A stretch of 64,000 nucleotides of DNA from Ostrea edulis. Lineage: Eukaryota. Position numbers and translations under genes: made by a program. Below the pieces are notes generated by a model. It worked only from the letters and a program-made list of their open reading frames with translations, searched no databases and had not been told where the DNA came from. Where the stretch lies: assembly GCF_947568905.1 (NCBI RefSeq), contig NC_079164.1, positions 18,042,001 through 18,106,000 on the forward strand, read 5' to 3'. Shown here piece by piece: positions 1 to 64,000 of the stretch (its first letter is position 1; the number at the start of each line of letters is the position of its first letter).

Positions 1-29400: not shown

Positions 29401-31694
29401 ACAGCTTCAGAATAGGGAGGGCAACAGATATGGCCCTACATGGGGTGTCCGATCAAGTGATCAAAACATCTGGCAGATGGAAGTCACAAGTTTATTCTTC
29501 TTATGTCAGAATGTAGGTTGTTTAAAAAAAAAAAAAAAAAAAATCGCTGAACTTCTACTAATCCAAGCAAAGTTTTTCAGGTATTTTGAAAAACATTTGG
29601 ATAGTGGGATCCTCAATCCCTTTCTGGGCCGGAGAACTGGCTGTCACCCAGCCGGGCGGCAGGAACCTTAACTTACCAGCCTGCATCAAATGGCACGCGA
29701 TAAGGGGACTGCAGTGGCAACAACTTGACCCACACATCTTGAAGTTGCTGCGAACCGCTACACCCCCCAATTTTTTAGTTATTCACTTAGGTTCCAATGA
29801 CTTAACTACAACAGGATTGACCAGTAAAAAACTCATAGAAGAAATACAGTGCTCATTTCTGCGTTACAATGTATTATTACCAAATACTAAATTAATATGG
29901 TCCTCTATACTACCTCGCCTTTATTGGCATGGGGCCCCGCTTAACTGCGGAGGCAAAATTGACAAGAAAAGGAAAAAGATTAACAGAAAAATTAGATCGT
30001 TTGTCTTGGATCTTGGTGGAGCAGTTATCTCCCATCCCAACATATCCCCAAAGGTTACAGAACTATTCAGACACGATGGGGCACATCTATCAATGATGGG
30101 GAATCGGTTATACCTTCATAATCTCCAAGGGGGACTATCATCATTTTTGTCCAATACGGCTAGAGAATTCCCATAGAGGTCTTCCTGGGTCACTTCCACC
30201 CAAAAAATGGGCAGGTTAAAACTGTTAACGATAGATAGCATTCTGGGGTAGGAAATTTACTTGTTAGGTAGATGGAGGAACATCATATCAATGTTTATGG
30301 CGGGTCTGGGGGGACTTAAAGGGGGGTTTCGGGACATTTCTGGCCTGTGTTTCTCCCATCTGTCAACCAAGACAGGGGGCATGTGTTGTTTAGTGGGGAA
30401 AGTGTCACCCCTCATGTAGTGTATGGTTGGGGTTCTACAAGTTTAAGCCATACTTGGTGCCCCCTTCACCTCTTTTAAAAGGAGGGAAGGCTCACAGTCT
30501 GGAGTACTCGGTGTCAGTAAGTACTATTTAACCAGGGAGCAATCTCTCAGAAACAGGGTAAACAGATATGTCCCGGGCCATTCCCGTCCACATGTTGGTT
30601 TATCAAGCATTGGGACTTTCCTGGCATTTGTGTTCAACACAAGGCCTCCGTCATGCCCGTTATGCACCTTGGGTGTTGGTATTTCGGTTGTAACCCCAGA
30701 CCTTGGACAAGATTTGGTGGATAATGCGGCCAATTATCTCCATTGTCCTAAACTCTTTAGCGATTGTAGTGCTTGCAAGTTGATTGTAATACTTGGTGTA
30801 ATAGAGTTAAATAAATGTGAAAATGAATTCGGAGTGTTGTTGTTACATTCCTAAGTAAAAGGAATAGTGGGAAAAGGCAAATCGATGGTGCCTACTGGAA
30901 TGTTCAATTGTGAAAAATTGTAATATGATTACACAGAAGATCTGGCGACTCAAATACTAAGAAGGTTACCAATTGCTGAGTCGACTTGGCGACTGTTCAA
31001 TTAATGTAGTGTGTTACAGCTCTGATATCTATAATGAAGTGTATACTCATAAACTACAAATATTAAACGACCCTCACACACACAAGTTAAATTTTATAGT
31101 TACTTCTATAAGTTACAAGTCCTTGGATGTGAGGGACATTCAATCAACCTTCAGAAAGGTATAAAAATCTTTTATCAAAAGGTATAAAGATCTTTAATAA
31201 AATCTATGTATGAAAGTATATGTACATATCAATCTTAGTTGTTAAACCTAAATCAAAGCTATCGATTTCTCCCCCCCCCCCCTTTTTTCCCCCTATGGCT
31301 TCTCCACCCTCATGTGACATTATAGTGTTTTGCAAAGTCTTTATTCAATTAAATTTGTGCATGATAGAAATGAATTTTATTCATATGGTATAAGAAAAAT
31401 TTGGTTAACAATTTGATGCTGAAAAGTTTATATCTTCTATAAATAATAAATTATAAATATTAAAAATGTTGTCAAGGGCAATAACTCCTATGTTGGTATT
31501 TCCTCTAAGGTATGTCTAGTGTACATTGATTTCCGCAATATCCACAATTAATTTACATATACATTTACTGTAGTACATTTTTAAAACTGTTGATATTAAA
31601 ATTTTGCAATTCTAAACAGTTTTTATGTATCTCATTATACTGTATAATGAAAATGTGAAATTTTTTATGCATATATAAACTTAGTTGCAATCTG

Positions 31695-31727
<33 letters not shown>

Positions 31728-34700
31728 TAAAAATAAAAAAAAAATTGGAGAGGGCTACATTAATGCAGCTAATATAAACAGTACTTCTGTTTATGTATGT
31801 CCAACATGTTTAAAAAGGCGGTAACATATACATTTTATTTGTTTATTGATTAAATTAAACTATACATGTATTGAGTGGAACTTAAAAAAGGTTTTCTACT
31901 TTAAACCATTGATATTGATAAGTCACATGAGGATGGAGCTACCTTAACTATTTGATTTAACATACTTGTCAGTCATGAAAGTCTTCATTCAAATAGTTTA
32001 CCTGATATTATGATGAGTATATCTTAACAAATAGTTACAAAGTTCCATTTCTCACTTAATATTGAATATGAAGTGTGCACCTTTTTTGTTACCAGTTCTT
32101 CATTGTCCAAAGTGGTCTTCTCAACCTCTGCCATCAACAGGGCCACCTGAGAGAGTCTGTGCTGGTTACCGTCCCCTATCTCTTGTAGTATGGCTTTGAC
32201 CTAAAATAACAATAACAAGACTATGGGTCTAATGCTCACCCAAGTTATCTTACTTAACAGAATGTATAGAGATTTGAGAGTGCCCTGGTGAGGTCTTTTG
32301 GGGGTAATAGTTGAAACAGACGTGAATCAACACCAGATGGGGATGCTTGCATACTGTTTTGATAAATGGTAGCTGTGTAATGAAATTGAGAGAATTTTCC
32401 TCTGCACATGCATTCATATGTAAATATGTGGCCTTGCTTTGGCCCCAGAGTGCATAGTTTGAAGAAGCTTGAATCTACCTTACATATTGATATGACACGA
32501 TATACAATAGTTCTTAATCTACCTTACATATTGATATGACATGTATATACAATAGTTCTTCAAATGATTTTCAATAATTAACTACTTTAAACTCAACTTT
32601 CAGCTCAAAGCTTTCATGCAAATTTTGGCTTTTTTGGTCCATTGGTTCTTGAGAAGATTTTTTTTAATACATATTGCACACTAGATTTTAATATTTCGTA
32701 ACAATCTCCCCATAGAGTGGATAGGGCCCTTTATTTGAATAAACTTGAATGTCTTTAACCAAGAACATTGGGAAAGTTAAAATGTGAACGGTCAACTGAC
32801 TTGAAAACATTTAACAGACAAATTTTGATCAGAAAAGCTCATTTGACCCTTTGGTTCTGGTGAGCTAAAAATGTTGTGGTCATTAGGGCAAAGAGTAATA
32901 CACCTGCAATTACAATAAGTGAAAAGATATGGAGCGCCAAATTAACATAAACTCAAATAATTGAAGATATCTTCAATTATTTGAAGATATCATTAATTCA
33001 TTTGATGCGCGCAACAATTTAATTAAAGATCTCTTCAAATAATTAATGATATCTTCAATTCTGAATTATTGCACGCATTAAATGAATTGATGATAGCATT
33101 AATTCTTCTGCGAATTGATGCGCGCTTTAATTGAATTAATGATCTCTTCAAATGAATTAATGATATCAACAATTGAATTGATGCGCGCTACAATTCAATT
33201 GAAGAGAGCAATAATTGATATAATGTGCACATTAAATCAATTGACGAAAGCAATAATTGAATTGATGCGCTCATTAATTCATTAGATGAGAGCAATAATG
33301 GATTTAATGCATGCATAATTTAATTATTGCTCTCTTCAATTGAATTAATGATATCTTTAATTCATTTGAAGAGAGCAATAATTCTTTTAGAGAAAGCAAC
33401 TAAATAATTAAAGATATCTTCAATTCAACATATCCACAATTGAATTAATGATCTCTTTAATTGAATTGTTGCTCTCTTTAAAAGAATTTATGCACGCATT
33501 AATTCCTTATACAAAAGCATTGTAAATAATTAAAGATATCTTCAATTGAAATAAAGAGATCATCAAATTATTTATACCGAGCTCTAAATCAATTATTGCG
33601 AGCAATATTTCTACGAAATTAATGCTCTCATCAATTGAATTGAAGAGAGCAATAATTGAATTAATGCGTGCATCAAATCTATTATTGCTCTCATTAATTG
33701 AATTGATGCTCTCATCAATTGAATTGAAGAGAGCAATAATTGAATTAATGCGCGCATTAAATCAATTATTGCTCTCATTAATTCAATTGATGCGCGCATT
33801 AATTCAATTGATGAGAGCAATAATTGAATTGAAACGCGCATTAATTCATTTGATGAGAGCAATAATTGATTTAATGCGCACATTAATTCAATTAAAGAGA
33901 GCAATAATTGAATTGATGATATCTTCAAATAATTGAAGATATCTTCAATTATTTGAGTTTATGTTAATTTGGGGCTCCATAAAAAGAAATTTTTTATCAG
34001 GATTGATTTATTTAATATTTCAGTTTCTAAAACATTTCAAACTACTAGATGCACTATTACAGTCTCTAAATAAAGCTTTCTCTATAACGTAACATATTAC
34101 AGTCTCTAGATTAAGCTTTCTCTATAACGCAACATATTACAGTCTCTAGATTAAGCTTTCTCTATTACGTAACATATTACAGTCTCTAGATTAAGCTTTC
34201 TCTATAACGCAACATATTACAGTCTCTAGATTAAGCTTTCTCTATAACGCAACATATCACAGTCTCTAGATTAAGCTTTCTCTATAACGCAACATATTAC
34301 AGTCTCTAGATTAAGCTTTCTCTATTACGTAACATATTACAGTCTCTAGATTAAGCTTTCTCTATAACGCAACATATTACAGTCTCTAGATTAAGCTTTC
34401 TCTATAACGCAACATATCACAGTCTCTAGATTAAGCTTTCTCTATAACGTAACATATTACACTCTAGATTAAGCTTTCTCTATAATGTAACATATTACAG
34501 TCTCTAGATTAAGCTTTCTCTATAACGTATTTAGAGACCTGCTGTTGGTTGATCCTGAGGTACATGTAAATCTTGACAAGAAGGAACTGGTAGTCTATGT
34601 CATCCGGAGTGGTCACCAACATCAGCTCCACAGCGTCCCTAAGAAACGTGGTGGTGCTCCTCATGTGGTGGTGATTACGGGCGATATTTATCAAGTTACG

Positions 34701-37700
34701 CAGCATTCGCTTGTAAACCTGTCATTCGTAAGATCAACATATTACAGAATGTAAGTTTGCTTCTCAAAAGGGAAATGCAAATGTTAATATCTTTTATTTC
34801 AAAGAAGAGTGGATGACAGAGCTAAGAAAATTAATCAAATGTACAGCGTCATTTCTACTTTCTTACTTCAATATGTGGTATGGCATCTGTAAACATAGAG
34901 TGGTCACCTCCTATGTCTGTGATAAATTTCCCATGAAAAGCATCAATATAAGTATACTGCTTCATTGACCTGCGAAAGAAAAAAAAAATTCTGCAAATAC
35001 TTCTGAGATTGAATTAAGAGCGATAATTCTCTACTAATAGTTATATGCAAAAATGGGGCAACTGATCTGGCACTTGTGTATCCAGATGATCCCCTGAAAT
35101 GTCCCTGCAAAGTCAGCTGAATAGGTTCTTTGAAATTACAATATTCTGTGTTTCCACAATGATTTCAAACGTCAAGTTTTTTCACGATTACCTTTGCATA
35201 CATGTATTTCACCAGTATACTTTAATCTCCTTCACTTACATCGGGTGTTCCTTCCACTTTAGCAGGAAGTGAGATGGGAAATTGACACATTCACACACCA
35301 CGCCCAGTCGTCTGGCAACAGACAGGTACAATACTGACAGACTAATGGGAATACCAAGCTTACGGTCCAAAACCTTAAAGTATAAGACAGCTTCTTAGTA
35401 CAGAATATCAACTGAATCACAGGCGAGATCTACTGTTTTTCAAAGTTTTATAGACACAGTCAAAACATATGAAACATAATTGTTTTTCTGTAAATCATGA
35501 AACACTCTTTTTTTAGTACTTTTGGCAGGACAAATAAACTTGTAAATAAAAAAGCAGTAAAAATCTCTTGGCAATTACACAGCTGATCCATATTTTTACC
35601 TTGTTAATGTAGGAGTTGTTTTCATCGTAATAGTTTTCTGCATTTCCCTGGAAACCCAATTCTGTGTACATCACATGGTTCATGATTTCTAAAACTACTC
35701 TTTGATGCTCTGTACTTAAATTTGGCACTCCTGTTTATAGATGTAGAACAAATAGTTTTTTTTTTTTTAGTTTTGGATCTGTAGATACTGAAACTCAGAT
35801 TGAATTAGAACAATGTGTCTTTAGGGAACACCATACCCTTGACCATGACCAAGTTCTGTTGTGGAAACTTGACACTTGAAACCTGACACTGACCTTGAGC
35901 AGTCACATAGCTTTGACCTTGACATTTCATTCACCAACACGAACAATGTGTCTTTAGGAAACACCATGCCCTTGACCATGACCAAATTTTGTTGTGGAAA
36001 CTTGACACTGACCTTGAGCAGTCACATAGCTTTGACCTTGACATTTCATTCACCAAGTATGTGTATAAGTATAGTTCAAAGTTATGCATGGCAAAGCTAC
36101 ATTAAAGTTGTACAAAGAGACATACACACAGCCCAAAATTTGCAGCACAATATGCCCCCTGATCGGGACATATATACAAACAAGCATGAACTTATTCCAT
36201 TTGATAAAGACAGCTGATCATTTGTTCCCATTAAATCATACACCTACACCAATGTTATCCACTTGGAAATTATCAAAACTTTATGCCTCTCATATTAAAA
36301 AAAAGCGGGGAGTGTATTATAATTGTTCTATCTGTCTCGTTGTATGTCCAAAACTTTAATCTTGGTCAAGACTTTAGTTTTGAATGCTACAAGGCCATAA
36401 TTGCCACATTTGAACTTGGCCTCAGTTGGGAGCATTGTCTCATAAACACATTTTGTTTATTAAACAATTATTCCTTAGTGTGATATTCTTTTCTGATTGA
36501 CATATATATACAACATGTAATAAGATCCATATGACATTGACTAAAAATATTACCTTCAGAATACTTTGACGCTAGTTTTTCTGGCAGATTTTGTTTCACC
36601 CTTTCTGCGATTTCATCCAAGCGGTCTATCACAGCATTCTCAGTCACATCTTCTGTTGGTTGGAACCACTGACCCAACAAAGTAGCACCTGCAGAATTTG
36701 TGAGAAAATTCTGAAAATTAACTTCTAAGTATACAGAGATTAAGTCATTTAAACATACTTATTAGAACTTGTAAATGCTTACAATACATTTTATGTGGTA
36801 CTATATGGCAACTTTTATTCGCATGCTAAAAATTTTCACGAGGTTCACAAGAACCTCATCATCACAAATATTTCTTGCCATCAACCAGTCCTTTAAAGTC
36901 TCTTGTATGTTTAAAATAAAACTCAGTCACAAAAATTAATCGTTGTAAACCAGTTCATCACTGGATAATCACTAAATAAAGTCATTGTGAATAAAAGCTG
37001 GTTTACAGTAACTTTTCAGTCAGAAAATGCCCCGCTACAAATCTGAAAATCAAAATGGGTCTTCTTCTGCCTAATCCAAGTATCAAGTATAAAATTCATA
37101 AAAATATTCCCAAGAAATCTTCAGTTATCATGTGTCATTGAAAGTGCTGACACAGATGGACAGACAAAGTGATTACTAAAGGAACCAGGCCCCATGATCA
37201 TATTACAAACTCAATCACCTGTAAGAACTGAAACTCTCAATTTGCAAACACCAGAATCTTAATGAAGCAATATCAAATTACAATTTCATTTTGGGATGAT
37301 AATTGACTTGTCAATTTTCTGATTTTGACTAAAGCTTAAGGTGTTTCGTGATCCTTGGGCCTTAGCATTACCTTTAAATCATATGAAAACCTTCTCAAGT
37401 AATTTCAAGATATGCATGCCATAGAAATAGTTTGAAAAAATCTAAGTCCCATAACTCTAATACCTCAGCCTAATCCAAGTATTGTATATATAAACAAGAG
37501 GCCAACAGGCCTTATTGGTCACCTGAATACTAGTGAAAAAGTATCATTACTTCCATGGGCTATGAAATCTAGAAAACATTCCCTGCTCTGAATATTTAAG
37601 CTAAATTCTAATGTTCAGCAACAGTATAAAACAAAGATGTGTTCTTAAAACTTCACTGCCCTCAAAAGTGCATACACCGATGAAAGGCTTTAAATAATAG

Positions 37701-40313
37701 GTGTATTAACATTAAAACATCAAAACATATGATTAATTTGGACTCATCCTAAAGTCATAACCTTGGGTTTTGATTGAAATTCACCATTTTTTGTACATCC
37801 TTTCCTGCTATTCCTAAGTTTGCATTTAGATTTTATACAGTATCAGCAAACTTACACATGAATACTATACTAAGTTTGGCCCCACCCTGGGGTCAGAACC
37901 CTTCCTCTGGGGGTCATCAAATTTACAATCTTGATAAAAGACTACCTGCTCTATCCATTTACTTTCAATTTAGTATCAACAGCACTAAAGAAGATGTTAT
38001 TTAAGTGTTTTACACATAAACACTATTTACCAAGTTTGGCCCCATTCTGGGGTCAGAACCCCTACTCCGGGGATCATGAAATTTACAATTTTGGTAGAGG
38101 CCTTCCTGCTCTCCATCACCATGCATTTAGTTTTTCTTACACATGTGCGATTCTTGAGAAGAAGATTTTTGAAAATTGGTCAATTTTGAGCAGTTTTTGC
38201 CCCGCCCCTAAGGCCCCAGGAATCCTGAAATTTAGAATTTATGTTCCCCTTGTTCCAAAGATACTTCATATTAAATATGAAAATAATTGGAATGATAGTT
38301 ATCAAGAAGAAGTTAAAAATGTCTATTGTTCACACATTTAATAACTGACCAGTTTGGCCCCACCCAGATACCAAAACCCCTACCCCTGGGATCATCAAAT
38401 TTATAATTTTGGTAAAGGACTACCTGCTCTTTCTAAATATTTGTTTAGTTTCAATATAGTATCAACAGCACTAAAGAAGATGTTATTTAAGTGTTTTACA
38501 CATAAACACTATTTACCAAGTTTGGCCCCACTCTGGGGTCAAAACCCCTACCCTGGGGATCATGAAATTTACAATTTTGGTAGAGGCCTTCCTGCTCTCC
38601 ATCACCATACATTTAACTTTTCTTACACATGTGCAGTTCTTGAGAAGAAGATTTTTGAAAATCGGTCAATTTTGGGCAGGTTTTGCCCCGCCCCTAAGGC
38701 CCCAGGGGTGCTGGAGACTTGAAATTTACAATTTATGTCCCCTTTGTCCCAAAGATACTGCATACCAAATTTGAAAAGAATTGGACTGGTAGTTATCAAG
38801 AAGAAGTTCAATTGTTAATGCACGACGGATGACTGACGACGGACGACAACCGATTGCAAATTGAAATTCTTCCGAAGGAAACTTGAATTATCATGTGTCA
38901 TAGGAAGTGTTGACGGACGGGTGGATATAGACAGAGTGATTACTATAGGACACCCACCATATGATGGGCCTAAAAATGCAAGTTAGTTTATCATGACCAT
39001 GCGTTTACAATCACCCCAATGACTGTGTTCATACTACAATTCTAGAACAATGTAACAGTTTTTCTTTCTGTATCTGTACACCTACTAGTCCTTGTCTGTT
39101 TAATGAATACTCTCCACAGTACATGACAGTGTATACTCATCCTCAAATCGATTACAGACTTAACTTTGTATGAAACAGGTACTGTTGAGAACTGTAAAAG
39201 AAGCATGCTGTTTTTAACTTTCATACCTGTCTCAAGCTTCTGTTCATCTGCTGGCTCTTGCAAATGAGCCTTCCATTTCTCAGTCAAATGAAGGTGAAAA
39301 ATGTGACGTAGTAACTTCACTGCATAGTATTTGTTTGTCAGATTTCTATAACTGTACAAAATTTTATCATTTAGAAAGTTTGTATGCATTTCAAATCAGT
39401 AAAATAAGTTTTTTGAAAGTCATAGTGTTTTCTGAAACCAATGCACTATGTTACCACACAGAGCAGCCCGCAAGCTAAATATATCACACATAAACTTATG
39501 CATGCACTATTGCATTATAAAATCTCTCCCATCCCCAACTTTAATACAACGAGAAAATTAAATACTACCTTTCTGACACATACATTTGTTCTTGGTTGTT
39601 GTGAATATTAATGCATACGCCTTATAAAGCCAGTATTAGACATTGCAAACACATTGCATTATAGATAAATGCAAATAAAGATGTTCAACTTGATGAAAGT
39701 AGTAAGCTCATGAATACCTTTCATTATCATGAATGATTTCATTCAGCTCATTAATGATGACTTCAGCCGCATCATGCTCCTCCATCAGTGATACAACATC
39801 TGCAAACCCATCATCAGGAATTTCCTCCATTTTGTAAAATCTTGGAGACAACTGACTAACAAGTCCTCTCACAGCACGACCCACCACAATGTATGTTCCA
39901 AACTCTCTCCGCCAATCATGTGCTTTCTCCCGAGTATATCTAAGTAAAAGCTTTGGCCATCTGGCAAACAAAAGAGAAAACGGGAAGAATAAAACGTTTA
40001 ATTCTGAATGCAAGTTACACGTTTCGTGAGAAAGGATGAAATACAATAGTGCTGAAGGCCCATCTCTTTCATTAAGACTTTATCTCTATCTCACACTCAC
40101 ATTACCGTATGTCAAATTTTTCATTGCATAACATCTCTCTTACCTCTGATGGAGTTTTCTTCTCCATAATTCATTTGACAAACATAAATTCCGCATTTTT
40201 GTGCATGTTTGGGATATATTACATACGTCTCTAAATGATATTTCTCTTCCCTGCAGTACATGATCAATAATTTCATTTGGCAAATCGAGAAACTCTCTCT
40301 GCCTGCAATCCAT
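26046..40313 (-). CDS. FBXO21: F-box only protein 21 (F-box, transglutaminase-like core, YccV/HspQ-like C-terminal domain), 578 aa; coding exons 40144-40313, 39718-39960, 39227-39351, 36554-36688, 35600-35730, 35240-35373, 34867-34969, 34539-34718, 32081-32200, 27459-27529, 26451-26608, 26046-26212
   Basis: Phase-consistent GT-AG model (1737 nt); F-box FLDLPNEIIDHVL..ELWRRKLHQRW; GIPISLSVLY..VNFPSHFLLKW; YIDAF; QPFYNVLVEDGSIRYAA; HPDVGKYF. Confidence 0.93.
26376..26415. repeat. (AG)n microsatellite
   Basis: Direct reading. Confidence 0.95.
27561..28620. repeat. 39-bp minisatellite, about 27 copies, FBXO21 intron 9
   Basis: Unit AGCATGTGTTACAGCTCCCTCACATCTATAACAAGATTT, degenerating toward 28620. 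Confidence 0.95.
28590..28765. repeat. 176-bp direct repeat, copy 1 (copy 2 at 31003-31178)
   Basis: AATGTAGTGTGTTACAGC...TCTTTTATCAA appears identical at both positions. Confidence 0.92.
28752..29516 (+). CDS. Tyrosine recombinase, 5'-truncated
   Basis: Frame open from 28752; core-binding FIAYL..LSANTVELYVRALSFYHK; catalytic R (GLLRVGEL), K (HSKTDQ), HxxR (HSFRIGRAT), GRWKS, terminal Y. Confidence 0.9.
   Translation, partial: KSFINFIAYLSIQKLSANTVELYVRALSFYHKFKGLKDTTKSFLIAKALEGLKRSRGKAVDTRCPITRPLLRELIQSLPSICSSPYEAKLFTSAFSLAYFGLLRVGELTITNKIMNSHCIQFQNVMVHKQSHIKVTIPHSKTDQTARKTTLIIPKELETVLCPVRAISNYLSIRPSTSQENPFFIHINSRPLTRYQFNAVLQKTLNFLGKQGHFGTHSFRIGRATDMALHGVSDQVIKTSGRWKSQVYSSYVRM
28766..31002 (+). 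mobile_element. 5'-truncated Ngaro/DIRS-like tyrosine-recombinase retroelement fragment
   Basis: YR ORF followed by an SGNH hydrolase ORF, the gene order known from Ngaro elements; gag/RT/RNase H absent. Confidence 0.8.
29562..30176 (+). CDS. SGNH/GDSL-type hydrolase of the YR element; no AUG start
   Basis: Block I WIVGSS, block II AIRGL, block III HLGSND, block V DGAH; frame open from 29562. Confidence 0.8.
   Translation, partial: SKQSFSGILKNIWIVGSSIPFWAGELAVTQPGGRNLNLPACIKWHAIRGLQWQQLDPHILKLLRTATPPNFLVIHLGSNDLTTTGLTSKKLIEEIQCSFLRYNVLLPNTKLIWSSILPRLYWHGAPLNCGGKIDKKRKKINRKIRSFVLDLGGAVISHPNISPKVTELFRHDGAHLSMMGNRLYLHNLQGGLSSFLSNTAREFP
31003..31178. repeat. 176-bp direct repeat, copy 2
   Basis: Matches 28590-28765. 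Confidence 0.92.
32213..32870 (-). mobile_element. HINE/pearl-like element
   Basis: Ends AACAAGAC..GCTCACC and AAGCTCATTTGACCCTTTGGTTCTGGTGAGCTAAAA (reverse of the TTTTAGCTCACC 5' end). Confidence 0.6.
32928..33981. mobile_element. ~1.05-kb MITE with ~65-bp TIRs and a short-palindrome interior
   Basis: TATGGAGCGCCAAATTAACATAAACTCAAATAATTGAAGATATC / GATATCTTCAATTATTTGAGTTTATGTTAATTTGGGGCTCCATA; AAAAGA on both flanks (or a TA TSD). Confidence 0.85.
34055..34528. repeat. 40-bp minisatellite, about 12 copies, abutting the FBXO21 exon 8 donor
   Basis: Unit ACATATTACAGTCTCTAGATTAAGCTTTCTCTATAACGCA. Confidence 0.95.
35809..36056. repeat. ~133-bp tandem duplication of a repeat fragment
   Basis: AACAATGTGTCTTTAGG..CACCAT.CCCTTGACCATGACCAA at 35809 and 35942. 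Confidence 0.75.
36799..37010. mobile_element. TA-flanked MITE (Tc1/mariner-like)
   Basis: TACTATATGGCAACTTTTATTC / GAATAAAAGCTGGTTTACAGTA imperfect TIRs. Confidence 0.55.
37492..38860 (-). mobile_element. HINE/pearl-like element with an internal ~480-bp duplication
   Basis: AACAAGAGGCCAACAGGCCTTATTGGTCACCTGA terminus; ~37850-38330 is repeated at ~38350-38810. Confidence 0.6.
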
Positions 40314-41195
40314 TTTTGTTTATAAATAACACTGAATTCCGAACCCGACCCTTTACCAGATTTGCGATCCCGACAGTCAATTAACGGAAAACAGTTTTCA
40401 TAGTCAGGTTTGCATTTATAATATAGGAAACCCCTATGATATAAATGCAGAGGGGTTTCAGGAACCTGACTAAAGTTTTCATTGCTTCGCACGTAAAATC
40501 AGGGTTGGGGGTTGGAGGGGGGGGGGGGGTAGGTACGGTGGGCCCACTTTTTTGACAATGACCATTATTTTTCTGCCCGCCCCCCCCCCCCCCCCCCCCT
40601 CCTCCATTTTATGACAGTAGAAGTTAATGAGATATTCATGAAGTAAGCTACGGAAGCCCATTAGTGCAAACCAAAACTAAATAAAAAACGAAATTATTAT
40701 ATAAAAAACGAAATTATTATATAAAAAACGAAAACTAAATAAAAAACGAAATTATTATATAAAAAACGAAATTATTATATAAAAAACGAAAACACTAAAT
40801 AAAAAACGAAATTATTATATAAAAAACGAAATTATTAAATAAAAAACGAAATTAATAAATAAAAACGAAAATATTAAATAAAAAACGAAATCAAGAACAG
40901 TTTTTGAGAATATAATGTGTGTGTGTCAGTGGAGCTTAACAAGGAAGGAAACATGGCTCCTAATTCTTTGATTTACTGCGATTTCATCATCGCCAATGGA
41001 GTTTTACAGAAATCTAATGACATTACAAATTAGCCAACTTATCCATTCACTACACGTTTATCTACTATGTTCGCTGAAAGGTCCCAAACCTCGTGTATCG
41101 GATTACAGGATTTCTCCAAAATTACTTCAACACTAGCCCCCATAAATCTAAGAATATATATGGCTCCCATCAGCCACATACCTCAACAATCACTT

Positions 41196-41302
41196 GACTC
41201 TACACTAATTAAGTGTTTCGGCGGTGTGAAAATTGAGCAAATTGATTGGATTGATCGATAGATTGAAGTTTAGCTGCATGCAGATCCGCCTCATCAGAAG
41301 TC
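41196..41302 (-). ncRNA. Type I hammerhead ribozyme, sense to the PLE RT and to FBXO21
   Basis: Exact inverted copy of 42757-42863. Confidence 0.85.
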
Positions 41303-41321
41303 TATTTGCACTTCACAATTA

Positions 41322-42416
41322 TCATGCAGGTTGATTATTCTGAAATGAAGGTGTGCGCATATCCCTTAAATTTTTATTGCGTTGGTATGAACCACACTAT
41401 AGGTACAATGTAGAACAGAGAAAACGTCTTTGTCTCTCTGGAGGGTGTGCCATTAATTTAAAAGCTTTTGCTTTTTGGTGGGTTGTATTTGGTGATAAAA
41501 ACAAGGGGTATACCCGGTTTTTTGCTTTTATTTACACCCGATAACAGAGGTGGCTCGATCCTAGTTATTAAGTACCACTTGTACTTTTTTTATTGATTTA
41601 ATTATCACTATAGCCCCTCTTTAGAGGGTTTGTTTTGAAATCTTTAAGAATTTCTTCAATCATTTCAATTAATTTATTCACTCAAATCATTCATACAATG
41701 GTACACGAGGTACATGAATATATAAGTTAGTATTTAAACAACATTGCCACGGGTACAAGTATATAACTAATACATACACATGTATGTGCATTAGCACAAA
41801 ATAAAGGTGGAGGACATAATGCATATAATTTAATATATATACATCTTAGGAAGGACAGCAGACTAACTTATGGATATACATAGTTGCTTTTTTTAAAAAC
41901 TGTTTTAGGTTTCATGTTGTCATTAACTCTCTACATTTCAGTGTATTTGGTAAATGACAATATCTAGGAACCCAAAATTCTTTCCGTAGAGCGGATAGTA
42001 CTTTACATTCTAAGATAAAGTGGTATATTCGTCGGCTAATTTACCAGTAAATATGGCAAATAGTTTCACCTTTTATAAATCTCTTATAAACTGAAGGATA
42101 ATGTGCACTTTTTCGTTCCAGTTTGTAGGTTTGATGTACGTTTTCAAATCTAGAATGCGAGTTGCCTCAAATCACTTTCCTCTATACACCGTACTGCCCA
42201 AGAAATGCATTTTATTTACAGATATTTCACACGTGAATTTAAGCAGTTGATGAGCAGAATTTGCTATAGCGAATAAATCATGGCCGGATTTCTTTTTCTT
42301 CACCATGAACATAATAAAATAAAGCCATCGTCATGATAACGCACTTGGTACGTTATGCGATCCTTGATTATTTGATGTAGTCGGATATCGCATACAGATG
42401 GGGAGCATTTAGACCC
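41322..42416 (-). pseudogene. Decayed Penelope-like reverse transcriptase C-terminal half (palm/thumb)
   Basis: GSKCSPSVCDIRLHQII..RYHDDGF (42416-42321), LKFTCEIS..HFL..KTYIKPT, YKRFIKGETI, KRGYSD, IPLVFITKYNP, YQRNKNLRDM (41387-41358), stop TGA 41324-41322; several frameshifts and stops. Confidence 0.8.
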
Positions 42417-42756
42417 TTATAACACATCCAAATATCTGACCCCAAATTTCCTGAAAATTCCACAAAAATTGCTGAAATATACTCTTATATTAAGTAGTAA
42501 ATGGAGAATTCTGCATACTTTTACTATATTATGAAACTTCCACTATATAGGTCCCCAATAAATAAAATAGCTATTACCCACCAAAAAGCAAAAGCTTTTA
42601 AATTAATGGCACACCCTCCAGAGAGACAAAGACGTTTTCTCTGTTCTACATTGTACCTATAGTGTGGTTCATACCAACGCAATAAAAATTTAAGGGATAT
42701 GCGCACACCTTCATTTCAGAATAATCAACCTGCATGATAATTGTGAAGTGCAAATA

Positions 42757-42863
42757 GACTTCTGATGAGGCGGATCTGCATGCAGCTAAACTTCAATCTA
42801 TCGATCAATCCAATCAATTTGCTCAATTTTCACACCGCCGAAACACTTAATTAGTGTAGAGTC
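42757..42863 (+). ncRNA. Type I hammerhead ribozyme in the inverted arm
   Basis: Stem I GACTT/GAGTC; core CTGATGA (42762-42768); stem II GGCGG/CCGCC with a 61-nt loop; GAAA (42840-42843); stem III CACT-TAATT-AGTG; cleavage triplet GUA, cut after 42858. Confidence 0.85.
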
Positions 42864-44994
42864 AAGTGATTGTTGAGGTATGTGGCTGATGGGAGCCATA
42901 TATATTCTTAGATTTATGGGGGCTAGTGTTGAAGTAATTTTGGAGAAATCCTGTAATCCGATACACGAGGTTTGGGACCTTTCAGCGAACATAGTAGATA
43001 AACGTGTAGTGAATGGATAAGTTGGCTAATTTGTAATGTCATTAGATTTCTGTAAAACTCCATTGGCGATGATGAAATCGCAGTAAATCAAAGAATTAGG
43101 AGCCATGTTTCCTTCCTTGTTAAGCTCCACTGACACACACACATTATATTCTCAAAAACTGTTCTTGATTTCGTTTTTTATTTAATATTTTCGTTTTTAT
43201 TTATTAATTTCGTTTTTTATTTAATAATTTCGTTTTTTATATAATAATTTCGTTTTTTATTTAGTGTTTTCGTTTTTTATATAATAATTTCGTTTTTTAT
43301 TTAGTTTTCGTTTTTTTATATAATAATTTCGTTTTTTATATAATAATTTCGTTTTTTATATAATAATTTCGATTTTTATATAATAATTTCGTTTTTTATA
43401 TAATAATTTCGTATTTTATTTAGTTTTGGTTTGCACTAATGGGCTTCCGTAGTAAGCTTGGAAATAAAGTATGAATAAAAAATAGCTATGTATTTAGCAA
43501 AGTATGAAGATTAATTTTTAAGGTTTGGGGGTAAATTTGATTTTTTGAGTTTTATTTTTCTTCTTTTATCATAATTTTGGTTTTCAAGCGTTTTTGAGAT
43601 GCCATCCACCAACTTTTCTCCCGGCTGCGCCCCCTCCCCCTTGAAATTTGATACTGTAGTATATATATCATCAAAACATGCATCCACAACCACATGAAGT
43701 ACGGACGGTACTATACATATAACAACACCCCTTCCCCATCTGATTTTTTTTTGTGGCGATAATTTCTCCGAAATGTGTGGATTCCCTGTAGATCTATCCC
43801 ATCCCTTCGATTTCATGCTTTTTGTAAGCTTTAAAGATTGGCGTTGTATCGGCGGCGTCCTTCAAGCAAAGGGTTCTCAAGATATTGAGCGGACAATATA
43901 TTCCTATGTCCAGAGTAGATTGACCATTTCATTTTGACCCCTATTGATTTTTAGATCATATGGTCAAAGGTCAATCTACTCTGGACATAGGAATATATTA
44001 TCCCCTAATATCCTAAAGACCCAAATAAAATACCGTATATTTGGTTTCTTGACGGATCACTGGATGTGGTCATCTATTGTGGACACTATTGTTATTTACC
44101 TGGCCAAGAGATCAGGGTGCTGTGCCGCGTACACTTACGCGTGATGTACACAGGAAGGGTCTCAGGGCTGTCCTCAGTGTTTCTGTGGTCATAGTGTTTG
44201 TATAATGGTTGCATCCCTATGACTAGATGACACACAGTCTACCCCCCCCCCCCTCTTTCTCTCTTTTACTCCCAGTCATTGGCTCAATGAATAATTTCTT
44301 TTATAAAAATAGAACTATCATGAATTGATAATATAAATTATTTCAATAAGTTACAAGTTTTAGAAATTAATGGGCAAATTATTGTTTCATTTCTGATTGT
44401 GTCATTTTATAATACATATATATAAAGGGGGGAAATTACAATTATATTAAAATTGCGTTGTTCAGGGGTCTTTTAAAAAACAGTTGAATTACAAGAAAAT
44501 GCAGTTGTGGACAGGTTAATGCTATCAAAACTCTAGTATACAGGGCTTCCTCAAAATCTAAAGAATGCCTGTACAGGTACTGGCTGTTATTGTTATCAAA
44601 ACACCTCTTTGGGGTAGCTCTAGATCACAGTTTCTGCAGATGTCACTCCACCTGAGATCTATTGTTAAATGTTTGATTGACAGACGGCTAACAGTTTGGG
44701 GGTGTTAACTTAAAAGTTGGGTCTTTAAAGGACACATATCATGTTTTCAAAGTATACAGAATTATATGCATTTTGTCTTCCTTATACTTATAGAAATTAA
44801 TTGTAATATATAGTTCGTTCCTAAAGTATTGCGATAATTAGCCACAATACGGACTAAGCCCCGATTTCAAAAAGCCTAGGTACAGTGACGTCATATGCGA
44901 CCTTCCTCGATCAACTTGTTGCAAAAGTAGTGTTAGATATTTTTAAAAACTCGGGTTTCAGGGGCCTAATTTATTTACCATGGATAACATTTTA

Positions 44995-45430
44995 TTTGGA
45001 TGACCCCTATTGATTTTGAGGTCACATGGTCAAAGGTCAAACTGGACATTGGAATATACTGTCCGCTCAATATCTTGAGAACCCTTTGCTTGACAGACAT
45101 CAAACTTGGTACACTGGTACATCTTCAGAAGATGACCCTTATTGATTTTGAGGTCACGTGGTCAAAGGTCAAGGATTAAACTGGACATGGTAATACATGT
45201 ATAGTGTCTCCTACCTTTTAAGAATTATTTGCTTGATTGACACCCAACTTGGTATACTGGTACAGCATAAGGAGTAGATGACCCCTATTGATTTTTAGGT
45301 CACATAGTCAATTCACTCTTGACATAGGAAGTTATTGTCTGCTCAATATTTTGAATTGATGATACTACTATCAATTAAATGATGTGTGTATAACCCTTTT
45401 CAATTTTGCACCATGGGGAGCATGTGTTTT
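44995..45430. mobile_element. HINE/pearl-like interior fragment (related piece at ~43835-44000)
   Basis: Repeated ATGACCCCTATTGATTTTGAGGTCACATGGTCAAAGGTCAA. Confidence 0.55.
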
Positions 45431-45726
45431 ACTAATATCTATTGTTATTATTGTTATAGATATATCCCTACCTGGTATAAATTCAAATTCGGTTAAGTCA
45501 ATACCCTGTGGGCTAAGGTGGGGTCAAAATTTTCTTGGGAATAAAGAAGGTATTAAATCTTTTAAAATTCTTCAACTAATGAAGAACAGAAGGGCCAATG
45601 ACTCAGGCAAGCATTTTAGCTCATGGACCCCTTGTTCATAATGTCAGTGTCAATGTACACATCGCTTTGAATTATTCTGTGTGTTCAGGGGGTGTCAGTG
45701 CTACATAATATAGTAGAACTATTGCC

Positions 45727-45816
45727 CAATCCAATTAAAATTAGATCCTTTGATCCACTCATCCTGTGTAGTGATAGTAGATGAGCAGATCAAAGGATCT
45801 AATTTTAATTAGATTG
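45727..45816. mobile_element. 90-bp micro-MITE with perfect 9-bp TSD (Mutator-like)
   Basis: TIR CAATC(C/T)AATTAAAATTAGATCCTTTGATC; TSD ACTATTGCC at 45718-45726 and 45817-45825; related copies at 53284-53408 and 57331-57429. Confidence 0.8.
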
Positions 45817-46812
45817 ACTATTGCCTCAATCTTTACCCCTGCATATTTACTTTGTCCCATTGCTTCAGCCATACAATTATGCATCAATAATACAACTGTA
45901 TAGAACGCAACTAGGTTAAGGGCTTCCACAGTAAAATGCACAATATTGCACCCCAAATTCACAGGTATCATTACACTTGTTACGGTTAAACACCGAAACG
46001 ATACTACCCATATGTTGACTGTGACTGAGCTACCTTAAATTACCCTCATGGTAATTTTCCGTGACGTCAGTTGAATATCACGTCACACTTTATTTTTGGA
46101 AAACAGCAGGAGGCCCTACTTGTGAACAAAAGTTCAGGTTTATGCGGGTAACCAGCTGAATTTTCATTGATATACTGAGAAAGAAATAAAAATCCTTAAC
46201 ATGAAAAGTGTTGGGACCAAATGCATACTCAAACTAAACATGCCATAATTTAACAACATATCAACAGTCATCAGCGAATTAACGGGGTTTTCCACATTCC
46301 TATACATATCATATCGTTAATATACAAGACAGAAATTGCTCCCTGCACTTTTCAAACGCATAAATATATCTAGAAAATATTTCAGAAAAATTCATGTTTT
46401 TTATAGCAGATGAACCTGAACTTAATTTGCCTCTGTTTCTGTAGTATGAGATTATACGTGTACATAAAGGAATTTTATAAACGCATCAGTCATTCAGATT
46501 AGGGGCGATTTCAAGGTCACACTACATGTGATGTATAATATGAATATCACCTTCGTGCATACTATATATTAAAAATGGAAAATGATTTGATATCATAATG
46601 GAATAATATATAATAATATAATCATTTGACAAGAAGTGCTTTCACGTATAGATCTACAGCTTATTACTTGATAACAGTAGTAAATAACGACAAAATATTA
46701 TGACACTTTCCCCGCAATACAACTATCAGAACATGTACACTGTGACGTCATATGGTGTGAAGTGCACAGAGGTACATTTATAAACAGCACTGTGATTTTT
46801 CTCGGATAGCCT

Positions 46813-46875
46813 TATCTTCACAAGTCAAGGGTTAGTGCGAGGTAACGAATTAATAACCCTTGACTTGTGAAGATG
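46813..46875. mobile_element. 63-bp micro-MITE, (C/T)ATCTTCAC termini, 9-bp TSD
   Basis: 21-bp arms ATCTTCACAAGTCAAGGGTTA; TSD GGATAGCCT at 46804-46812 and 46876-46884. Confidence 0.75.
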
Positions 46876-48014
46876 GGATAGCCTTAATTGAGCTGCAAAT
46901 TTGATTCACACAACAGTTTTTAAAATAAGGAATTGATCATGCAACAGGCAATACCTAAATTCGTATAGTCTGCTTTCGTATCAAAAGTTTATTTCTGTGT
47001 TGAGTACGATCACCCAAAAGTACACTTTGTTTATTTTTAATATCTTTTTAACAACAAGACATAAATCAAAGCACTACATCTCCTTTTTGACCCGTCATCT
47101 TCTCTTATGAGTAGTTATTAGATTTTGGACATCCCCCACCCCCCTCCCCCGAAATACAAACAAAAGATCAACATAAAAACATTAGTGACAATCAATACCA
47201 TTTTTTTAAAAGGTGAAAAGTGTATTATGAAAATGCTAGATGTGCACTGAAATTCAAGCCAACTTGCTCAAAAATAAATACTAACTTTATAAAAAATCAT
47301 GACAGATTCCTTTCTTTCTTTTTTTTTTTTTTTTTTTGAGTTGCTTCATTTTTTCTGAGTGGGTTGAAAAGGAGAGGCAATAAAATTTCTAGGTCTACAG
47401 GCAATGTAAAAGAAACCAATCACTCGTTTCATAAATTGTATACACACAGTGTACCTACAGAAGTGAAGAATCGGATGCAAATAACTTGATTACTGATTTT
47501 TTTTATTTCCATATTTATTCATCAGAATAGCCAACTTGAACTAAAGACTAGGGTGAGCTTATACATATAACAAAATATGTGAACCAATTCTACAATTCCA
47601 GTACTGATACAAATATTCCCTTTTCATAAAAATTTCACTTCAAAGATATTTTGGTAGCATATTGACAAATGCCAAAATATACTATGGCCACGGCATGTTA
47701 CATAGTATCACAGTACATGTATTTCAAAAATTATAAAATAAATAATAACTTTCAAACCTGTTTACCTTCAATTTCCTCTGACAATTCACCATTGAAATTG
47801 TCCTTACTATACACCTACCCCATAACAATTTCCCATTGACCTTGAGCAAAAAACTTCTAGTTACAGTCATGACCCACTTACTGGTCATAATTAACCTCAA
47901 GTTTAATTTAAAAAAAATTAAGTTTAACTGTTAGAAATTACATTGTACATTGTATTATGGCCTTAATTTATAACCACTACCCTTGGCTTTATTAAAGCAA
48001 ATGACAGTGCATAT

Positions 48015-48764
48015 TACAGTAAAACACACTTATAGCAAAGTGCTGGGGACAAACAATTTTGATTTGTTATAAGCGCAATTCATTATATTCAATGAGTTCT
48101 TTATATGTTAAACTAAAGGGAATGAAAATCCCTTCACTGTAAGAGTCAATTCATTATAAGCATGTTCACTGTAACCATGTTTTACTGTAAGCGTGAATTC
48201 ATTATAAGCATGTTCCCTGTAACCGTGATTTACTATAAGCATGAATTCATTATAAGTGTGTTCACTGTAACTGTGTTTTACTGTAAGTGTGAATTCATTA
48301 TAAGTGTGTTCACTGTAACTGTGTTTTACTAAAAGCGTGAATATTCATTATAACTGTTTTCATTGTAACTGTGTTTTACTGTAAATGTGAATTCATTATA
48401 AGTGTGTTCACTGTAACTGTATTTTACTGTAAGTGTGAATTCATTATAAGTGTGTTCACTGTAACTGTGTTTTACTATAAGCATGAATATTCATTATAAG
48501 TGTTTTCATTGTAACTGTGTTTTACTGTAGGTGTGAATTCATTATAAGTGTGTTCACTGTAACTGTATTTTACTGTGTGAATTCATTATAAGTGTGTTCA
48601 CTGTAACTGTACTTTACTGTAAGTGTGAATTCATTATAAGTGTGTTCACTGTAACTGTGTTTTACTGTAAGTGTGAATTCATTATAAGTGTGTTCACTGT
48701 AACTGTGTTTTACTGTAAGCGTGAATTCATTATAAGCATGTTCCCTGTACCTGGATTTACTGTA
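48015..48764. mobile_element. TA-flanked MITE carrying a 48-bp internal tandem array (about 13 copies)
   Basis: Ends TACAGTAAA / TTTACTGTA; unit GTGAATTCATTATAAGTGTGTTCACTGTAACTGTGTTTTACTGTAAGT. Confidence 0.7.
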
Positions 48765-49351
48765 TAGTTAACGTTGTGGGGTAACATTAACTTTGTAAGA
48801 GGGAGTGTATTTTACTATACAGTACCATCCATGCTTACACAGACACAGAATGCAGCTCTGGTCAATCTGATTATAATACAGATCTCTCAAATAGCACAGA
48901 TTGGCTCTGGGTGTACCAGTTTCACTTTCATTTAATGGCATTTGTGAGTGTTAAAGTACCATATCTTGATTGAATTCTATAAAAAATATATTTGTATGAT
49001 AAAAATACATGTATAAAGCATTTCATAATGGCCTCATAAAACAATTTTTATTGAGTAAAATATCAGCATCACTTGAATAAAGGGCACTCCAAACATTGTA
49101 CTATAATCCGACATTGTCACCCTTACCTTGCTTTTACACAATTAAAAGAAATTCTTCAGTACATGTGTGTATCCTAGACCAAAAGCAACATAACAGGGTA
49201 TCAAATGAAACACTTCTTTATAAGAACACCTAAAATAACCATTTCATGTCACTGCGTGGTATCGCTTAGAGGTCCTGTCTTTCTCTACTACTAACAAATC
49301 CTCACTAACGGGATCTGCCCTACCACCAATGGTTTAAGGCTGGTAGTGGAT

Positions 49352-52300
49352 TCAGTACCACTGTATGTGGATGCTGGTTGATCCGTCTTTCCACATGGGA
49401 GATTCAGTGTGGATCTGTGCCCTGCACATTGGACAAGTCTTTTCTCTATCAAACCACATGGATACACAATTCTCACAAAATATATGCTGAAATAATAAGA
49501 AATCCAAAATTCAGAAAAGTCATCCAAGAGAATAAATACATAGCACATATTTCTGTCATAGTCAACATGTTTAGCTTGAATTTTACTGTATGATTCACAA
49601 ATGTTGGACATTTCTGAATATTTTATATGTTTTAATTTTAACAGCTATAAGTACATATTTCAATAAATTTATTTGCTAATTTTTTTTATGGATTGGAATT
49701 TCATTAGAATATGAAAATCATAAATTAATATATTCTTAATATCAAACTCCACAAGCATTCCATTAAATATTTTCTCTAAAGATTAAAGACAAAACATATC
49801 CAAAAACAAGAGGCCCAAGGGCCTAGAATCGCTCTTCTGATAAATTGTACAACCCCACCATTTCTATTCTTAGCCTCTTAGTATTCTAAATCTTTAGTTC
49901 AATCCTAAGAATTCAAAAAAAGTAGGTCAATGTGACCTACTTTTTGGTTTACACATTTTGAGAACCCAAGAAATATCAACTGACAAAGTTTAATGATTTT
50001 AAGCCAATTAGTATCTGAATATTGAAATATAGCTGTCAAATTCCAATCGTAGGTCATGGTGACCTACTTTTTGGTCAGCGAACTCCGAACATGCAAGACC
50101 CATCAACTGACAAAGTTTGATGACTGTAGGTCAAATAGTATCTGAAATATATAAATATAGCCGTCAAATTCCAAAAGTAGGTCAAGGTGACTTACTTTTT
50201 GGTCGACACCCTTTGAACATGCAAGACGCATCAACTGACAAAGTTTGATGACTGTAGGTCAAATAGTATCTGAATTATATAAATATAGCCGTCCAATTCC
50301 AAAAGTAGGTCAAGGTGACCTACTTTTTGGTCGACACCCTTTGAACATGCAAGACGCATCAACTGACAAAGTTTGATGACTGTAGGTCAAATAGTATCTG
50401 AAATATATAAATATAGCCATCCAATTCCAAAAGTAGGTCAAGGTGACCTACTTTTTGGTCGAAACCCTTCGAACATGCAAGACCCATCAACTGACAAAGT
50501 TTGATGACTGTAGGTCAAATAGTATCTGAAATATATAAATATAGCCGTCAAATTCCAAAAGTAGGTCAAGGTGACCTACTTTTTGGTTGACACACTCCCT
50601 AGACTCAAGATGCATCAACTGTCAAAGTTTGATGATTGTAGGTCAATTAGTGACTGAAATATATAAATATAATTGTCAAATGCCAAAAGTAGGTCACAGT
50701 GACCTACTTTTTGGTCGATACACTCCGAAGACTCAAGATGCATCAACTGACAAAGTTTGATGATTGTAGGTCAAATAATGTCTGAAATATAGTAATTTAG
50801 CTGTCAAATACCAAAAGTAGGTCACGGTGACCTACTTTTTGGTCGACACAAACCGAAGACTGAAGACGCATCAACTGACAAAGTTTGATGATCCTAGGTT
50901 TTACAGTGCCCAAAATATGCATCTAAAATTGAAAATGTGAAATTTGAATATCTGCAAAATTCAAAAAGTAGGTCACTGTGACCTACTTTTTTTATAAATA
51001 TGTTTCAAGGCCTCAAGATGCATCAACTTACAAGATTCGATGATTCTAAACCTCTCGGTATTTGAAATAACAACTTAAAAGATATCTATAAATGATAAGC
51101 CATAAAATTCAGAAAGTAGGTCACGGTGACCTATTTTTCAGTTGACGCATTTCAAGGTCCCATGATCCACCAACTGACAAGTTTTGATGATCATAGGCTT
51201 CAAAGTGTCCAAGACATGCATCAAAATTAATTTTAAAATAAATACCTGCAAAATTCAAAAAGTAGGTCACCGTGACCTACTTTTGAGACAACTTGACACA
51301 AGGTCCTAAGATGCATCAACTGTCAAAATTTGATGATCCTAGTCCTTATAATGACTAAAATATCAAAGATTTAAGGAAATATAAATTTAGGTCAACTTTG
51401 AAGTGACCTTGAGACCACGACCTTTGCCCCAGGGTAATGCCTTGAACAATTTTTAATCTACAACATATCCTCATCCTTATGTGTAAGTTTGGTGATAATC
51501 TGCCCAGTGGTTCTTGAGAAGAAGATTTTTTAGCAACCACTACTTTTGTTTGTATTTTCCTGATTATCTCCCCTTGTTAAAGGGTCACATCCCTCTATTT
51601 AGTATGAAAGCCCTTGGGCCAATGATACCCTGTAACAAATTTGAAAAAAATTGGCCAAGGGGTTCTTGAGTTATAGCCCTTTTTCTAAAAAGTTTACGCA
51701 CACCGCACAAATGGCCATAGCATTAGCTCTTTGAGCCTTCGGCTCAGAAGAGCTAATAACAGTTTTTAGTAAGTATGAAAAACGACTGCTACTCAATTGT
51801 TGTCCCATCATCTTCACTAGCCATGGGAGCGGAGTGGACCGAAAACCCTTGGCTAGTGAAGATGTTGCCCCATATCCATATCTGCCACTCTTAAAGAAAA
51901 TGAAATGCTTTCACTCATTTTGCACAACAAATCATTTGACCTTGAAGACTATTAAGGTCAAGGTTATCAAATGTGGAAAAATGTCTAACTGTGCAATGAA
52001 AAATAAGTTTCATGCAAAATTAGTCCTCTTGCATCATTTCTGAATTTGTTCCACAGTAACGTTGATCATACTTTCAAGTATCCTACGACTAGCATTGTGG
52101 TCCAAATGACCTGTGACTCAGGAAATGACTTTTGAAAGTACATTGTACTAGCAATTTACAAGTATTTATGCAATTAGTGCAAATATCACAGACTGAAATC
52201 ACACGGTAATCCACTATTTGGAAAAAATGTAGAATACATAGATATTTTGTTTACCAAGATATCATAGTGAAAGTATTGTTTAAAATATTAGGTACTCCAT

Positions 52301-54821
52301 GTAAGCTCCTTGTCATTTCGAAACAGTAAACAAATGACAATATTTTGAATCTTTACGAAATTCTGCCATTTAATGGTATTAAACTGGATAAAATTCCTCA
52401 TTAAATAAAACATTTATATTGTATGTACATGTAGATCTGAAGAACAACTGTTTGTGTGAAATACAAGTATGGTATACACTATACAGTAAAATATAAGTGT
52501 GTCATGTTAAGGTAGCCATTAAGATAAACCCCTTACTTTACAGATAAACCCCTTATTTTACAGATAAACCCCTTACTTTACAGATAAACCCTTACTTTAC
52601 AGATAAACCCTTACTTTACAGATAAACTCCTTACTTTACAGATAAACCCTTACTTTACAGATAAACCCCTTACTTTACAGATAAACCCTTACTTTACAGA
52701 TAAACTCCTTACTTTACAGATAAATCCTTACTTTACAGATAAACCCCTTACTTTACAGATAAACCCCTTACTTTACAGATAAACCCCTTACTTTACAGAT
52801 AAACCCTTACTTTACAGATAAACCCTTGCTTTACAGATAAACTCCTTACTTTACAGATAAACCCTTGCTTTACAGATAAACTCCTTACTTTACAGATAAA
52901 CCCTTACTTTACAGATAAATCCCTTACTTTACAGATAAATCCTTACCTTACAGAAAAAACCCTTACCTTACAAGCCAGCTTGATGGGATCTTTATAGTCA
53001 TCCTGACAAATGGGGCAGTTTTCCCCACATTGGTTGATTTCGGAAGATGTAGGCCGAGTTCCATAGGACTGAAATAAAGTCACATGCACAAAACATTAAC
53101 TCCAAAAGAGTGTCTCCAAAGCATTATACAGGTAAATACATACTGGAAATCCATCAACTGAACCTAAATACAGTGAAACTCGAATATAGTGAACAAGGTC
53201 AAAGTTACAGCTATAGCAAAGTTAAACTGATTTCCCAGACAAATTCTTTATCTATTCTACATAAAAATTATTCATACATAATGCAATCTGATTAAAATCC
53301 ACTTACGTAAATCGCTATAGTAGGATCTGATGTAACCCCATATAGGGTACACAGTGTAGTATAATGATCTACATGAGCGGATCATAGGATTTGCTTTTAA
53401 TCAGATTGTCCATAACAAACCTGGATGTTGCAAAATTACGCATATAACGAATAAATTCCTCTTCCTCTTGAATTAAAAATGAACATAGAAATCAACTTCT
53501 AAAATGAAGTTTTTTTTTATTTTGAAACTCATTGTGACTTTCTAAATTTGTTTTCTTTTGTCATATGATCCACACTTGCCTGGTATTACAAATTTTCTGC
53601 TTGTATTTTTTCAAAAGGGGTTGTTGACGCAAAACACTACTTTATGATAAATATACGTTTAGCAAATGTATTGCCGGTATTGTTTACAATTCTCGTTAAT
53701 TAAACTTGCATGTTGAATTCATTTATTTTATTGAACACTCTTTATTTGTGCTTAATTAAAACACTTAATTCACATGGTCTGAGATAGCAGTGTGGTAGGT
53801 TCATTTTATTCTCACCCTGGCGATCCAGGTGACACACATTTTTTTTCCTTCTTTATTTTCTTGGAAAATGTTTTTTATAAAGCAATGAAAAAATAAAAAA
53901 AAAATTTAATGAAACATGTACAAGATCTTGATTTTGCAGATGATATTTGCCTCTTATCACACACACAGCAGGATATACAAAGTAAAACATCTGAATTGCA
54001 ATCTGAAGCATCAAAATTAGGACTGAAGATAAACTCTAAGAAAACAAAGATAATGGCAGTTAATCCAAAGAACAGAAATACCATCAAGTTAAATGATACT
54101 GATTTAGAGCAAGTTGAAAACTTTTGCTATCTTGGAAGCACGCTAGCGAATAATGGTGACATTGGAACAGAAGTTAAGATCAGAATAGGAAAGGCAGCGA
54201 CAGCATTTAAAAGGCTTGATAACATCTGGAAAGCTAGAAGAATTGCAAAGGAAACCAAGATCAAACTATATAATAGTAATGTAAGAACTGTATTACTCTA
54301 TGGAAGTGAAACATGGAAGACAAACAAATTAATAGAATAAAAATTAAGAGGATTTGAAGGGAGATGTCTCAGAAAAATTCTTAAAGTACAATGGCCACAA
54401 ATAATTTCAAACAAAGAAGTAGAGGAAAGAACTGGAGTTGGAGACATCAATACAGAAATTAAACGGCGACGATGGAGGTGGATAGGGCATGTCCTGAGAA
54501 TGGAAAACAACAGACATCCAAAAATAGGCTTTAGATGGACACCACAAGGGCAAAGAAAATGAGGAAGACCTAAAGGAACTTGGAGAAGAACTGTAGAAGC
54601 AGAAATGAAAACAATTGGAATAACAATGAGAGAGGCGGAAAGAAAGGCACAAGACAGAGGCAGATGGCGAGCAGCTGTGGAAGCCTTATGCACTGATCAG
54701 TGTGAAGAGGACTAAGTAAGTAAGTTAGTTCATTGTATTTTTATTCCGTAAACTGGAAAAAAACAAACATCTGTGGACCAATGGTTTTCGAGTCATCTTT
54801 AGTTTTTGTATTTCAATCAAT

Positions 54822-54853
<32 letters not shown>

Positions 54854-57800
54854 AAGGGAAAGAAATAAAGCTTGCCAGAATGAAAATGCTCTAATACTTT
54901 TTGTGTACAAAATTTTCAGGCTGTCCTTCTCACTATAAAAACAAATAATGAAGGTGTAAATTGGATCAATCTTTATTCTCTCCAATGGTCATCATACGGA
55001 AATATTGGTGTCTGTTTAATGCTGACTCCTTTACGTTAGAGACAATGTTTTCGATCTCTACCTATTTTGGCACGACTTTCCCTTAATTGTTCTTAATTAA
55101 ACCACCAAAATTAGATAATTCCCAATAGCCCTTAGTCTATAGATGGTTTGTTCATTTAGCAAATAAAGATAAGAGGAATACTTTAAGAGTTATCCGTCAT
55201 TACTCAATGCCAACTGCTTCATTCTGTCATTGCTTTTTTTCTTTCTTTTTTTTTAACCTTTTTTCATTCCACAGTCTATGCGAAAGACATCGGACCGTCG
55301 GACCTGACCGATGTGCAGTGCCAAAGGTCCGATGTGTCATTTTTTACACTGGACCGGTATGTCCGATGTCTCACTGTCCGTGTTTTGAGCTTTACTATTT
55401 TGACGCGGAGTCATTTAAATGTTTGTTATAAGTAAAAACTATCACACAAATCCAAATACGTAAATGAATATGATTAAAACCGCATGGACCGTCTAAAGTA
55501 TTATGCGGGAAGGATCCTTGGTATAGTATTACTGGTATAATAAATAAGATTTCCTTGGTTTTGCATTTTCATGTGTTTCACTTTTATACATTAGGTTTTT
55601 CGGTCTGACAAAATTTGGTTCGGTCCGGTGTGTTCATTGATTACACAGGACCGAATGTCCTGTGTTGTCAAAAAAACTTTCGCATAGACTGCATTCCAGG
55701 ACCCTTTATAAATATTTTTTGTCATATTGACTTATAAAACTATATAAATCATGATGGCCCTTGCTCCAGAAATGTTAAAAATGAAAATAATATTGTACAT
55801 GTATATCACTTGAGATATTGACCCTTTTTTTTTTTTTACATTCACAACTCCATATTGGCGTTTAGAACTGCTGAAGAAATTTGGAGACAAGAAAAACGTT
55901 CCCAATACTTTTCCCCCCGCAGCTGTGTGATATCGAGAAATTTTTCAACTTCAGGCCATACACGTACTTGCGTGATCGACAGCAATCTTATAATTCCATT
56001 AAGTAATCCACCAAAATAAATTGTGTATATTTCTTATACGAAAATATTTTTTCTTGGAAATAGAGGCTTTAATTTCTGTTAGATATAATGCAAACGCATG
56101 GATATCGAATGCTACATGTACAGTGTACTTTCTTTTACAACTGTATACATTTAGAACAAGTACGAATTCAGCGAATTATGCTTGTAGCAAATTCTTATAG
56201 AATGTCCACAGAAATTTGCTATATCAGAGTTATACTGTAATGTAACACTTCATTTCATTATTTGGTCATATCCCCACCATCATACAAACTTTTACAAAAA
56301 TGAAATAACACTTACCACATCTGACATTAAGCTCTTGAAGGATTTGCCTACTTCAAATACTTTTGCTAATACTTGGAAAATCTGCAAAGAAATCAAACAT
56401 CATCAAACAGGTTTATCTCAATTTGATCTCAGCAAAACAATAGATCTACATAGAATAGGTATTTTCCAGCGAACTCGTATCTCATGAAATTTTTGATTGC
56501 TTAACTAACTTGAGTGATGAATTACATAACTGGTAAAAGAAAACACAAGTGCTTGCAAATCCATTCATGAAACTTCTTACTAATGAGAATGTCACATGCT
56601 CTGTACAGATGTTTATAAGCTCCTGTGGCTCTACACAGAGAAGACATGTGTAAACTGATTCTCAAAGTTAATAGCTTGCTGGTCTTCATAAATTGTGAAG
56701 GATGACTGGAGAGATTGTAAAATAAACCTGCAATTTACTGTGTAACTTTTATGTGTATTAGGTTCAAAAGTTGCAGGTATATTTTCTCTGCTCTTTTACA
56801 TTACTAGCTCAAAGTATCCCACACATACTAAGGGGCAAGATCAAAACTTCAATGTCTGACAAAAAACTGAATTCACATAGTTTTCACCAAGACCCCCATT
56901 TAAAACTAAATATGATGAATGTTGAAACTAATCAATTAACAAAAACATACATTTATAAATAACACTGTACACCTTTTCTACTGTTTATTCACAAATGAAA
57001 GTGTACATTAAAACTATTAAATGTTCATTAAAATGTAAGATTAAGTGGTTTTCAATAGTTGTTTGTTTTTTCTTTTCTTTTTTCACTAAGGTGTAACTGA
57101 TTTCAGATAACAGAAACTTACTGGAGATGTTATCCCCCTCTCCCTAACTATTTGAATTTAGATTTTTATCCGACATCGATATTTTGATCTCGCCCCTTAT
57201 ATTCATCTACTATATACATGTATCTGCTATAAAACAGCCTAATACGGTTAAAAAAGTGTGTTTTATGGCAGGACTCAAATGTACATAATTATGTACATAT
57301 GTATAATACAGAATTATGCCAAGATAAGAACAATCTGATTAAAATCAGATCCTTTGATCTACTCAAGTAGATGGTCTTATGTAACGATCTAGATGAGCGG
57401 ATCAAAGGATTTGATTTAAATTGGACTGGAGATCGAAGTCATTACCAGTAATCTAAAATATGGAAATATATCATGTATGGAACGCAAAGTATTTGGTAGT
57501 GCATCGTAAATTCTATATGTACTAGTACTACAGGTCTGAAGGTACGAGTCTCACAAACACTTGACCTGGACTAAGTCAATCTATATGCACAGAAAAAAAT
57601 GGATGTGGGTTAATACAATCTAGAGTACACACAATGTTAAGCTGAATGCCATAATCCGAGTCAATATAGCTTTATTGACCCATTGTAATCATTCCCCATC
57701 AGTCAATGTATGACATGCTTAGAAATTAAACATATCAAAATTTTTACCAGAAACTACAAGGTCAATTTTAAACCAAAATGAACTAAAATTGGTATGAAGC

Positions 57801-60333
57801 ATCTCTGCCAGTTGCGGTGTACACAAACTCTGTGTACTTAATGAGAATTAGTTTTAACAAATTCTACACTTGCAATGGGACTAAAGTTATTTATCTCCGA
57901 GTTTGTTTTTCTGAATCAGATGACTCTTTTGATATTTGCAGATATCACCTCCCATCTATTGACCGACTTTACTGTACACACAAATTGTAGGGACAATAAA
58001 CTGAATTTATACTTCACTTACCTTCAAAAGAAAATACAATGTCACAAGTATGATGCCCAGCACCCACCCCTGATCATCAAACAGGAAGTGGAACCAAGGA
58101 ACTATGGGAGTCAACACTCGGTACAGTTGCATTACATTCTCTACTACCATGTAGATCTTTCCCTGAAATCAAACACAGTAACATAAAGAAGTCCCAGAGA
58201 GTGGTGATGATAACTTGAACAGGGATATATCAAATATGTTAAGCTGAAGCAATTTCACTCCTGACAGTTAGTATACGCAAAAACTACACAAATTTGCACA
58301 TTTCATATTGTGCTAATTAAATTCATAATTGTGCTGGAAATTGTGCTAAATACTAAAAGCTGTATGATTTATTTTCTCCACATTCTGATATGTACTACAT
58401 ACCCTTCTTTTCTGACCAAATGGCAAAAGAGACAATAATGCCTTGATTATAATGGTAGAGAATTTTAGGATGAAGTCTGTGACCAAAACCATCCATAGAT
58501 AGTCCCAGAATGTGGGGGCCGCCAGGACAGGCAGGTGGAACTGCAATCTAGGAATAAAAAACAACCGAAATCGTCAACGTTGTGACACGGTCTTCACATT
58601 CTTGTAAGTACATAGATAGTCCCAGAATGTGGGGGCCGCCAGGACAGGCAGGTGGAACTGCAATCTAGGAATAAAAAACAACCGAAATCGTCAACGTTGT
58701 GACACCGTCTTCACATAATTGTAAGTACACAGAAAAGACCATGAACATACATGCATGGATGGACAATTTGAGTACTTACTCCACTAATTGCTGATAAAAG
58801 AATTCAAAAGATACGATGTTAAATGAGCACCATCAATGGTCATGGCGCAGATTTAGCAGCATGATATGGTTGTGTTAATCTGCCTGCTACATTTATATCA
58901 TTCAACTTATTGCAAACCTTCCTTGATAAACAGACTTACACATTCCAGAGTGATTCCTCTTTAAAAGCGTAGAAGAGAACAGCTATATTTGCTGACAGGA
59001 ATGTAACAATCCACATGAAAGACAGAATTTGTCCCCGACAGGATGCATTCTGTTAAAAAGAGGAAAGCATTCATTAAGAAATAATGTTATAGATATGTAC
59101 ATTGACATTTATATTTCCAAGAATTCACCACGCCTGGCTATTTCATATCAGATCTGATGCAACAATTTCTTTCCATCTTTTGTATAGCTTCTAACACATT
59201 TACCAATAGTTCTATACTGTGTGACTTTACGTTGTAAATAAAGATACAACGTTATTCAAAGTTTATTTATTAATGATTTAATAAAAAGTTTTTTTGTAAT
59301 ACACCGTATGAGTAGAATTTTTAGCGAGGATTTAATTTTGGCATTACTAGCGACAGTGTTGAGATCACTAAAATTGAATATCGCTAATATCTACTCCATA
59401 TTGAAGGTAATGGCTATATCTTTCTTGGAATTATAAAGTTGCTAAAATTAGCTCTCGCTAAATATATATACCCATAATTTATGGACAAATCGTTAAATTT
59501 GCGTCTCGCTAAAAAAGTCTACTTATACGGTATGTAATAAGTAAAGAGATGGTCCTACTCGAAGAGATGCCTGGTGTACTACTTTCTGCATTGACATATT
59601 GGCATAGACATGTGTTCCAAACATTGCCAGAAAAACAAAGAATCCTGAAATAATACAAGAATAACAGATTTAAGGGTTAAAACGGTCTTTGTTATGAAAT
59701 TGCATCAGCTGATGTATTAGCAACATGTAAATAAGAGCTCTGAAATACATTGTACATGTATTACTTTCATCCACGAAAAACAATAAATTTATAAAAATGT
59801 TTCATATACAATTGCTCAATGTAATTACAAACCATTGTTGAAAACTATTCCTTACCAAGGAAATGTTGAGAAAGCAGTTTCAGAGAAATTATCAATAGAA
59901 AACCACCAGAGTTCAGAATAATGCTCTTGATGCTAAAACGAGCTGATGGACTGTCATGTGAGTGACCATGCTCCTCTCCCTCACCATGACCAGCTAATCC
60001 ATTCTGGTTTTCATCATGAAAAAAACTACCAGGCAACTGGAAATGTTCATGAGACATTGAATCTGGGCTCATCCCTCCTGTTCCTGAAGAGAACTCGTTG
60101 TTAGTATCAACATCTACAACTACTGAGGATTCGTGGGTCGGCTCGGGATGGTGGTCTCTGGAGTTCAGTCGGTTAAGTATGGCGCGATGGTGTGTGCTGG
60201 GACCCATTATGTGGGGAACAAACCCAGACACTGCCTGCCCAACTCTCGGAATGTGGTCTTGTAGATTGGATGTCATGTTAAGATGCCAAGCATTCTCGGG
60301 CAAATCTGTTACTGGGCTTGTCTGGTCAGCCAT
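49352..60333 (-). CDS. RNFT1/RNFT2: RING finger and transmembrane domain-containing protein (RNFT1/RNFT2 family), 420 aa; coding exons 59856-60333, 59559-59644, 58940-59049, 58403-58547, 58022-58162, 56316-56381, 52967-53068, 49352-49486
   Basis: Phase-consistent GT-AG model (1263 nt); [67 protein letters not shown]; C-terminal WKDGSTS; paralog not resolvable by eye. Confidence 0.9.
49805..51757 (-). mobile_element. Helentron-type non-autonomous element containing a 128-bp satellite array (about 10 copies)
   Basis: Subterminal GCTCTTCTGA / TCAGAAGAGC; terminal hairpin TAGCTCTTTGAGCC-TTC-GGCTCAGAAGAGCTA; AACAAGAGGCCCAAGGGCCT end; GTAGGTCAAGGTGAC at 50177, 50305, 50433. Confidence 0.8.
51809..51864. 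mobile_element. 56-bp micro-MITE, CATCTTCAC termini, 9-bp TSD
   Basis: 15-bp arms CATCTTCACTAGCCA; TSD TTG(T/C)CCCAT at 51800-51808 and 51865-51873. Confidence 0.75.
52522..52972 (-). repeat. 19-20-bp tandem array (about 23 copies) amplified from the RNFT exon 7 donor junction
   Basis: On -: TGTAAG|GTAAGG (true donor at 52967), then TCTGTAA(G/A)GTAAGGGGTTTA repeated. Confidence 0.92.
53284..53408. mobile_element. Micro-MITE, CAATC-terminal family
   Basis: CAATCTGATTAAAATCC ... GGATTTGCTTTTAATCAGATTG. Confidence 0.6.
53909..54725 (+). mobile_element. 5'-truncated RTE-clade LINE remnant (RT C-terminus + 3' tail)
   Basis: LDFADDICLLS, GLKINSKKTK, FCYLGS, LLYGSETW, RWRWIGHVLRM, GRPKGTW; internal stops; tail GAGGAC(TAAG)n; antisense in an RNFT intron. 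Confidence 0.88.
55272..55691. mobile_element. 420-bp MITE with 15-bp TIR and 7-bp TSD (P/hAT-like)
   Basis: CAGTCTATGCGAAAG / CTTTCGCATAGACTG; CATTCCA on both flanks. Confidence 0.8.
57331..57429. mobile_element. Micro-MITE, CAATC-terminal family
   Basis: CAATCTGATTAAAATCAGATCCTTTGATC ... GATCAAAGGATTTGATTTAAATTGGACTG. Confidence 0.65.
58494..58729 (-). repeat. 117-bp tandem duplication spanning the RNFT intron 3 / exon 4 acceptor
   Basis: 58494-58610 and 58611-58727 nearly identical; acceptor TTTTTTATTCCTAG|ATTGCAG at 58548 and 58665. Confidence 0.93.
59302..59532. mobile_element. ~230-bp MITE (Tc1/mariner-like)
   Basis: (C)ACCGTATGAGTAGAATTTTTAGCGAG / CTCGCTAAAAAAGTCTACTTATACGGTA. Confidence 0.7.
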
Positions 60334-61020
60334 TTTTCAATATATAAATGTAACATTCCAACTTCTTCAGCTCAATTTCTGAAACATGAAATCAAAACAT
60401 TAATCTTTTTGTGCATTTATAGGTATCATTAGTAAATGTGTTGCGGATAGCCATTGTTTTGGCTAGTGTTGTATGCTCTGAACAGTGACAGAATTTGATT
60501 CTTTATATTTGAGCATTCTTTTTTTTTTATATAATGCAGATCTTTTCAGTTCATATTTCATATGACATCTTGACTGTGACCAAACAAGAAGATTACATCT
60601 TTTATATCTAAAAGATGATGGTCAAAGAAAAGTTGTTGAAAGATAGACAAACAGCATGAAAACCAAAATAGCAACCCCCCCCCCCCCCCCAAAAAAAATG
60701 CTTCCAAGTCTTGACTTTGATTTTGAGGTCATAAAATCCTTGAAGTGAAATTGAACCCACTTGTCAAGTTTCTGAGCTTTTTATGAATCTTTACCAGCTA
60801 AAAGTTATATAATCACCATGAATAAAGTATTGCTACATTGTTGTAAAATGCACATGATCTATAGGCCTGATATAGTCCAAAGTAAATTCACCTTTAGTCA
60901 CAGTGGAAGGATTAATCCAATAGAGTTGAAACTAGGGTGCATATCAAAAAGGAAATTTATTTCATAATGCGATTTCTCAACCAAACTAATGAAGATGATT
61001 TCACATATGGCATGATTTAA

Positions 61021-61487
61021 CACTTTTACAGGTTGGGAACACTTCCCCTATAGCGAGATCTTCTCACTAAAACACGATTTAAAAAGCAAACATTTAGGAT
61101 AAACAGGTGGTTTGGTATTTTGATGGAAAATAATGGCAAATTCCATGCAATGCTGAATAAGTGTGACACACTCTCAACATGACGTGCATTGTTCCTATAA
61201 AATTGGCAACACAGTAGAGAAATTTCATAACAAGACAACGTTGCTGCATAAGAGGGAAGGAGGCTGAAATCCAATGCACATCGTGAGTGTTTTGATTTAT
61301 ATATTTGCAGAAGTATCAGACATTTTAGCACTTTTTCTTCTTTTCATGTGAGACATGAAGAGATGTACTCCATAGGTGTTTTTCTCGGTTGTGCAGAAAA
61401 TAATTACTCTCGCTAAAGAGGGATAATCACGTTTTCGCAAGTGAATATCTCGCTGTAGGGGAAGTGTTCCCAACCTGTTAAAAAGTG
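61021..61487. mobile_element. ~470-bp MITE with ~45-bp TIRs
   Basis: CACTTTTACAGGTTGGGAACACTTCCCCTATAGCGAGAT / ATCTCGCTGTAGGGGAAGTGTTCCCAACCTGTTAAAAAGTG. Confidence 0.8.
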
Positions 61488-61599
61488 AAATACAAGGATA
61501 CATGCACAGGGTTTTGACAGAATCGGAGCAAACTTGTGTATTAGTGTTGGGTATTGTGAGTGAAAACAATATTGCGATATTTCATTTGAAAAAAATTTG

Positions 61600-62118
61600 A
61601 GTATGTTCCCATTGCAAAACAAGCCCAAAATGTTTCCACATATCAGCTTTAGCTTTTGTGTTCTTCACGACTTCATATTCCGCCATACTTGCAAATTTAA
61701 AACCAAAGCGGACGCCATTTCCCGGGAAAATATTTGTTATTATCACAATAATTGATGAATACAGTTCATATAGATGTGAATAAGTACATTAATTTTATTC
61801 TTTAAATCTCAATAAATTATTAGTGGCCTCAAAATCATTCCCACTTATTGTTAACAGGTAAATGGACGTTTCGCCAGGATATATATACATCCCAGGTTCT
61901 ATTGGTTTAGTGATCTTATTTCGTATCCTGTGATTTTCTAAGGTTGGGATTAGACATTTCGGATGTATTTCAGTTCGGTTTCATAAAGATTTTAAATGTT
62001 TTAGCGAGTTATTCTTATGTATTAAGATATATCGTTAATACCGGTATCCGATGTTGATATCACGATATATTATCGCCATGAGAAATATTGCAATATACGA
62101 TAATATCGCACACCCCTA
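61600..62118 (-). mobile_element. Possible truncated hAT-like element end with the start of a BED-finger-like ORF
   Basis: TAGGGGTGTGCGATATTATCG end with ATCG-rich subterminal repeats; MAEYEVVKNTKAKADMWKHFGL; second end not found. Confidence 0.35.
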
Positions 62119-62151
62119 TTGTGTATATATAGTATAATATATCCTATTCAC

Positions 62152-62411
62152 AGGAGTCGGCAGTTTTACCTGTAAAGGTCTACAATATAAAGAACAACCA
62201 CTGAGCTTTGCAAAGCTCAGTGGTTGTTGTTTACATTGTAGACCTTTACAGATAAAACTGCCGACTCCTCTCAAAGGATTTTGACACAGTCTGAGCAAAC
62301 TGGCATTTATATATATTACAGTATATACCAGTTTGCTCAGATTGTGTCAAAACCCTGTGGATACACGTATATATTCTCTTTACAGAGGTGGACAGGCATA
62401 TGCCTATTCAC
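62152..62411. repeat. Cluster of three adjacent hairpins
   Basis: 62152-62269 (118-bp near-perfect palindrome), ~62275-62357 (29-bp arms), 62388-62411. Confidence 0.85.
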
Positions 62412-63052
62412 TTCTCCAAACTAGAGACTACTTCTACCAGTTAGTGGTCTCCGTCATCTGGTTGACTGTTCTGTCACGTTGGAGTGTGCGCACATTAAAA
62501 AAAAAAAGAGAGCGATTTTAAAATTTCAATTATTTCCAATTAAAAACAGTTATTGGCCTCATGATTTTGTAACCGAGTCTTGAAGGCGTCAAAACTCGGC
62601 GCCAGCACAGTTGAGGTGAGCAAGATATTTCACTTTTTCGTCTTTGATGGTACGAGGGTAAAACGACTAGACACATGTAGGTACATTGTTTCATAATATA
62701 AGCAGCATTGTCTTTGATTCAAATTAACACAGCTTTAAAGTTGTGTGTCATGGTAACGAATATCTTGTTTACCTTCAAATGTCAGATGTGTTGACGTGCA
62801 TGTACTTCTTAAAACTAAAGTGATGTATTTGCTATTTTTAATCAATACAGAGTCATAATATAGTTATTTTCGAATCTATGAAAATATGTATGATTCAGCA
62901 AAAATACAAGATGAAAGATTATGAAAACATAATTACGAAATCATTGATATTTAATTTTTTTTCTTTTTTAAATTACATGAATAAGCGACAATATTGATAC
63001 GAAACTACAAAATTGCATTGCATTATTTGTTGTGGAGAATGGTCACCGTACG

Positions 63053-63148
63053 ATGTTGTGGAGAACTCGTCACTTAAAACGGCGACTTGTTTTGATTTTG
63101 TGTTTGGGAGGCAGTTTTATATTTTTCTTATCTAACAAAATAGCAAAG
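63053..63148 (+). CDS. Possible first coding exon of a type II membrane protein
   Basis: MLWRTRHLKRRLVLILCLGGSFIFFLSNKIAK followed by AAG|GTTTGT; basic stretch then hydrophobic segment; no downstream exon identified. Confidence 0.3.
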
Positions 63149-63739
63149 GTTTGTAGTCCATTACATTTTTTGGCGAATATAGCAAAGAAAATGGAAAAGG
63201 AATATGTAGTTCGAATTTTCTCAGATTTTTATTTTATTGTTTGCAAGAGATTGCGTATTCGGCCCGCAGAAGTTTTGACATGGCTTTAATCAAGTTTGGT
63301 CTTCAATAGATTTTTAGATGTTTAGGTAATTTAGAAGTAACGTGGGTATACTGAATACCAGTAAAATACTGAAGCTCAGAGGGATCTAGTTTTTGTTCGA
63401 AAAGTTCAGATCGAAGAGTAAAGACCTGATGGAAAGTTAATTCAGGTCACTGAATTTTTAGTAATTTGTTCTTGTCATCTATATAGCGAAATTAAATACA
63501 ATTTAATGTCCATTTAGGTTTGTTTAATTAAAAGAATCTGATGCACATTCAGAGTTCTTGAAATTTCTTTTGAAGTGTCAGACATTTGGTCTGACACTGT
63601 TAGAAATAGTGTCAGCCCAAACAAAATTTTGTCAGTCCAGAAAAAAATGCATCGCTTTTGAGGTTTTTATAAATTTTATTTAAAATCAACTACATGTGTA
63701 ATTGTATTCAATCTCCATCTCAGCTATAAGTTCATAAAT

Positions 63740-64000
63740 GATCTTTTCATACCATTTCTCATCTTCCCTACACTCTGAATGAATCTTCCTCACTTTCACT
63801 ATCTGAGTCACTCTCTTGCTCTATTTCTCTCTCACCCTCCACTTCTCTCTCATCCTCCATTTTTCTCTCTATCCTGTACATTCCTCTCAACTTCTTCCTC
63901 ATCTTCCTCTGCAATCGTTGTAACTACTCTTTCTCTCACTTTTGCCCGGGTGTAGTTGGTCTTTCGTCAGTTTTGACTTTGAGCAGATTGTGTCACCAGA
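63740..64000 (-). pseudogene. Frameshifted acidic ORF tail, possibly a decayed transposase C-terminus
   Basis: EEDEEEVER.. and EGEREIEQESDSDSESEED in different frames; TGTCAGAC-type subterminal repeats at ~63580-63640. Confidence 0.3.

What the first reader, a model, noticed from the sequence alone, without database searches (positions are those of the whole stretch)
40642..43458. Fold-back Penelope-like element with two hammerhead-bearing arms, an 8-bp TSD and a dead RT
Seen in the sequence: 834- and 875-bp arms in inverted orientation that differ mainly in copy number of a 20-bp AAAAAACGAAATTATTATAT repeat; a perfect AGTAAGCT direct repeat outside them; and a spacer with frameshifted PLE RT motifs. 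Established: PLEs form inverted pseudo-LTR structures and carry type I hammerheads. Inference: near-identical arms around a heavily decayed RT suggest a non-autonomous unit mobilised recently in trans, either retrozyme-like or as a TIR-bounded cassette. It ends about 335 bp upstream of the FBXO21 ATG.
Basis: partly seen in the sequence, partly recalled or inferred. Interest (0 to 1): 0.85.

Follow-up and report, generated by a model that had tools for sequence, protein, structure and literature searches.

The report
Fold-back DNA transposon carrying dead Penelope
This is a recently inserted, non-autonomous cut-and-paste type DNA transposon of an oyster that carries a dead Penelope-like retroelement fragment with a hammerhead motif as a passenger; this is ordinary transposon biology, not a fold-back Penelope element.

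Summary
Two inverted arms (40649-41483 and 42576-43451) are 100% identical over 728 bp and differ only in 20-bp repeat number. They flank a 1.09-kb spacer with frameshifted Penelope-like (PLE) RT remnants. Each arm has a complete type I hammerhead motif.

The interpretation does not hold.
- The target duplication is 6 bp (GTAAGC), not 8. The element ends are TACGG...CCGTA. Of 30 paired copies, 23 have perfect 6-bp duplications; the 8-bp model fits 2.
- The family has about 154 termini genome-wide. Each end has a 24-bp terminal inverted repeat plus 20-bp subterminal repeats. Deletion derivatives of 262-1190 bp keep both ends.
- The PLE's own 3' end lies about 520 bp inside each element end, so the PLE (partial pLTR, dead RT, hammerhead) is nested cargo.
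- The window copy belongs to a fold-back subfamily of six copies that share one rearrangement, marked by a 137-bp filler from another repeat. Four of them have different 6-bp duplications.
- One public oyster run carries the empty site with a single AGTAAGCT, so the insertion is polymorphic.

Most likely it is a class II element moved in trans by an unidentified transposase. The superfamily is unresolved. Interest is modest.

The parts
40643..40648 (.). Left copy of the 6-bp target-site duplication, GTAAGC
   Evidence: 23 of 30 family copies have perfect 6-bp TSDs flanking TACGG...CCGTA. The empty-site contig in run X6 carries a single copy.
40649..43451 (.). The whole element (2803 bp): a fold-back derivative of a non-autonomous TIR transposon family
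40649..40672 (+). Left 24-bp terminal inverted repeat, TACGGAAGCCCATTAGTGCAAACC
   Evidence: 154 genomic matches at up to 2 mismatches, 0 for the reversed control pattern.
40673..40891 (+). Left subterminal array of 20-bp repeats (10.9 copies)
   Evidence: TRF score 330-371.
40892..41149 (.). Transposon backbone segment of about 256 bp, lying between the repeat array and the PLE 3' end and forming part of the left arm
   Evidence: No homology to PLE relatives L043-L045. The boundary is set by the end of the pLTR repeat...ATATTCTTAC.
41196..41302 (-). Type I hammerhead motif in the left arm. It has CUGAUGA, a GGCGG/CCGCC helix II with a 61-nt loop, GAAA, a 5-bp helix III, a GUA cleavage site after 41201 and a 5-bp helix I.
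   Evidence: Descriptor hit, 0 of 20,000 shuffles. Core and stems are conserved and the loop is diverged in PLE relatives. The constrained fold is -16.8 against an MFE of -18.5 kcal/mol. No Rfam hit.
41343..42438 (-). Dead PLE RT remnant: RT motif B to the C-terminal end of the ORF, in three frames with stops. Its last 141 bp (41343-41483) lie inside the left arm.
   Evidence: tblastn against the L043/L044 ORFs: 42416-42315, 42282-42136, 42121-42050, 41654-41595, 41526-41479, 41417-41343. RVT_1 E=0.034 for one 38-aa piece. The same lesions occur in L004, L006 and L009.
42439..42575 (.). 137-bp filler DNA at the fold-back junction, derived from an unrelated dispersed repeat
   Evidence: 40 matching places in all: six in the fold-back copies and 34 elsewhere, about 30 of those full-length at 85-98% identity. 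Absent from canonical copies.
42576..43451 (.). Right arm: an inverted duplicate of the left arm. It holds the ORF tail (42642-42716), the hammerhead, the PLE 3' end near 42908, the backbone, the repeats and the terminus.
42757..42863 (+). Type I hammerhead motif in the right arm, with cleavage after 42858
43168..43432 (-). Right subterminal array of 20-bp repeats (about 12.7 copies)
43428..43451 (-). Right 24-bp terminal inverted repeat
43452..43457 (.). Right copy of the 6-bp target-site duplication, GTAAGC
40140..40313 (-).
   Evidence: ORF. Pfam F-box-like E=2.1e-10. Identity as FBXO21 was not tested.

Best explanation
The element (40649-43451) is a non-autonomous class II (DNA) transposon. 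Its ends are 24-bp terminal inverted repeats followed by arrays of a 20-bp subterminal repeat, and insertion duplicates 6 bp of an S-WWWW-S target.

An ancestor of the family acquired a nested Penelope-like insertion. This was an 81-bp partial pLTR, a 5'-truncated RT body and a full 3' pLTR with a hammerhead. The RT died, and the composite then amplified as DNA to about 80 copies.

In one lineage a DNA-level rearrangement replaced the right-hand internal part with 137 bp of filler from another repeat plus an inverted copy of the left 875 bp. This fold-back version kept transposing (six copies). The window copy is a young, still polymorphic insertion 336 bp upstream of an F-box gene.

Shown here: the anatomy, the TSD length, the family structure, the nested position of the PLE, the shared rearrangement and the empty-site allele.

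Inferred: mobilisation in trans by a transposase that binds the TIR and the 20-bp repeats and makes a 6-bp staggered cut; origin of the fold-back by strand switching or gap repair; and the PLE RT and hammerhead being passengers that are not needed for mobility.
For: (1) 23 of 30 paired copies have perfect 6-bp TSDs next to precisely conserved TACGG...CCGTA ends, and 3 more match at 5 of 6.
(2) There are 154 termini genome-wide and none for the control pattern.
(3) Derivatives of 262, 555, 1050 and 1190 bp have lost internal sequence but keep both termini and perfect 6-bp TSDs. The 262-bp copy (L050) holds no PLE sequence at all.
(4) The PLE ends at ...ATATTCTTAC. That is where the upstream 81-bp partial pLTR ends, and where the related PLE copies L043-L045 diverge into their flanks. 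This point is about 520 bp inside the element end.
(5) L043, the related PLE copy analysed for repeats, is a direct partial tandem (3216-bp unit) with no inverted repeats. L043-L045 share only the RT and hammerhead/pLTR segments with this family and have none of its termini.
(6) Six fold-back copies share the same junctions and the same 137-bp filler, which is a piece of another repeat. Four of them have different perfect 6-bp TSDs: GTAAGC, CAAATG, ATAATG, GTTTCA.
(7) The same RT lesions are shared among copies, so amplification followed RT death.
(8) In run X6 a contig joins 40641 to 43451 with 8 shared letters, which is an empty site with one AGTAAGCT. Runs X1 and X4 have contigs that bridge the element/flank junctions.
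Against: No autonomous partner or transposase was found. Longer copies contain unrelated nested repeats. None of the top 150 hAT dimerisation-domain hits lies within 10 kb of an unpaired terminus. Further genome retrieval was blocked, so the superfamily is unresolved.

No PLE-free ancestral backbone was found; even subfamilies only 82-87% identical have the RT next to the 125-bp segment.

The short derivatives could be deletions that happened in place after insertion, so they do not prove that PLE-free units transpose.

The arms of a copy tend to be closer to each other than to other copies' arms (0-6 against 2-12 differences). That is also what regeneration of the arms at each insertion would give.

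The empty-site contig has only 22 letters on its short side.
Confidence: 0.78

Rival explanations
1. The unit is a Penelope-like retroelement. Its inverted arms are pseudo-LTRs formed when an inverted 5'-truncated copy is laid down at insertion, and it is mobilised in trans through RNA by a PLE reverse transcriptase.
For: PLE insertions often carry an inverted 5'-truncated copy that produces flanking inverted repeats, and pLTRs carry hammerheads (PMC8557442). The internal part is PLE-derived. The two arms of each copy share private variants.
Against: The PLE 3' end is about 520 bp inside the element end. A constant 6-bp TSD and exact ends at both sides in 23 of 30 copies do not fit the frequent 5' truncation and the 30-40-bp tail extensions described for PLEs. 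The inner junctions are identical among copies rather than made anew each time. Derivatives that lack the PLE 3' end and hammerhead keep both termini and their TSD. The related RT ORFs L043 and L044 end before any endonuclease domain.
Confidence: 0.08
2. A retrozyme-like unit. Transcripts across hammerhead copies self-cleave to give a circular RNA that is reverse-transcribed and reintegrated.
For: The hammerhead core is intact in both arms. Core and stems are conserved against a diverged loop in relatives.
Against: In the fold-back the two hammerheads lie on opposite strands, pointing outwards, so no single transcript contains both. In canonical copies the upstream pLTR piece holds only the 3' half of the motif. 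The TIR and 6-bp TSD anatomy is not that of retrozymes.
Confidence: 0.03
3. The second arm is an assembly artefact: a collapsed or mis-joined repeat.
For: The arms are 100% identical over 728 bp. No long reads could be examined. Short-read contigs across the inner junction could come from other copies.
Against: Five other loci on four chromosomes have the same fold-back architecture with the same filler and with slightly diverged arms. Contigs from independent runs cross the filler/right-arm junction (42515-42605, 0 differences) and both outer junctions.
Confidence: 0.03

Closest known systems
Non-autonomous class II TIR transposons with subterminal repeats and long or expandable inverted arms (Foldback-type elements of Drosophila; Galileo of the P superfamily). 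Cited from my own knowledge, not checked in a paper here.
   Same: Exact terminal inverted repeats, tandem subterminal repeats in both arms, a fixed-length TSD, internal-deletion derivatives, arms of variable length, and no coding capacity of their own.
   Different: The TSD is 6 bp (FB 9 bp and Galileo 7 bp, from memory). The termini are TACGG. The partner transposase is unknown. The internal part is a nested dead Penelope-like element with a hammerhead.
Penelope-like elements with pLTRs and hammerhead ribozymes (PMC8557442; Cervera and de la Pena 2014, as cited there)
   Same: The cargo has a PLE-type RT (YDxTxLYTN, GSxxSPxxxDI, RYxDDGF, FLx, KPTN motifs). It shows a partial tandem pLTR. A type I hammerhead lies about 50 nt from the PLE 3' end. 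Relatives have an ORF1 plus an RT with a DKN variant of the DKG motif.
   Different: The mobile unit's ends, its TSD and its amplification are not those of a PLE. The RT is dead. The hammerhead has a 61-nt helix II loop and a stable 5-bp helix III, and Rfam models do not detect it. The related RT ORFs L043 and L044 lack a GIY-YIG endonuclease.
DNA transposon groups reported to make 6-bp TSDs (hAT6-type hAT, IS3EU, Dada, Polinton/Maverick). From memory of Repbase classification, not checked here.
   Same: The 6-bp TSD. hAT-like termini follow YARNG, and TACGG matches 4 of those 5 positions. hAT-type elements also have subterminal repeats.
   Different: No transposase was linked to these termini, so membership in any of these groups is untested. 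Polinton termini (AG...CT) do not match.
Retrozymes (PMC4918200, PMC5680766)
   Same: A non-autonomous unit carrying hammerhead motifs.
   Different: Retrozymes have direct repeats, each with a hammerhead on the same strand, and propagate through circular RNA. Here the hammerheads are on opposite strands, and the unit has TIRs and a 6-bp TSD.

Membership tests
Class II TIR (cut-and-paste type) DNA transposon, non-autonomous | Terminal inverted repeats with precisely conserved ends in all copies | tested here: met
   The 24-bp TACGGAAGCCCATTAGTGCAAACC lies at both ends. 154 genomic termini, 0 for the control pattern.
Class II TIR (cut-and-paste type) DNA transposon, non-autonomous | Target-site duplication of fixed length | tested here: met
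   6 bp: perfect in 23 of 30 copies and 5 of 6 in 3 more. Older copies are degraded.
Class II TIR (cut-and-paste type) DNA transposon, non-autonomous | Internal-deletion derivatives that keep both ends | tested here: met
   L050 262 bp, L051 555 bp, L052 1050 bp, L057 1190 bp and L055 1012 bp. Deletion in place after insertion cannot be excluded.
Class II TIR (cut-and-paste type) DNA transposon, non-autonomous | A cognate transposase encoded by an autonomous relative with the same termini | tested here: inconclusive
   None was found in 15 longer or odd copies, nor near unpaired termini among the top hAT hits.
Class II TIR (cut-and-paste type) DNA transposon, non-autonomous | Excision and DNA-only transposition | not testable with these tools
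   The empty-site allele with one TSD copy fits a never-occupied site and does not show excision.
Penelope-like element (as the mobile unit) | The unit's ends coincide with the PLE 3' end or pLTR, and the inverted arm is an inverted 5'-truncated PLE copy | tested here: not met
   The PLE 3' end (...ATATTCTTAC) is about 520 bp inside. The outer 24-bp terminus, the 20-bp repeats and the 256-bp segment are absent from PLE relatives.
Penelope-like element (as the mobile unit) | Frequent 5' truncation, variable junctions and tail extensions (PMC8557442) | tested here: not met
   Copies share identical inner junctions and exact ends at both sides.
Penelope-like element (the internal cargo only) | PLE-type RT with the DKG-region motif, and partial tandem pLTRs | tested here: met
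   The relative L043 has an RT ORF containing ADKNN and RVT_1 at E=2e-4, plus a 3216-bp partial tandem. The window remnants align to it at 57-60% over motifs B to E. No phylogeny against named PLE clades was made.
Penelope-like element (the internal cargo only) | Hammerhead ribozyme near the 3' end, within the pLTR | tested here: met
   The motif is complete and is conserved in L043-L045 about 50 nt from the unit end. Rfam models do not detect it, and cleavage has not been tested.
Penelope-like element (the internal cargo only) | GIY-YIG endonuclease | tested here: not met
   The ORFs of L043 and L044 stop at ...SSIIK about 60 nt before the hammerhead. The 3216-bp unit has no room for an endonuclease. 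EN-minus PLEs are known.
Hammerhead ribozyme, type I | Conserved core CUGAUGA...GAAA...UH with helices I, II and III | tested here: met
   One-sided compatible changes in relatives (G-U to G-C in helix I, G-C to G-U in helix II), no compensatory pair.
Hammerhead ribozyme, type I | Match to curated covariance models; self-cleavage | tested here: not met
   No Rfam hammerhead hit at E<=1 on 4.2 kb or at E<=10 on 151 nt, probably because of the 61-nt helix II loop. Self-cleavage cannot be tested here.
Retrozyme | Two hammerheads on the same strand in direct repeats, giving a circular RNA | tested here: not met
   The hammerheads are on opposite strands in the fold-back, and the upstream copy in canonical elements is only half a motif.

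The most novel reading that the evidence does not exclude
A DNA transposon has taken a Penelope pLTR with a working hammerhead (and possibly its promoter) on board, and the passenger matters. It could provide transcription or RNA processing that the composite element uses. Or the fold-back version could produce a long hairpin RNA (875-bp arms) cut by its own ribozymes, acting as a small-RNA source next to the F-box gene promoter. Either would make it a new way for hammerhead ribozymes to spread by DNA transposition.
Probability: 0.07. Interest if true: 0.65.

Novelty: new member of a known kind. Interest (0 to 1): 0.3.

Why it matters
The finding corrects a tempting misreading. An inverted-repeat unit with a dead Penelope RT and hammerheads looks like a fold-back PLE or an animal retrozyme. 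Its ends, its 6-bp duplication and its family structure are those of a DNA transposon that carries the PLE as nested cargo.

For annotation, this gives a defined oyster TE family of about 80 copies, with a fold-back subfamily. It also shows that ribozyme-bearing PLE fragments can be multiplied by DNA transposition.

For the locus, the insertion is polymorphic. It sits 336 bp upstream of an F-box gene start, so it is a candidate cis-regulatory variant. None of this touches an open question in the field.

Tried and rejected
- Rfam scans for hammerheads gave no hammerhead hit. The only hits were chance miRNA-like matches on a G/C hairpin at 40505-40607 and on a MITE at 43866-44027.
- The MFE fold of the hammerhead region is not the hammerhead fold (z = +0.6), so thermodynamics alone gives no support.
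- My first reading of 'RRPPGTSF...' in canonical copies as RT motif 1 was wrong. It is the translated upstream partial pLTR.
- Search for an autonomous partner:
  - Long copies L046-L049, L054 and L058 contain nested unrelated repeats.
  - The THAP-domain piece in L054 belongs to a repeat with more than 500 copies that is not linked to these termini.
  - hAT dimerisation-domain hits are not near unpaired termini.
- A search for a PLE-free ancestral backbone found none. L055 (1012 bp) retains the 81-bp pLTR piece and looks like a recombinant between the two 81-bp repeats.
- Literature searches for a prior description of this family found none.
Full report
**Observation.**
- The repeat finder reports arms 40756-41483 and 42576-43303, 728 nt, 100% complementary, 1092 nt apart.
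- A global alignment of the full arms (834 and 875 nt) shows that all differences are indels of 20, 19 and 2 bp and a few substitutions. All lie inside the 20-bp tandem arrays.
- TRF counts 10.9 copies in the left array and 12.7 in the right.
- AGTAAGCT flanks both sides.
- The window comes from an oyster. The genome is 895 Mb with chromosome-scale contigs C1-C10, and some runs that hold the stretch are labelled 'oyster metagenome'.

**The duplication is 6 bp, not 8.**
- The genome holds about 154 copies of the terminal 24-mer, and none of the reversed control pattern.
- In 30 copies with both ends, the bases next to TACGG...CCGTA form a perfect 6-bp direct repeat in 23 and match at 5 of 6 in 3 more.
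- So the element is 40649-43451 and the TSD is GTAAGC.
- The target consensus is S-WWWW-S.

**Family structure.**
- Most copies are not fold-backs. They match the window element only over its left arm and spacer up to window position 42438. They then carry about 416 bp that the window lacks, followed by a short right end of about 225-480 bp.
- A canonical copy is L004:1502-3965 (2464 bp). Read in the RT sense it contains, in order:
  - a TIR with 20-bp repeats (1-223);
  - a 125-bp segment;
  - an 81-bp partial pLTR (353-431);
  - a dead RT from the YDITPLYTN motif onward;
  - a full pLTR with the hammerhead (1688-1944);
  - a 256-bp segment;
  - a TIR with repeats (2200-2464).
- Deletion derivatives of 262 bp (L050, repeats and termini only, TSD AGTTTC), 555 bp (L051), 1050 bp (L052) and 1190 bp (L057) keep both termini and perfect 6-bp TSDs.
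- L055 (1012 bp) keeps a single 81-bp pLTR piece. That is what recombination between the two 81-bp repeats would leave.

**The PLE is cargo.**
- A protein search with an RT piece found less decayed relatives.
- L043 (C8:33.12 Mb) has a 246-aa ORF1 and an RT ORF of 484 aa or more. The RT ORF contains ADKNN, YDVTSLYTN, GSRCSPSVCDI, RYRDDGF, FLD and KPTN motifs, and ends at ...SSIIK with no endonuclease. Pfam reports RVT_1 at E=2e-4.
- L043 is a direct partial tandem with a 3216-bp period and no inverted repeats. These are the features described for PLEs (PMC8557442).
- L043-L045 share only the RT and the hammerhead/pLTR segment with the window family. They share none of the 24-bp terminus, the 20-bp repeats or the 256-bp and 125-bp segments.
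- The relatives diverge into their flanks right after ...GGGAGCCACTTTCTTTG. The upstream 81-bp partial pLTR of the canonical element ends at the homologous point (...ATATTCTTAC).
- So the PLE occupies positions 349-1944 of the canonical copy, and its 3' end is about 520 bp inside the element end.
- This is the anatomy of a typical PLE insertion: a 5'-truncated body preceded by a short piece of a second copy's 3' end. It is nested inside another element that supplies the termini.

**RT state.**
- In the window the remnants run on the minus strand from 42416 to 41343 in three reading frames with stops.
- They cover RT motif B to the ORF end. The last roughly 45 codons lie inside the arms.
- The same lesions are present in L004, L006 and L009, so amplification followed the death of the RT.

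**Hammerhead.**
- Each arm has CUGAUGA, a 5-bp helix II (GGCGG/CCGCC) closing a 61-nt loop, GAAA, a 5-bp helix III with a 5-nt loop, GUA, and a 5-bp helix I.
- The coordinates are 41196-41302 on the minus strand and 42757-42863 on the plus strand.
- A descriptor search finds exactly one motif per arm and none in 20,000 shuffles.
- Between this family and L043-L045, which are about 65-70% identical in the RT DNA, the core and stems are nearly invariant. The helix II loop cannot be aligned.
- The changes seen are one-sided and compatible with pairing. No compensatory pair was seen.
- The hammerhead fold costs -16.8 kcal/mol against an MFE of -18.5. Rfam models do not report it.
- I accept it as a hammerhead motif of the PLE cargo. 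Activity is untested.

**The fold-back.**
- Compared with canonical copies, the window element replaces everything beyond 42438 with two pieces: 137 bp (42439-42575) and an inverted copy of the left 875 bp.
- The 137 bp occurs at 85-98% identity at some 30 other places that are unrelated to this family. It is filler DNA from another repeat.
- Exactly six places combine the filler with the arms: the window, L002, L003, L027+L022 (one copy split by a nested insertion), L012 (with an internal deletion) and C2:35927147.
- Four of them have both ends and different perfect 6-bp TSDs.
- So a single rearrangement was followed by repeated transposition of the fold-back form.
- Within-copy arm differences are 0, 3, 3, 4 and 6. 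Between copies they are 2-12, and several private variants are present in both arms of one copy.
- I read this as gene conversion between inverted arms. It cannot be told apart here from arm regeneration at transposition.

**Recency.**
- Logan contigs of run X6 join 40641 to 43451, with 8 letters fitting either side. That is an empty site with one AGTAAGCT, at the depth of the flank. The shorter side of the joint is only 22 letters.
- Runs X1 and X4, from other studies, have contigs crossing the right junction (43426-43772). X4 also crosses the left junction (40580-40674).
- Contigs also cross the filler/right-arm junction, but these could come from other fold-back copies. Locus-specific long-read confirmation was not possible.

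**Mechanism.**
- The best-supported reading is a non-autonomous class II element moved in trans.
- The transposase was not found, and the superfamily is open. hAT6-type, IS3EU, Dada and Polinton elements are known to me as 6-bp duplicators, but this was not tested.
- The PLE-mobilised and retrozyme readings fail on four points: the position of the PLE end, the fixed TSD, the identical inner junctions, and the opposite-strand hammerheads.

**Context.** The left end lies 336 bp upstream of the ATG (40313, minus strand) of an F-box first exon. The left-arm hammerhead is in the same sense as that gene.

**Limits.**
- Genome retrieval ended.

Noticed in passing
window 43866-44027: A near-perfect 160-bp palindrome (MITE-like) about 410 bp to the right of the element. 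It gives weak plant-miRNA-like Rfam hits, all below gathering score. Read depth is enormous (word depth up to about 900,000 in X6), so it belongs to a very abundant repeat family.
   Followed up: no
window 40505-40607: A G-run and a C-run about 60 bp apart form a GC hairpin between the F-box ATG and the element. Short reads show 'opposite strands' joints at 40507/40576 and 40530/40599, and Logan contigs break here.
   Followed up: no
L043 (G000:C8:33120000-33129999) 3358-7134; also L044, L045: A Penelope-like element in the chromosome interior with a 3216-bp unit: ORF1 (246 aa, no Pfam hit), an RT ORF ending at ...SSIIK with no GIY-YIG endonuclease, and a hammerhead about 60 nt after the stop. 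It is arranged as a direct partial tandem. An EN-minus PLE away from chromosome ends may deserve its own look.
   Followed up: partly
L054 1869-2171 (-) = G000:C1:37914558-37914860: A 101-aa open frame that looks like a THAP zinc-finger domain (my reading from the sequence, not scanned against Pfam), nested in a copy of the family. It belongs to a repeat with more than 500 candidate places in the genome.
   Followed up: partly
L058 2298-3455 (G000:C5:69480500-69485950): A nested insertion inside a family copy. It carries two inverted, overlapping ORFs of 201 and 235 aa, nearly identical over about 180 aa, with a GIY-YIG-like motif (GIVYLARV...YVGLADTEFKLRYANH). This may be the endonuclease end of another PLE inserted in inverted-duplicate form.
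   Followed up: no
L053 590-3170 (G000:C4:93217589-93220169): Three tandem units of 860 bp. Each begins with the family's left terminus and 20-bp repeats followed by unrelated sequence: a tandem duplication that includes one transposon end and its flank.
   Followed up: no
window 41690-42050: About 370 bp within the RT thumb region of the cargo has no counterpart in the L043/L044 ORFs. It looks like an extra insertion or a badly decayed stretch, shared by the whole family.
   Followed up: no

What the first reader, a model, noticed from the sequence alone, without database searches (positions are those of the whole stretch)
41322..41520. PLE ORF appears to end after the thumb/NLRD motif with no C-terminal GIY-YIG, yet is followed by a canonical hammerhead
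After IPLVFITKYNP and YQRNKNLRDM the frame stops (TGA 41324-41322), and the hammerhead starts about 20 nt later, leaving no room for an endonuclease. Canonical hammerhead-bearing PLEs (Penelope/Poseidon, Neptune) have a C-terminal GIY-YIG. Clades with an N-terminal endonuclease (Naiad, Chlamys) end after the RT and, as I recall, were reported to lack canonical hammerheads. This copy may be an N-terminal-EN or EN-less lineage that does carry a hammerhead, which would be an unexpected combination. Clade assignment is inference.
Basis: partly seen in the sequence, partly recalled or inferred. Interest (0 to 1): 0.7.

Follow-up and report, generated by a model that had tools for sequence, protein, structure and literature searches.

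The report
Endonuclease-less Penelope fossil with hammerhead
This stretch is the decayed tail of a reverse-transcriptase gene from a Penelope-like jumping-gene lineage that, in oysters, pearl oysters and mussels, ends at this point without any endonuclease and is followed at once by a self-cleaving hammerhead RNA motif; the lineage is real, but this copy is a dead remnant inside a fold-back repeat.

Summary
On the minus strand, GIPLVFITKYNP and SYQRNKNLRDM are present, TGA lies at 41324-41322, and a type I hammerhead starts 19 nt later (41302-41196). There is no open frame, though. The two motifs sit in different frames with a TAA (41460-41458) between them, and they end a dead, 5'-truncated RT (about 42416-41346).

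The missing GIY-YIG is not a private deletion. The closest relatives are about 645-aa proteins from Saccostrea, Pinctada, Mytilus, Argopecten and many unnamed contigs. They start with a conserved MARRFNR and end 5-12 residues after the same N(L/I)xD motif. They carry no GIY-YIG in any frame of the six loci inspected and form one clade (SH-aLRT 99).

In Saccostrea, Pinctada and Mytilus the hammerhead follows the stop codon within 11-45 nt. Its core is invariant and all three helices show compensatory changes.

So an endonuclease-less lineage with a hammerhead is supported, and an N-terminal-endonuclease lineage is not. The combination is not unprecedented: Athena, Coprina and sporadic EN-minus families are known.

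The window copy sits in a 2803-nt fold-back repeat with about 80 copies, TACGG...CCGTA ends and exact 6-bp target duplications. How that repeat moves is unresolved.

Other first-reader notes cover the fold-back (s1-301757) and the hammerhead (s1-301872) on this window.

The parts
41322..41520 (-). Decayed C-terminal block of the RT protein (GIPLVFITKYNP ... SYQRNKNLRDM). It carries a TAA at 41460-41458, a frameshift, and the terminal TGA at 41324-41322.
   Evidence: blastx to P0002 aa 506-520 (87% identity) and 553-567 (73%) of a 570-aa protein.
41196..41302 (-). Type I hammerhead. Helix I is GACUU/GAGUC; the core is CUGAUGA; helix II is GGCGG/CCGCC with a 61-nt loop; then GAAA; helix III is ACACU/AGUGU. 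Cleavage is after GUA at 41201.
   Evidence: The same motif occurs in other species.
41601..42416 (-). Dead RT core from motif B (GSKCSPSVCD) and RYHDDG onward, broken by frameshifts and stops.
   Evidence: Collinear blastx chain to P0002/P0001/P0006, 60-75% identity, E 1e-28 to 1e-33.
40649..41483 (-). Arm A of the fold-back. It holds the end of the RT remnant, the hammerhead, a conserved 3' hairpin region (41229-41161), a tail, the 20-nt arrays and the terminus ...CCGTA (read on the minus strand).
42576..43451 (+). Arm B, the inverted copy of arm A. The stretch 42576-43303 is 100% identical to 40756-41483. Its hammerhead lies at 42757-42863.
40653..40903 (.). Subterminal array of 20-nt repeats, mirrored at 43148-43445.
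40643..40648 (.). 6-bp target-site duplication GTAAGC, repeated at 43452-43457.
   Evidence: An exact 6-bp duplication is found in 12 of 13 complete copies.

Best explanation
Window 41322-41520 is the pseudogenised 3' end of the reverse-transcriptase ORF of a Penelope-like element (PLE) lineage that encodes no endonuclease.

In intact members the roughly 645-aa protein has N-terminal PLE motifs, the RT, an HTH_animal region, and a terminal 'IPLVxTKYNP ... (A/S)YxRxKN(L/I)xD' block. It stops 5-12 residues after that block, and a type I hammerhead with a stable helix III and a very large loop II or III lies 11-45 nt downstream. Units are arranged head to tail (periods about 2.6-3.9 kb), one hammerhead per unit.

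Inferred, not shown: hammerhead cleavage of multimeric transcripts releases unit-length RNAs that carry the whole ORF. Integration then has to rely on an endonuclease supplied in trans (the genome holds many intact C-terminal-GIY-YIG PLEs) or on pre-existing DNA ends.

The window copy is a dead, 5'-truncated fragment of such an element. It is fixed inside a 2803-nt fold-back non-autonomous repeat that has multiplied as a unit. The coding remnant has no function. The two hammerheads, one per strand, have intact cores and could still cleave transcripts that cross them.
For: 1. The remnant is homologous to the endonuclease-less proteins up to 3 residues from their natural end.

2. The best-preserved relatives in the same genome, L059 and L060, end '...SYKRNKNLGDMLTSSIIK*' and are followed by the same hammerhead about 41 nt later. 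DNA identity to the window is about 70% across the junction and 94% over the hammerhead's 3' half plus the next 45 nt.

3. Of the 120 best database relatives, 115 have no PF01541. The length filter (268-854 aa) would have admitted versions carrying an endonuclease. Median length is 645 aa (IQR 643-647), and N and C termini are conserved.

4. A six-frame HMM search for the CxxC linker plus GIY-YIG is negative in L059-L064 (this genome, Mytilus edulis, Pinctada imbricata, Saccostrea echinata). Controls score 1e-94 and 2e-63. The Mytilus tandem period is 2566 nt with a 1944-nt ORF, which leaves no room.

5. The 55 endonuclease-less proteins plus L059 form one clade, SH-aLRT 99.

6. The hammerhead core is invariant while pairs covary. 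Helix II is GGCGG/CCGCC in oysters and Pinctada versus GGUAG/CUACC in Mytilus. Helix I is GACUU/GAGUC versus GGACCC/GGGUCC. Helix III is ACACU(A) versus ACACUCU versus ACACGAA.

7. The MFE fold of the 115-nt RNA gives the three-way junction.
Against: I had no named reference sequences, so the lineage is not placed among Penelope/Poseidon, Neptune, Nematis, Athena or Coprina.

Only six loci from four species were inspected at DNA level; the rest rests on predicted proteins.

This assembly has no intact copy of the lineage: all five close copies carry a frameshift or stops.

No RNA evidence for expression or self-cleavage was obtained. Rfam does not recognise the motif, and its folding energy is no better than that of shuffles (z 0.54).

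The tree was built with the quick search only.
Confidence: 0.85

Rival explanations
1. A canonical PLE with a C-terminal GIY-YIG lost the endonuclease by a deletion private to this copy or this repeat family.
For: Canonical PLEs in the same genome, such as L051, have the same block (RVPLVTTYHP ... SFRRPRNLKDM) directly upstream of the CxxC linker and GIY-YIG. A deletion right after it would look like this.
Against: The same ORF end and hammerhead junction is present in a family about 30% diverged in the same genome and in three other bivalve genera. ORFs there are intact and length-conserved.
Confidence: 0.03
2. The lineage has an N-terminal endonuclease (Naiad/Chlamys-like), which the 5'-truncated window copy simply does not show.
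For: Naiad and Chlamys ORFs end after the RT (PMC8557442). The window copy lacks its 5' half.
Against: Full-length relatives start at a conserved Met followed by basic residues and the GLKF motif. They have no CxC motif and have DKN/DKS, not DKA. There is no GIY-YIG in any frame up to 2.5 kb upstream. ORF1 of the oyster and Pinctada members has no GIY-YIG match and is predicted all-helical, at low confidence. Naiads also lack canonical hammerheads (PMC8557442).
Confidence: 0.02
3. This concerns how this copy multiplied. The PLE fossil is a passenger inside a DNA-transposon-like element with terminal inverted repeats, which is moved by a transposase or integrase.
For: The element has 24-nt perfect inverted ends (154 in the genome), subterminal 20-nt arrays, and an exact 6-bp duplication in 12 of 13 copies. 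Internally deleted copies of 0.26-2.9 kb keep both ends. The internal junctions are inherited, including those of the rearranged fold-back subfamily. In L059 the true PLE unit ends about 42 nt after the hammerhead cleavage site, so the 510-nt tail, arrays and terminus are foreign to the lineage.
Against: The 3'-ends-outward geometry is also the PLE norm in this genome.
Confidence: 0.45
4. This concerns how this copy multiplied. The fold-back is a non-autonomous PLE derivative mobilised in trans by a PLE protein that nicks and extends both DNA strands, so both outer ends are 3' ends.
For: GIY-YIG hits lying within 5.1 kb of each other are head to head in 20 cases and tail to tail in 1 (counted by eye). 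Purified Poseidon protein cleaves and extends both strands and starts reverse transcription at fixed internal sites (PMC11167929). Inverted 5'-truncated copies are a standard PLE structure (PMC8557442). The genome has many intact 787-aa PLE ORFs with a C-terminal endonuclease.
Against: A shared internal junction in many copies and a strict 6-bp duplication are not what independent twin-priming events predict. The hammerhead and conserved 3' hairpin lie more than 500 nt from the ends.
Confidence: 0.4

Closest known systems
Athena and Coprina, the endonuclease-deficient PLEs (Gladyshev and Arkhipova 2007; PMC8557442; PMC4209133)
   Same: A PLE-type RT with no endonuclease and a hammerhead near the 3' end. 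Hammerheads of the endonuclease-deficient fungal and protist PLEs also have a large helix III.
   Different: Those elements sit at or near telomeres and carry short reverse-complement telomeric repeats next to the hammerhead. The loci here are interstitial and have no (TTAGGG)n or (CCCTAA)n. Relatedness of the RTs was not tested.
EN-minus families that arise inside EN-plus clades, such as the Neptune-like MjPLE01 of kuruma shrimp and the Chlamys PLE-X families (PMC8557442)
   Same: Apparent absence of the GIY-YIG within an otherwise canonical-looking PLE, with the hammerhead retained.
   Different: Those are described as occasional single families. Here the tree holds at least 55 diverged proteins of conserved length from several bivalve genera and unnamed contigs. 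Whether this is loss or the ancestral state is open.
Canonical C-terminal-endonuclease PLEs (Penelope/Poseidon, Neptune, Nematis)
   Same: N-terminal GLKF and DKx motifs, RT, the same IPLVxTYxP...NLxD block, pseudo-LTRs, and tandem or inverted copies.
   Different: No CxxC linker and no GIY-YIG. In this genome the endonuclease-bearing families carry the minimal hammerhead (6-bp helix II with a bulge, almost no helix III). The endonuclease-less lineage has a 5-7-bp helix III.
Naiad/Chlamys, the N-terminal-endonuclease PLEs (PMC8557442)
   Same: The ORF ends after the RT region.
   Different: No N-terminal GIY-YIG, no CxC, no DKA, and a hammerhead is present.
Metazoan non-LTR retrozymes (PMC7229834; bioRxiv 10.64898/2026.07.22.740005)
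   Same: Head-to-tail repeats with one type I hammerhead per unit. Invertebrate retrozyme hammerheads also have a workable helix III.
   Different: Retrozymes are 170-400 nt and non-coding. These units are 2.6-3.9 kb and encode an RT.

Membership tests
Penelope-like elements (general) | PLE-type RT with N-terminal GxKF/Y and DKG-like motifs | tested here: met
   Relatives have RGLKFVP and KKADK(N/S). Their RT is 35% identical to the GIY-YIG-bearing PLE L051, and RVT_1 plus DUF8422 plus HTH_animal are on record.
Penelope-like elements (general) | Hammerhead motif in the repeated 3'/5' region, with tandem or inverted copies | tested here: met
Canonical EN-plus PLEs (Penelope/Poseidon, Neptune, Nematis) | C-terminal GIY-YIG endonuclease in the RT ORF | tested here: not met
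   Pfam and the local HMM are negative in the proteins and in all six frames of the loci.
Naiad/Chlamys | N-terminal GIY-YIG linked to the RT by a CxC domain | tested here: not met
   Conserved N-terminus MARRFNR... without Cys motifs; no GIY-YIG upstream.
Naiad/Chlamys | Insertion-in-fingers domain in the RT | not tested
   No reference alignment was available.
Athena/Coprina (EN-minus) | No endonuclease | tested here: met
Athena/Coprina (EN-minus) | Telomeric location and reverse-complement telomeric repeats beside the hammerhead | tested here: not met
   The loci lie 3-64 Mb inside chromosome-scale contigs, and there are no telomeric repeat runs.
Athena/Coprina (EN-minus) | RT groups with Athena or Coprina in a phylogeny | not testable with these tools
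   No named reference sequences could be obtained.
Hydra clade | C-terminal endonuclease without CCHH, DKT and RWK motifs, GxKF not conserved | tested here: not met
   No endonuclease; GLKF is conserved; the motif is DKN/DKS.
Hammerhead ribozyme, type I | Core CUGAUGA...GAAA...UH with helices I, II and III, helix I open | tested here: met
   Covariation across species is shown. Rfam's models do not reach threshold.
Hammerhead ribozyme, type I | Self-cleavage at the predicted site | not testable with these tools
   Only contig-level runs were available, with no read ends.

The most novel reading that the evidence does not exclude
The endonuclease-less units of about 2.6-3.9 kb, with one hammerhead each, may be RT-encoding counterparts of retrozymes. 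Tandem transcripts would be cut by the monomer-competent hammerhead into unit-length, possibly circularised, RNAs. These would both encode the RT and serve as its rolling-circle template, so the lineage would spread as tandem arrays without any endonuclease of its own. It would also be the long-sought autonomous source of invertebrate retrozymes. A related open reading concerns the GIY-YIG position. It lies before the terminal block in one sister clade and after it in canonical PLEs, which may reflect independent gains on an endonuclease-less ancestor.
Probability: 0.15. Interest if true: 0.8.

Novelty: new member of a known kind. Interest (0 to 1): 0.45.

Why it matters
PLEs are the least understood class of retrotransposons. 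How an element spreads inside chromosomes without an endonuclease, and what its hammerhead is for, are both open questions.

A large, length-conserved, endonuclease-less clade in interstitial tandem arrays offers natural material for both questions. So does its hammerhead, which looks able to act as a monomer, whereas endonuclease-bearing PLEs of the same genome carry minimal hammerheads. The same material bears on the proposed link between PLEs and retrozymes.

For annotation, the practical point is that the roughly 645-aa 'DUF8422 / RVT_1 / HTH_animal' proteins of bivalves are complete PLE ORFs, not truncated models.

Tried and rejected
Rfam. I scanned the window at gathering score and at E<=10, 20 endonuclease-bearing loci, and 5 endonuclease-less loci. 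No hammerhead was called, so I wrote my own descriptor and checked it against simulated sequence.

RNA evidence. No run on record as RNA holds the stretch. Contig-level laying showed neither starts nor ends.

ORF1 of the oyster and Pinctada members. It has no Pfam family and one database homologue. The Atlas hits were uninformative, and the AlphaFold model had pLDDT 45 and was all-helical, so no fold search was run.

Genome fetches. I therefore could not read a Naiad locus, a 787-aa PLE locus, the intermediate RT hits (C3:38.6 Mb, C9:69.8 Mb), or the 17-kb pair of termini at C2:662398-679643 that might be an autonomous carrier.

Telomeric repeats. None were found.

An 8-bp target duplication, as in the other first-reader note. 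Only 6 bp are duplicated in 12 of 13 copies; the extra bases in the window belong to the TA of the termini.

Consensus. I did not build a family consensus or a repaired frame. I searched the broken RT piece by piece and used natural intact relatives instead.

Full report
WHAT IS IN THE WINDOW

On the minus strand the sequence reads K-P-G-I-P-L-V-F-I-T-K-Y-N-P from 41520. It then hits an in-frame TAA at 41460-41458. In another frame it reads S-Y-Q-R-N-K-N-L-R-D-M from 41390 and ends at TGA 41324-41322.

Nineteen nucleotides later a hammerhead begins.
- Helix I is GACUU (41302-41298).
- The core CUGAUGA follows.
- Helix II is GGCGG/CCGCC and closes a 61-nt loop.
- Then come GAAA and helix III, ACACU/AGUGU.
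- Cleavage is after GUA at 41201, and GAGUC closes helix I.

The minimum-energy fold of the 115-nt RNA is this three-way junction, although its energy is no better than that of shuffles. A descriptor asking for at least 5 bp in each helix is expected 0.005 times per window and is seen twice. Rfam never calls the motif.

There is no ORF here. Upstream, to about 42416, lies a collinear but broken RT: motif B GSKCSPSVCD, then RYHDDG, and so on.

THE SETTING

The region belongs to a 2803-nt fold-back element at 40649-43451.
- Its arms, 40756-41483 and 42576-43303, are 100% identical in inverted orientation, so the hammerhead occurs once on each strand.
- The outer ends carry 20-nt arrays and the termini TACGGAAGCCC...GGGCTTCCGTA.
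- The genome holds 154 such termini, roughly 80 elements.
- Complete copies have an exact 6-bp target duplication in 12 of 13 cases; here it is GTAAGC.
- Arm-to-arm identity falls with copy age (99.3%, 96.2%), so the composite is inherited rather than homogenised.
- There are two subfamilies. The older one has, in place of the inner part of arm B, a direct pseudo-LTR fragment followed by more of the RT, from just after motif A.

IS THE MISSING ENDONUCLEASE PRIVATE TO THIS COPY? NO.

A protein search of the genome with a 51-aa stop-free piece of the dead RT found better-preserved relatives.
- L059 and L060 have RT frames of 488 and 448 aa. After one frameshift comes a 154-aa frame ending '...KKQGIPLVFVTKYNP ... 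SYKRNKNLGDMLTSSIIK*'.
- The same hammerhead follows about 41 nt later.
- The unit, about 3.2 kb, is ORF1 (about 250 aa), the RT ORF, the hammerhead, and about 42 nt, repeated in tandem.
- DNA identity to the window is about 70% across the ORF-end/hammerhead junction. It is 94% over the hammerhead's 3' half and the next 45 nt, which include a GUGGCU...AGCCA hairpin.

Searching the protein collection with the L059 RT gave 1299 hits.
- Of the best 120, only five carry PF01541, although the length filter (268-854 aa) would have let endonuclease-bearing versions through.
- Named sources are Saccostrea echinata and S. cucullata (86% identity), Pinctada imbricata, three Mytilus species and Argopecten irradians.
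- The proteins begin MARRFNR... and end 5-12 residues after the N(L/I)xD motif. Median length is 645 aa, IQR 643-647.
- The window remnant aligns to P0002 up to residue 567 of 570.
- In a maximum-likelihood tree, 55 such proteins plus L059 form one clade (SH-aLRT 99). The next clade out ends in '...VRAKL'. It is followed by a clade whose GIY-YIG sits upstream of the terminal block, with the canonical L051 as outgroup.

COULD THE ENDONUCLEASE BE HIDDEN IN ANOTHER FRAME, EXON OR ORF?

I built an HMM of the CxxC linker plus GIY-YIG from 23 natural sequences and ran it on all six frames of L059-L064, each with 2.5-kb flanks.
- Nothing scored better than E 0.5, while controls scored 1e-94 and 2e-63.
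- One locus of the '...VRAKL' sister clade (L065) and one deep member (L068) were also negative.
- In Mytilus edulis the units repeat every 2566 nt with a 1944-nt ORF.
- ORF1 is conserved between oysters and Pinctada (E 1e-99 and 2e-10) and absent in Mytilus. It has no family and is predicted all-helical at low confidence.

THE HAMMERHEAD IS A LINEAGE FEATURE

It follows the stop codon after 43 nt in S. echinata, 16 nt in Pinctada and 11 nt in Mytilus, counted to the start of helix I. It recurs upstream of each unit. The core is invariant while the helices covary.

| Helix | Oysters | Pinctada | Mytilus |
|---|---|---|---|
| I | GACUU/GAGUC (window), GACUC/GAGUC (S. echinata) | GGACCC/GGGUCC | GGACCC/GGGUCC |
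| II | GGCGG/CCGCC | GGCGG/CCGCC | GGUAG/CUACC with a bulged U |
| III | ACACU(A) | ACACUCU | ACACGAA |

The big insertion sits in loop II (40-126 nt) or loop III (58 nt in Pinctada). One family copy has GGUGG/CCACC, but both changes are CpG transitions.

The genome has 42 exact core-plus-helix-II copies. All belong to these families, and there are no short-period arrays.

By contrast, 17 of 30 endonuclease-bearing PLE loci of the same genome carry the minimal hammerhead described for PLEs: a 6-bp helix II with a bulge and almost no helix III (PMC4209133).

COMPARISON WITH WHAT IS KNOWN

But endonuclease-less PLEs with hammerheads are established (Athena, Coprina). The same paper notes that EN-minus families occasionally emerge inside EN-plus clades, for example the Neptune-like MjPLE01. 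Fungal and protist endonuclease-deficient PLEs have hammerheads with a large helix III (PMC4209133), as here.

Unlike Athena and Coprina, these loci are interstitial and lack telomeric repeats.

I could not place the clade among the named PLE clades. I found no paper in the held library that describes it, and that absence is weak evidence.

HOW THIS COPY MULTIPLIED IS OPEN

A carrier like a DNA transposon with terminal inverted repeats is suggested by several points:
- strict 6-bp duplications and perfect inverted ends;
- subterminal arrays;
- internally deleted copies that keep both ends;
- the fact that the true PLE unit ends about 42 nt after the hammerhead cleavage site.

PLE twin priming in trans is suggested by other points:
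- a head-to-head bias of GIY-YIG hits, 20 to 1;
- the finding that a purified PLE protein nicks and extends both strands (PMC11167929);
- many intact 787-aa PLE ORFs with a C-terminal endonuclease in this genome.

No intact endonuclease-less RT exists in this assembly.

LIMITS

- There is no expression or cleavage evidence.
- The tree used the quick search only.
- Genome fetching ended.

Noticed in passing
window 40649-43451: The whole fold-back has perfect inverted ends (TACGGAAGCCCATTAGTGCAAACC) and an exact 6-bp target duplication. About 80 copies range from 0.26 to 6.8 kb, and all keep both ends. This behaviour fits a DNA transposon as well as a retroelement.
   Followed up: partly
L025-L054 (endonuclease-bearing PLE loci) versus L059-L064: In one genome, PLEs with a C-terminal GIY-YIG carry the minimal hammerhead (CUGA(A/C)GA, a bulged A, a 6-bp helix II, almost no helix III). 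The endonuclease-less lineage carries a hammerhead with a 5-7-bp helix III and giant loops.
   Followed up: partly
P0108, P0111, P0113, P0117, P0118 versus L051:1-1806: The GIY-YIG domain sits upstream of the terminal IPxVxTY...NLxD block in one clade and downstream of it in canonical PLEs of this genome. The endonuclease therefore occupies two different positions relative to the same block.
   Followed up: partly
genome-wide GIY-YIG hits: GIY-YIG hits lying within 5.1 kb of each other are head to head, with 3' ends outward, in 20 cases and tail to tail in 1.
   Followed up: partly
L064:1586-2227, L059:470-1228, L063:1018-1752: A conserved ORF1 of about 210-250 aa precedes the RT ORF in oysters and Pinctada but is absent from the Mytilus units. 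It has no known family.
   Followed up: partly
L021:2341-6419: One family copy carries a roughly 4-kb insertion that is itself a fold-back (arms 2341-3931 and 4827-6419, 95% identity) with no ORF of 100 aa.
   Followed up: no
window 40497-40632: A G-run/C-run palindrome lies just left of the element. It gives many sub-threshold microRNA-precursor matches, which are probably spurious.
   Followed up: no
window 43857-44027 and 44999-45318: Hairpin-forming short repeats (GATGACCCCTATTGATTTT...) look like MITE copies. They also give sub-threshold plant microRNA matches.
   Followed up: no
L062:5067-6944: The third unit of the Mytilus tandem array is annotated with a 789-aa product instead of 647 aa. 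No GIY-YIG is on record for it.
   Followed up: no
window 318-389 (minus strand): A tRNA gene (Rfam, 62 bits).
   Followed up: no
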